Translations under genes and position numbers: made by a program | Shown: piece by piece, positions 1 through 32,091 of the stretch | How positions within the stretch are numbered: position 1 is the stretch's first letter | Layout: each line of letters opens with the position of its first letter | Source: an uncultured ANME-1 euryarchaeote | Lineage (GTDB): Archaea > Halobacteriota > Syntropharchaeia > Alkanophagales > Methanospirareceae | NCBI GenBank assembly: GCA_965195275.1 | Contig: CBDAFQ010000174.1 | Coordinates: 1 to 32,091 of the forward strand | Direction: 5' to 3' | Length of the DNA stretch: 32,091 nt | Notes under the pieces: model-generated | Told to the model about the DNA's origin: nothing | What the model saw: only the letters and a program-made list of their open reading frames with translations | The model's database searches: none

Positions 1-1180
<1,180 letters not shown>

Positions 1181-1262
1181 TGAAATTGACAATATTTTGC
1201 ACACACCTACCTTAACCAATCAGATTTACTGGCTATCAAATTAGGCTTAAGTATCCATTGTC

Positions 1263-1291
1263 GGACATGAAAATACATCTGCTTCATGTCC
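1263..1291. repeat. 9-bp perfect inverted repeat (GGACATGAA-N11-TTCATGTCC) in the pre-rRNA leader
   Basis: Seen directly; lies between the putative rRNA promoter and the mature 16S 5' end. Confidence 0.6.
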
Positions 1292-1325
1292 CCACATTAC
1301 CATAATATATACAATTAATTGCCAG

Positions 1326-1333
1326 TATAAAAA
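1326..1333 (-). promoter_or_regulatory. Candidate TATA box of the rRNA operon
   Basis: TTTTTATA on the minus strand ~150 nt upstream of mature 16S. The region is AT-rich, so alternatives exist. Confidence 0.4.
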
Positions 1334-1458
1334 CATATTCTATCTTAACGATTTTTGCAACGCAGAATCTATATATAATGCGTGTCAAAAAAAAACGTTA
1401 CGTACGCCATTAGAGGAATAAGAAATAAATGGAGATGCGCAGGAGAGCGTCATGAAAA

Positions 1459-3918
1459 ATGTACCCTGACGGATTTGCTACGTTGAGAGCGAGTGAAAAA
1501 GAAGCGAATAAAAAGATAGTGAAAGTAGGCGATGTTGAAATAGATCTCGAGGAAGTGGTGCGAGACCTCCGGGGAGTGGAGGACATCGCGGCGGATATAA
1601 TCAAGGAGATGGGCGAAAGGCGGGTGAAACAATGGAAACCAAAATTGAATATCTTAGCACATGCGTCTGACATCGCAGAATGGGATAGTGTGCTTCTGAA
1701 CAGGTATCACCCCTTATACACTAGCATACCGAGTACCCCCACAATTATGGAAGAGTCAATCCAAGCGAAGCTGAGCTTGCAGGACACATGTAAAGGGCTG
1801 TTCAAGCAATTAACATTTGCGCGTGATTTGCTCGAATTCGCTATAAAAGTCTTCGGAAGGAATAGGGAGATTGACATCGGTAGTTCGATCACGTACCCCA
1901 CAATGAACACATCTATGCTAACGGGATTTTACACGAAGAATTTAGATGATATGGATAGAGCGTTATCATACGCAGAAGCGCAACTATCAGAGTTATTACT
2001 CGCCGCTTATTTCGGCTCTGAGAGCGTATTAGAGTTTGAGGAGAAGGCCCTGCATGCAGGCGCCCTTACCTTCCTTGTGATGGAGATAGCGGAAACTATA
2101 AAGATGTGCTGCTTTGAGTTCTTCAATGCTGGTAACCATCCGGCAACGGAATATTCCGATTCCCCACCTGTTGAGATTGAGGTTGGGATGGGTGCAGTTG
2201 ATAGAACAAAACCAGTTATAGTTTTCTTCGGCAATAATTTCCTGCCTGCATGGTTCGCCGTTGAGCACGTAAAGGGAAATGGATTAGAAGATGCGATAGA
2301 GATCTGTGGCGTGGGTGCGGTAGGGCATGACATACCGCGATTTTATAAAGGGGGGAAGGTTCTCACATCCGCAGTAAAGGCAAGGAAGGTGACAAGAGCG
2401 GGCATACCAGATGTAGTTGTTGCCAGTGAGACGTGTCTGGAATTTGATCTGGTGGCAGAAGCGAAGCGAGTAGATGCGAAAGTGGTTGCATATGGATATA
2501 AAGCGGGTAGTGGATTAGAAGACAGGTCTGATGATTCTGTGGATGATATACTCAAAGATATAATGGAGAATGACTTGCCAGGCGTGAGGATAACAATTCC
2601 GGAGAAAGCAGGCGAACTCGCTGTTAAATTAGCGATTGCTATAAAACAAAAAGGGAAGAGAAAAGAGAACTACTTGTTGGCTGAGCTAAAGAAAGAAGCA
2701 TCGAGATGTAACTCATGCGACATCTGTATCGAGGTATGTCCAAATAAGCAGGCAATAAGTAAGGCGATGGATGATGTGAACGCACTCGCAGCTATTTACG
2801 ATAACTGTATATTTTGCGGTCTGTGTGAAAGAGCATGCCCGGAAAGGGTTCCGATAATGGATTTGATTATGAGTGCGGCGGCTACAACAGGTAAGCTAAA
2901 AGGGGATAAATATCTTATGCGTGCTGGCAGGGGCCCTATGTCAGAGTTAGAGTGGCGGGACTTGACGTTTGGGATTATCCTCGGTGGTAACGGTCCCGGG
3001 ATGATTAATATTATAGGCTGTGGGAATTATCCGGGTTCAGAGCGCGAAGTAGCGGAAATAGCGCGATATTTTCTTGAACGGAATGCTCTTGTCACTGTTT
3101 CCGGATGCGTTGCCGCAGATGTTGCGAAATATTTCGATGAAGAAGGCGGTTTTTTATTCGAGCAATATATTGCGGCAGGCGTGCTAAAAGGGTTGGTGAA
3201 TTTTGGCGGGTGCACTGCTATCTCGCATGTGCCCGCTGCGATCTATCGCGGTGCGTTGGTCGGCAGTGGGTACACACCAAAGGCAAACTGGACGCAGGTT
3301 GCCGATTATCTCTATGCGCGATTGCCTGTAGTGGTGATAATGTGGGGTGCCGCGACAGAGGAGATGTACGCAGTCGCATCGGGACTCGTAAGGTCGGGCA
3401 TACCGGTAGTTATCGGTCCTTCCGGCTTCAAGTTCAAAAGATATTTTTTGGGTGATAAAGACGACAGGCGCAAGTGGTGGATGTATGACGGCGTTACGGG
3501 CGAGAAGAAAGAGGTTGAGCCTTGCCCTATGCACATGCTCGTGCCTGTGGATACGAAAGAGGAAGCAATAGCGATGTGTACTAAGTTATTGCACCGACCG
3601 CTTGCGTTGCGGGATCCACGACTTGCGAGTTTAGAAGCGGAGAACGAAGCATATAAAAAGTTCTTTGGCGAATATTCCGATGATTGGCATTTGTATGTGC
3701 GATCAGAGCAGGAATTGCATGTGATGCGGCGTGCGGAATTACTGAGGAAGTTAGGGCAGGAGCATGGCTGGGAGATAGAAGGTATGAAGATTAAGCGGGC
3801 AAGGCATAGGTCCGGGGAACTGATGGATATGCAAGAGTATAACAAAAGATACGGGATACAATTGGGCAGGTATTCGACACTCGTGCCGAGGTTGATAACG
3901 AGGAAGGGTATAGAATAG
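1459..3918 (+). CDS. cdhA: Divergent ACDS/CODH alpha subunit-like protein (CdhA-like), probably not a canonical CO dehydrogenase
   Basis: Collinear with CdhA: WDSVLLNRYHP, EVGMGAVDRTKP, AGIPDVVV, two CxxCxxCxxxCP motifs (E/F clusters), RAGRGP, IIGCGNYP, VSGC, GLVNFGGC, HGWEI. Lacks the N-terminal CxxCCxCxxGPC B/D motif. The true start could be slightly downstream. Confidence 0.9.
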   Translation: MYPDGFATLRASEKEANKKIVKVGDVEIDLEEVVRDLRGVEDIAADIIKEMGERRVKQWKPKLNILAHASDIAEWDSVLLNRYHPLYTSIPSTPTIMEESIQAKLSLQDTCKGLFKQLTFARDLLEFAIKVFGRNREIDIGSSITYPTMNTSMLTGFYTKNLDDMDRALSYAEAQLSELLLAAYFGSESVLEFEEKALHAGALTFLVMEIAETIKMCCFEFFNAGNHPATEYSDSPPVEIEVGMGAVDRTKPVIVFFGNNFLPAWFAVEHVKGNGLEDAIEICGVGAVGHDIPRFYKGGKVLTSAVKARKVTRAGIPDVVVASETCLEFDLVAEAKRVDAKVVAYGYKAGSGLEDRSDDSVDDILKDIMENDLPGVRITIPEKAGELAVKLAIAIKQKGKRKENYLLAELKKEASRCNSCDICIEVCPNKQAISKAMDDVNALAAIYDNCIFCGLCERACPERVPIMDLIMSAAATTGKLKGDKYLMRAGRGPMSELEWRDLTFGIILGGNGPGMINIIGCGNYPGSEREVAEIARYFLERNALVTVSGCVAADVAKYFDEEGGFLFEQYIAAGVLKGLVNFGGCTAISHVPAAIYRGALVGSGYTPKANWTQVADYLYARLPVVVIMWGAATEEMYAVASGLVRSGIPVVIGPSGFKFKRYFLGDKDDRRKWWMYDGVTGEKKEVEPCPMHMLVPVDTKEEAIAMCTKLLHRPLALRDPRLASLEAENEAYKKFFGEYSDDWHLYVRSEQELHVMRRAELLRKLGQEHGWEIEGMKIKRARHRSGELMDMQEYNKRYGIQLGRYSTLVPRLITRKGIE

Positions 3919-3922
3919 AAGG

Positions 3923-5380
3923 ATGACAAAAGAGAAGGTGACAGAAGAAGAGGACCAAGCGAAAGATAGGCAAGAGATATTGGATGCCTTACCCAAAGGT
4001 AAGGTTTATCACGTACCAACGAATCCGGACGATTTTTTCACTGGAATCTCCTATGACATATCACCACGGCAGTCCGGGCAGAGGGTGAGGAAGCATGACA
4101 TGCATTGCGAGTTAGGTGGTCCGAAGCACAGATACAGTAGTTACTTCTTCATCGAGGTGGTGAAAGGAGAGGACAAGATAGAAGATGGACGCGTAGAGGT
4201 GATAGGACCGGAGATAAAGGAAATAGAAGGGCAATCGCTGCCTTTTGGTTTCTGGATACGATATTATGGTAAGGAATTAACAGAAGATTATCTTGATTTG
4301 CTCACTCGATGGACGTATTTCGCATTGGAAGAAGGTGAAGGGTGGATGCTACTTAATACCCGCGACACAATATGGTTGCGATTGCACAAAAAAAAAGCAG
4401 ATAAACATGATTTTGAGCATCTTGGCCAAGCGATGATAAATCTCTGCAAGATACAGTTCCCTCTGGTAGAGAAGGCAGATGCGAAGATTCTGATAGCCAC
4501 TGATGAGTTAGGTGGGTCCGAACTCACAAAGGGAATAATAGATAACGTTTGCATGCCCTACTGGGAGCGAGTGGATAAGCGTGCGAGGGCACTTTCTGAC
4601 GATGACGCAGATACTTTTTTTGGCTGCACTATCTGCCAGACGTTCGCGCCGAGTCATGTATGCGCAGTTGCACCAGATAGACCGCCCTATTGCGGGATAA
4701 TCACATGGATAGGCGCGAAAGTAATGTGTGACCTTGACCCGTATGGATATATATTTGAGATGCCGAAGGGCGAATGCGTTGACCCCGAGGGCGGAGAATA
4801 CGCGGGCATAAATGAAAAGATCTATGAGAAGTCAAATAGGACTTACAAACGCGTGGTTATGTACTCTTCGATAACATATCCTCAGACGAATTGCGGATGT
4901 TTCGAAGCTGCCATATTCTATATTCCCGATGTTGATGGCTTGGGACTGGTAGACCGGAGATATGGAGGGGAAACGCCTTTGGGCTTGACCTTCTCTAAAC
5001 TCGCGGGGCTTATAAGTGGAGGACAGCAGAATCATGGATACTGTGGCATATCATTTAGAACGCCGAGATCGCGTAAATTTGTTCGTGCAGATGGCGGATG
5101 GAATCGTATAGTATGGATGCCAAAGGAATATAAGCAAATTCTTACGGAATTCATTCCCGCAGAGATGTTTGACAAAATAGCAACAGAGGAAGACTGCATA
5201 GACCCAGAAGGACTGAAGGAGTTTCTTAAGCGTGTACACCATCCTGTTGTAACATTGTGGAAGAATGGGGAAACGCCAGACCCTCTGAATTTACCCCCAC
5301 CTAATACGGATTGGGAACAAGAGGAAGAGAAAAAGGCACGAGAAAAAGGGAAGAAGGTATTAGCTATCCTTCCTCTTTAA
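3923..5380 (+). CDS. cdhC: Divergent ACDS beta subunit / acetyl-CoA synthase-like protein (CdhC-like)
   Basis: ELGGPK, GCTICQTFAPSHVC-x9-CG, TNCGCFE and ADGGWNRIVWMP; A-cluster Cys set intact. Starts 4 nt after the cdhA stop (operon). Confidence 0.92.
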   Translation: MTKEKVTEEEDQAKDRQEILDALPKGKVYHVPTNPDDFFTGISYDISPRQSGQRVRKHDMHCELGGPKHRYSSYFFIEVVKGEDKIEDGRVEVIGPEIKEIEGQSLPFGFWIRYYGKELTEDYLDLLTRWTYFALEEGEGWMLLNTRDTIWLRLHKKKADKHDFEHLGQAMINLCKIQFPLVEKADAKILIATDELGGSELTKGIIDNVCMPYWERVDKRARALSDDDADTFFGCTICQTFAPSHVCAVAPDRPPYCGIITWIGAKVMCDLDPYGYIFEMPKGECVDPEGGEYAGINEKIYEKSNRTYKRVVMYSSITYPQTNCGCFEAAIFYIPDVDGLGLVDRRYGGETPLGLTFSKLAGLISGGQQNHGYCGISFRTPRSRKFVRADGGWNRIVWMPKEYKQILTEFIPAEMFDKIATEEDCIDPEGLKEFLKRVHHPVVTLWKNGETPDPLNLPPPNTDWEQEEEKKAREKGKKVLAILPL

Positions 5381-5388
5381 AGAAGAAA

Positions 5389-6297
5389 TCAAACACCTCC
5401 AACGCCCAGGAATTTACCGTCTCGTGAGGGGCTAAGAACGTCTATGTTTAACCGCTTCACCAGTTCTTTATACCTATCTCGGATGGTAATCTCAGTTGTA
5501 CCAGCGACTTTTGCTATCTCCTTCTCCGTTCGATATTCGCCACTTAAAACAGTAGCAATGTATATTGCCGCCGCTGCAGTCCCTATTGGTCCCCAGCCCT
5601 TTGCCATCCCAGTCCCATCATCATCTTGCAGTATCACCATGGCTTTCTCCCTTATCTCCGCACTCAACCCAAGTTTAGAGCAGAAACGTGGGATGTAGCG
5701 TGCGGGATCAGCAGGAGCAAGCTTTATCTCTAATCGCCTTAAAAGGAAAATGTACGCTCTCCTTATCTTCTTTAATGGACTCCTTGAGACCTCTGCCATC
5801 TCTTTCAGTGTTCGTGGAACACCATACTGCCTGCAAGTAATATATAGCATTGCCGAAACTAACTCTTCTATACTCCGCCCCTTGATTAGGCCGCGCTTCA
5901 TTGCTTTCCTATATAATACTGATGTCGCCTCCTTGATGTTATTTGGCAGTCCAAGGGCACATGCCATCCTATCTATCTCAACGAGTGCAAAAGCAAGCGT
6001 CTTATCACTGGAATCTATACTTATCCCTCGTAATCGCCTCGTCCGTGCAGGTAACCCGGGCGTAGGTGTACCCAGCCCTTTGTCATGTATCCTATAACTC
6101 ATAGGAGGACCGGTTCTTATCCTTTTCGAGGCTTGCTCCTCGTCATATGACCGCCACTCGGGTCCAAGGTCCACGATATTCTCAGCGATCACTACCCCAC
6201 AATCAGCACAGTAAAGTTCCGCATGCCGAGAATCCGTTATTACATTTTTTGATCCGCATTCGGGGCATTTCCTTATTCTCTCAGAAATAACTGCCAT
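5389..6297 (-). CDS. tfb: Transcription initiation factor IIB (TFB), probably an alternative paralog
   Basis: Zn ribbon CPECGS...CADCG, GPEWR, HDKGL, LIKGRSIE, PRTLKE, C-terminal HTH TIRDRYKEL. ATG at 6297 preferred over TTG at 6306. Confidence 0.95.
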   Translation of the reverse strand: MAVISERIRKCPECGSKNVITDSRHAELYCADCGVVIAENIVDLGPEWRSYDEEQASKRIRTGPPMSYRIHDKGLGTPTPGLPARTRRLRGISIDSSDKTLAFALVEIDRMACALGLPNNIKEATSVLYRKAMKRGLIKGRSIEELVSAMLYITCRQYGVPRTLKEMAEVSRSPLKKIRRAYIFLLRRLEIKLAPADPARYIPRFCSKLGLSAEIREKAMVILQDDDGTGMAKGWGPIGTAAAAIYIATVLSGEYRTEKEIAKVAGTTEITIRDRYKELVKRLNIDVLSPSRDGKFLGVGGV

Positions 6298-6477
6298 CAC
6301 ACGCAAAAAGAAAAAAGGTTTACACTATCAGTCCCACAAAGTCATAAAAGCCAATGGGACAATAATCCTTTTCCTTTCTTCCCCTCCTCTTTTGTTATCA
6401 TAAATAGGTTCATCCATTTTATGTATCAACCTACTTTGTTTTCATAATATATAAAGAGATAGGTTATTATGCAGTAT

Positions 6478-7677
6478 TTAGTTGCGGAAGAAAAGATGCA
6501 TCAAATCCTGTGCTCGTGCATCTACGAGACCTAACTCACCATTCCTCGCTGACGTTTCATCAAACCCACTCTTTTTCATTTTACTTTGTGCATGTGAAGA
6601 AAAAATTGCAAAAGGCACTGGCTCTTTTGTATGTGTTCCCAGAGACACGGGCGTATAGTGGTCAGGCATGGCTAAAATTTTGTACCCGACATCTGCAAAT
6701 TCATCTGCTAAGCCCTTTAAGACCTTGCCCACTACCAACGCGTCGAAATCCTCTATCGCATTCACTTTCAGATCAAGATCGCGGAGATGCGCAGCCTCAT
6801 CCGGCGCTTCCACATGGACCAGAACAAAATCTTTCGCCTTCAGACTACGTAATGCATAGTCTACCTTACCTTCGTAATTCGTATCAAAATAGCCCGTGGC
6901 GCCAGGCACATCTATTATGTCCATGCCTGCACAGCGCCCAATACCTTTTATTAGATACACACCTGAAACCACTGAACCACTCACGCCATACAGCTCGCTA
7001 AACGCAGGCATTACAGGCTTTTTACCACCGCTCCAGAGCCAGACCATATTCGCCTTCCGTTCATTTCTCGCTGCCCTTTTCATGTTTATTTCATGCTTTT
7101 CCAAAATCGCTCTTGAAGTGAGTATAATATCCCGCAGCAGCTCTTCTTTTGGTAGGCTCTCTTCCAACTGTGCACCAATTATGTCATGGGGTGGTGCACA
7201 GCCTTCCAGGGAATCACAATCGGTGGATTTGAGAACCATAACATTTCGATAACTAACCCCCTGATAAAATTTAATCGCTACCTCTCGGAATTCTTCATTG
7301 AGTGCATCTATTAATTCGCGCGCCTCTTCGTCTGTTACATGTCCACCACTGTAATCCACTATACGCCCCCCAACTTCCGTTATAAGATTGCATCTGAATG
7401 CTATATCGCCATCATCAAGAGGTATATGCATCCCCATCGCTTCTAACGGACCCCTACCAGTGTAATATAGCGCGGGGTCATAACCAAGAATAGAGAGTGT
7501 TGCTATATCACTTCCGGCACCCATTCCATCCGGGATGGTCCTCACCAAGCCACAAAAGCCAAGAGTGGCGATAGAATCTAGGTTCGGCGTATTGGCAATT
7601 TGTAAAGCGGTCTTACCACCATGTTCAGGGATCGGATAATCTGCCATCCCATCACCTATTAAAATTACGTATTTCAT
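6478..7677 (-). CDS. apgM: Cofactor (2,3-BPG)-independent phosphoglycerate mutase, ApgM family
   Basis: MKYVILIGDGMAD, TPNLD, GSDIATLSILGYDP, TGRGPLEA, HVEAPDEAAH, DHYTP, HTKEPVPF. Start could be 7677, 7683 or 7689. Confidence 0.9.
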   Translation of the reverse strand: MKYVILIGDGMADYPIPEHGGKTALQIANTPNLDSIATLGFCGLVRTIPDGMGAGSDIATLSILGYDPALYYTGRGPLEAMGMHIPLDDGDIAFRCNLITEVGGRIVDYSGGHVTDEEARELIDALNEEFREVAIKFYQGVSYRNVMVLKSTDCDSLEGCAPPHDIIGAQLEESLPKEELLRDIILTSRAILEKHEINMKRAARNERKANMVWLWSGGKKPVMPAFSELYGVSGSVVSGVYLIKGIGRCAGMDIIDVPGATGYFDTNYEGKVDYALRSLKAKDFVLVHVEAPDEAAHLRDLDLKVNAIEDFDALVVGKVLKGLADEFADVGYKILAMPDHYTPVSLGTHTKEPVPFAIFSSHAQSKMKKSGFDETSARNGELGLVDARAQDLMHLFFRN

Positions 7678-7733
7678 TTGCATACTCAATAATATCTAAA
7701 CATAGTTTCAATATTATAATTGTGTGAGGACAA

Positions 7734-8297
7734 ATGGAGACGGATGTACCGCTGAGGGATATAATGGTGCGAGAGGTAGTGACCGGAAGTATGAACATGA
7801 ACGTTACGGAAGCGGCCAAACGGATGAAGAAGTACGATGTGGATAGTATTGTTGTGCTCAAAAGTGGTAGGCCGGAAGGCATAGTTACACAGGGGGATAT
7901 ACTTAGCGAGCTGGTAAGTAAGGACATCCCGCCGAGCGCGGTGAAGCTAAAAGATGTCATGACTGCACCTATAATAACTGCATCATCGAACGATCGTCTA
8001 TCTGATATAGTAAAGAAAATGGCGAGGGGGAAGATAAGGAAGCTACCGGTAATAGAAAATGGCAAGTTGGTGGGCATAGTAGCCGATGTAGATATACTCT
8101 CAGTTTCCTCGCAGATGAACTCGATACTGGCCGATCTGATAGAGATGCAGGTAGAAAGAGATATAATGGGTGTAGAGGATGAAGGGGTGGAGCAGGGCAT
8201 ATGCGAGAAATGTGGAACCTTCTCAAATTACCTGGAAATGAAAGAGGGACTGATGCTCTGCGACAGTTGTAGAGATGATATGGAGACAGAAGAGTAA
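7734..8297 (+). CDS. CBS-pair protein with C-terminal Zn-ribbon (CxxC...CxxC)
   Basis: Two CBS domains (GIVTQGDI; KLPVIENGKLVGIVADVDI) followed by GICEKCG...LCDSC. Confidence 0.88.
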   Translation: METDVPLRDIMVREVVTGSMNMNVTEAAKRMKKYDVDSIVVLKSGRPEGIVTQGDILSELVSKDIPPSAVKLKDVMTAPIITASSNDRLSDIVKKMARGKIRKLPVIENGKLVGIVADVDILSVSSQMNSILADLIEMQVERDIMGVEDEGVEQGICEKCGTFSNYLEMKEGLMLCDSCRDDMETEE

Positions 8298-8299
8298 AT

Positions 8300-9247
8300 T
8301 TAATCCCTAATTCCTACCTTTGACACGGTGAAAACCGCTTCCGCTTCTGGTAGGTTAGGCGAATCAACTAACCGTGCTATTCTCTTCTCACCTTTTGACT
8401 TTCTTAGATATAATCTGAAAGTAGCGGTATGTCCCACCACATGACCGCCTATGGGTCGTGTAGGGTCACCGAAGAAGGCGTCTGGTCTCACTTGCACCTG
8501 GTTGGTTATCATCACTACGGCGTTATTGAGATCGCCAAACCTGAGAGTGTCATGTAAATGCTTGTTTATCTTCTGCTGTCTGTCTGCCAGTGTCCCCCGC
8601 CCCACATATTCACTTCTGAAATGAGCAGTTGCTGAGTCTACTATCAATAACCGGACGGGCTTTTCTGTATCTATCAGCTCCTCTGCAAGCCTTTCCGCCT
8701 TGTTTACCAGCAGTATCTGATGATTTGAGTTATAAGCACGTGCAACGTGTATATTTTTAAGAATCTCAGCCGGATCAAGCGAAGCACCTTCCGCCATGTC
8801 CTTTATCCTCTCGGGTCTAAAGGTGTTCTCTGTATCAATGATCACAACAGAGCCATTCAAGCCCCCATTTTCCGCTGGCAACTGCACATTTACTGCGAGT
8901 TGATGCGCTAGTTGCGTCTTTCCACTGCCGAATTCGCCATAAAACTCTGTTAGCGCTTGCGTCTCAAGGCCACCACCTAATAGATCATCAAAAGAGGAGG
9001 ATCCAGTAGTTAGCTTGCCTATCTCCAGCCTTCGCCCTAATATCTTATCTCCAGTCTCAAACCCGCCGATTTCCGCGGCTTCCCTCGCAGAATTTATTAT
9101 CTTCGCAGATGTCGCTTCGCCTATCTCAGCAGCCGCTACCAGTTCCGCGGGAGACGCTACTGCTATCGCTTCCAATGAATTAAAACCCGCGTCACGCAGC
9201 TTCTCCGCTATTGCGGGGCCAACGCCGGGTAACTCCTCTATGTCCAC
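8300..9247 (-). CDS. radA: DNA repair and recombination protein RadA
   Basis: N-terminal HhH (ELPGVGP), Walker [41 protein letters not shown] start with SD GAGGTGA. Confidence 0.98.
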
Positions 9248-9318
9248 TTTCTCTTTTCACCTCATCCAGTATTATAATGGTACATCCGATATTAATTTAT
9301 AGTTCCATTCGAGACCAC

Positions 9319-9810
9319 TCAAAATGCAAACACCAATGCCACTACGACGGACCCGAATTTCCCTTCTTCTACCTCTACTGACTTCGCTTTTAGGCCATTC
9401 ACTACAATTTCCTTAGCGCGAATCTCCGCCATCTTATATAGCTTCTCCCTTATCTTCACAATTAGATATGACTCTGAATGATGTCCATGATGCTCACAGA
9501 TGATTCCGCTTCCATTTTCTTCTACCTTTCGGCCGTAACCTATACCAGCGCCAATGACCTCGCCCGACTTACCGTCTGCTCTTGACATCACACAGAAGGT
9601 TATTTCTCCGGGTGTTAAGATCACGTTACTTCTTTCCTTTTCTACTGCATTTACCGGAAGTATAGATGATACCCCTACCAGATTGCATTCGCCTATCCCT
9701 GCATCGCATAAAGCGAAATCAAAAGCGGCTGCCTGCTCGAAGTCCATGCCCACACCGGAAGTGACAAAAAACGCCCGAGGTGTCAGTGTCTGTATCATTC
9801 GTTCGTTCAT
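9319..9810 (-). CDS. pdaD: Pyruvoyl-dependent arginine decarboxylase
   Basis: FDFALCDAGIGECNLVGVSSILP with the Ser-Ser autocleavage site; PGEITFCVMSR. Confidence 0.88.
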   Translation of the reverse strand: MNERMIQTLTPRAFFVTSGVGMDFEQAAAFDFALCDAGIGECNLVGVSSILPVNAVEKERSNVILTPGEITFCVMSRADGKSGEVIGAGIGYGRKVEENGSGIICEHHGHHSESYLIVKIREKLYKMAEIRAKEIVVNGLKAKSVEVEEGKFGSVVVALVFAF

Positions 9811-9922
9811 CTTCTCTTTATTTTATTCTTAATATTACATATACAAATTTTACACACCCTCTACTGTGGGATATGCATTTTCCTATCTCTTTTAAGTAAG
9901 TGGAAATAACAAGATTACCATT

Positions 9923-11089
9923 CTAAACACTGTTCAAGATTCCGCCAATTAAAATAGCAATTACAATAGGATAGAAGACCGCAGAGATACCAAAACTGTC
10001 GCTCACCAAACCCAGGAGGAGAGGCGAAATAGACCCGACACCGAATCCCGCCAGCAGCAAGAACCCAAACGCTATTCCTGCCCTTGACGGCTCTATTTCC
10101 TTGCCCACTGAGGATATTATAGCAGAGAGAACAGTGGGTAAAATCACACCTGCAAGTGCTAAAGTAAGAATAGCCCAGAATAAAGGAAGAAAGGCAAGAA
10201 TGAAAAATAGCGGCGCCGTGAGAAAAAAACCAATAGCCATTACCTTTCGCTCGCCTAGGAGGTCAGAGAAATGCCCACCAATAACTTTACCTATCGCGCC
10301 ACCCGCTGTAAAAACGCATATTAGCGTTACTGCAAGCGCAGGGCCCAACCCTCTTGCTTCATCGAGGAAAATTGGTATGAAAGTCAATACACCAACGAAA
10401 ACAAACCCAAATATGCACTCAGTTAGGTAAACCTTTCTTATCGAACCGGTTCTTATGATTTGGCGAAGAAAAACTAGTAGGTCATTTACATTGGATTGCC
10501 CCTCTCTGCTTTGCTTCTCTCGCCCACATTTCACGCCACTTTGAACTCCAATAAGTAAAATAGCGAGAACAATCGCAGGAATTGCCAAAACCGGGTATAC
10601 GAAACGCCAGCCGTAGTAGAGACAAATAAATCCTGCTATTAATGGTGCTATGGCACCCCCTATGCTCGCTCCGATCTCATGCACGCCATAGGCTTTCCCG
10701 CGTTTGTCCCCGAAAGATTTCGCGATATATGATAGAGCTGCGGGATGGTATAAACTGAGAAGAAAACCAATGGCGATGAAAATAACGGCAACCGATAAAA
10801 AATTCGGCACTATGAGTAAAAAAGCAGAGAGAATGGCAGTGGAGAAGAATCCGATACATATCAGCTTTATTCCATCAGATCTATCTGATAGCATGCCCGA
10901 AGGTATGCCGCCAAATCCGATAGCTGCTGCGAATGCAAAAGAAAGCAGTCCTACCGTGGTGTTAGATAATTGAAACTCATCCTTTACTAAAAGAGATAGT
11001 GCGGGTAGTGCAGTAGCCAGGATGTGCATCAAACCATGTGATGCACTTAAAGGTAAAAGAGTAAGTCCGGTCTTCTTTACGGTTTTCAT
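9923..11089 (-). CDS. MFS transporter
   Basis: About 12 hydrophobic segments; motif A-like GMLSDRSDG and GHFSDLLGERK. ATG at 11089 with SD-like AAGGAAGTGAG; the longer ORF-track start would overlap cooT. Confidence 0.92.
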   Translation of the reverse strand: MKTVKKTGLTLLPLSASHGLMHILATALPALSLLVKDEFQLSNTTVGLLSFAFAAAIGFGGIPSGMLSDRSDGIKLICIGFFSTAILSAFLLIVPNFLSVAVIFIAIGFLLSLYHPAALSYIAKSFGDKRGKAYGVHEIGASIGGAIAPLIAGFICLYYGWRFVYPVLAIPAIVLAILLIGVQSGVKCGREKQSREGQSNVNDLLVFLRQIIRTGSIRKVYLTECIFGFVFVGVLTFIPIFLDEARGLGPALAVTLICVFTAGGAIGKVIGGHFSDLLGERKVMAIGFFLTAPLFFILAFLPLFWAILTLALAGVILPTVLSAIISSVGKEIEPSRAGIAFGFLLLAGFGVGSISPLLLGLVSDSFGISAVFYPIVIAILIGGILNSV

Positions 11090-11132
11090 CTCACTTCCTT
11101 TTTTATGATGCGTGCTAATACATACATGTATC

Positions 11133-11321
11133 ATGTGCGAATCAAGTGTGCTAATAGAAAGCGGAAGCGGTAGAGAATTACTTATGGAGGACGTGGTTCT
11201 GATAGAAATAGATGGAGAAGATATAAAGCTCCGGGGGATATTAGGCGAGACCAAAAACACAAAGGGACTGATAAAGGAAATCAATCTGATGTCGCATACC
11301 GTTGTGATAGAACGTGTTTAG
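11133..11321 (+). CDS. cooT: CooT-family nickel-binding protein
   Basis: MCESSV...ELLMEDV...ILGE...INLMSHTV: the Cys2 and C-terminal His pattern of CooT; 62 aa. Confidence 0.8.
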   Translation: MCESSVLIESGSGRELLMEDVVLIEIDGEDIKLRGILGETKNTKGLIKEINLMSHTVVIERV

Positions 11322-11356
11322 AATTTACAGCACCGGATATTGAGCAATTACAACGT

Positions 11357-12580
11357 TCACGCTATACTCCCTGCACCGATCAAATGCCATCGAGCACCTA
11401 TCTTCATCCCGATAGCCACTAAAGCGCCCTTTTCTGCACATATCGGTCTGCTCAGAGCCACATCAATAGTGTCCTTAGTCACCCTTTTCACTAAGCCCAT
11501 GGTGATTGCGGTTCCGATACTCAGCATTACATACTCGCGCACTTTAATCGCCTTAACCTCCACCTCCTTTGCTACACCAACAACGCGTTTCAAAAGATGA
11601 AAATTTATACTGAGTTCATTCCATGTTGGTGGCAAAGAGCCTGGATTACCTACACACTGACCCACTAAAGTGTCCTCCCTCGTCATGCCCGGGTCCAACT
11701 TTGTGCCGATGCCGATTAATCCACCAGGAGTCACCGCTTCTACTTGATCGCCACCCACTATTATCGAGGTTATCTCGGTTTCTATTGGTATCCACTCTTC
11801 TTTGCCTTTAGTTGACACTTTTCTTCCAGGTTTTATTTCTAATTTGTCATCTGCACTCAACCTACCCAGAAGTAGAGAACCGCCGATTACACCACCCTTT
11901 AGGGCTTTTATTGGCGTTCCGGGCTTATTCACATCGAAGGAACGTGCAATGTGCATCCTCGGTGCTATATCAAAGGAACGTTGCGGTGTGGGTATCGTTT
12001 TTTCTATAGCCTGTATCAGCACATCAACATTTGCTGATTGCTGTGCCGCGATAGGCACAATAGGTGCATTTTCCGCTATTGTACCCTTTAAAAACTCCTT
12101 TATTTGTGTATAATGCTCTATTGCCTCTTCACGCGAAACAAGGTCTATTTTATTCTGCGCGATTACGATTTTATCTATGCCTATTACGTTTAGGGCCATC
12201 AGGTGCTCCTTTGTCTGTGGTTGGGGACATGGCTCGGTAGCAGCAATAAGAAGAACAGCACCATCCATTATCGCTGCACCGCTCAGCATAGTCGCCATTA
12301 ACGCTTCATGCCCCGGAGAGTCAACAAAAGAAACAGTTCGCAGCTCTTCCGTCTTCGAGCCACAAAGCTTACATATCTCTTCCACCGTGTAGCAATCCGG
12401 CTCGTTACAAGCCGGGCATCGCCTGAATGTAGCGTCTGCATAGCCTAGTCTTATTGATATACCTCTCTTGACCTCCTCGCTGTGTCTGTCAGTCCATTCG
12501 CCAGACAGAGCGTTCACTAAGGTCGTCTTACCATGATCTACGTGTCCTACCATTCCTATGTTCACCGAAGGCTTAGTCAG
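11357..12580 (-). CDS. eif2g: Translation initiation factor 2 subunit gamma (aIF2-gamma); probable CTG start at 12580
   Basis: [26 protein letters not shown], Zn knuckle [26 protein letters not shown]. No ATG/GTG/TTG between GTG 12565 and the in-frame upstream stop at 12620-12622. AAGGAGG lies 8 nt before CTG. Confidence 0.97.
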
Positions 12581-12588
12581 TTTCTTTT

Positions 12589-12595
12589 CCTCCTT
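12589..12595 (-). promoter_or_regulatory. Shine-Dalgarno AAGGAGG of eif2g
   Basis: Minus strand reads AAGGAGG-AAAAGAAA-CTG ACT AAG CCT TCG GTG AAC. Confidence 0.75.
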
Positions 12596-12747
12596 CTTTT
12601 GATTGGGTTTAACGGTTGCTTACTCCCCGACAACTTACACTCGCTAACTCTTTTATCTTCACTTTCTTTATTTATTTATATGCACCCTTAATAAAAGATT
12701 TCTTTTGTAAAGCTTTCTTTATTAATGAACTGTTTGTGGTGATGGGA

Positions 12748-13884
12748 ATGGAATTTGAATTAAAAGAGAGTGAGAAGGCGTTTCAGCGCATATCGAGGCA
12801 GTTTGCAGAGACAGAGATAATGCCAAGAGCGGCCGAGATAGACAAAAAAGGGAAGTTCCCCCGAGATTTAGTGAAGAGAATGGCCGAGCTAAAACTTTAT
12901 GGTATTCCTTTTCCACGAGAATACGGCGGTGCAAGTGCTACGATGGCAAGCTATGTAGCTGTGGTCGAAGAGCTTTCAAGAGCAAGTGCAAGCATTGGTT
13001 TTCTAAGCTCTGCAGGGCTCATCACTATATTCCCCATCTACTACGCAGGTACAGAGGAGCAGAAACAGAAATATCTCAGGCCCCTGTGTGAAGGTACGAA
13101 GTTGGGTGCTTTCGCTTTAACCGAGCCCAGTGCAGGTTCCGATCCCACCGCTATTGATACAAATGCTGTTCATGAAGGTGATGAATATCTGCTGAACGGT
13201 AGAAAGGCGTATATCACGAATACCTCTGTTGCAGATATATACATAGTTTTTGCATATACTGATAAGGGCAAAAAAAGGGGCGGGATGAGTGCTTTCATCG
13301 TGGAGAAAGGGACAAAAGGCTTCTCTTTTTCGGGCATCGACGATATGCTGGGCATGCGTGGTTGTATTGTTGGCGGGTTGAAGTTCAATGATTGTAGAGT
13401 CCCCGAGGAGAACTTGCTTGGCAGCGAAGGCGACGGATTCAAAATAGCGATGGGTACTCTGGACAGAGATAGAATAGCAATGAGTAGCGTTGGGGTCGGC
13501 ATTACTCAAGCTTGCCTGGACATCTCCAAGAAGTATGCAAAAGAGCGAAGACAATCATCACAACCAATTGCTAATTTCCAGGCAGTTCAATTTATGCTCG
13601 CAGACATGGCGGTGGAAGTAGAAGCAGCGAGATTACTCACCTACAAAGCGGCTCATCTCGCGGATAAAGGCGAGAAGATCACAAAATATGCTTCAATTGC
13701 TAAGCTCTATGCCTCAGAAGTTGCGCAAAGAGCCGCTACAAACGCAGTGCAAATACATGGCGGTTATGGCTGCACGAAGGAATGCCCTGCGGAACGGTAT
13801 TATCGAGATGTGAAGATACTTAGCATTGCTGTTGGCACTTCGGAGATACAGAGACTGGTGATAGCGCGGGACGAGTTACTATGA
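12748..13884 (+). CDS. Acyl-CoA dehydrogenase family protein (atypical active site)
   Basis: GAFALTEPSAGSD, LNGRKAYITN, FIVEKGTKG, LGMRG, QIHGGYG, ERYYRD, GTSEIQRLVIAR. Start at ATG 12748 (or 12742) after GGTGA. Confidence 0.93.
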   Translation: MEFELKESEKAFQRISRQFAETEIMPRAAEIDKKGKFPRDLVKRMAELKLYGIPFPREYGGASATMASYVAVVEELSRASASIGFLSSAGLITIFPIYYAGTEEQKQKYLRPLCEGTKLGAFALTEPSAGSDPTAIDTNAVHEGDEYLLNGRKAYITNTSVADIYIVFAYTDKGKKRGGMSAFIVEKGTKGFSFSGIDDMLGMRGCIVGGLKFNDCRVPEENLLGSEGDGFKIAMGTLDRDRIAMSSVGVGITQACLDISKKYAKERRQSSQPIANFQAVQFMLADMAVEVEAARLLTYKAAHLADKGEKITKYASIAKLYASEVAQRAATNAVQIHGGYGCTKECPAERYYRDVKILSIAVGTSEIQRLVIARDELL

Positions 13885-13929
13885 AACAGCACTCTATAAA
13901 AGAGACTATTCACAACTCTTTTCAAGACA

Positions 13930-13990
13930 AGAAAGCATAATATCCAACTAAAAATAATTATTGACACAGATTAACGCAGATTAACGTAGA
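13930..13990 (+). repeat. Dispersed repeat copy 1 (left arm only)
   Basis: AGAAAGCATAATATCCAACTAAAAATAATTATTGACACAGATTAACGCAGATTAACGTAGA is near-identical to 18879-18939. Confidence 0.85.
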
Positions 13991-13999
13991 GGAATGTGT

Positions 14000-14920
14000 T
14001 TATTTTGATATTTCGAGCATCCGCTCAATAGGTTTCCTCGCCTTATCCATAATTTCTTTCTTAACAACAACTTCGGGCTTCTCATTCTCTAATGCCGCTT
14101 CTATCTTCGCCAAAGTGTGTATCTTCATCTGCGGACAGACTGCGGTATCGGAGATTGGATAAAATTTCTTTCCCGGCAATTCCTTCTTGAGCCTATGCAG
14201 TAGTCCGATCTCTGTGCCTATCAAGAATTCCGTATCCGTTACCTCCTTGCAAATTTTCACCATGCCACTCGTTGAAGTGATGTAATCTGCGCTGTCTTGA
14301 ACTTCGGGGATGCACTCGGGATGAACGGCGATTTTAGCTCTGGGATGCGCGTCCTTCGCACTCATCAAATCCTCTAATGCTATCTGATGATGCGATGGGC
14401 AGAGCCCGTGTTCGGGCACCGGAATAATCCGTTTCGAGGTTGCCTTTTGTGCGTGATATGCTAAATTGTGGTCAGGACCAAATAGGATAGTTGATGTGTC
14501 CATAGCCATGACTATCTCCTGAGCATTTGCTGAGGTGCAGATGCAGTCTGCAAGTGCCTTACTTTCTGCAAGTGTGTTTACGTATAGTACAACCTCGGCG
14601 TTAGGATGCTCTCGCTTTGCTACACGTAAATCATCTGCCGGTAATTGCTGTGCCATTGGGCATATCGCACCGGTATCAGGAATAAAAACTCTTTTATCTG
14701 GATTCAGTATCGCCGCGGTTTCTGCCATGAAATCAACGCCGCAGAAGATTATAATATCTGAGGTCGTATCTACAGCCTTCCTCGCAAGCTCTAAGGAGTC
14801 GCCAACAAACTCCGCTATGTCCTGAACCTCTGCCCTCTGGTAGTTATGAGCTAAAATTATTGCGTTTTTTCTGCGCTTTAACCTTTCTATCCGCACTACG
14901 TACCCTTTCCACTTGTCCAT
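14000..14920 (-). CDS. nadA: Quinolinate synthase A
   Basis: ILAHNYQ, VGDSLEL, FCGVDFMAETA, CPMA, YVNT, CTSAN, HPEC, CPQMK (three Fe-S cysteines). Confidence 0.97.
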   Translation of the reverse strand: MDKWKGYVVRIERLKRRKNAIILAHNYQRAEVQDIAEFVGDSLELARKAVDTTSDIIIFCGVDFMAETAAILNPDKRVFIPDTGAICPMAQQLPADDLRVAKREHPNAEVVLYVNTLAESKALADCICTSANAQEIVMAMDTSTILFGPDHNLAYHAQKATSKRIIPVPEHGLCPSHHQIALEDLMSAKDAHPRAKIAVHPECIPEVQDSADYITSTSGMVKICKEVTDTEFLIGTEIGLLHRLKKELPGKKFYPISDTAVCPQMKIHTLAKIEAALENEKPEVVVKKEIMDKARKPIERMLEISK

Positions 14921-14955
14921 CTAATTATATATTCAATCTGATTAAATTAATCTTT

Positions 14956-15360
14956 TCACTTGACAATCGCTCTCAGTATATCACTCGCAGATATTATCCC
15001 TATGGGTACGCCGGGTGCGGGACTTAGAGAGAGTACTAATAATCTATGTATGTTCAAATCCTTCATAGTATCTGCGGCTTTCCTTAGCGTTGTTTCCGGG
15101 TCTATTGCCCTTACGAAGTGGGACATAACCGCCTCTGCCGTTAAGCTGCCCCAATCCTTGTCCATGACTTTTATGATGTCCATCTCTGATATAACACCCA
15201 CTGCCTCGTTATCGGGCGCAGTTACCGCAATGCCGGATATGTCCTTCCTCACCAGGATTTTGACAATTTCATTCACTGGCGTGTCGTGCGCTACAGTAAT
15301 AACACCTCGCGTCATCACCTCTCTTACCTTCTTCTCTTTTGATGTATCCATTTCAACCAT
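14956..15360 (-). CDS. CBS domain-containing protein (stand-alone pair)
   Basis: VREVMTRGVITV, VGVISEMDI, IHRLLV, IGIISASDIL. Confidence 0.9.
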   Translation of the reverse strand: MVEMDTSKEKKVREVMTRGVITVAHDTPVNEIVKILVRKDISGIAVTAPDNEAVGVISEMDIIKVMDKDWGSLTAEAVMSHFVRAIDPETTLRKAADTMKDLNIHRLLVLSLSPAPGVPIGIISASDILRAIVK

Positions 15361-15400
15361 CTATTTGTCTTTTTTCTATTTTTTGTTGTTATATATAAAA

Positions 15401-15512
15401 TATGACTTCTACCCATAAATAAATTTAATTTGTGACACCGATTTACACGGATTTAATTTTTTCTGCGTTAATCTGCGTTAATCTGTGTCAATAATTAATT
15501 TTCTTGATTATA
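15401..15512 (-). repeat. Dispersed repeat copy 2 (complete ~110-bp hairpin element, MITE/REP-like)
   Basis: Reverse complement aligns end to end with 20938-21046. Core GACACAGATTAACGCAGATT pairs imperfectly with AATCCGTGTAAATCGGTGTC. Confidence 0.85.
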
Positions 15513-15607
15513 CCACCTATTAGTAGTTGTAATATCTATGTGTTTGAGTGCAGATACTTAAAAGTTTAAGCGTGGTTTTTAAATATTATCCACCCCTGTA
15601 TCCAAAT

Positions 15608-16054
15608 ATGACAACCGAACAAATGAAGGGTATCTACGTGCTAATATTAGAAAACCATGCCGATAGTGAGGTAGAGATAGGCAAAATGGGTGGTATAGAG
15701 TTCAAAAAAGGTTTTTATGCATATGTCGGCTCTGCTCTTTCGGGATTGGAGCAGAGAGTAGGTAGACACTTGCGTGTGACGCGCAAGAAATTGCACTGGC
15801 ATATCGATTACTTCCTGGCGAGCCCGGGGGTAGAAGTAAGAGAAGTTATATTCGCAGAAACGGTCGAGCGGAAAGAATGCGAAATAGCTGCGAACTTGCA
15901 CCTAAAAAGCATAAAAAATTTCGGATGCTCGGATTGCGCATGTAGAAGTCATTTGTTCTTTTCTACCTGCTTAACCGAGCTAAAAGAAGATGTTTACAAT
16001 AGCTTTCACGTTGTTGTAGAACACTTCCGTGCTACAAAGATAAACCCTGTATGA
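15608..16054 (+). CDS. DUF123 / GIY-YIG-like endonuclease family protein
   Basis: KGIYVL, GFYAYVGSA, RVGRH, KKLHWHIDY, ECEIA, FGCSDCACRSHL. Start 15608 or 15623; the 3' end overlaps trmI by 49 nt. Confidence 0.88.
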   Translation: MTTEQMKGIYVLILENHADSEVEIGKMGGIEFKKGFYAYVGSALSGLEQRVGRHLRVTRKKLHWHIDYFLASPGVEVREVIFAETVERKECEIAANLHLKSIKNFGCSDCACRSHLFFSTCLTELKEDVYNSFHVVVEHFRATKINPV

Positions 16055-16812
16055 GCAATCATTTTATGCTCTGGTCGCATGCTTCTACCCTTTATCTCCC
16101 ATCCCCTCATGCTAAGCTCATAAATACCTATCATACGAAAGCTTCGCCCATATTTCGTTTCCAACCGTTTCGATAGCTTGAAGATCTGCAGTACAGTGGG
16201 ATTATAGCAAAGGAGTATTCCACCGCTTCTAAGCGATTGTTCTACGTGCTTTAACGCTCTCCAGGGCTCTTTGAGGTCTAATATTATTCTATCCAAATCG
16301 CTTTCTTCTATCCCTTCATAGATGTCCCGCTCCTTTAATTCCCACGTTCCCGGTTTTCTGGCAATCCCTACCTGCTCGAAGAAAGTTTCTATGTTGCTGT
16401 TTGCAATCGCTGCGAATTCATTCCGCCTTTCATACGAAATTACTTTCCCGTCCCTGCCCACAGCACGTAACAACGCTATCGTAAGTGCTCCTGAACCGGT
16501 TCCCGCCTCTAACACATTCGCACCCGGGAATATGTCGGCAAGCATCAGAATGGCACCTATGTCCTTGGGATAGATTATCTGCGAACCTTTCTTCATCCGA
16601 GATAGATATTCGGCTAAAGTTGGCCTAAGTACCAGAAGCTGTTCCTTGTAGGGCGATATTACAACACTGCCTTCTTCCAATCCAATTATGGAATCATGTA
16701 AAATCGTGCCTCTGGTGAAAGTGAAAGAGGAACCAGCTTTCAACAAGATAGGGTATCTTCTGCCCTTTTTGTCTAGCAAATGCACGAGTTCGCCTTCTTT
16801 TAGTCTTAACAT
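16006..16812 (-). CDS. trmI: tRNA (adenine-57/58-N1)-methyltransferase TrmI
   Basis: QIIYPKD, VLEAGTGSGALT, SYERR, ILDLKEPW, RPEHKMIAHTGF. Confidence 0.95.
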   Translation of the reverse strand: MLRLKEGELVHLLDKKGRRYPILLKAGSSFTFTRGTILHDSIIGLEEGSVVISPYKEQLLVLRPTLAEYLSRMKKGSQIIYPKDIGAILMLADIFPGANVLEAGTGSGALTIALLRAVGRDGKVISYERRNEFAAIANSNIETFFEQVGIARKPGTWELKERDIYEGIEESDLDRIILDLKEPWRALKHVEQSLRSGGILLCYNPTVLQIFKLSKRLETKYGRSFRMIGIYELSMRGWEIKGRSMRPEHKMIAHTGFIFVARKCSTTT

Positions 16813-16987
16813 TATGTCTATTTTGGGGTTGGTGTATAAAAAAGTACCCCATGTGATAGTTTCCCTGCTATAATTGTGGGGGGTAATCTAAAGTTTTAAA
16901 TATTTAACTACAATTACCCTTTTATCTCTATTGTCTCATTTAGTTTAGCTTGGCTAAAATCTTAGCTTTGGGAGAGGGGATAAAAGA

Positions 16988-18592
16988 ATGAAGATATTGC
17001 GGAAAGTTCTGAGTTGTTTTGTGGTGATTGCGATTTTAATGAGCACGATGCCAGCTTTTATACCGGGCGTTAATGCTGTACTTTGTCCATATGACTATAT
17101 GGGGACAGTAATTAGCAAGGACACAGAGAATAATACAATCTCTAATTTTACGATACATATAACGCCTATTATTACGAAAGTCCATAATCTCAACACAGGC
17201 GAAGATTTTGTAACAATTCAAGCTGCAATAGATGATCCTGAGACGTTAAATGGACATGTAATTAACGTTGATCCCGGCACGTACACAGCGAATGTAATTG
17301 TGAATAAATCTCTAACGATCAACTCAACTTCCGGAAATCCCGCGGATACTGTTGTTCTGGCTGCGAATCCAGACGCGGATGTCTTTAGTGTGTCTGCTGA
17401 TTATGTAAATATATGTGGGTTCACTGTGCAGGGTGCAGATGAATGGCTGAGAGCGGGTATACATCTCAATTCGACAAATAATTGCATTATAGCGAACAAT
17501 AATGTTTCGGACAATTTTTTTGGTTTCCTGTTGCGGAATTCTTCGAATAACTCCATCTATCATAACGGCATCATAAACAACACCAACCAGGCATACGATG
17601 ACACAGGTACTAACGCATGGAACAGAATTTATCCTTCTGGTGGTAATTATTGGGGAGATTACACCGAGAAATACAAAGCGGAGTATAACGGAGATCCTGA
17701 AGATAATTTATGTGGAACAAATCGGGATCAGATATGTGACGGCGATGGGATATGGGATAAGCCCTATAAGTGGATTGGCGATGATGCAAATGCAACGGAC
17801 AATTACCCGCTGGTGTCTCGGTATTGCTCGATACCCGCAGACAAATACCTGTTCATAGAGAAATGGACACAGTGGATAGTGGAAGTGTTAGACGGTGATT
17901 TTGGCCTTTGTATAGATTTTCCAACTTATTACTATAATGCTTCTGTGGGTGAACTTTATCCTTATAGTGTTTCAAGAGTCAGGGTGAACGACTCATTAGT
18001 GGGCATATACGGTAGTGGTACTTCATTGCACGTGATCAATGGAAGAGGAGGCGGCGCAGCTAGTGGACTTACCGGATTTTATAGCTGCCATTTTAACGAT
18101 TCCGAGTTGACAATCATGGCGATTTATGCTGCTGGTAGCGCGAAAATCATGTTTGGCACTGAGACAAGAGTACTCGAGCCGGGTGACAAATGGCATGAAA
18201 CAAAGGGTCCTGTAAAGCGAACCGAAGAAACAGGTGCTCTTATTAATGAGTCTTTCGTTACTGTGATAACGAATTTTGGGCTATGGGACAAATCTAAAAT
18301 CAAACTGCATGTCGTCATAAGTGATATCGTTAGCGATCCCGAGTTCTATGAAGGCCAAAAAGTAATAATAGGCGGCGAATACCGGGGCTGGGACTGCTCA
18401 GGATTAAGTGGGCCTCCTGTAACAAGGAGCGACTGGTGCGTTCGTGATGGGACGGGGATTATCTACGTAACAGGGAAGAGTTCGGGGTTAGATTATCCAG
18501 ATGATATAGGCGAAAGAGTGATTGTTACTGGTGTTGTCAGGGTCACAGAAAGAGATATTGTATATATTGAGGCAACGAGCATAGAGATATAA
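16988..18592 (+). CDS. Secreted/cell-surface mosaic protein: signal peptide, NosD/right-handed beta-helix, unknown domain, C-terminal OB-fold-like domain
   Basis: Hydrophobic N-terminus; TIQAAID...PGTY..NVIVNKSLTI; Asn-rich PbH1 repeats; GGNYWGDY; DNYPL; many NxS/T sequons; C-terminal VTRSDWCVRDGTGIIYV. Confidence 0.8.
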   Translation: MKILRKVLSCFVVIAILMSTMPAFIPGVNAVLCPYDYMGTVISKDTENNTISNFTIHITPIITKVHNLNTGEDFVTIQAAIDDPETLNGHVINVDPGTYTANVIVNKSLTINSTSGNPADTVVLAANPDADVFSVSADYVNICGFTVQGADEWLRAGIHLNSTNNCIIANNNVSDNFFGFLLRNSSNNSIYHNGIINNTNQAYDDTGTNAWNRIYPSGGNYWGDYTEKYKAEYNGDPEDNLCGTNRDQICDGDGIWDKPYKWIGDDANATDNYPLVSRYCSIPADKYLFIEKWTQWIVEVLDGDFGLCIDFPTYYYNASVGELYPYSVSRVRVNDSLVGIYGSGTSLHVINGRGGGAASGLTGFYSCHFNDSELTIMAIYAAGSAKIMFGTETRVLEPGDKWHETKGPVKRTEETGALINESFVTVITNFGLWDKSKIKLHVVISDIVSDPEFYEGQKVIIGGEYRGWDCSGLSGPPVTRSDWCVRDGTGIIYVTGKSSGLDYPDDIGERVIVTGVVRVTERDIVYIEATSIEI

Positions 18593-18852
18593 AAAACTGG
18601 ATTATTGATGAGCGAGCTAGTATCGAGCGGAACGAGACAGTGAAACCAGCGGTAAATGCGGTAGAAGGTATTCTACCGCCTGTCGAGCTGGGTAGGTGGG
18701 AGCGGCAATCAATACCGCTGCAGGTTTCTGAACAGTATAAAGCGCTATTCCGTGCCTTTAGCAGTTATTTCGAGGATGAAATGAACGCTATTGGCGATGA
18801 TACTCTGGGTCAAGAGCTTGATATTTTGGATATGCTTACGGGATACGAATAA
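18592..18852 (+). pseudogene. Probable 3' remnant of a larger gene (resembles the C-terminus of archaeal vWA-domain proteins)
   Basis: The frame is open upstream of GTG 18640 (KNWIIDER...) and continues LGRWERQSIPL.V...Y...F..F..YFEDEM.AIGD.TL.QE..IL. I recall this pattern as the tail of vWA-domain proteins; no N-terminal part is present. Confidence 0.5.
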
Positions 18853-18878
18853 AAGGGTGTATTTGTATAGCAAAACGA

Positions 18879-19104
18879 GAAAGCATAATATCCAACTAAA
18901 ACTAATTATAGACACAGATTAACGCAGATTAACGCAGATGGAAATCACAAACTTCTAATTAATTTTGGTCGCTCTGCTCTGCTCTGATCTGCTCTGTGGC
19001 GGTAAAACGTCGTATGAAAGACAAAAAAGATAAATCTGTGTAAATCCGTGTAAATCCGTGTCGGAAATGTGTTGTTACAGGTCATTATTTATGTTGAGTC
19101 GTAC
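18879..19104 (+). repeat. Dispersed repeat copy 3 (long form, arms separated by ~90 bp containing GCTCT pentamers)
   Basis: Left arm GACACAGATTAACGCAGATTAACGCAGAT at 18911-18939; right arm ATCTGTGTAAATCCGTGTAAATCCGTGTC at 19034-19062; (GCTCT)x5 with one variant at 18971-18995. Confidence 0.85.
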
Positions 19105-19121
19105 TTAACCGAACACCTATG

Positions 19122-20234
19122 CTACAACCCCCTCAAAACATCCTTTATCGCATCTATGCGCGCATCTGTCTTAACAGCGACATAAGAGAAATGGGTCCTG
19201 CTTGCGTGAAAACCGGCAGACCGCAAAGCGTCAATTAAGGTCGCAATAGGCGGTGGTGGTATTTTTAACGCCTTGCATATCGCATGATGCTCGAAATAAT
19301 AGGGTATATCCAGCTCATGGATGCATGTATCAACGATTTTCAGTGCTTCGCTCTTCTTACCCAACTCCCTTTTTCCTAATTCGTCATGCACCTGTTCGCA
19401 GAACGCATTCTCCTTTATTGCATGTAGGTATAGCGGCCCCGCAATGCGTACTTTCGTACCACATACCGTACATTCACGTTTCAGGTCCAGCATATCGGCG
19501 CACACGCATCTATTGCCGCAGGCGAAACAATGTGCAATAAAACCAAGTCGGTTCATGCACGCATCAGCTCTTTTCGCACCTCGTTCCACACGTGCGATAA
19601 TTCTTATGAAATGGGCGGTGGAATATGATAAGAGCGGCTGTATCGCTTTATCATATTTGCACAGATCTCGCGTCACCGCACCTAAGAGAACACGAGTCGC
19701 CATCTCAGTATGATAGTCCGTATTAAGCGGTTTCGCACCGTATTTCCTCATGCCACCGGTATGAGCGCCGCATAACGGCGCGGTATCTGTCGCCGTAACC
19801 AGAAGCAATCGCTTCACGGACTTGCATGCGGCATCCAAAAACGGTACTGGCGACCCAAACGGGTCTAAATCGACCATCTCGTACCGGGTTTGTAATAGAA
19901 GGATATTAGCATTCTCGTTATATGCACACGCTCGCTTTTCTAACGAATTTAACGCGATATTGCGTTTTATTAGTTCGTATGCAGGCGTGCTGCGATCGTT
20001 AATATGCACACACATACCTACTTCGTTCGCTATCCGGACACCCCTAACGCCAGAGCCCGCAAGTGCATCTATGTATATGGGCTGCTGTCGTGACGGCAGC
20101 GCGGTGGCAAAAGCAGATACACTCGCTACGTCTATATCCCGGCACAACTCCATCTTCGGATTGTAAAACATTGACCTTTTGAGTTGTTCTGGCACGATTA
20201 TCTTCGTAGTTCCCTCTTTTATCTCCGAAAACAT
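19122..20234 (-). CDS. trm1: tRNA (guanine-26-N2)-dimethyltransferase Trm1
   Basis: MFYNPKMELCRD, DALAGSGVRGVR, DLDPFGSP, VTATDTAPLCG, CFACG...CTVCG, ASRTHF, KTDA. Confidence 0.96.
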   Translation of the reverse strand: MFSEIKEGTTKIIVPEQLKRSMFYNPKMELCRDIDVASVSAFATALPSRQQPIYIDALAGSGVRGVRIANEVGMCVHINDRSTPAYELIKRNIALNSLEKRACAYNENANILLLQTRYEMVDLDPFGSPVPFLDAACKSVKRLLLVTATDTAPLCGAHTGGMRKYGAKPLNTDYHTEMATRVLLGAVTRDLCKYDKAIQPLLSYSTAHFIRIIARVERGAKRADACMNRLGFIAHCFACGNRCVCADMLDLKRECTVCGTKVRIAGPLYLHAIKENAFCEQVHDELGKRELGKKSEALKIVDTCIHELDIPYYFEHHAICKALKIPPPPIATLIDALRSAGFHASRTHFSYVAVKTDARIDAIKDVLRGL

Positions 20235-20289
20235 TTTATATATATAGACACATCAATAATCAATTAATAAATGAGGCGTGAAAAAAAAA

Positions 20290-20883
20290 ATGCGTTCGCA
20301 ACCCACAAAACTAATTGGCTTATTAACTATCATGGTTATCCTGCTTCTGGCCTCCGGATGCGTTGAAGACGGTGACTTGCAGACCGAATCGAAATCAGTT
20401 GAGCTGGAAGAGCGTCAAGAAGAACTCGTAGCGGATCAAAATGAAACAGCACAGGCAAAGGTGGGTGATACCATTAAGGTTCACTACACCGGCACATTGG
20501 ATAATGGCACAGTATTTGATAGCTCCGTCGGGCGCAAGCCTCTGCAATTTACTATTGGTCGGGGCCAGATGATTCCCGGCTTTGATAAAGGTGTAGTGGG
20601 GCTGAATCTGAGCGAATCGAAAACCATCACCATCCCGGCAGATCAGGCTTATGGCCCATACCGTGCGGATTTGGTACAGGTGGTTGCTCGAGACCAACTT
20701 CCTCAGGACTCGGAACTTGAGGTTGGTCAGATGTTACAAAGCAGACAACCGAATGGTCAAATAATTCTTGTTACCATAACCAATGTTACAGACTCGAACG
20801 TGACGTTAGATGCAAACCATCGTTTAGCCGGAAAAACCCTGACATTTGAGATTCAGCTTGTTGAGATCGTCTCATCTGCTTAA
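20290..20883 (+). CDS. FKBP-type peptidyl-prolyl isomerase (SlyD/SlpA-like with IF domain) carrying a lipoprotein signal peptide
   Basis: Lipobox LLASGC; VHYTGTLDNGTVFDSS, GQMIPGF, AYG, LDANHRLAGKTLTFEI. Confidence 0.92.
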   Translation: MRSQPTKLIGLLTIMVILLLASGCVEDGDLQTESKSVELEERQEELVADQNETAQAKVGDTIKVHYTGTLDNGTVFDSSVGRKPLQFTIGRGQMIPGFDKGVVGLNLSESKTITIPADQAYGPYRADLVQVVARDQLPQDSELEVGQMLQSRQPNGQIILVTITNVTDSNVTLDANHRLAGKTLTFEIQLVEIVSSA

Positions 20884-20937
20884 TAATCGGTGGATTTTTA
20901 GGTTTGAGTATCTTGGACAGTGCAAAATGATGGCTGA

Positions 20938-21046
20938 TATAACTAAAATTAATTATTGACACAGATTAACACTGATTAACGCAGAAGAAATAAAATCCTT
21001 GTAAATCCATGTCCTAAATTAAATTTATTTATGGGTAGAAGTTATA
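20938..21046 (+). repeat. Dispersed repeat copy 4 (complete element with terminal inverted TATAACT...AGTTATA)
   Basis: Same core as the other copies; 7-bp perfect terminal inverted repeat. Confidence 0.85.
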
Positions 21047-21075
21047 GTTTAGATACAAACAAATATAAAATTAGA

Positions 21076-21921
21076 ATGTGCAGAGACAGACATGTGCTTG
21101 AAACCCTGGGTAAAGCGCGGGTGGTGATTGAGGACGGTAAGGTAGTAGAAGTTGGCAAACCACAGCTCAAATATTGCCCGTTGTGGGAAAAGATGCGTGG
21201 GATAACGGTGCTGAACGAGCGAGTGATAAAAGAGAACGTAGAATTCAGGATACGTGATTTTGGGTTGTGTACTGCGGATAGAGAACTGGAGTTAGAAGTT
21301 TTTGTTGGCTTTGGCACTTCCGAAACATTCATGACCGCACTTCGTAGAGGTCTGCTCGATGCCGCTGTAACAGTTTGTGAAGGTGCAGGCACAATAGTCA
21401 CTTCTAATCCCGCACTGGTGCAGGGGATAGGTGCAAGGTTAAGCGGTGTAATTGAGACCACCCCTATAGGAGGGATATTAAAGAAGGTGAAGGCGAAAGA
21501 GGGGGAGGTACTGGACCCGCCGAGAATAGACCAGAACGCGGGGTTGCAGATGGCTATTCGCAAGGGATACAAAAGAGTGGGCGTCACGGTAGCCACACTG
21601 GAAGACGCCCAAAAATGTAGAGCTACCAGTGAGCATGCAGTGATATTCGGTGTGCATCTCACGGGCATATCACGAAAAGATGCCGAGGAGTTCATTGAAA
21701 TCGCTGACCTGGTTACTGCATGTGCATCGGAGCCGATAAGAGCACTCGCAGATGAGAAGGCGCTTTTACAGGCCGGTACCGCGATCCCGATATTCGCGCT
21801 CACTACCGCGGGCAAGGAATTACTTTTAGAACGTGCGAAAGAGGTTGAAACGACATTGTTGCTGAGTACTATGCGGTTACCTGTGCTTCCCAAAGCGAGA
21901 CAACCTGAACCGATGATATAA
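21076..21921 (+). CDS. Methanogenesis marker protein 8 (DUF2099)
   Basis: HVLETLGKARVVIEDGKVVEVG.P...CP, EFRIRDFG, FVGFGTSE, VCEGAGT, LVQGIGARLSG, VHLTG, TACAS. ATG 21031 lies inside the repeat, so 21076 is preferred. Confidence 0.88.
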   Translation: MCRDRHVLETLGKARVVIEDGKVVEVGKPQLKYCPLWEKMRGITVLNERVIKENVEFRIRDFGLCTADRELELEVFVGFGTSETFMTALRRGLLDAAVTVCEGAGTIVTSNPALVQGIGARLSGVIETTPIGGILKKVKAKEGEVLDPPRIDQNAGLQMAIRKGYKRVGVTVATLEDAQKCRATSEHAVIFGVHLTGISRKDAEEFIEIADLVTACASEPIRALADEKALLQAGTAIPIFALTTAGKELLLERAKEVETTLLLSTMRLPVLPKARQPEPMI

Positions 21922-21973
21922 ATGCAAAATGTAAATAAAGTGTAAAATGCAAAAGGTAAGAAAACAAAAAGGA

Positions 21974-22777
21974 ATGAGAAGGACTGCAAGGTATGCGGCA
22001 ATATTAAATTTGATTTTGTTACTTCTGTTTTTCTATGGTTTTGTAACAGGAGCTTGTGCTGAAGAGCATAGGCAAAAAGGGCTAACGGACCTCGATTTTA
22101 ATGACGATGGGCATATCAACCAATTGGACCTGGACATATTGAAGTCGCACTTCAACGAACGATATAGGTGGTATGTACCCTGGGATCTGAATGCTGATTT
22201 TCGATGTGATCACGAGGATTTTTATTATTTCGCAGATCACGTCCCCTTAGATTATCGGTATCAGGTAGCGGCCAATGTATCTGTTTGGAACCTGTCCAAC
22301 TATACGATAGAGCGCGGCAACGAGCCGGCAATTATTCTTGATGAGGCTGTTTATCCTCTGAGTCTTGATCGAATTACGTCATGGGTGAAGCATTCAACAA
22401 GTCTTGAACCCCCGAAGGACGAGGGCGCGGTATGTGTCCATTATGCACGCGATCTCTGCCGGTTGGCGTACAAAAGTTTGGGGCCGAAGACGATAGCATG
22501 GGGCACTTCTAACGCCCACTCGTACGGAATGATATATACAGGAGGTAACTGGAGCGTTTTATCTAATTGGGCTATAATTGACCCGTTATGGGAATTATAC
22601 CGTTTTGAAGAATTCTCAAACACGTGGAACTATCATCATACAAAAACGATAAAAGTCCTGCTTGAGGAAGGGCGTTATGGCTATTGGGCCATTCATTTAG
22701 CCGTGGATTATCAGAATAATACCGTTTATGATCCTTATAAGGCGGAATACAGGATGCTGAATTTTAGGGAGAACTAA
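21974..22777 (+). CDS. Exported protein with dockerin/EF-hand-like repeat pair and a putative papain/transglutaminase-like Cys-His-Asp domain
   Basis: Signal-like hydrophobic stretch; DFNDDGHINQLDL and DLNADFRCDHEDF; VCVHYA...AHSYG...IIDP. Start 21947 or 21974. Confidence 0.65.
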   Translation: MRRTARYAAILNLILLLLFFYGFVTGACAEEHRQKGLTDLDFNDDGHINQLDLDILKSHFNERYRWYVPWDLNADFRCDHEDFYYFADHVPLDYRYQVAANVSVWNLSNYTIERGNEPAIILDEAVYPLSLDRITSWVKHSTSLEPPKDEGAVCVHYARDLCRLAYKSLGPKTIAWGTSNAHSYGMIYTGGNWSVLSNWAIIDPLWELYRFEEFSNTWNYHHTKTIKVLLEEGRYGYWAIHLAVDYQNNTVYDPYKAEYRMLNFREN

Positions 22778-22796
22778 AAATAAAAAAATAAAAAAA
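22776..22796 (-). terminator. Oligo-T archaeal terminator of the thermosome gene
   Basis: TTTTTTATTTTTTTATTTTT run on the minus strand immediately after the stop codon. Confidence 0.6.
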
Positions 22797-24446
22797 TCAG
22801 TATGGCATCATACCACCGGGCATACCACCACCCGCGCCAGGAGGAGGTGCTTGAGGCGCTTCTCTACTCGATGCGATCACATCGTCTATCTTGAGAATCA
22901 TTATTGCCGCCTCTACTGCAGAGTCCATTGCTTGTTTCTTCAACCTTAACGGCTCTATAACGCCCTGTTGCCACATATCCACGATTTTACCGGTATAAAC
23001 GTCCAGACCCGCGGTCTTTTCACCACGTTCATGTGCTGCTTTCAGCTCAACCAGCTTATCTATCGGATCGAGCCCCGAATTTTCCGCTAATGTACGTGGT
23101 ATTATCTCCATCGCCTCTGCGAATTTCTCAACCGCTAATTGCTCCCGTCCTTTTAGTGACGCACCGTATTCCCTTACTCTCAACGCTATCTCTGTTTCCA
23201 CAGCGCCGCCACCCGCAATTGCTTTACCGTCCTCTATTATGCAGCCCACCACACGAAGTGTATCATTTAACGACCTGTCAACTTCATCTACCACCTGTTC
23301 TGTCCCGCCCCTTACTATAATGGAGACCGCATGAGGGTTCTTGCATTGCTCTATGAACAGCATCTTAGATCCGGAGATTTTACGCTCCTCTACCAATCCC
23401 GCATAACCTAAATCCGTCTTACTTATCAGCTCTACGGCATTCACTACGTTACCGCCAGTTGCCTTTTCCAGTTTTTCCATATCACTTTTCTTCGCTCTTC
23501 TCACCGCAGCAATCCCCGCCTTCGCGAGATAATGCTGCACCACATCGTCTATCCCTTTCTGGCATATCACGACATTCGCACCGCTTTCTTTTAGCTGCTC
23601 CGCCATCTGGTGCAACATCCGCTCCTCTTCCGCGAGGAAACTTTTCAACTGGCCTGAAGACTGTATCTTTATCTCTGCACTCATTTCTGTCTTCTTCACT
23701 TCAAGTGATGCGTTAATCAATGCTATTTTCGCGTCTTCTATCTTCGTTGGCATACCCGGATGCACAATCTCTTTGTCTATTGCCATACCCTGCACTAACT
23801 CGGTCTCGCTCATTCTACCCCCGACTTTCTTCTCCACGTTTATGTTATCTACGTCAACCACTCTTTTACCTTTAGAAACTTCTTCTGCTACTGCCTTATC
23901 TGCATTGATCGCAATCTCAGCGAGGAAATCGCGAGATGCATCTGCGGCTTTGCCTGTTATCGCTGTCTCTGCTATCTTCTTCAGTTCTCCCACATCTTCT
24001 ATATCTATATCCTTTCCGATTTCATCCAGCACCTTCTTCGCCTTCTCAGCCGCGAGCCGATAGCCTAATGTGATTACCGTTGGATGTAGTTCCAGTTCCA
24101 GTAGTTCCTCTGCCTTCTTTAGCAGTTCTGCGCCAAGAACCACAGCAGTGGTCGTGCCGTCACCAGCCACGTCCTCCACTGTTTTCGCTACTTCCACCAT
24201 CATCTTCGCTGCCGGGCTATCTATGTCCATCTCCTTGAGGATCGTCACACCGTCGTTTGTTATAACCACGTCACCAAGGGAATCCACAAGCATTTTATCC
24301 ATCCCTTTTGGGCCCAACGTGGTGCGAACAGCATCGCCAACTGCTTTCGCCGCATTTATATTCGCGATCTGCGCATCTTTACCTCTTGTACGCTCACTTC
24401 CTGCCTTCAACACTAATAAGGGTATTCCACCTAATTGTCCTGCCAT
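22797..24446 (-). CDS. ths: Thermosome (group II chaperonin) subunit
   Basis: [42 protein letters not shown] tail. Confidence 0.99.
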
Positions 24447-24599
24447 TTTACATTCTTACCTCGTCTCATTCACTATATAAATTAAATAGTATTAGATTTT
24501 ATGTAACCATTAATCTCCACATATAAATTTATTGGTATTTCAGAATTGTATTTGTGGATTGATGATAAATAGATGTGAGAGGTGGGACGTGAGAAGAGA

Positions 24600-26003
24600 A
24601 TGAGAGTAGTGATGAAATTTGGTGGTACTGCAGTCGCAAATGGCGAAAAGATAAAGACCGCGGCAAATTTGGTGATGCGATCCAAAGAAGCGGCAGAAAA
24701 TATGGAGATTGTCGTTGTGACCTCTGCGATTTATGCTGTCACTGATACAATCTATGAGCAGGCGAATAGGATAGCAGAAGAAGGTAAAGAGGAAAAGGTG
24801 AAGGGGTTCGTAGAGGAATTACGAAATAAGCATAATAAGGTGGCTTCTGTGGCGATAGGCGACACACAGGTATTAAAAAAAGTGAAGGGCGAAATAAAAG
24901 AGAGAATAGCGGAAATGGAGAAAGCTTTGATTGGTATCTGTCTTTTAGGTGAATTAACCTTAAGATCGCTTGACTACATCTGCTCTTTCGGCGAACGATT
25001 GGCTGCACCCATACTGGCTGGCGCCATACAATCAGCAGGTATAGATGCAGTGCACTTTACAGGCGGGGATGTCGGGATAATAACAAATGCAGAATATGGT
25101 CGTGCACAATTGTTGGGATGCGTAGAGCAGGAGGTAAGAGCGCGAATTATGCCTTTGTTAGGAGATAAGATACCTGTTGTGTGTGGATTTACCGGTGAAA
25201 CGAAAGATGGGAAAATAACAACTCTTGGTCGGGGTGGCTCGGACTATACCGCCACTATAATTGGGGCGGCGATAGATGCCGATGAGATATGGCTCTGGAA
25301 GGATACCGATGGTATAATGAGTGCAGACCCCAAACGGATAAAGAATGCGAGAAAGATACCCTATATATCATACATAGAGGCAATGGAATTATCGTATTTC
25401 GGCGCTGCTGTACTCCACCCTAGGGCAATAGAGCCCGTAATGAAAAAAAAGATCCCGATTAGGGTGAAAAATTTGCTCAACCCCGATGACGAAGGCACAC
25501 TTATTGGAGAGGAGCAAGAGAAGACCAAAAAGGCCGCTAAAGCTATTACGCTTATTGAAAACACCTCAATCATCAATATCGCGGGAACTGGTATTAGAAG
25601 TATATCGGACGTTGCATCCCGTATATTTTCTGTCCTGGCGGCTAAAAATGTAGACATCATCATGATAAGTCATGGCTCATCTGAAAGAACAGTATCTCTT
25701 GTTATTGATAGCGCACAATTGGAACGAGCTATTGACGCGATACAAAGCATACACGCAGTTGACACGGTAATCAGGGACATATCATACAATAGCAACGTTT
25801 GTACAGTAGGTGTTGTTGGCGTGGGTATGGCAGGAACAGTAGGAGTCGCAGGTAAAGTCTTCTCCGCTCTTGGTAATGAAGGAATAAGTGTAAAAATGAT
25901 TTCTCAAGGCAGTTCGGAATTTAATATCTCTTTTGTGGTACAGAAAGAGGAAGCATATAAAGCAGCGCAAGCAATACATGATGTCTTCGGGATGGGATCC
26001 TAA
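24600..26003 (+). CDS. lysC: Aspartate kinase with two ACT domains
   Basis: VMKFGGT, SFGERL, TTLGRGGSDYTA, DGIMSADP, FGAAVLHPRAIEP, MISQGSSE. Alternative GTG start at 24582. Confidence 0.96.
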   Translation: MRVVMKFGGTAVANGEKIKTAANLVMRSKEAAENMEIVVVTSAIYAVTDTIYEQANRIAEEGKEEKVKGFVEELRNKHNKVASVAIGDTQVLKKVKGEIKERIAEMEKALIGICLLGELTLRSLDYICSFGERLAAPILAGAIQSAGIDAVHFTGGDVGIITNAEYGRAQLLGCVEQEVRARIMPLLGDKIPVVCGFTGETKDGKITTLGRGGSDYTATIIGAAIDADEIWLWKDTDGIMSADPKRIKNARKIPYISYIEAMELSYFGAAVLHPRAIEPVMKKKIPIRVKNLLNPDDEGTLIGEEQEKTKKAAKAITLIENTSIINIAGTGIRSISDVASRIFSVLAAKNVDIIMISHGSSERTVSLVIDSAQLERAIDAIQSIHAVDTVIRDISYNSNVCTVGVVGVGMAGTVGVAGKVFSALGNEGISVKMISQGSSEFNISFVVQKEEAYKAAQAIHDVFGMGS

Positions 26004-26123
26004 AAGCATTTCTTTTAAAAAGAAAGCGTTACCAAAGAAGTAATATACATTATGTACAATGAGATTATAACCTTTTTATCATATGAGTGACATAAACTAA
26101 GTGGGAGGTGAAAAAGGAAAGCG

Positions 26124-28064
26124 ATGACCGAATCAGAAGTAGATAAGGAAGGGCAAGTTGGAACCGACCTGCTAGCCGGAGTAGATCTAAAGACAACAGA
26201 GGACATAGAAGTTCCGAAGTTACTGATAGACCAGGTAATCGGGCAGGAACGTAGCGTGGAGGTGATAAAGAAGGCAGCTAAGCAGAGTAGACATGTGATG
26301 CTGATAGGCACGCCTGGCACAGGCAAGTCAATGCTTGGAAGTAGTATGGCGGAATTACTGCCAAAGGAGGAATTGCAAGATACATTGACGTATCCTAATG
26401 CCGAAGATAAAAACAATCCGAAGATAAGAGTTGTTCCCCGCGGTAAGGGGAAAGAGATAGTAGATGCACAGAAGCAAGAAGTACGGAAGCGCATTCAGAT
26501 GCGCAATACTTTCCTTATGTTCACTTTCTTCCTCATCCTGGGTATGGGCGTTATTTATGCTTTCCAGGACGGTGAAATCAAGGTGGAGTATATTTTATGG
26601 TCAATAATTGCCGCTGCTGTTGTTCTTTTAGTCTTTAGATGGATGATGCCGAAAGAAGAGGCGATGATGCCGAAATTGCTTGTTAACAATGCTGGACATG
26701 AGACTGCACCTTTCGTGGATGCAACAGGATCGCATTCAGGAGCTTTGCTCGGCGATGTTCGACATGATCCATATCAATCAGGTGGATTGGAGACACCAGC
26801 ACATGATAGAGTAGAAGCAGGCGCTATCCACAGGGCGCATAAAGGCGTCCTTTTCATTGATGAACTGAATACGCTGCGGGTAGAATCGCAGCAAAATCTA
26901 CTCACTGCTATGCAGGAGAAGGAATATGCCATAACCGGTCAATCGGAGAGGAGTGCCGGGGCAATGGTAAAGACAGACCCGGTACCCTGTGATTTCGTTA
27001 TGATCGCTGCCGGCAATCTGGATGCAGTAGCAGGTATGCATCCTGCACTACGTTCTCGAATAAAAGGCTATGGCTATGAGATATACATGAAAGATTCGAT
27101 GGACGACACGGTAGAGAATAGAAAGAAGCTTATCAGATTCATCGCACAAGAGGTAAGGAAAGACAAAAAGATACCTCATTTCGATACGAGTGGTGTGAAA
27201 GAGGTAATAAGAGAAGCGCGGAGAAGATCCGGCAGAAAAGGTCACCTCACACTCATTTTACGTGACCTCGGTGGATTGGTGCGAGTGTCAGGTGATATAG
27301 CGCATGCAGAAGACGCTAAATATACTACTGGCGAGCATGTGATAAAAGCAAAAGCAATGGCAAAGTCGGTCGAGCAGCAGTTGGCTGATGAGTACCTTGA
27401 GCATAAGAAGGATTATCAATTATTCAAAACAGAAGGGGTTGAGGTAGGACGGGTGAATGGACTTGCAGTAATGGGTGATTCCGGAGTCATACTCCCGATA
27501 ATCGCGGAGGTTACGCCCGCGCAATCGCGAGAGGAAGGACGGGTAATAGCAACTGGTAGATTGCAGGAGATAGCGCAGGAAGCGGTACAAAATGTCTCTG
27601 CAGTATTCAAAAAAATCACCGGGAAGGACCTATCACGTAAAGATATACATATCCAATTTGTGGGCACACACGAAGGAGTAGAAGGTGATTCCGCCAGTGT
27701 ATCAATTGCTACCGCGGTTATATCCTCTCTGGAGAATATCCCCGTGGACCAGAGTGTGGCGATGACAGGTTCTTTGTCCGTGCGGGGTGATGTTCTACCG
27801 GTAGGTGGAGTAACGGCGAAGGTGGAAGCGGCAGCACAAGCGGGTATTAAAGAGGTATTGATACCCCAGTCAAACCTGAATGACGTGCTCATCGAGGATC
27901 GGTATAAGGATAAGGTGAAGATAATACCGGTTGCGACAATAGAGAATGTGCTTGAACATGCATTGGTCGGTAAAATGAAGAAGAAGTTCATAGAGAAGAT
28001 AAAGAGTTTCACAATGATGGAGAAAATTATCCCTGAGGGTGTGGCGGAAAAAAAGGCCGTGTAG
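26124..28064 (+). CDS. lonB: Membrane-anchored ATP-dependent protease LonB
   Basis: DQVIGQE, GTPGTGKS, two TM helices in the AAA+ domain, LLGDVRHDP, LFIDE, GDSAS and VTAK (Ser-Lys dyad). Confidence 0.98.
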   Translation: MTESEVDKEGQVGTDLLAGVDLKTTEDIEVPKLLIDQVIGQERSVEVIKKAAKQSRHVMLIGTPGTGKSMLGSSMAELLPKEELQDTLTYPNAEDKNNPKIRVVPRGKGKEIVDAQKQEVRKRIQMRNTFLMFTFFLILGMGVIYAFQDGEIKVEYILWSIIAAAVVLLVFRWMMPKEEAMMPKLLVNNAGHETAPFVDATGSHSGALLGDVRHDPYQSGGLETPAHDRVEAGAIHRAHKGVLFIDELNTLRVESQQNLLTAMQEKEYAITGQSERSAGAMVKTDPVPCDFVMIAAGNLDAVAGMHPALRSRIKGYGYEIYMKDSMDDTVENRKKLIRFIAQEVRKDKKIPHFDTSGVKEVIREARRRSGRKGHLTLILRDLGGLVRVSGDIAHAEDAKYTTGEHVIKAKAMAKSVEQQLADEYLEHKKDYQLFKTEGVEVGRVNGLAVMGDSGVILPIIAEVTPAQSREEGRVIATGRLQEIAQEAVQNVSAVFKKITGKDLSRKDIHIQFVGTHEGVEGDSASVSIATAVISSLENIPVDQSVAMTGSLSVRGDVLPVGGVTAKVEAAAQAGIKEVLIPQSNLNDVLIEDRYKDKVKIIPVATIENVLEHALVGKMKKKFIEKIKSFTMMEKIIPEGVAEKKAV

Positions 28065-28382
28065 TCATGAATGTTTCTTTTTAAGTGATGTTTGCAATCT
28101 ATCAATTAAATCCTCGGCAGATACTAATCTCTGTCGCCTTTTCATTCCGTGCCAAGTCTTTGAGTACTTATATAACCAAAAATCCAGTTCATACTCATCC
28201 TCTGCATAAATAACCTCGTTATGTTCCAGAATTTCACCCCTCAGATACCAGGGTATCTCATTGAACACCGTGAGGTCGTATCGTTCATCTGCAGAAGCAT
28301 ACAAAATCCGATCGTATAATTCCTTTAATTCTATGCTGCCCTTTGGTATCACGCATATATCAATTCTGATTTCGCATCTGCA
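28065..28382 (-). pseudogene. Truncated/frameshifted minimal nucleotidyltransferase (MNT family)
   Basis: Minus strand GCA GAT GCG AAA TCA GA ATT GAT ATA TGC GTG reads ADAKS(D)IDICV only if one base is restored. Downstream YDLTVFNEIPWYLRGEILE fits the family; the upstream GS motif and a start are missing. Confidence 0.65.
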
Positions 28383-28572
28383 TGCATATCCTTTAATATT
28401 AATTTACTCTAATTATTTGCTTGCGTGCTCCACATTTTTTATATATAGTTTACTAAATAAAAATTAATATTTTTATCGAGTAAAGTAAAGAACAAAAACT
28501 ATTTAAAATGATGGATATAAAAATTATATCTTCATACAAGTAACAGTAGATTATTTAGACGGAGAAGGAAAT

Positions 28573-31527
28573 ATGGCGTATTTCAGAAGCGAAACGCAAA
28601 GACCGGATTTTGTGAAGTTGGAAGAAGAGATATTAGAGCTATGGGATAGCGAAGACACCTTTGAGCGCAGCGTGAACCAGCGTAAAGGCGGTAAGAAGTT
28701 CGTTTTTATTGAGGGACCACCAACTGCCAATGGACTTCCACATCCCGGGCATATACTCACGAGGGTAGTGAAAGACCTTGTGCTGCGATACAGAACCATG
28801 CAGGGTTATTACGTAGAGCGAAAAGCGGGCTGGGACACCCATGGTCTTCCGGTGGAGATAGAAGTGGAGAAAAATCTGAGGATTAATACCAAAGGGGAGA
28901 TAGAGAACTATGGTATTGAGAAGTTCAACAAGAAATGCAAAGATTCCGTCTTCCGTTATGAAAAAGAATGGGTAAATGCCACGAAACGGGTGGGATTCTG
29001 GATTGATATGGATTCTCCATACATCACTTTTGATAACAAATATATCGAATCCGTCTGGTGGTCGTTAAAGGAGATCTGGAAAAAGGGTTTGCTTTATAAG
29101 GGGCATAAGGTCGTTCCTTACTGCCCGCGATGTGAGACCACGCTAAGTAGTCATGAAGTAGCACAGGGCTATCGCGATGTAGAAGACCCTTCAATATATG
29201 TGAAGTTCAAATTGAAGCAGCCGGACACGTATCTATTGGCCTGGACAACTACGCCCTGGACATTGTTGGGTAATATTGCACTTGCTGTTCATCCGGAAAA
29301 CCGATATGTAAAGGTAAGAGTTAAAGCCAGAGCAAAAGAAGAGGACTTGATACTCGCGGAATCGCGATTAGATGTTTTAGAATCCGAATATGAAATAATA
29401 GAAGGGTATACGGGTTCCGATTTGGCAGATTTAGAATACGAACGGCTTTTTGAGTTCGCAACGATAGAGGGTGGTGATTCACAGAAAGTAGTCACCGCTG
29501 ATTTCGTTACTCTGGAGGAAGGCACGGGCGTTGTTCATATAGCACCTGCATTTGGCGAAGATGATTATGGGGTATGTCGAGATAAGAAGCTGGGCTTTTC
29601 ACAGCCCGTGAATGCCGAAGGTCGCTTTACGAGCGAAGTTCCGCCACTGGAAGGTATGTTCGTTAAGGATGCCGATAGGCCGATAATAGAAATGTTGGAT
29701 CAGCGAGGTATATTATATAAGGAGGAGCGGTATTCGCATTCGTATCCATTTTGCTGGCGCTGTGGTTCGCCTCTTTTATATTACGCACGTGAATCATGGT
29801 TCATCGCAATGAAATCGTTACGTGATAATTTGATTGCGAATAACGAAAAGATCAACTGGTATCCCGCGTATTTGAAACATGGGCGATTCGGGAACTTCAT
29901 AGATAATATTGAGGATTGGGCACTTAGCCGGGAGCGGTTTTGGGGTACTCCGTTGAATATATGGATATGCGCCAATTGTGGTAAGGAGTTCTGTGTAGGT
30001 AGTGTAAAAGAGCTGAAAGAAAGGGCAAAGAATTCTGTTTCCAGCGACTTGCACCGACCTTACATAGACGATGTAGTGTTTGAGTGTGAGGATTGTGGCG
30101 GAGAAATGAGAAGGGTAGATGATGTTATAGATTGCTGGTATGACTCAGGTGCAGCTCCATTTGCGCAATGGCATTACCCATTTGAGAAGGACGCGTTCGA
30201 GCGGAACTTCCCCGCTGATTTCATTACGGAAGCGATAGACCAGACTCGTGGCTGGTTCTATTCCCTGCTTGCGATCTCAACCACTATTTTTGATACCGCA
30301 CCCTATCTAAACGTGCTTTCGCTGGGCCATATACTGGATGATAAAGGCGTGAAGATGAGTAAGAGCAAGGGGAACGTGATTGATATAACATCTACGCTGG
30401 ATAAGGAAGGGGCAGATGCATTGAGATGGTATTTTTTCACCGCAGGTCCTCTATCCGATGATGTAAGGTTCACAGAGAAGGGGATAATAGAGAAGCAGAA
30501 GAAGTTCTTGAATACGCTCTGGAACTCGTATTTCTTCTTCGTTACTTACGCGGTAATAGATGAGTTCAATCCGAATGAGAAGAAGATCCCAGTGGAGAAA
30601 AGGAATGCGATGGATAGATGGATCATATCACGGCTAAACACGCTCACAAAGGAAGTGATTGATTCAATAGAACGGTTTGAAATACACGTTGCCGCGCGTA
30701 AGATGGAGGAGTTTATAGTTAACGATCTGAGCAACTGGTATATAAGACGATCAAGGAGACGGTTCTGGATAGTAGAGGCGGATTTTGATAAGGATAGCGC
30801 ATATATAACACTATTCGAGGTTCTTGTTTCGTTATGTAAACTGCTCGCGCCTTTTGTGCCTTTCATCACTGAGCACATCTATCAGAAAATAGTGCGCTGT
30901 GTTTCTGATGACGTACTTGAAAGTGTACACCTCTGTAACTACCCATCACCCGAAGAATCGTTTATAGATACGGAATTAGAAGATTCGATGGGCCTTACTT
31001 CTAAATTGGTGGATGCGGGCAGGCGAGCGAGGGCAGAGGCGGGAATAAAAATACGACAACCGTTAAAAGAGGTCGTAGTGGTTTGTAGTGATCAAAAGCG
31101 GAAGAATGTAGAATGTTTGGTAGGGGTATTAAAGGACGAATTGAATGTAAACGAAGTGCGATTTGAAGATGATGCATTTGTCGCTGCGGATAATTATAAA
31201 CAGGTAGATGTGGATGAAAATACCGCCCTGTTCCTGGACACTTACCTGGATAAGGGCCTCATAGAGGAAGGATTAGTTAGAGACCTCGTAAGAAGAATAC
31301 AGGGCATGAGAAAAGACATCGATTTGGAGTATACTGCGAAGATAAGAATCATGTACGAGGGTGACGCGGAGGTAAAAGAAGCGATAGATAGATTCTCTGA
31401 TTATATCTGTACTGAGACACTTGCAGAGAGTATAGAAAAGGGAAAGCCATCTGAAAGTGGTGATAAAATTTACGAGAAGGACTGGAAGATAGGAAAAAAA
31501 GAGGTTCATCTCGCGATAAAACAGTAA
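28573..31527 (+). CDS. ileS: Isoleucine--tRNA ligase (type 2)
   Basis: EGPPTANGLPHPGH, GWDTHGLPVE, WTTTPWTL, GTGVVHIAP, DWALSR, EAIDQTRGWFY, KMSKS. Confidence 0.98.
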   Translation: MAYFRSETQRPDFVKLEEEILELWDSEDTFERSVNQRKGGKKFVFIEGPPTANGLPHPGHILTRVVKDLVLRYRTMQGYYVERKAGWDTHGLPVEIEVEKNLRINTKGEIENYGIEKFNKKCKDSVFRYEKEWVNATKRVGFWIDMDSPYITFDNKYIESVWWSLKEIWKKGLLYKGHKVVPYCPRCETTLSSHEVAQGYRDVEDPSIYVKFKLKQPDTYLLAWTTTPWTLLGNIALAVHPENRYVKVRVKARAKEEDLILAESRLDVLESEYEIIEGYTGSDLADLEYERLFEFATIEGGDSQKVVTADFVTLEEGTGVVHIAPAFGEDDYGVCRDKKLGFSQPVNAEGRFTSEVPPLEGMFVKDADRPIIEMLDQRGILYKEERYSHSYPFCWRCGSPLLYYARESWFIAMKSLRDNLIANNEKINWYPAYLKHGRFGNFIDNIEDWALSRERFWGTPLNIWICANCGKEFCVGSVKELKERAKNSVSSDLHRPYIDDVVFECEDCGGEMRRVDDVIDCWYDSGAAPFAQWHYPFEKDAFERNFPADFITEAIDQTRGWFYSLLAISTTIFDTAPYLNVLSLGHILDDKGVKMSKSKGNVIDITSTLDKEGADALRWYFFTAGPLSDDVRFTEKGIIEKQKKFLNTLWNSYFFFVTYAVIDEFNPNEKKIPVEKRNAMDRWIISRLNTLTKEVIDSIERFEIHVAARKMEEFIVNDLSNWYIRRSRRRFWIVEADFDKDSAYITLFEVLVSLCKLLAPFVPFITEHIYQKIVRCVSDDVLESVHLCNYPSPEESFIDTELEDSMGLTSKLVDAGRRARAEAGIKIRQPLKEVVVVCSDQKRKNVECLVGVLKDELNVNEVRFEDDAFVAADNYKQVDVDENTALFLDTYLDKGLIEEGLVRDLVRRIQGMRKDIDLEYTAKIRIMYEGDAEVKEAIDRFSDYICTETLAESIEKGKPSESGDKIYEKDWKIGKKEVHLAIKQ

Positions 31528-31587
31528 TTTTTATATACTATAAAAAAAGAATGATGGAATATTAACTAAAAAGGTGATAAGAAAAAA

Positions 31588-31776
31588 ATGCCAGCAGTAG
31601 TAGATAAAGAAAAATGTGATGGATGTGGAAATTGTGTAGAGGAGTGTTCGGTAGAGTGCATAACTATGGTAGGCGAAGGGGACAGCAAGCATGCGGTAGT
31701 CAACGCCGAGGAATGTACCGATTGCGAAACCTGCATAGATGTATGTGAGAAGGGCGCAATAAGCATGACCGAGTAA
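31588..31776 (+). CDS. 2x[4Fe-4S] ferredoxin
   Basis: CDGCGNCVEEC and CTDCETCIDVC; acidic 62 aa; SD AGGTGAT. Confidence 0.95.
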   Translation: MPAVVDKEKCDGCGNCVEECSVECITMVGEGDSKHAVVNAEECTDCETCIDVCEKGAISMTE

Positions 31777-31790
31777 ACCCGTAATTAAAC

Positions 31791-32091
31791 ATGTCGAAAA
31801 CAGGTGCTGAAGAAGAGGCAGCGGTAATGATCGAGCGGGTAGAGGTTATTAATCCGGAAGAGAAGCAGGTGATAATAGGGCAGGGTAATTTCTCTATCTT
31901 CGCCTGTGATGACCTATTCAAGACGCTATTGACCACAGTACCAGCGATGAAATGCGCCGTTGCAATGAACGAAGCAGTGCCGAAGTTGACAAGGGTTACG
32001 GGTAATGACGAGCGATTAAAAGAGTTAGCCGGTGAGAATTGCCTTCGAATCGGCGCTTCTCACACTTTTTTTATCATTATGGATGGTGCAT
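31791..32091 (+). CDS. Adenosine-specific kinase-like (DUF355) protein, 5' part (runs off the window; absent from the ORF track)
   Basis: Hand translation MSKTGAEEEAAVMIERVEVINPEEKQVIIGQGNFSIFACDDLFKTLLTTVPAMKCAVAMNEAVPKLTRVTGNDERLKELAGENCLRIGASHTFFIIMDGA matches the DUF355 pattern (VILGQ...VPG...EA...GND..L.ELA..N...IGAGH.F). Confidence 0.8.
   Translation, partial: MSKTGAEEEAAVMIERVEVINPEEKQVIIGQGNFSIFACDDLFKTLLTTVPAMKCAVAMNEAVPKLTRVTGNDERLKELAGENCLRIGASHTFFIIMDGA

Follow-up and report, generated by a model that had tools for sequence, protein, structure and literature searches.

CO dehydrogenase/acetyl-CoA synthase is among the oldest carbon-fixing machines and is central in methane-cycling archaea. 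Ni-CODH groups with an 'incomplete active-site' (A-4 and A-6) were described by Inoue et al. 2019 (PMC6344411), who assigned them no function in the text available and who noted that the B-cluster cysteines are conserved 'with a few exceptions' across Ni-CODHs. A 2026 preprint (10.64898/2026.07.07.736967) places an 'early branching CdhA clade' alongside an ACS clade whose members have a structured extension at the N terminus, and its available text likewise assigns no function to the pair. In another study (PMC13240472, as far as its accessible text goes) sequences without essential residues were removed, and Chloroflexota and Desulfobacteriota sequences were noted in clade A. The clade considered here is already known in print under the first two of these descriptions, i.e. 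as A-4/A-6 and as the early branching CdhA clade, and a sequence-only reading of the present locus, which had supposed that degenerate Cdh copies might have been noted before, was right in general (PMC6344411; 10.64898/2026.07.07.736967). Our literature search for a CdhA paralog in ANME-1, with supplementary tables outside its scope, found no paper, and the available text of PMC13079720, which concerns CdhA in ANME-1, has no mention of a degenerate copy.

Here we analyse a CdhA-like gene (CdhA') and its neighbour (CdhC') in the genome of a methane-oxidising archaeon. The window is the whole stretch of DNA that was analysed (32,091 nucleotides), and its features are collected in Table 1.

Table 1. 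Features of the CdhA'/CdhC' locus, in window coordinates
Feature	Position	Strand	Remarks
CdhA-like gene (CdhA')	1459..3918	+	open frame, 819 aa, intact, full length
Cys-free linker Y87-S100 replacing the B/D-cluster cysteine loop	1717..1758	+	shorter than canonical
Former histidine relay: Q117, F120, D123 at the three His of canonical H-x2-H-x2-H	1807..1827	+	from alignments
N259 at the C-cluster His ligand position	2233..2235	+	from alignments
G286-A287 at the Cys-Cys doublet (first C-cluster Cys = A287)	2314..2319	+	from alignments
C326, second C-site cysteine, kept	2434..2436	+	invariant in clade
E/F ferredoxin-like insert, eight Cys kept (C417/420/423/427 and C450/453/456/460)	2707..2838	+	from alignments
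C521, C550, C585, C-site cysteines kept	3019..3213	+	from alignments
E635 at the catalytic Lys (canonical S-Q-K)	3361..3363	+	from alignments
Clade-specific C-terminal extension, residues 776-819	3784..3915	+	R784, G786, Y798, G799, G803, Y805 conserved in clade; absent from canonical CdhA
CdhC-like gene (CdhC'), 485 aa	3923..5380	+	A-cluster ligands all present: C235, C238, C247, C257, C324-G325-C326

Results

CdhA' is a full-length homologue that falls below the family cut-off

As had been read from the sequence, the CdhA-like frame is intact and full length. Its score against TIGR00314 (an NCBIfam equivalog) is 535.6 bits, below the curated cut-off of 781.3, and a canonical CdhA elsewhere in the same genome (P0003), with which CdhA' shares 35% identity, scores 1235.6 bits. 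The genome also encodes a canonical CdhC (676.4 bits), so a working canonical pair exists elsewhere in it. The best match of CdhA' among solved structures is 8riu_A (450 bits). An AF2 model of the protein (pLDDT 88.1, pTM 0.91) gave Foldseek TMq values of 0.83-0.85 to the CdhA structures 8riu, 9c0r-t and 3cf4, and according to this model the CdhA fold is kept in CdhA', together with the E/F insert and the C-terminal domain.

The CO dehydrogenase active site is incomplete throughout the clade

CdhA' was aligned to P0003, to the solved chains 8riu and 9c0q, and within a 91-sequence alignment consisting of 55 clade members and 36 canonical sequences. The canonical C-cluster ligand set comprises one His and five Cys, and CdhA' has four Cys only. 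The C-cluster His and the first Cys are the ligands of the pendant Fe in Ni-CODH structures. The alignments bore out what the sequence-only reading had proposed for this site, namely that the proton-relay histidines, the C-cluster His, the Cys doublet and the catalytic Lys had been replaced while four C-site cysteines and both E/F motifs were kept (residues in Table 1). The same substitutions recur in relatives: the losses of the C-cluster His, the Cys-Cys doublet and the Lys, and the retention of the four Cys, were found in 55/55 clade members, whereas the active site was complete in 36/36 canonical sequences of the same alignment, and the pattern is therefore not due to chance. The C-cluster His position is occupied by N or D in 52 of the 55 members and by F, S or Q in the remaining three; G286 is invariant (55/55). 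The residues at the first-Cys position (A/S/T/P) and at the Lys position (E/T/D/V, L/I, R) vary by subclade.

If compensating ligands were present elsewhere in the sequence, CdhA' might still be a CO dehydrogenase. K215, a clade-invariant Lys that is absent from canonical CdhA, could be taken in this sense, as could the retention of C585, the Cys of the Ni-binding position. However, no clade-specific conserved Cys or His occurs anywhere in the alignment, and 55/55 members have lost both pendant-Fe ligands, the three relay histidines and the Lys together, which makes retained CO dehydrogenase activity very improbable.

The four C-site Cys are strictly conserved over ~36% sequence identity. A plain 4-Cys cubane, as had been suggested from the sequence, would fit this arrangement, and we infer from the conserved residues that the four Cys hold an ordinary [4Fe-4S] cluster, although conservation this strict may mean more than a structural cluster. 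One such meaning would be a new catalytic site, i.e. a reshaped pocket (Asn/Asp in place of His, small residues in place of Cys, E212/K215, aromatics) with a chemistry other than that of CO/CO2. E212 and K215, both clade-invariant, stand where canonical CdhA has an invariant Asp and Gln, and could be parts of such a site; F256, F261, L262, W265, G286, F295 and Y296 are further clade-specific invariants near the lost ligands in sequence. The bacterial modules are flanked by MoxR-type AAA/VWA genes and a MinD/ParA-family ATPase gene, which hint at dedicated maturation of a metal centre, and a clade D CODH has been reported to be without CO/CO2 activity (PMC13056359, in its available text). Against this, the Lys and first-Cys positions differ by subclade, unlike a shared catalytic residue, four Cys ligands leave no cluster iron free, and the new invariants are mostly bulky hydrophobic residues, as would be expected if the pocket had been filled. 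We found no conserved substrate-related genes near the module, and we regard a new catalytic site as unlikely.

CdhA' is an accessory gene under purifying selection

This deep CdhA-like clade is made up of sequences from ANME-1/Alkanophagales, Desulfobacterota and Chloroflexota. In a tree obtained by a quick search, with its root not inferred, the branch dividing 52 clade rows from 13 canonical rows has 100% SH-aLRT support. Both CdhA' and CdhC' are present in 29 of the 79 genomes that represent the class, and both are missing from 47; one genome carries CdhA' alone and two carry CdhC' alone, and these three exceptions have a completeness of 59-75%. Presence varies even within a genus, e.g. 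five genomes of genus g4 have both genes and two have neither. The module is missing from many nearly complete ANME-1 genomes, e.g. in genus g5, and is therefore accessory. At the level of ANME-1 genera, g1, g6, g11 and g13 carry it, whereas g2, g5 and g12 do not.

Such patchiness, with many ANME-1 genera lacking the gene, would also be seen if CdhA' were a decaying or functionless cdhA duplicate, and the score below the family cut-off and the relaxed N-terminal region can be read in the same way. However, dN/dS was 0.08-0.16 in 45/45 pairs of orthologs, full-length open frames occur in three phyla, identical residues were lost in 55/55 members, which is not random damage, and CdhA' co-occurs with CdhC'. 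CdhA' is under purifying selection and is not decaying; the pseudogene reading is contradicted by dN/dS and by conservation across phyla, and we give decay hardly any credence. The earlier proposal of selective redesign is upheld by these values and by the intact ORF in 30/79 genomes of the class.

Constraint is unevenly spread along the gene. The lowest dN/dS (0.03-0.09) lies over residues 471-775, whose domains contact the synthase in canonical enzymes (10.64898/2026.07.07.736967, available text), and within them constraint is strongest over residues 471-660 (0.03-0.08), which include C521, C550 and C585. The E/F region gave 0.15-0.26, and the surroundings of the lost B loop, the least constrained part, 0.21-1.04.

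CdhC' carries a complete A-cluster and co-evolves with CdhA'

The CdhA' and CdhC' genes are separated by 4 nt in the window, and are unlinked in most ANME-1 genomes. CdhC' has an N-terminal extension, with 49 residues ahead of the core where the canonical copy has 17, and its C-terminal tail is short. All seven A-cluster ligands are kept in 26/26 CdhC' sequences, with TGA at both Ni-ligand Cys positions in the four sequences from Desulfobacterota. In the CdhC tree the 26 CdhC' sequences stand apart from 16 canonical ones and form the same three subclades as in the CdhA tree. These matching trees, together with the joint presence and absence of the genes, indicate that CdhA' and CdhC' co-evolve, and, with the 4-nt gap, they support the functional link between CdhA' and its A-cluster neighbour that the sequence-only reading had suggested.

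Prediction of a CdhA'-CdhC' complex gave a score of 0.55 (runs 0.52-0.66) against 0.00 for the best control, with at least 54% of contacts in common between runs and a partner pLDDT of at least 83. A pass required a score of at least 0.32 and a margin of 0.20 over every control; 58/80 solved complexes and 2/110 mismatched pairs passed, and passes at 0.60 or below comprised only 7/80 solved complexes and both passing mismatched pairs, counts that hold only roughly here because custom alignments were used. As a like complex has already been solved (9c0s/9c0t), the pass may reflect likeness alone, and the prediction weakly supports a CdhA'-CdhC' complex.

The B-cluster loop was lost recently and more than once

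In P0003 the canonical loop reads C-x2-C-C-x-C-x4-C ... C-G, and its counterpart in CdhA' has no Cys; AF2 pLDDT drops below 50 at residues 91-94 within this linker. The replacement of the B/D cysteine loop by a Cys-free stretch, which had been noted from the sequence, therefore stands for the window protein; it does not stand as a trait of the family, 46/55 members of which keep a 4-Cys B-type motif. The motif is absent in 9/55, i.e. the window protein and the ANME-1 sequences L007-L011, L013/L016 and L039, and is still there in the sister lineage L012/L015. The deletion boundaries differ, with at least two losses in ANME-1, and the loss of the B loop is recent and not family-wide. In L039, an ANME-1 relative, the E/F insert has gone as well.

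These losses bear on the earlier proposal that CdhA' is an electron relay or reductive activator, in which a 4-Cys cubane at the ex-C site would connect the surface clusters with the CdhC' A-cluster for electron transfer. The four C-site and eight E/F Cys are kept, the B-type motif of the 46 members could complete the wire, and in canonical CdhA electrons are said to enter at the surface by way of the F-cluster (PMC11474084, in its available text). However, at least two independent deletions have removed the B loop from the window protein and eight relatives, which counts against a relay through the ex-C site, the surroundings of the loop are less constrained than any other part of the gene, L039 is without E/F too, and the E/F clusters are still listed as 'of unknown function' in the accessible part of a review (PMC9782325). 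The relay is therefore unsupported for the window protein, where the linking loop is deleted, and is improbable as a general account. With the loop deleted in the window lineage, the ex-C-site cluster there is probably structural and no longer wired to E/F. The sequence-only reading also named a sensor or a scaffold as candidate roles. The eight E/F Cys are under purifying selection despite the loss of the loop, so E/F still has some function, and a pure scaffold role leaves these kept cysteines unexplained.

Gene neighbourhood, genome content and RNA-library contigs

Across ANME-1 genomes the module has no conserved neighbours, its flanks being housekeeping genes that differ by genome. The neighbours of the Chloroflexota modules are varied (methylmalonyl-CoA mutase, short-chain dehydrogenase, aldehyde:ferredoxin oxidoreductase, FMN reductase) and include no corrinoid protein. 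In the genome of the window, which is 83% complete, a search for a second corrinoid Fe-S protein set turned up a single clear CdhD locus and a weak match, and a profile of bacterial CdhB-like proteins matched only the canonical CdhB. Two upstream ORFs considered as candidate small subunits (329-601 and 677-1183) can be dismissed as genes, for both fall inside the 16S rRNA gene of the opposite strand.

Four RNA-library runs of two studies gave contigs that cover both genes at 90-99% likeness. One of them (4752 nt, from 1387 to 6126) reaches an oppositely oriented TFIIB gene, and DNA carry-over is therefore possible. The contigs give presence only; strand, ends and level are not readable from them.

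Discussion

The active site of CdhA' has been lost, yet the protein is selected together with an ACS-like partner, and it therefore probably serves CdhC' and does not make or burn CO. Our preferred reading, to which we give a probability of roughly 0.55, is that CdhA' is a non-catalytic partner subunit of CdhC' that has given up CO/CO2 catalysis. A deep-branching CdhA-like family would have dropped this catalysis with the loss of the pendant-Fe ligands, the Lys/His acid-base residues and the D-cluster, and CdhA' would have been kept as a partner specific to CdhC', with which it co-evolves and whose A-cluster is complete. CdhA' would then act as a non-catalytic docking subunit, whose second Rossmann domain, C-terminal domain and clade-specific extension would hold CdhC' closed, as canonical CdhA does CdhC. 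The surface E/F clusters may supply low-potential electrons that activate the A-cluster, and in the window lineage the ex-C-site cluster, probably isolated from E/F, would be structural. Points that weigh against this reading are the unlinked genes of most ANME-1 genomes, the accessory distribution of the module, the selection on the E/F cysteines, the clade-invariant E212 and K215, and the strictness with which the four C-site Cys are conserved.

More tentatively, CdhA'/CdhC' (with a CdhB-like subunit in bacteria) could be a separate ancient nickel enzyme, in which A-cluster chemistry is uncoupled from CO2 reduction and serves, e.g., to make or cleave acetyl-CoA with free CO, or for a carbonylation with other partners. 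CdhA' would then be a pseudoenzyme whose electron wire was stripped stepwise in ANME-1, and the Cys-Gly-Cys of the Desulfobacterota partner would be encoded as Sec-Gly-Sec.

If the CODH half is dead but kept, the synthase half may have a job that does not need on-site CO; alternatively, the large subunit may have a structural or activating role that is masked in canonical enzymes. The patchy presence of the module across ANME-1 genera offers natural comparisons for its role. Counts of 'cdhA' in metagenomes probably include copies incapable of CO oxidation, judging by the residues lost.

One of the closest known systems is canonical CdhA, the alpha subunit of archaeal acetyl-CoA decarbonylase/synthase (3cf4, 8riu, 9c0q-9c0t), with which CdhA' shares a near-full-length fold, the E/F insert, the C-terminal domain, four C-cluster Cys and an adjoining CdhC-type gene. 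Unlike it, CdhA' lacks the B/D-cluster Cys, the His relay, the C-cluster His, the first Cys and the Lys, scores below the family cut-off and has an extra conserved C-terminal extension; moreover, its operon has no epsilon (CdhB) gene, and no second one was found in the 83% complete genome. ChCODH-V of clade D (PMC13056359), going by the description in its available text, is similar in having a CODH fold, altered C-cluster ligands and an active CODH in the same organism, and is set apart by being CooS-type, with no ACS pairing and one Cys lost, whereas CdhA' has lost two ligands and the acid-base residues.

Another is the early branching CdhA clade (10.64898/2026.07.07.736967), which has the same taxa (Chloroflexota, Thermodesulfobacteriota, Myxococcota, archaea) and the same pair of CdhA-type and CdhC-type proteins, the latter with an N-terminal extension and no long C-terminal tail; the available text of the preprint is silent on lost residues, selection, co-occurrence and selenocysteine. 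Groups A-4 and A-6 (PMC6344411, available text) are likewise Cdh-type, with no D-cluster motif, with the His, first Cys and Lys replaced, and with the last four Cys and E/F present. By residue patterns only, the Chloroflexota branch of the clade agrees with A-4 (D, P, Q, R) and the Desulfobacterota branch with A-6 (N, S, H, L, and one Cys of the F-cluster missing). The pattern of the window protein (N, A, Q, E) fits neither, and it is also without the B cluster; in the tree, it falls in the same clade as both of these branches.

The CdhA fold without the residues of CO/CO2 catalysis

The window encodes CdhA' (P0001), an 819-residue protein in an open reading frame, and CdhC' (P0002, 485 residues), which starts four bases past it (table). 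P0001 matched the curated CdhA model along almost its full length with 535.6 bits, below the cut-off of 781.3, and P0002 matched the CdhC model with 434.9, above the cut-off of 355.95. We aligned P0001 with its nearest solved relatives (CdhA chains 8riu, 9c0q and 3cf4), with P0003, the canonical CdhA encoded in the same genome (35% identity), and within a set of 91 sequences. A sequence-only reading had described a CdhA-like protein with a rebuilt metal-cluster set, and the alignments bear this out: Y87-S100, which has no Cys, stands in place of the Cys loop of the B and D clusters, Q117, F120 and D123 in place of the three relay histidines, N259 in place of the C-cluster His, G286-A287 in place of the Cys-Cys doublet and E635 in place of the catalytic Lys; C326, C521, C550, C585 and all eight cysteines of the ferredoxin-like E/F insert are retained. 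Judged from these alignments, every residue specific to CO/CO2 catalysis has been lost. The AlphaFold2 model of P0001 was confident (pLDDT 88.1, pTM 0.91; low confidence only at residues 1-16, 91-94 and 817-819) and superposed on CdhA structures with TMq 0.83-0.85, i.e. the fold is predicted to be preserved.

The genome (83% complete) also contains a canonical CdhA (1235.6 bits) with an adjoining CdhB gene and, on a different contig, a canonical CdhC (676.4 bits), so the window pair constitutes a second set. P0001 is a paralog and not the cell's CO dehydrogenase. Upstream, the CdhA' start lies 279 nt from the 5' end of a divergent archaeal 16S rRNA gene (1156.8 bits), of which the 5' 1176 nt are present before the contig end cuts it. 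Two open reading frames in this region were rejected as artefacts of the rRNA gene. RNA-library contigs from two studies match the window from position ~1387 (1387-1399) on and carry unrelated sequence upstream; the gene may therefore lie away from the rRNA gene in those close relatives.

Coordinates of features in the window and at related loci
Feature	Position	Strand	Description
16S rRNA gene	1-1180	-	5' part
Rejected ORFs	329-601, 677-1183	+	artefacts of 16S rRNA gene
CdhA' gene	1459-3918	+	P0001
E212, K215	2092-2103	+	codons in CdhA' gene
CdhC' gene	3923-5380	+	P0002
CdhB (epsilon)-like genes	L029:5633-6103, L028:5562-6032, L037:3316-3810, L038:8523-8990, L027:8523-9002, L042:8203-8679		between or after CdhA' and CdhC'
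TGA-GGN-TGA	L027:9888-9896, L028:7083-7091, L029:7163-7171, L036:4602-4610, L037:4856-4864		CdhC', Desulfobacterota
ATPase genes	L028:8254-10962		MoxR/chelatase-type AAA and MinD/ParA-family P-loop
AAA-VWA fusion	L042:3206-5416		between module genes
752-residue ANME-1 CdhA'	L039:5944-8202, G012:C1:183993-186191		no B-type motif or E/F insert
Distant CdhA'/CdhC' pair	G006:C44:6161-10514		side by side
CdhC'-like frame	G074:C213:15-1364		two TGA codons

Members of the family share the same ligand losses

A word-based search found 52 relatives of P0001, with identity declining from 97% in ANME-1/Methanophagales to 59% in Alkanophagales, then to 38-44% and finally to 31-35% for canonical CdhA; loci of named genomes place the group at 36-44% in Desulfobacterota-type and Dehalococcoidia/Chloroflexota MAGs. 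In a 65-row tree (a quick search, unrooted) a fully supported branch parted 52 clade sequences from 13 canonical ones, and the clade divided into three subclades, of 13 sequences from Desulfobacterota, 19 from Chloroflexota and 20 from ANME-1 and its relatives. In the larger alignment three features present in all 36 canonical sequences were lost from all 55 clade members: the C-cluster His (N or D in 52), the Cys-Cys doublet (G, then A/S/T/P) and the catalytic Lys (E/T/D/V in ANME-1, L/I in Desulfobacterota, R in Chloroflexota). The last four C-site cysteines were kept in 55/55 clade members and in 35/36 canonical sequences (L082 has Arg at the first). E212 and K215 are invariant across the clade, where every canonical sequence has Asp and Gln. 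F256, F261, L262, W265, F295 and Y296, bulky residues close to the positions of those ligands that were lost, are also clade-invariant, which would be consistent with a filled pocket.

Searching 1.84 billion cluster representatives revealed more clusters of the same type and two further-reduced forms without any C-site Cys. In one (P0101) the four remaining C-site cysteines are replaced and the B-type and E/F cysteines kept; in the other (P0087) the same four are replaced, the B-type cysteines alone are kept and the E/F insert is absent. One genome of the sister family (G006) has two CdhA'/CdhC' pairs, one at 61%/68% identity and a more distant one at 41% and 46%. A short contig of an archaeal MAG (G074) with a CdhC'-like frame may come from a bacterial partner.

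The four-Cys B-type motif is kept in 46/55 clade members and absent from three groups only (the window with L007-L011; L013/L016; L039), whose deletion boundaries differ. On a careful tree the distribution of the motif required three state changes, at least two of them forced by well-supported branches, and an AU test rejected a single clade of the nine B-less sequences (p 0.010), the nine having been chosen after a tree was seen and the loop's own columns kept in the alignment. L039, which keeps the four C-site cysteines, also lacks the whole E/F insert. These losses indicate that electron-transfer clusters have been lost repeatedly within ANME-1, the four C-site cysteines never.

Selection acts on the synthase-contacting half

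Among ten ANME-1 orthologs dN/dS (Nei-Gojobori) was 0.08-0.16 in 45/45 pairs, so that the selection check which the sequence-only reading had called for came out as purifying. By region (six pairs each), values were 0.03-0.08 for residues 471-660, 0.04-0.09 for 661-775, 0.15-0.26 for the E/F insert and 0.21-1.04 for residues 85-125 around the lost loop. Constraint is strongest in the second Rossmann and C-terminal domains which, in the parts of two sources available to us, touch the synthase in canonical enzymes (10.64898/2026.07.07.736967; PMC11474084); purifying selection is centred on this synthase-contacting half.

CdhA' co-occurs with CdhC'

The trees of CdhC and CdhA mirror each other (26 CdhC' against 16 canonical sequences, same three subclades). 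In CdhC' 30-67 residues precede the core, compared with 12-29 in canonical CdhC (except L079, a canonical row with a 213-residue N-terminal addition); the C-terminal tail of CdhC' is short, and all its A-cluster ligands are kept. Five of the five other ANME-1 genomes queried have CdhC' (78-84% identity) plus canonical CdhC, with CdhC' in most cases not linked to CdhA'. In a survey of 79 genomes of the class, with presence set at identities of at least 60% for CdhA' and 65% for CdhC', CdhA' was found in 30 and CdhC' in 31: both in 29, CdhA' alone in 1, CdhC' alone in 2 and neither in 47, the three discordant genomes being 59, 61 and 75% complete. Within genus g4 both genes occur in five genomes and neither in two (93% and 82% complete). 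Canonical CdhA was also seen in 25/30 CdhA' genomes. The module is missing from whole genera with near-complete genomes, e.g. g5, and is therefore accessory, outside core methane oxidation. As far as the sequences indicate, CdhA' co-evolves and co-occurs with a synthase whose nickel site is intact.

The predicted complex of CdhA' residues 471-819 with CdhC' scored 0.55 (runs 0.52-0.66; best control 0.00), with at least 54% of contacts common to the runs and partner pLDDT of at least 83. Our pass mark (at least 0.32, and 0.20 above every control) was met by 58/80 solved complexes and 2/110 mismatched pairs, counts that are rough as own alignments were used; passes at or below 0.60 comprised only 7/80 solved complexes and both passing mismatched pairs. 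The prediction lends weak support to contact between CdhA' and CdhC', and the pass may merely reflect likeness, because a similar complex has been solved (9c0s/9c0t).

Bacterial modules

Desulfobacterota have the gene order CdhA', a 155-164-residue protein, CdhC'. This small protein resembles CdhB (TIGR00315 39.2 bits, below cut-off; 25-28% identity to the CdhB of its own genome). A profile built from such proteins matched the canonical CdhB alone in the window's genome (83% complete), with no second CdhB, so ANME-1 seems to have dropped the module's small subunit. The ATPases after the module in L028 and the AAA-VWA fusion in L042 are possibly dedicated metal-centre maturation factors; no genes of these three types were seen near the window genes. 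Dehalococcoidia (L040, L044, L046) have tandem CdhC'-CdhA'-CdhC'-CdhA' arrays. Their two CdhA' copies belong to two different Chloroflexota subclades, and the opposite strand next to the arrays encodes a conserved 165-172-residue Fe-S protein whose N-terminal Cys motif is of CdhE/RnfB type.

All five of the Desulfobacterota loci in which a CdhC-like gene follows the CdhA-like gene encode the A-cluster's nickel-binding Cys-Gly-Cys as TGA-GGN-TGA. This may read Sec-Gly-Sec, because the frame remains conserved past the TGA codons. A conserved hairpin with a GGU loop begins ~29 nt past the first TGA, and a SelB gene adjoins the operon in 2/13 loci (L029, L035). The lists in the available parts of two selenoproteome reviews (PMC13188914, PMC9312934) include no ACS beta/CdhC selenoprotein.

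Proposed working and comparison with known systems

We propose that the four cysteines of CdhA' would hold a plain [4Fe-4S] cluster and that CdhA' would serve as a non-catalytic docking subunit for CdhC', to which E/F may give activating electrons. In the window's lineage, deletion of the B loop would disconnect the cluster at the former C site from E/F. A pure scaffold role is harder to reconcile with E/F, which is still constrained, and the clade-invariant E212 and K215, in place of an invariant Asp and Gln, would likewise count against it.

The CdhA' feature is real, and the family itself is known from earlier print, in keeping with the suggestion that degenerate Cdh copies had perhaps been noted before. 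Inoue et al. 2019 (PMC6344411) described Cdh-type groups with 'incomplete active-site signatures', namely A-4, with the pattern D, P, Q, R, and A-6, with N, S, H, L and one F-cluster Cys missing, in a text whose available part does not name ANME. A 2026 preprint (10.64898/2026.07.07.736967) described, in the portion available, an ACS clade from Chloroflexota, Thermodesulfobacteriota, Myxococcota and archaea that carries a structured extension at the N-terminus; the CODHs of its gene clusters are placed in an early branching clade of CdhA. Neither source, in these parts, gives the clade a function. By residue pattern, A-4 appears to correspond to our Chloroflexota branch and A-6 to our Desulfobacterota branch. 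What is new here is the residue combination of ANME-1 (N, A, Q, E), along with the finding that the B cluster was lost more than once, the measurements of selection on CdhA' and its strict co-occurrence with CdhC'.

Follow-up and report, generated by a model that had tools for sequence, protein, structure and literature searches.

The gene pair cdhA*/cdhC* in the window, i.e. the whole stretch of 32,091 nucleotides of ANME-1 DNA that was analysed, may encode a heteromeric acetyl-CoA synthase (ACS) in which a CODH-type pseudoenzyme, A*, docks to the catalytic subunit C* and ACS activity is uncoupled from CO2 reduction, an explanation that we rank first and to which we give about an even chance. 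C* would be a working Ni-Ni-[4Fe-4S] (A-cluster) subunit in which the C-C and C-S bonds of the acetyl group are formed or broken. A* lacks the ligands and acid/base residues with which canonical CdhA interconverts CO2 and CO; because these catalytic residues are lost while the fold of CdhA is kept, together with a site of four cysteines and a ferredoxin insert for two clusters, A* would act as a docking platform that closes or completes the C* active site, like Rossmann-fold 2 of CdhA in canonical ACDS, and perhaps also as a short electron wire. Being neither source nor sink of CO, A* would leave acetyl-CoA (de)carbonylation by the module independent of CO2 reduction, with CO passing to and from either the canonical CdhAB or a pool of free CO, while the single CdhDE would supply the methyl groups.

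The two open reading frames lie on the plus strand, flanked by a divergent rRNA gene and a convergent tfb gene:

1..1180, minus strand: 16S rRNA gene (Rfam RF01959, 1156.8 bits), left boundary, divergent from cdhA*
1370..1379, plus strand: TATA-like box reading TATATATAAT, candidate A*-C* promoter (weak hint)
1459..3918, plus strand: cdhA* (CdhA-like, 819 aa; TIGR00314, A* clade), predicted catalytically dead CODH scaffold
3919..3922, plus strand: intergenic spacer of 4 nt (AAGG) between the cdhA* stop (TAG) and the cdhC* start (ATG)
3923..5380, plus strand: cdhC* (acetyl-CoA synthase beta-type subunit, 485 aa; TIGR00316, C* clade) with complete A-cluster site
5389..6306, minus strand: tfb (transcription factor B, TFIIB/Tfb; Pfam PF00382 and PF08271), convergent, right boundary

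The original prediction had described this two-gene layout, and ORFs, Rfam and Pfam agree with it; cdhB, cooC, cdhD and cdhE were not found between the 16S rRNA and tfb boundaries by the ORF list and Pfam/TIGR profiles. The archaeal SSU rRNA gene is cut by the window start (5' 1176 of 1478 model positions covered), and the tfb stop is 8 nt from that of cdhC*. RNA-library contigs from two studies start at 1387 (X5, X6) and 1399 (X7), a weak promoter hint, and contigs from four runs in two studies span both genes at about 95-96% identity, DNA carry-over being possible in such libraries. C* scores 434.9 bits against the TIGR00316 cdhC profile, above the equivalog cut-off of 355.95 and with the match starting at residue 40, and A* reaches 535.6 bits against the TIGR00314 cdhA profile, below its cut-off of 781.3; these family scores and the ORF lengths exclude chance ORFs. 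C* and A* share 42% and 36% identity with the canonical CdhC and CdhA, respectively, of their own genome. Apart from the pair, the genome has cdhA and cdhC of the canonical type (1235.6 and 676.4 bits, respectively), which belong to its one canonical ACDS set, dispersed over three contigs (cdhAB on C46, cdhC on C141, cdhDE on C70). A*/C* are therefore a distinct, diverged second set, as had been proposed, whereas the argument from operon structure is weakened because the canonical genes are themselves split. No epsilon subunit (B*) dedicated to A*/C* was found in this genome, and the pair is not linked to cdhDE.

All seven A-cluster cysteines are present in C* and invariant in the 32 family members aligned, and the canonical C-terminal extension of CdhC is missing:

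3923..4048, plus strand: family-specific N-terminal extension of C*, residues 1-42, with a conserved LP.G.vy..Pt motif (32 family members)
4625..4693, plus strand: A-cluster [4Fe-4S] cysteines 235, 238, 247 and 257 (32/32 invariant)
4892..4900, plus strand: A-cluster Ni-binding motif Cys324-Gly325-Cys326 (32/32 invariant)

Seven bacterial C* genes read TGA-Gly-TGA at the nickel-binding Cys-Gly-Cys motif and are likely to encode selenocysteines there.

For A*, residues were counted in 80 A* rows aligned with 5 canonical CdhA rows:

1714..1758, plus strand: deletion site of the B-cluster motif (CxxCxxxxC...C), residues 86-100 (alignments)
2230..2238, plus strand: C-cluster His ligand position, Gly-Asn-Asn in place of canonical Gly-His-Asn (His in 0/80 A*, 5/5 canonical)
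2305..2331, plus strand: segment in place of the canonical Cys-Cys motif, position of the exo-iron Cys ligand (alignment, 80 rows)
2434..3213, plus strand: span of four retained cluster cysteines (Cys in 80/80 A* and 5/5 canonical at each column)
2707..2847, plus strand: ferredoxin-like insert with two CxxCxxCxxxC motifs, equivalents of clusters E and F (Pfam Fer4 families)
3781..3876, plus strand: family-specific C-terminal insert of A*, residues 775-806, absent from canonical rows, predicted C* contact

At the positions of the canonical His, Cys and Lys (5/5 each), the window A* carries Asn, Ala and Glu, and the Lys is kept in 2 of the 80 A* rows. The first of the two canonical Cys columns is Gly in 80/80 rows and the second is Ala, Ser, Pro or another residue (Cys 0/80). 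The A* columns probably correspond to those of His261, Cys295, Cys333, Cys446, Cys476, Cys526 and Lys563 of Carboxydothermus hydrogenoformans CODH-II, of which the His and the five Cys are described as the ligand set. The retained cysteines are Cys326 (2434-2436), Cys521 (3019-3021), Cys550 (3106-3108) and Cys585 (3211-3213), which probably hold a plain [4Fe-4S] cluster; the A* alignment contained no new invariant Cys or His as a substitute ligand, and the window A* has no B- or D-cluster cysteines. At the level of residues, the proposed combination of an apparently active A-cluster subunit with an apparently inactive alpha subunit was thereby upheld (C* Cys 32/32; A* His and Cys 0/80). It is scarcely credible that the pair is a redundant ACDS isoenzyme of the usual kind, which would assemble with cdhB, cdhD and cdhE products encoded elsewhere and catalyse the whole standard reaction, CO2/CO conversion included. 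A* and C* are clear homologues of CdhA and CdhC and the canonical genes of the genome are dispersed too, but the losses of His, Cys, Lys and the B and D clusters, the A* score under the equivalog cut-off, the family-specific terminal additions in both proteins and the shortened C-terminus of C* all speak against it.

The B-cluster motif survives in half of the ANME-1 A* (13 of 26) and in nearly all of the bacterial ones (37 of 38 rows); it is gone in 7/7 rows of the window's genus, and the losses in ANME-1 (13/26) are differing deletions. The eight ferredoxin cysteines of the window A* (Cys417/420/423/427 and Cys450/453/456/460) are retained in 26 of 27 archaeal rows, and A* of one near-complete genome lacks the entire insert. 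Repeated loss of relay clusters in ANME-1 while the four cysteines stay favours a structural over a redox role; the eight ferredoxin cysteines and the B cluster of the bacterial rows count against a mere scaffold. The cluster at the four-cysteine site need not be a plain cubane, and A* could have a new activity. We regard it as unlikely that A* is still an enzyme, with a different chemistry at this site and perhaps a cluster of the [Ni-3Fe-4S] or oxo-bridged type. Binding and hand-over of exogenous CO or formation of the carbonyl from formate via an FwdBD-type module are candidates, in which case A*C* would form an alternative carbonyl branch complete in itself. This would fit the invariance of the four cysteines despite the loss of other clusters, and the neighbours of the bacterial modules (CooC-like, chelatase-like AAA+/VWA, FwdB/FwdD-like and RnfB-like Fe-S genes) hint at a fuller redox function than that of a passive scaffold. 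The modules of Chloroflexota and some Desulfobacterota are linked to an FwdB equivalog (338.3 bits; cut-off 327.8), an FwdD-like protein and an Fe-S protein with a CdhE N-terminal domain, and the nearby CooC-like and chelatase-like genes suggest metal insertion. However, no Fwd-like, CooC or chelatase genes occur in the window's ANME-1 A*-C* unit, a conserved substitute ligand is missing, and shedding the B cluster in ANME-1 lineages, and the ferredoxin insert in one, would be odd for a redox enzyme. CODH-V of C. hydrogenoformans and the hybrid-cluster proteins, with a CODH fold, a changed ligand set and a non-Ni cluster in the known systems, offer a precedent for a different cluster in such a scaffold, and CODH-V is cited as having no CO oxidation activity (PMC13240472; discussed in PMC10502027). 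In contrast to A*, which loses both His and Cys with no Glu/His substitute, CODH-V keeps the His and only exchanges Cys for Glu; A* is moreover of the CdhA type and paired with an ACS.

Docking of A* to C*, as proposed here, is consistent with the modelled complex that the original prediction had suggested: A* residues 470-819 with C* 1-485 gave an ipSAE of 0.67 (runs 0.68, 0.67 and 0.64) against 0.00 for the best control, a mark that 58 of 80 solved complexes and, among mismatched pairs, 2 of 110 attain, although the existence of the similar solved complex 9c0s means that this pass may reflect likeness to it. Contact agreement between runs was at least 65% and partner pLDDT at least 84. In the predicted interface, A* 509-513 meets C* 236-240 beside the A-cluster cysteines, and it also includes C* residues 35-52 at the end of the N-terminal extension and residues 775-777, 791-792, 795 and 801-803 of the A* insert, in which Gly786 and Tyr798 are near-invariant among A*. 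The alpha-epsilon-beta part of archaeal ACDS consists of CdhA2B2 and CdhC (structures 8riu, 9c0q-9c0t, 3cf4), with which A* and C* share folds and domain order (A* to 8riu_A, 450 bits over residues 119-774; C* to 9c0s_E, 334 bits), the ferredoxin insert and the A-cluster ligands. As in canonical ACDS, where the CO alcove and tunnel gating come from Rossmann-fold 2 of CdhA, the C-terminal domain and Rossmann-fold 2 of A* are predicted to face the ACS domains (PMC13370988). Unlike ACDS, A* lacks the C-cluster His, Cys and Lys and the D-cluster Cys, as well as the B cluster in the window's genus, and has the C-terminal insert and a conserved N-terminal region, while C* has the N-terminal extension and no C-terminal disordered tail. 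A permanent assembly of ACS with a CODH fold, with the family-specific additions of A* and C* lying in the predicted interface, would recall bacterial AcsA2-AcsB2, in which the ACS domain A1 anchors ACS to CODH; C*, however, has no A1/prismane domain, and the protein paired with it resembles CdhA and is predicted to have no activity.

In the trees, A* and C* form clades separate from canonical CdhA (SH-aLRT 99) and CdhC (SH-aLRT 100), in accordance with the co-evolving clades that had been anticipated. Among 68 genomes of the order, A* is present in 30, C* in 31 and both in 29, and the three genomes with one of them alone are 59-75% complete. Within the window's genus, both genes have low dN/dS values (A* 0.12-0.16, C* 0.11-0.21), so the pair is conserved under purifying selection, as proposed. 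We consider it very unlikely that the two genes are a remnant in decay or without catalysis, or that they serve in regulation or sensing, and carry no metabolic flux themselves. A regulatory or sensory role has been proposed for lone CdhA isoforms of Methanosarcina, and the module is missing from 36 of the 68 genomes, 10 of them at least 90% complete, indicating that it is dispensable for methane oxidation; the stepwise disappearance of B* and of the B cluster, followed in a single lineage by that of the ferredoxin insert, and one in-frame stop in each of three A* matches, point the same way. Against this stand the low dN/dS of both genes, the invariance of the A-cluster ligands and the four A* cysteines, the strict co-occurrence of A* and C* and the coverage of both genes by RNA-library contigs. 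Against the favoured explanation count the separation of A* and C* in most ANME-1 genera (within ANME-1, adjoining copies were seen in the window's genus alone, in 5 of its 7 genomes with both genes) and, as regards the source of methyl groups, the lack of a linked corrinoid protein gene in any locus examined.

The family is widespread in Chloroflexota, where 15/15 adjacent C*-A* pairs fall into matching subclades of both trees, indicating co-duplication, and in Desulfobacterota, usually as A*-B*-C*. The A*-B*-C* arrangement is that of Alkanophaga and many bacteria, and the two-gene module, which the original prediction had taken as a unit in itself, is a reduced version of it. Alkanophaga has the closest copies outside ANME-1 (A* 61-62% and C* 68-69% identity); they belong to an A*-B*-C* cluster, after which come genes for a thiolase and a BbsA-like protein. 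This bears on the possibility, to our mind distinctly unlikely, that the module (de)carbonylates another acyl-CoA (C3-C4) or uses other alkyl carriers as a relic of alkane-oxidising ancestors. Alkanophaga is an alkane oxidiser in which the fate of propionyl-CoA is described as unclear and multiple ACDS are expressed (Zehnle et al., 2023, PMC10322722). Against this possibility, the 11 remaining genomes of the class have canonical-type matches only, those ANME-1 in which the module is kept oxidise methane, a residue-level sign of a changed acyl pocket was not obtained, and the family extends far into bacteria. The suggested inheritance from alkane oxidisers is thus weakly backed by the module shared with Alkanophaga and opposed by the rest of the distribution.

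The acetyl-CoA synthase with a docked pseudoenzyme that we favour most likely belongs to a family that is already visible in a July 2026 preprint (bioRxiv 10.64898/2026.07.07.736967; PMC13370988), which describes an ACS clade 'with an N-terminal structured extension' and an 'early branching CdhA clade'. Like C*, the ACS of that clade has the N-terminal extension and neither prismane domain nor C-terminal disordered extension, and its partner CdhA is encoded within the same gene clusters; its taxa (Chloroflexota, Thermodesulfobacteriota, Myxococcota and archaea) match the A*/C* loci, except that no Myxococcota label was seen among the latter. The preprint names the partners CODHs, whereas A* is predicted here to be inactive, and its main text is silent on lost C-cluster ligands, an epsilon-like B*, ANME-1, Sec variants and function (PMC13370988). 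The clade is therefore not wholly new, being already present in a published ACS tree, where it is assigned no function. The pairing of a dead CODH with a live ACS in an ANME-1 methane oxidiser would represent a little-studied enzyme variant, for which we found no biochemistry of any family member in the literature and which is present in bacteria too.

The window is the entire contig C174 of a 1.67 Mb genome (186 contigs, 83% complete), in which the CdhA-like gene cdhA* and the CdhC-like gene cdhC*, encoding A* and C*, are the sole genes between the 16S rRNA gene and tfb:

1..1180, opposite strand (-): archaeal 16S rRNA gene, 5' part, upstream of cdhA*
1459..3918, + strand: cdhA*, ORF of 819 aa
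3923..5380, + strand: cdhC*, ORF of 485 aa, 4 nt from cdhA*
5389..6306, convergent (-): tfb, downstream of cdhC*

The original prediction had read the pair as an orphan module for acyl-CoA (de)carbonylation, and its description of the sequence was correct with respect to both ORFs, the 4-nt gap and the rRNA and tfb boundaries. C* scored 434.9 bits against the cdhC equivalog (NCBIfam TIGR00316), above the cut-off of 355.95, and A* scored 535.6 bits against the cdhA equivalog (NCBIfam TIGR00314), below the cut-off of 781.3. A genome-wide search for a second, canonical CODH/ACS set was successful: canonical cdhA (1235.6 bits) lies on contig C46, followed by the sole cdhB of the genome, canonical cdhC (676.4 bits) lies on contig C141, and contig C70 contains a cdhD fragment and cdhE. 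A* and C* share 36% and 42% identity, respectively, with the canonical copies of this genome. The window pair is a second, divergent set beside a dispersed canonical one. Neither cdhB, cdhD, cdhE nor cooC is part of the A*-C* unit, which thus differs from the canonical operon cdhABC(cooC)DE. To regard this missing context as a mark of oddity is a weak argument, because the ordinary ACDS genes of the organism are equally scattered; the canonical cdhC is solitary and located between ornithine carbamoyltransferase-like and polyprenyl synthase-like genes, as judged by eye from translations.

Approximately 2.5 kb downstream of canonical cdhC (G000:C141:8014-9129, in the window's own genome), a 371-aa ORF with two 4Fe-4S motifs was noticed, which by eye resembles an FrhB-type F420-reducing subunit; FrhB paralogues were described to cluster with CODH genes in ANME in the available text of Chadwick et al. 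(2022). Elsewhere in the window, an acyl-CoA dehydrogenase gene with all three of the three Pfam ACAD domains (12616-13884, + strand) is present in this methane-oxidiser genome among housekeeping neighbours (eIF2-gamma, NadA, RadA, thermosome and Lon). No Pfam match at E <= 1e-5 was obtained for two further ORFs, which overlap each other (319 aa, 21042-22001, - strand; 276 aa, 21947-22777, + strand).

In CODH-II of C. hydrogenoformans, His261 and Cys295 bind the exo-iron of the C-cluster, the CO/CO2 site of CODH, and Cys526 binds the Ni. We take the relevant columns of A* to correspond to His261, Cys295, Cys333, Cys446, Cys476, Cys526 and Lys563 of this enzyme; CooS-type matches to A* in a PDB sequence search align piecewise only, and the numbering is not derivable from them. 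We aligned 80 A*-type rows, comprising the window protein, 25 other ANME-1 proteins, Alkanophaga, 38 bacterial ORFs and 12 cluster representatives, with five canonical CdhA sequences; owing to two retrieval routes, some genes are represented by two rows. Cys326, Cys521, Cys550 and Cys585 of the window protein are Cys in 80/80 A* and 5/5 canonical rows. The canonical C-cluster His is found in none of the 80 A* rows, where Asn (42, including the window protein), Asp (31) or other residues (7) take its place. The first of the canonical Cys-Cys columns is Gly in 80/80 A* rows and the second is Ala (as in the window), Ser, Pro or another residue, with Cys in 0/80. The canonical Lys column, which presumably has an acid/base role, contains Lys in two of the 80 rows and Glu in the window protein, and the columns of the His-rich helix, which we assume to lie near the C-cluster in CdhA, are Gln, Phe and Asp in the latter. 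The available text of PMC10502027 gives six named residues as the C-cluster ligand set of CODH-II; of this set of one His and five Cys, four Cys are left in the window protein. Read plainly, the four-Cys site of A* would be an ordinary cubane. A substitute metal ligand was also looked for, and no replacement was seen because A* has no near-invariant Cys or His that canonical CdhA lacks.

The losses extend to other clusters. At residues 86-100, the window protein has a deletion of the B-cluster motif, and the D-specific Cys columns are non-Cys in the A* rows, save for one Cys among 80 at one of the two columns. The ferredoxin insert with the E and F clusters is present (Cys417/420/423/427 and Cys450/453/456/460, matching Pfam Fer4 families), and a C-terminal insert of about 30 residues is without counterpart in canonical CdhA. 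Measured against CdhA, A* thus retains the E/F insert and departs in the equivalog score, the C-cluster ligands, the Lys and His-helix positions and the B and D clusters. That the pair is a plain isoenzyme of the canonical set appears hardly credible to us.

C* presents a different picture. The ligands of the A-cluster, the Ni-Ni-[4Fe-4S] acetyl-CoA site of ACS, are complete (Cys235, 238, 247 and 257, together with Cys324-Gly-Cys326) and invariant in 32/32 aligned family members, and a conserved N-terminal motif or extension is found across these 32 members. The C-terminal tail typical of archaeal CdhC is absent, as the profile match stops at 404-410 of 460, and the C* tail is unlike that of the genome's own canonical CdhC. 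CdhC and ACS_CODH_B_C are the only Pfam domains of C*, and no prismane domain was found. According to the text available from a 2026 preprint on the M. acetivorans ACDS (PMC13370988), archaeal CdhC lacks an A1 domain and typically has a disordered C-terminal extension, while Rossmann-fold 2 of CdhA provides the CO alcove and the tunnel gating at the A-cluster. Since this fold supplies alcove and gating, a CdhC-type ACS needs a CdhA-fold partner even if the partner is inactive towards CO. Our best reading, although an evenly balanced proposition, is that A* is a CODH which has lost its activity and is retained as scaffold and lid for a live C*. A* would then serve C* in these two functions and perhaps also as a short electron wire, and the module would perform acetyl-CoA (de)carbonylation without a CO2/CO step of its own. 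Candidates for its partners would be canonical CdhAB or a free pool for the exchange of CO, and the single CdhDE as the source of the methyl group. The original prediction had also suggested other acyl groups or alkyl carriers, which we consider quite unlikely.

Seven bacterial C* genes, with frames otherwise open and conserved, contain TGA-GGN-TGA exactly at the position of the Cys-Gly-Cys motif:

Positions of TGA-GGN-TGA in homologous bacterial loci
L067: 7163-7171
L071: 9897-9905
L072: 4178-4186
L074: 4856-4864
L075: 4602-4610
L118: 2865-2873
L127: 2745-2753

Six of the carriers are MAGs labelled Deltaproteobacteria, Desulfobacterales or Pseudomonadota and one is labelled Chloroflexi. Judged from sequence, these codons likely specify Sec-Gly-Sec. 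SelB scored above its family cut-off in four of five carrier genomes, with selB on the very contig of L067. A stretch shortly 3' of the motif is near-identical in 7/7 genes and could form a short hairpin, which is a SECIS candidate; minimum-free-energy folds of the 75 nt after the first TGA had z-scores of only -0.4 to -2.1. In the available text of two reviews on prokaryotic selenoproteins, the gamma-subunit/HgcA homologue is the only selenoprotein among CODH/ACS proteins, and no ACS beta subunit is listed. A Sec-Gly-Sec nickel site would argue for catalytic use of the A-cluster in this family and, if selenocysteine is indeed inserted, would be the first Se-ligated A-cluster mentioned in the literature searched.

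Comparison with congeners yielded dN/dS values of 0.12-0.16 for A* and 0.11-0.21 for C*, indicating that neither is a pseudogene. That the pair might be a relic or a regulator is very unlikely in our estimate. Under this selection, parts of A* were nevertheless shed. The B-cluster motif is lost in 13 of 26 ANME-1 A* rows, with one form of deletion in the window's genus, another in a second genus and one relative, and yet another in a third lineage. Since the sister genus of the window's genus has kept the motif, at least three separate losses within ANME-1 are implied. In the third lineage, the entire ferredoxin insert is missing as well. A near-complete 5-contig genome (G007) contains an A* without B-cluster motif and ferredoxin insert but with the four Cys (L035, G007:C1:183993-186191), and its C* is located about 670 kb away. 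The four cluster Cys are unchanged throughout this shedding series. Because the relay is dispensable while A* stays selected together with C*, it is more likely that A* is needed for what it is rather than for what it transfers.

To model the complex, A* 470-819 and full C* (1-485) were predicted together from alignments made for this analysis. The ipSAE was 0.67 (0.68, 0.67 and 0.64 in the individual runs) and 0.00 for the best control; the mark applied is attained by 58/80 solved complexes and by 2/110 mismatched pairs. The runs had at least 65% of contacts in common and partner pLDDT was at least 84. Predicted contacts connect A* 509-513 with C* 236-240, beside the A-cluster Cys, and also involve C* 35-52 as well as 775-777 and 791-803 in the A* insert. 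The pass signifies likeness to the solved canonical CdhA-CdhC complex (9c0s) and does not imply binding; as that complex has been solved, the pass may reflect memory of the predictor.

RNA-library contigs assembled from four runs, which belong to two studies, cover both genes at approximately 95-96% identity, including one contig of 4752 nt that spans window 1387-6126 and extends into the convergent tfb. This cover can also be due to DNA carry-over, and transcription is only putative because DNA is possible in the libraries and the contig enters a convergent gene. The contigs of three runs begin at 1387-1399, just 3' of a TATA-like box at 1370-1379, which is a weak hint at a candidate promoter. 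We attach no meaning to the stretch from the 16S gene to these starts (1303-1386) being barely covered, or not covered, in the four runs. In sequencing runs X1-X3 and X8-X18, the shares of words were 0.00-0.34. Two variants were seen in the RNA-library contigs. Contigs from two runs skip 78-80 nt at window 347-428 of the 16S rRNA gene (minus strand), where strains could differ in the length of a variable region or a piece could have been excised. At the 3921/3922 junction, one contig of run X4 has eight extra letters behind 3921 that repeat the cdhC* start, a strain variant in the 4-nt spacer.

Among 68 species genomes of the order, with calls at >= 61% identity for A* and >= 68% for C*, A* was found in 30, C* in 31 and both in 29; the three genomes with one partner only are 59-75% complete. 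Neither gene was found in 36 genomes, ten of them >= 90% complete, and the module is therefore accessory. The remaining 11 genomes of the class had canonical-type matches only and no A*/C*. A pattern scan of species genomes yielded 66 loci, many in MAGs labelled Deltaproteobacteria, Desulfobacterales, Thermodesulfobacteriota, Chloroflexota or Dehalococcoidia and others in Methanophagales and Candidatus Alkanophaga. The family is small, as at E <= 1e-30 A* has just 61 matching proteins in a set of 1.84 billion representatives clustered at 50% identity. In quick maximum-likelihood trees (LG+G4, SH-aLRT support only, drawn at midpoint), A* separated from canonical CdhA with a support of 99 and C* from canonical CdhC with 100, and ANME-1 plus Alkanophaga formed a single clade in both trees. 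Neither the His nor the Cys occurs in any of the 12 representative rows, not even in the four that fell on the canonical side of the midpoint-drawn tree; the family boundary in the tree is therefore provisional. The expectation of a co-evolving clade was borne out in these trees. In Chloroflexota, the tandem order C*-A*-C*-A* is frequent and the copies split into two subclades in both trees, with 15/15 adjacent pairs present in both trees being concordant; as the two copies fall into matching subclades, the tandems result from co-duplication of the pair.

A* and C* adjoin in bacteria and Alkanophaga, and a small third gene, B*, lies between them in Alkanophaga and Desulfobacterota. B* encodes 157 aa and is only faintly similar to cdhB (E 1e-4, 22.3 bits vs a cut-off of 101.2). 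Within ANME-1, A* and C* are adjacent in five genomes of the window's genus, 4-12 kb apart on the same contig in three genomes and far apart in the 5-contig genome. B* is retained in 12 genomes of the order, beside C* in one genus, and was found in none of eight genomes of the window's genus. In the window's genome (83% complete), tblastn with the queries used detected neither B* nor the two conserved neighbours, clusters 8 and 13, which have no Pfam or NCBIfam match. In its A*-4 nt-C* order, the window appears to present the A*-B*-C* arrangement of Alkanophaga without B*. In Alkanophaga genome G001, a second, more distant set with A*-like (41% identity), C*-like (46%) and weak B*-like genes (G001:C44:6161-10514) sits on another contig, in addition to the close A*-B*-C* cluster and canonical copies. 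At four tandem loci from Chloroflexota MAGs (L100, L104, L120 and L128), flanking genes encode an FwdB equivalog, an FwdD-like protein and an Fe-S protein that matches the CdhE N-terminus over its first 50 residues. Further loci contain genes of the CooC-like and chelatase-like AAA+/VWA types, along with two conserved proteins without family match.

As FwdB/FwdD-like and Fe-S proteins flank the module in bacteria, A* might also be imagined to carry a new catalytic cluster, possibly fed by these neighbours; we rate this as unlikely. Extending the reading of A* as scaffold and lid, and only tentatively because we hold the whole to be somewhat doubtful, A*C* (with B* where present) could represent a third ACS architecture. 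A permanent pseudoenzyme CODH subunit would form the CO alcove of a stand-alone ACS that is independent of CO2 reduction and either uses free or external CO or sets CO free. Its Ni ligands would be Sec in some Desulfobacterota and one Chloroflexota MAG, and in ANME-1 it would offer a carbon-assimilation or CO-salvage route apart from canonical ACDS. The other two architectures are bacterial AcsB, which has an A1 domain, and archaeal CdhC, which docks transiently on an active CdhA.

Close relatives are already in public databases as 'CODH/ACS like protein, alpha subunit [uncultured archaeon]'. Zehnle et al. (2023), in the text available, counted 'multiple ACDS' in Alkanophaga without distinction. 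A literature search for an ANME-1 cdhA/cdhC paralog surfaced only Chadwick et al. (2022), whose main text describes CODH alpha/epsilon clusters with FrhB7 and does not mention the pair. The main text of PMC13370988 describes an ACS clade with a structured N-terminal extension and without C-terminal tail in Chloroflexota, Thermodesulfobacteriota, Myxococcota and archaea; its partners are CODHs of an early-branching CdhA clade. Identified by this description and not by tree files, the clade is almost certainly the A*/C* family: C* has the N-terminal extension and neither prismane domain nor C-terminal tail, its CdhA partner is deep-branching, and adjacent A*/C* loci occur in Chloroflexota, Thermodesulfobacteriota and archaea. 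Lost ligands, B*, ANME-1 and function are all unmentioned in that main text. A 2026 survey of marine CODHs (PMC13240472, text available in part) removed all sequences without C-cluster cysteines, a filter by which such proteins drop out of surveys. The existence of the family is thus already known, having just been noticed in print; as far as our searches of main texts go, the reading as dead CODH with live ACS and the ANME-1 reduction series are undescribed.

CODH/ACS is among the oldest carbon-fixing machines, and it works by passing CO that arises at the C-cluster through a channel to the A-cluster. This logic is broken by a conserved pair under selection that has kept the CO-using site and lost the CO-making one, and the pair occurs in ANME-1, Alkanophaga, Chloroflexota and Desulfobacterota. 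If our reading is true, metabolic reconstructions of methane oxidisers, alkane oxidisers and subsurface bacteria would count among their 'second ACDS copies' some proteins that are not CO dehydrogenases. An ACS working without its own CODH would become testable, be it by use of free CO, release of CO, another carbonyl source or another acyl group, and the ANME-1 lineages, with and without B*, B cluster and ferredoxin insert, would represent a natural deletion series.

Follow-up and report, generated by a model that had tools for sequence, protein, structure and literature searches.

A probable near-cognate CTG start codon in the ANME-1 gene for translation initiation factor aIF2-gamma

The gene for the gamma subunit of archaeal initiation factor 2 (aIF2-gamma) lies on the minus strand of the 32,091-nucleotide stretch of DNA that we analysed (hereafter the window) and, when read from a CTG codon, occupies positions 11357–12580, with 407 codons and a stop codon at 11357–11359. 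The product aligned with the solved archaeal chains 1kk0, 2d74 and 1s0u with E = 1e-155 over residues 4–406 of 407. Precomputed Pfam annotation of the window product (P0001) comprised PF00009 (GTP_EFTU), PF03144 (domain 2) and PF09173 (eIF2-gamma C-terminal), domains shared by its homologues, which come from Methanophagales/ANME-1 and bear the name IF-2 subunit gamma. The translation contains the P-loop (G1) motif GHVDHGKT at 12524–12547 (minus strand), which served as the alignment anchor for the comparisons of start codons across genomes. One orthologue was found in the genome (match 1.7e-272), and the next matches, at 1.4e-15 or weaker, read as aEF1A-like, aIF5B-like and EF2-like. We take the gene to be single-copy aIF2-gamma, distinct from aEF1A, aIF5B and EF2.

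Direct reading of the minus strand around the 5′ end of the gene gave, in the order of translation, an in-frame TAA (12622–12620) that closes the frame upstream, a Shine–Dalgarno (SD) sequence AAGGAGG (12595–12589, with the core GGAGG at 12593–12589), an A-rich spacer of 8 nt (12588–12581) whose length is kept in the family, the CTG (12580–12578), the codons ACT AAG CCT TCG (12577–12566) and a GTG (12565–12563). The codons between the TAA and the CTG are GCA ACC GTT AAA CCC AAT CAA AAG AAG GAG GAA AAG AAA, and downstream of the GTG follow AAC ATA GGA, an ATG (12553–12551) and GTA GGA CAC. The list of open reading frames opens the aIF2-gamma frame at the GTG (402 amino acids), which encodes the conserved Val of the VNIG motif, and most public gene calls start at the ATG of MVGH, giving 398-amino-acid products. 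The CTG, the proposed near-cognate start, is codon −5 counted from the Val of VNIG, and the four codons after it (Thr-Lys-Pro-Ser) become part of the protein only with a start ahead of the GTG. Because the core GGAGG is at 12593–12589, the spacer amounts to 8 nt for the CTG and 23 nt for the GTG. No in-frame ATG, GTG or TTG occurs between the TAA and the Val GTG. An earlier note on this DNA had described the same arrangement, with the SD sequence 8 nt from the CTG and 23 nt from the GTG that encodes the Val of VNIG, and no ATG, GTG or TTG ahead of that GTG before the in-frame stop, and our re-reading of the sequence bears it out. The pairing of the GGAGG 8 nt from the CTG with the 3′ end of 16S rRNA is putative and follows the general archaeal consensus, as the 3′ end of the genome's own 16S rRNA is absent from the assembly.

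Further upstream, by-eye comparison with relatives suggested that GGGGAGTAAGCAA (12628–12616, minus strand) is left over from an older ribosome-binding site of the family, GGGGGTAAGCAAA-ACG. The relic is apparently out of frame now, and approx. 36 inserted bases after it appear to have brought the new SD sequence and the CTG. An A/T-rich, promoter-like stretch at 12697–12667 (minus strand) may contain the promoter of the gene, with TTTTATTAA at 12696–12688 and TATAAATAAATAAA at 12680–12667; TTTTATTAA together with the flank GAAATC was also found upstream of the aIF2-gamma gene in other genera (rows L013, L015, L037 and L039). In the RNA-library contigs of one study, two ends fell at 12658–12660, a faint indication of a 5′ end.

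In the genus, the region is present in seven genomes, and all seven carry CTG at the start position, each with GGAGG and an 8-nt spacer. A search with the ribosome-binding site in which the start codon was left free matched one metagenome contig and six named genome records, all with CTG; relatives with ATG or TTG at 12580, for which the earlier note had proposed to look, were absent among the records matching this ribosome-binding site. The alignment of the 5′ region across ANME-1 and the phylum that it had likewise proposed revealed a conserved near-cognate codon, CTG in the genus and ACG elsewhere in the family. The N-terminal region is present in 59 genomes of the family (Methanophagales/ANME-1), of which 53 show a near-cognate codon where the SD sequence places the start (7 CTG and 46 ACG), so that outside the genus ACG is present in 46 of 52. 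This ACG sits at codon −5 in 44 genomes and at −6 in two more; the GG[AG]GG core precedes it by 8 nt in 39 of the 46, by 9 nt in two and by 10 nt in one, and the SD sequence is weaker in four. Between the stop upstream and the Val, 35 of the 46 ACG genomes and six of the seven CTG genomes lack any in-frame canonical codon; the other 11 ACG genomes have some in-frame ATG, GTG or TTG before the Val, at −1 or between −10 and −16, in a position that is not conserved. In nine of the 46 ACG genomes the Val codon itself is GTA, GTT or CTG and hence no start codon. Among the remaining members, L032 has ATA at the start position, and L023 has a canonical ATG upstream and ACT in place of the ACG, suggesting that the ACG is free to change once a canonical ATG lies upstream. 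In the tree, the core clade of the family (support 100/100) consists of members with CTG or ACG, and L023, its sole ATG-bearing member, is nested inside. We read the near-cognate aIF2-gamma start in this family as old. Since the genomes are related, these counts are not independent events; near-cognate starts have perhaps had three or four origins, namely ACG, CTG, the ATA of L032 and a CTG in Bathyarchaeia.

We analysed the codons around the start for three-base periodicity in 44 family sequences with ACG, aligned codon by codon. The ACG was invariant at all three bases in 44 of 44. In the four codons after it, the major-allele frequency was 0.52–0.61 at third positions and 0.77–1.0 at first and second positions, and the homologues of the Thr-Lys-Pro-Ser codons encoded Lys (AAG in 23, AAA in 21), Pro (CCT in 27, CCA in 11, CCG in 6) and Ser or Ala. 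The three-base periodicity ran from codon −4 onward and was lost upstream of the ACG, where in-frame stops were found at codons −7, −8, −10, −11 and −12. Two other candidates for a start in this region were rejected. Codon −10 is GAG, AGG, AAG or others and is ATG, GTG or TTG in just three of the 44 sequences, and a canonical start in another frame combined with a frameshift finds no place in the conserved GGGGGTAAGCAAAACGAAGAAG, which lacks ATG, GTG and TTG in every frame. The solved aIF2-gamma chains all have 6–9 residues ahead of the Val of VNIG.

Other translation genes of the family served as controls (30 loci each). ATG was the start in 30 of 30 loci for aEF1A, for aIF2-alpha and for aIF2-beta, and likewise for aIF1, there within the first three codons, and aIF1A started with TTG in 24 loci and GTG in six; the aIF5B of this genome starts with ATG. 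Judging by these start codons, the near-cognate start is specific to the aIF2-gamma gene. In the phylum outside the class (Halobacteriota according to the titles of the homologues' records), aIF2-gamma had a canonical start in all 123 sampled genomes (TTG in 70, ATG in 33 and GTG in 20), and the sister family f3 has TTG at the homologous codon. In a family of Bathyarchaeia, (G)GGAGG, 8 nt and CTG were present at aIF2-gamma in 18 of 50 genomes, with TTG there in one and ATT at the start position in two of the Bathyarchaeia set (L448 and L455), and the aEF1A genes of that family were canonical in 30 of 30 (25 ATG and 5 TTG). We regard the Bathyarchaeia combination of SD sequence, 8 nt and CTG as an independent recurrence.

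The background for such an arrangement was determined by a genome-wide scan for a GG[AG]GG core 6–10 nt upstream of in-frame codons ahead of the first canonical starts. This core preceded approx. 1% of such upstream codons (177 candidates in all), and the corresponding values for near-cognate codons were 2 of 138 for CTG and 2 of 163 for ACG; the scan thus revealed no excess of near-cognate codons after a strong SD sequence, and general use of near-cognate starts in this genome was rejected for this lack of enrichment. An SD-preceded CTG candidate on contig C3 is spurious because the recognisable N-terminus of its protein starts at a downstream ATG. A GG[AG]GG core at 6–10 nt was found for 64 of the 995 first-ATG ORFs of the genome, and the SD-to-start spacers cluster at 6–13 nt, with few of 17 nt or more. 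The SD sequence, 8 nt and CTG at aIF2-gamma exceed chance expectation.

Several devices that could act on the leader or on decoding at the CTG were considered and discarded. The minimum free energy of the leader (12660–12530) was −14.2 kcal/mol compared with −20.9 kcal/mol for shuffled sequences (z = +2.3), i.e. the leader is less folded than expected, which speaks against a regulatory fold. Analysis with aragorn returned a normal initiator-like tRNA with the anticodon CAU, and the tRNAs that it found for Thr (CGU) and Leu (CAG) all looked ordinary; a dedicated initiator tRNA for ACG or CUG was dismissed on this ordinary set. An upstream ORF from TTG 12633 to a TGA (12579–12577) overlapping the CTG, with termination–reinitiation, was also dropped; a TAA shortens its frame in L006, a close relative, and no counterpart exists in the ACG genera.

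We conclude that aIF2-gamma is probably translated from the near-cognate CTG at 12580 and not from the called GTG, because the CTG is kept in the genus and the ACG in the family, the SD spacing is constant, the coding periodicity includes the upstream codons and nine relatives have a Val codon that is not a start. The earlier note had put forward this same reading, and the comparative support for it is strong. The CUG at 12580 would be the initiation codon of the aIF2-gamma mRNA; the GGAGG, which precedes it by 8 nt within an unstructured leader, would position the 30S subunit there, and the ordinary initiator tRNA (CAU) would pair with the CUG, one mismatch being tolerated, to give a product (M)TKPSVNIG.... 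Both the initiation by Met-tRNAi at CUG or ACG and the positioning by the SD sequence are steps that we infer, as is any regulatory use. The weak start would represent an ancient, selected trait, with ACG in the family core, CTG in the genus and TTG in sister lineages, and with ATG in the other subunits and factors. Its most likely effect would be to keep the output of the gamma subunit low and dependent on the mismatch tolerance set by aIF1, aIF1A and aIF2. An autoregulatory loop acting on aIF2-gamma through start-codon fidelity, as the earlier note had suggested, is a tentative further step, which we consider possible and on the doubtful side. The gene specificity, the age of the start and its recurrence in another phylum are compatible with such a putative feedback loop. 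Counting against it, aIF1, the archaeal start-codon fidelity factor, has a normal ATG, and we know of no mechanism by which the level of aIF2-gamma would exert negative feedback on near-cognate starts; the very strong SD sequence could also simply compensate for the weak codon.

A constitutive setting without feedback, in which the near-cognate start is real and the weak codon together with the very strong SD sequence yields the right low output of gamma, has in our judgement a little under an even chance of being correct. Weak codon and strong SD sequence would be locked together because a change of the codon alone to ATG would over-produce gamma. The SD sequence is indeed unusually strong, its core being of the kind found at only 64 of the 995 first-ATG ORFs, and is conserved jointly with the weak codon; moreover, the leader has no switch-like fold, the expected sensor aIF1 has ATG, and the SD sequence plus TTG of the sister lineages fits a graded series of weak starts. 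Taken alone, however, such a setting leaves unexplained why gamma, and not alpha, beta or aEF1A, arrived at a near-cognate start independently in two phyla, and why the genus exchanged ACG for another near-cognate codon and not for a canonical one. A plain constitutive weak start appears to fit the data equally well as a feedback loop.

The second alternative, initiation at the annotated GTG 12565 (MNIGMVGH...) or at the ATG 12551–12553 (MVGH...) with the upstream codons as leader, seems improbable to us. These are the sole canonical start codons, and nearly all public calls use them: among the best 120 public clusters, 66 begin with M[VI]GHVDHGKT and six at [MV]NIG. However, the GTG lies 23 nt from the SD sequence compared with the 6–13 nt cluster of the genome, and the nine relatives mentioned above have no start codon at the homologous Val. 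The four upstream codons, moreover, vary synonymously at third positions with the amino acids fixed. A start at the ATG would in addition remove VNIG, the strand leading into the P-loop, from a protein whose solved chains have 6–9 residues before the Val.

C-to-U editing of the mRNA, a process that creates canonical starts in plant organelles, would turn CUG into UUG and, in the other genera, ACG into AUG, and both CTG and ACG are indeed one C-to-U change short of a canonical start; we judge it very unlikely. The available RNA evidence consists of assembled contigs, in which neither transcript starts nor strand are recorded, minor variants are dropped and DNA carry-over is possible. Contigs of three RNA libraries and of a fourth run of uncertain kind span 12554–12610, and none of the listed differences in the RNA-run contigs falls at 12578–12580 (26 further differences were not displayed). 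The ATA of L032 and the ATT of L448 and L455 lie beyond repair by C-to-U editing, and the likeliest mutational route to CTG and ACG is likewise a single transition, from TTG or ATG. An assembly or sequencing error, or a mutation private to one genome, has a negligible probability and is refuted by the CTG in seven independent genomes of the genus, one metagenome contig and contigs of four runs (three studies) and by the ACG that 46 further genomes have at this site; we found no point in its favour.

A start in the aIF2-gamma gene that is conserved and sub-optimal recalls the infC and eIF1 class of systems, in which this trait is found in the factor's own gene. Bacterial infC, which encodes IF3 and whose AUU start was reportedly the subject of a 1987 study by Butler and co-workers, is under translational autocontrol by IF3, which itself rejects non-canonical starts, so that the loop is direct. 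As in infC, aIF2-gamma is an initiation-factor gene with a conserved start outside AUG, GUG and UUG beside a ribosome-binding site, and neighbouring translation genes are normal. Whereas IF3 rejects such starts, the role of aIF2-gamma is to deliver the initiator tRNA, and it is aIF1, with its ATG start, that guards fidelity in archaea; the codons are ACG and CUG here compared with AUU in infC, and the archaeal case is known from sequence alone. Some eukaryotic genes, e.g. EIF4G2/DAP5, have CUG, ACG or GUG as main start. They share with aIF2-gamma, in which this would have to hold, a translation-factor main ORF that Met-tRNAi initiates at a near-cognate codon, but rely on scanning and Kozak context where aIF2-gamma would rely on SD positioning.

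In eukaryotes, eIF1 (AUG in poor context) and eIF5 (upstream ORFs, poor context) are autoregulated (PMC6237735). These too are factors of the eukaryote/archaeal-type initiation machinery, and the trait shared with aIF2-gamma would be synthesis dependent on start-site stringency, putative in the archaeal gene. Their loops involve poor context or upstream ORFs around AUG, however, and not a near-cognate main start, nor do they concern eIF2-gamma; archaea, moreover, have neither scanning nor eIF5. Archaeal aIF1 discriminates against an AUU start in vitro (PMC4705826), and approx. 30% of the putative alternative initiation sites in ribosome profiling of Haloferax volcanii are near-cognate (PMC7261190). 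These sites and ordinary archaeal GUG and UUG starts (PMC7261190; PMC4705826, section 10) share a tolerance of start-codon mismatch with the start proposed for aIF2-gamma. The Haloferax sites, however, are minor or alternative and were set aside by the authors of PMC7261190, whereas the CTG or ACG of aIF2-gamma is the only available main start and family-wide. A 2014 review (PMC4705826, section 10) stated that whether even GUG and UUG starts serve archaeal translational control was unknown. Our literature search on aIF2-gamma start codons returned nothing, and it likewise found no essential, conserved archaeal gene with a near-cognate codon as the only available main start.

If correct, the start at CTG 12580 would provide a clear case of such a gene. 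Most public ANME-1 aIF2-gamma calls would be truncated, as 66 of the best 120 clusters begin at MVGH and lose the strand leading into the P-loop, and gene finders restricted to ATG, GTG and TTG would mis-call aIF2-gamma in at least two archaeal lineages. More broadly, and with a likelihood that we place well below even, aIF2-gamma may exemplify an archaeal counterpart of the infC/eIF1 principle, in which its synthesis is tied to start stringency by an SD-placed near-cognate start (ACG, CUG, possibly AUA or AUU) that evolved repeatedly, in ANME-1 and Bathyarchaeia, from the weak UUG widespread in the phylum, as part of a putative homeostatic loop of aIF2, aIF1 and fidelity. The open question of self-regulation of the eukaryote-like archaeal initiation machinery through start-codon fidelity would thereby become testable, and ATG, TTG, CTG and ACG on one orthologous leader form a natural series for reporters and in vitro toeprinting. 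In the public databases, one protein (P0003) is annotated as MTKPSVNIG, and the nearest DNA among genome contigs has 91% identity.

The window gene is without doubt aIF2-gamma: residues 4–406 of the product match solved archaeal aIF2-gamma chains (E = 1e-155), the precomputed Pfam annotation comprises PF00009, PF03144 and PF09173, homologous proteins go by the name IF-2 subunit gamma (Methanophagales, Methanophagaceae or ANME-1), and the gene is the single orthologue in the window's genome. The ORF listing starts the gene at a minus-strand GTG (12565–12563, followed by AAC ATA GGA), giving 402 aa. The earlier note had argued that this GTG encodes the conserved Val of the VNIG motif, 23 nt from the SD (Shine–Dalgarno) sequence, and that the gene starts at a CTG only 8 nt from it, with no ATG, GTG or TTG upstream before the in-frame stop. 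Direct reading of the minus strand bore out all of these points. The in-frame TAA (12622–12620) is followed by GCA ACC GTT AAA CCC AAT CAA AAG AAG GAG GAA AAG AAA and then by the proposed start codon CTG (12580–12578) and ACT AAG CCT TCG; the GGAGG core (12593–12589) lies 8 nt from CTG and 23 nt from GTG, and no in-frame ATG, GTG or TTG occurs from the TAA up to GTG 12565. The ATG beginning MVGH (12553–12551, then GTA GGA CAC) would, as a start, drop VNIG, the stretch directly preceding the P-loop; all of the solved chains have 6–9 residues ahead of Val. A divergent plus-strand ORF (12616–13884; probable start ATG near 12745, product MGMEFELKE...), possibly encoding an acyl-CoA dehydrogenase-like protein, shares an intergenic region of ~165 bp with aIF2-gamma.

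Alignment of the 5′ region across ANME-1, where 62 of the 66 family genomes gave matches and the N-terminal region was read in 59 (three matches lacked the 5′ part), revealed a conserved near-cognate codon (a start codon other than ATG, GTG or TTG), as the earlier note had envisaged: CTG in the window's genus and, at the homologous codon, ACG in 46 of the 52 genomes outside it. This ACG is at position −5 from the Val of VNIG (−6 in two genomes), follows GGGGGTAAGCAAA or a close variant of it, and is spaced from GG[AG]GG by 8 nt in 39 genomes, 9 nt in two and 10 nt in one, with a weaker SD in four. The six other genomes have an ATG further upstream; four of them (L023 and L066–L068) form a subclade of one genus, and two (L029 and L030) are placed by the gene tree outside the core clade. 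In 35 of the 46 ACG genomes the frame contains no canonical codon from the upstream stop to Val, and in nine of the 46 the Val codon itself is GTA, GTT or CTG, the first in-frame canonical start being the ATG of MVGH in eight of these nine.

Where coding begins was read from 44 aligned ACG sequences (42 distinct). ACG was invariant at all three bases, and was followed by codons for K (AAG 18, AAA 17, others 9), K (AAG 23, AAA 21), P (CCT 27, CCA 11, CCG 6) and S/A. Within these four codons, the major-allele frequency was 0.52–0.61 at third positions and 0.77–1.0 at first and second positions; 5′ of ACG this periodicity was lost, first and second positions changing too, and in-frame stops appeared at −7 (one genome), −8 (three), −10 (two), −11 (eight) and −12 (two). 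The periodicity and the upstream stops therefore place the start of translation between −6 and −4, where no near-cognate codon other than ACG is conserved; in the family rows, the conserved segment reaching from the SD to the KKPS codons was free of ATG, GTG and TTG in all frames. The homologous codon of L023, a genome with an ATG upstream, has changed by drift to ACT. A start at the listed GTG or at the ATG of MVGH is most improbable, because the SD spacing fits badly, Val is not a start codon in nine relatives and the coding signal extends upstream. We consider a near-cognate start of aIF2-gamma very likely.

C-to-U editing of the mRNA would make a canonical start in both cases, as CUG to UUG and ACG to AUG are each a C-to-U change, but it hardly deserves credence: contigs from RNA libraries show no sign of it, and the ATA and ATT of other genomes would be left unexplained. 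Four sequencing runs, spread over three studies and in three cases labelled RNA, gave contigs that cover positions 12554–12610, and no difference is listed at 12578–12580 in these contigs (contigs, not reads, with 26 differences undisplayed). GGAGG + 8 nt + CTG is identical in all seven genus genomes holding the region, one of which (L009) has the Ser-Val pair changed to TTG CTG with the CTG at −5 retained. The ATG or TTG at 12580 which, according to the earlier note, would mark an error or private mutation was looked for in a scan of metagenome and genome collections, for which the ribosome-binding site was fixed and the start codon given as NNN; every match, one metagenome contig and six named genus records, had CTG. 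An assembly or sequencing error, or a mutation private to one genome (the window is contig C174 of a genome 83% complete), is excluded by the CTG in 7/7 genus genomes and in the metagenome contig.

A maximum-likelihood tree of 44 full-length products (L010 was omitted as truncated) gave a core family clade with 100/100 support, containing the CTG genus and two ACG groups, with L023 (ATG) nested among ACG genomes. The genus leader retains GGGGAGTAAGCAA on the minus strand (12628–12616), which resembles an out-of-frame remnant of the SD and spacer once used with ACG; comparison by eye suggests that ~36 extra bases after it brought in the new GGAGG and CTG. If this relic reading is right, the genus would have swapped one near-cognate start for another rather than for a canonical one. 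A short minus-strand frame from TTG 12633 to TGA 12579–12577, overlapping the CTG (cTGA), continues the old ACG reading frame; it is not conserved, as a TAA shortens it in L006. By eye, the genus ribosome-binding site AAAAGAAGGAGGAAAAGAAA-CTG (12581–12600) also closely resembles the AAAAGAAGGAGGGAAAAGGAAAAA-ATG of aEF1A (contig C44 of the window's genome) in the same genomes.

Across the class (79 genomes), 56 of the 72 N-terminal regions read were without a canonical start at the SD-defined site. Family f2 has GGGGG + 9 nt + ACG further upstream, without a canonical alternative (two genomes). In family f6 one genome (L032) has GGGGG + 8 nt + ATA, with a stop two codons upstream of the ATA and GTT GTT at the Val positions (GTT for Val); its first canonical start is the ATG of MVGH, and the ATA would be a third kind of near-cognate start, seen in this single genome. 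Families f3 and f5 have TTG at −5 or −4 (ATG in one f3 genome), and f4 starts with ATG. The check extended to the wider Halobacteriota, also suggested earlier, found a canonical start upstream of Val in 123/123 genomes sampled outside the class (L071, L074, L075 and L079–L198), the nearest being TTG in 70, ATG in 33 and GTG in 20 (the genomes are related and the counts descriptive only). The TTG usually stands 8–10 nt behind GGAGG or GGAGGT and is conserved within whole families; ACG and CTG appear to have arisen from such a background of weak canonical starts.

Homologous loci led to the Bathyarchaeia, of which one family (that of genome G213) was taken up: 60 genomes, 55 with the gene and 50 N-terminal regions read (L433–L482). 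In 18 of these 50, (G)GGAGG + 8 nt + CTG was found at codon −9, followed by AAR AAR CTG CCC AAA CAR CCN GAR, which varies synonymously; at this codon −9, L438 carries TTG, immediately behind a stop. Seven of the 18 have an in-frame GTG at −12, which belongs to the SD (GGAGGTGA); this codon is GCN, GTA, ACN or GAG in the other CTG genomes, and six of the 18 lack any canonical alternative. L442 and L443 have GGTGA + 6 nt + CTG behind a stop, L448 and L455 GGAGA + 8 nt + ATT without an in-frame canonical start, and the remaining genomes ATG. aEF1A of this family is canonical in 30/30 (25 ATG, 5 TTG). The Bathyarchaeia CTG is of independent origin, with the same arrangement in the same gene.

The near-cognate start is a conserved, gene-specific and recurrent feature. 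Among control genes of the ANME-1 family (30 loci per gene), aEF1A, aIF2-alpha and aIF2-beta have ATG in 30/30 and aIF1 has ATG within the first three codons in 30/30; aIF5B of the window's genome also has ATG. aIF1A has TTG in 24 and GTG in six; the TTG sits behind GAGGAGG in 24/30, none has ATG (L313–L342; G000:C1:5010-5306 in the window's genome), and a weak start is here conserved in a second initiation factor. Across the genome, few ORFs have a strong SD 6–10 nt upstream (64 of 995 first-ATG ORFs), and near-cognate codons are not enriched behind strong SDs (CTG 2/138, ACG 2/163; background ~1%); CTG and ACG starts are therefore not general in the organism, and the near-cognate start is a feature of the aIF2-gamma gene and not of the genome. 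An MFS-type transporter ORF (G000:C19:136-1305, L513) has GGAGGT + 7 nt + ATC, its first canonical start (TTG) lying 20 codons downstream of the ATC, and the ATC is retained in the one genus relative with the transporter (L514, 2588 downwards); it is possibly a second near-cognate start in the genome, two sequences being too few to say more.

As to mechanism, the SD would anchor the 30S subunit in such a way that CUG (or ACG) lies in the P site, where the ordinary Met-tRNAi would pair with it despite one mismatch. The window's genome has an initiator-like tRNA with anticodon CAU, and a tRNA search of it found no unusual CGU or CAG tRNA. Three copies or fragments of this tRNA-Met(CAU) lie on contigs C128, C131 and C146; the coordinates of two run past the contig ends, which may reflect an assembly-breaking repeat. 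The aIF2-gamma leader lacks structure (z = +2.3) and gives no indication of an RNA switch. A near-cognate start should be inefficient and sensitive to factors policing codon–anticodon pairing; according to a 2014 review, aIF1 of Sulfolobus prevents binding to an AUU mRNA (PMC4705826). The comparative pattern argues that a weak start has been selected for on aIF2-gamma, because the weak codon is kept family-deep and is never ATG at that site, the genus seems to have exchanged one weak codon for another, and the Bathyarchaeia reached one independently. The weak start could quite plausibly be a fixed throttle only, locked in with the strong SD. That it serves feedback, as the earlier note proposed, is a tentative reading, against which it counts that aIF1, the actual fidelity factor, starts at a normal ATG and that we know of no mechanism through which a rise in aIF2 would make near-cognate initiation less frequent. 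The regulatory interpretation is offered as a hypothesis.

Literature searches returned no report that aIF2-gamma has a non-canonical start or that any initiation factor in archaea is controlled through its start codon. A term search of a 2020 review of archaeal initiation found none of near-cognate, non-AUG, CUG, autoregul-, feedback and start codon usage (PMC7531240); the 2014 review calls GUG/UUG starts as translational control in archaea undetermined (PMC4705826), and a Haloferax ribosome-profiling study put near-cognate codons at ~30% of putative alternative sites, which were set aside (PMC7261190). The closest systems, infC (AUU) and eIF1/eIF5, are alike in principle, whereas the aIF2-gamma case, a reading of sequence data, differs in factor and codon. 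Among the 120 best public protein clusters for the gene (P0001–P0120), 66 begin M[VI]GHVDHGKT and six [MV]NIG. These are truncated calls, and the near-cognate start explains this widespread mis-annotation. One NCBI record (P0003; 407 aa, 90% identical), the encoding DNA of which was not found among the genome contigs searched, is annotated as MTKPSVNIG, the N-terminus of the CTG reading.
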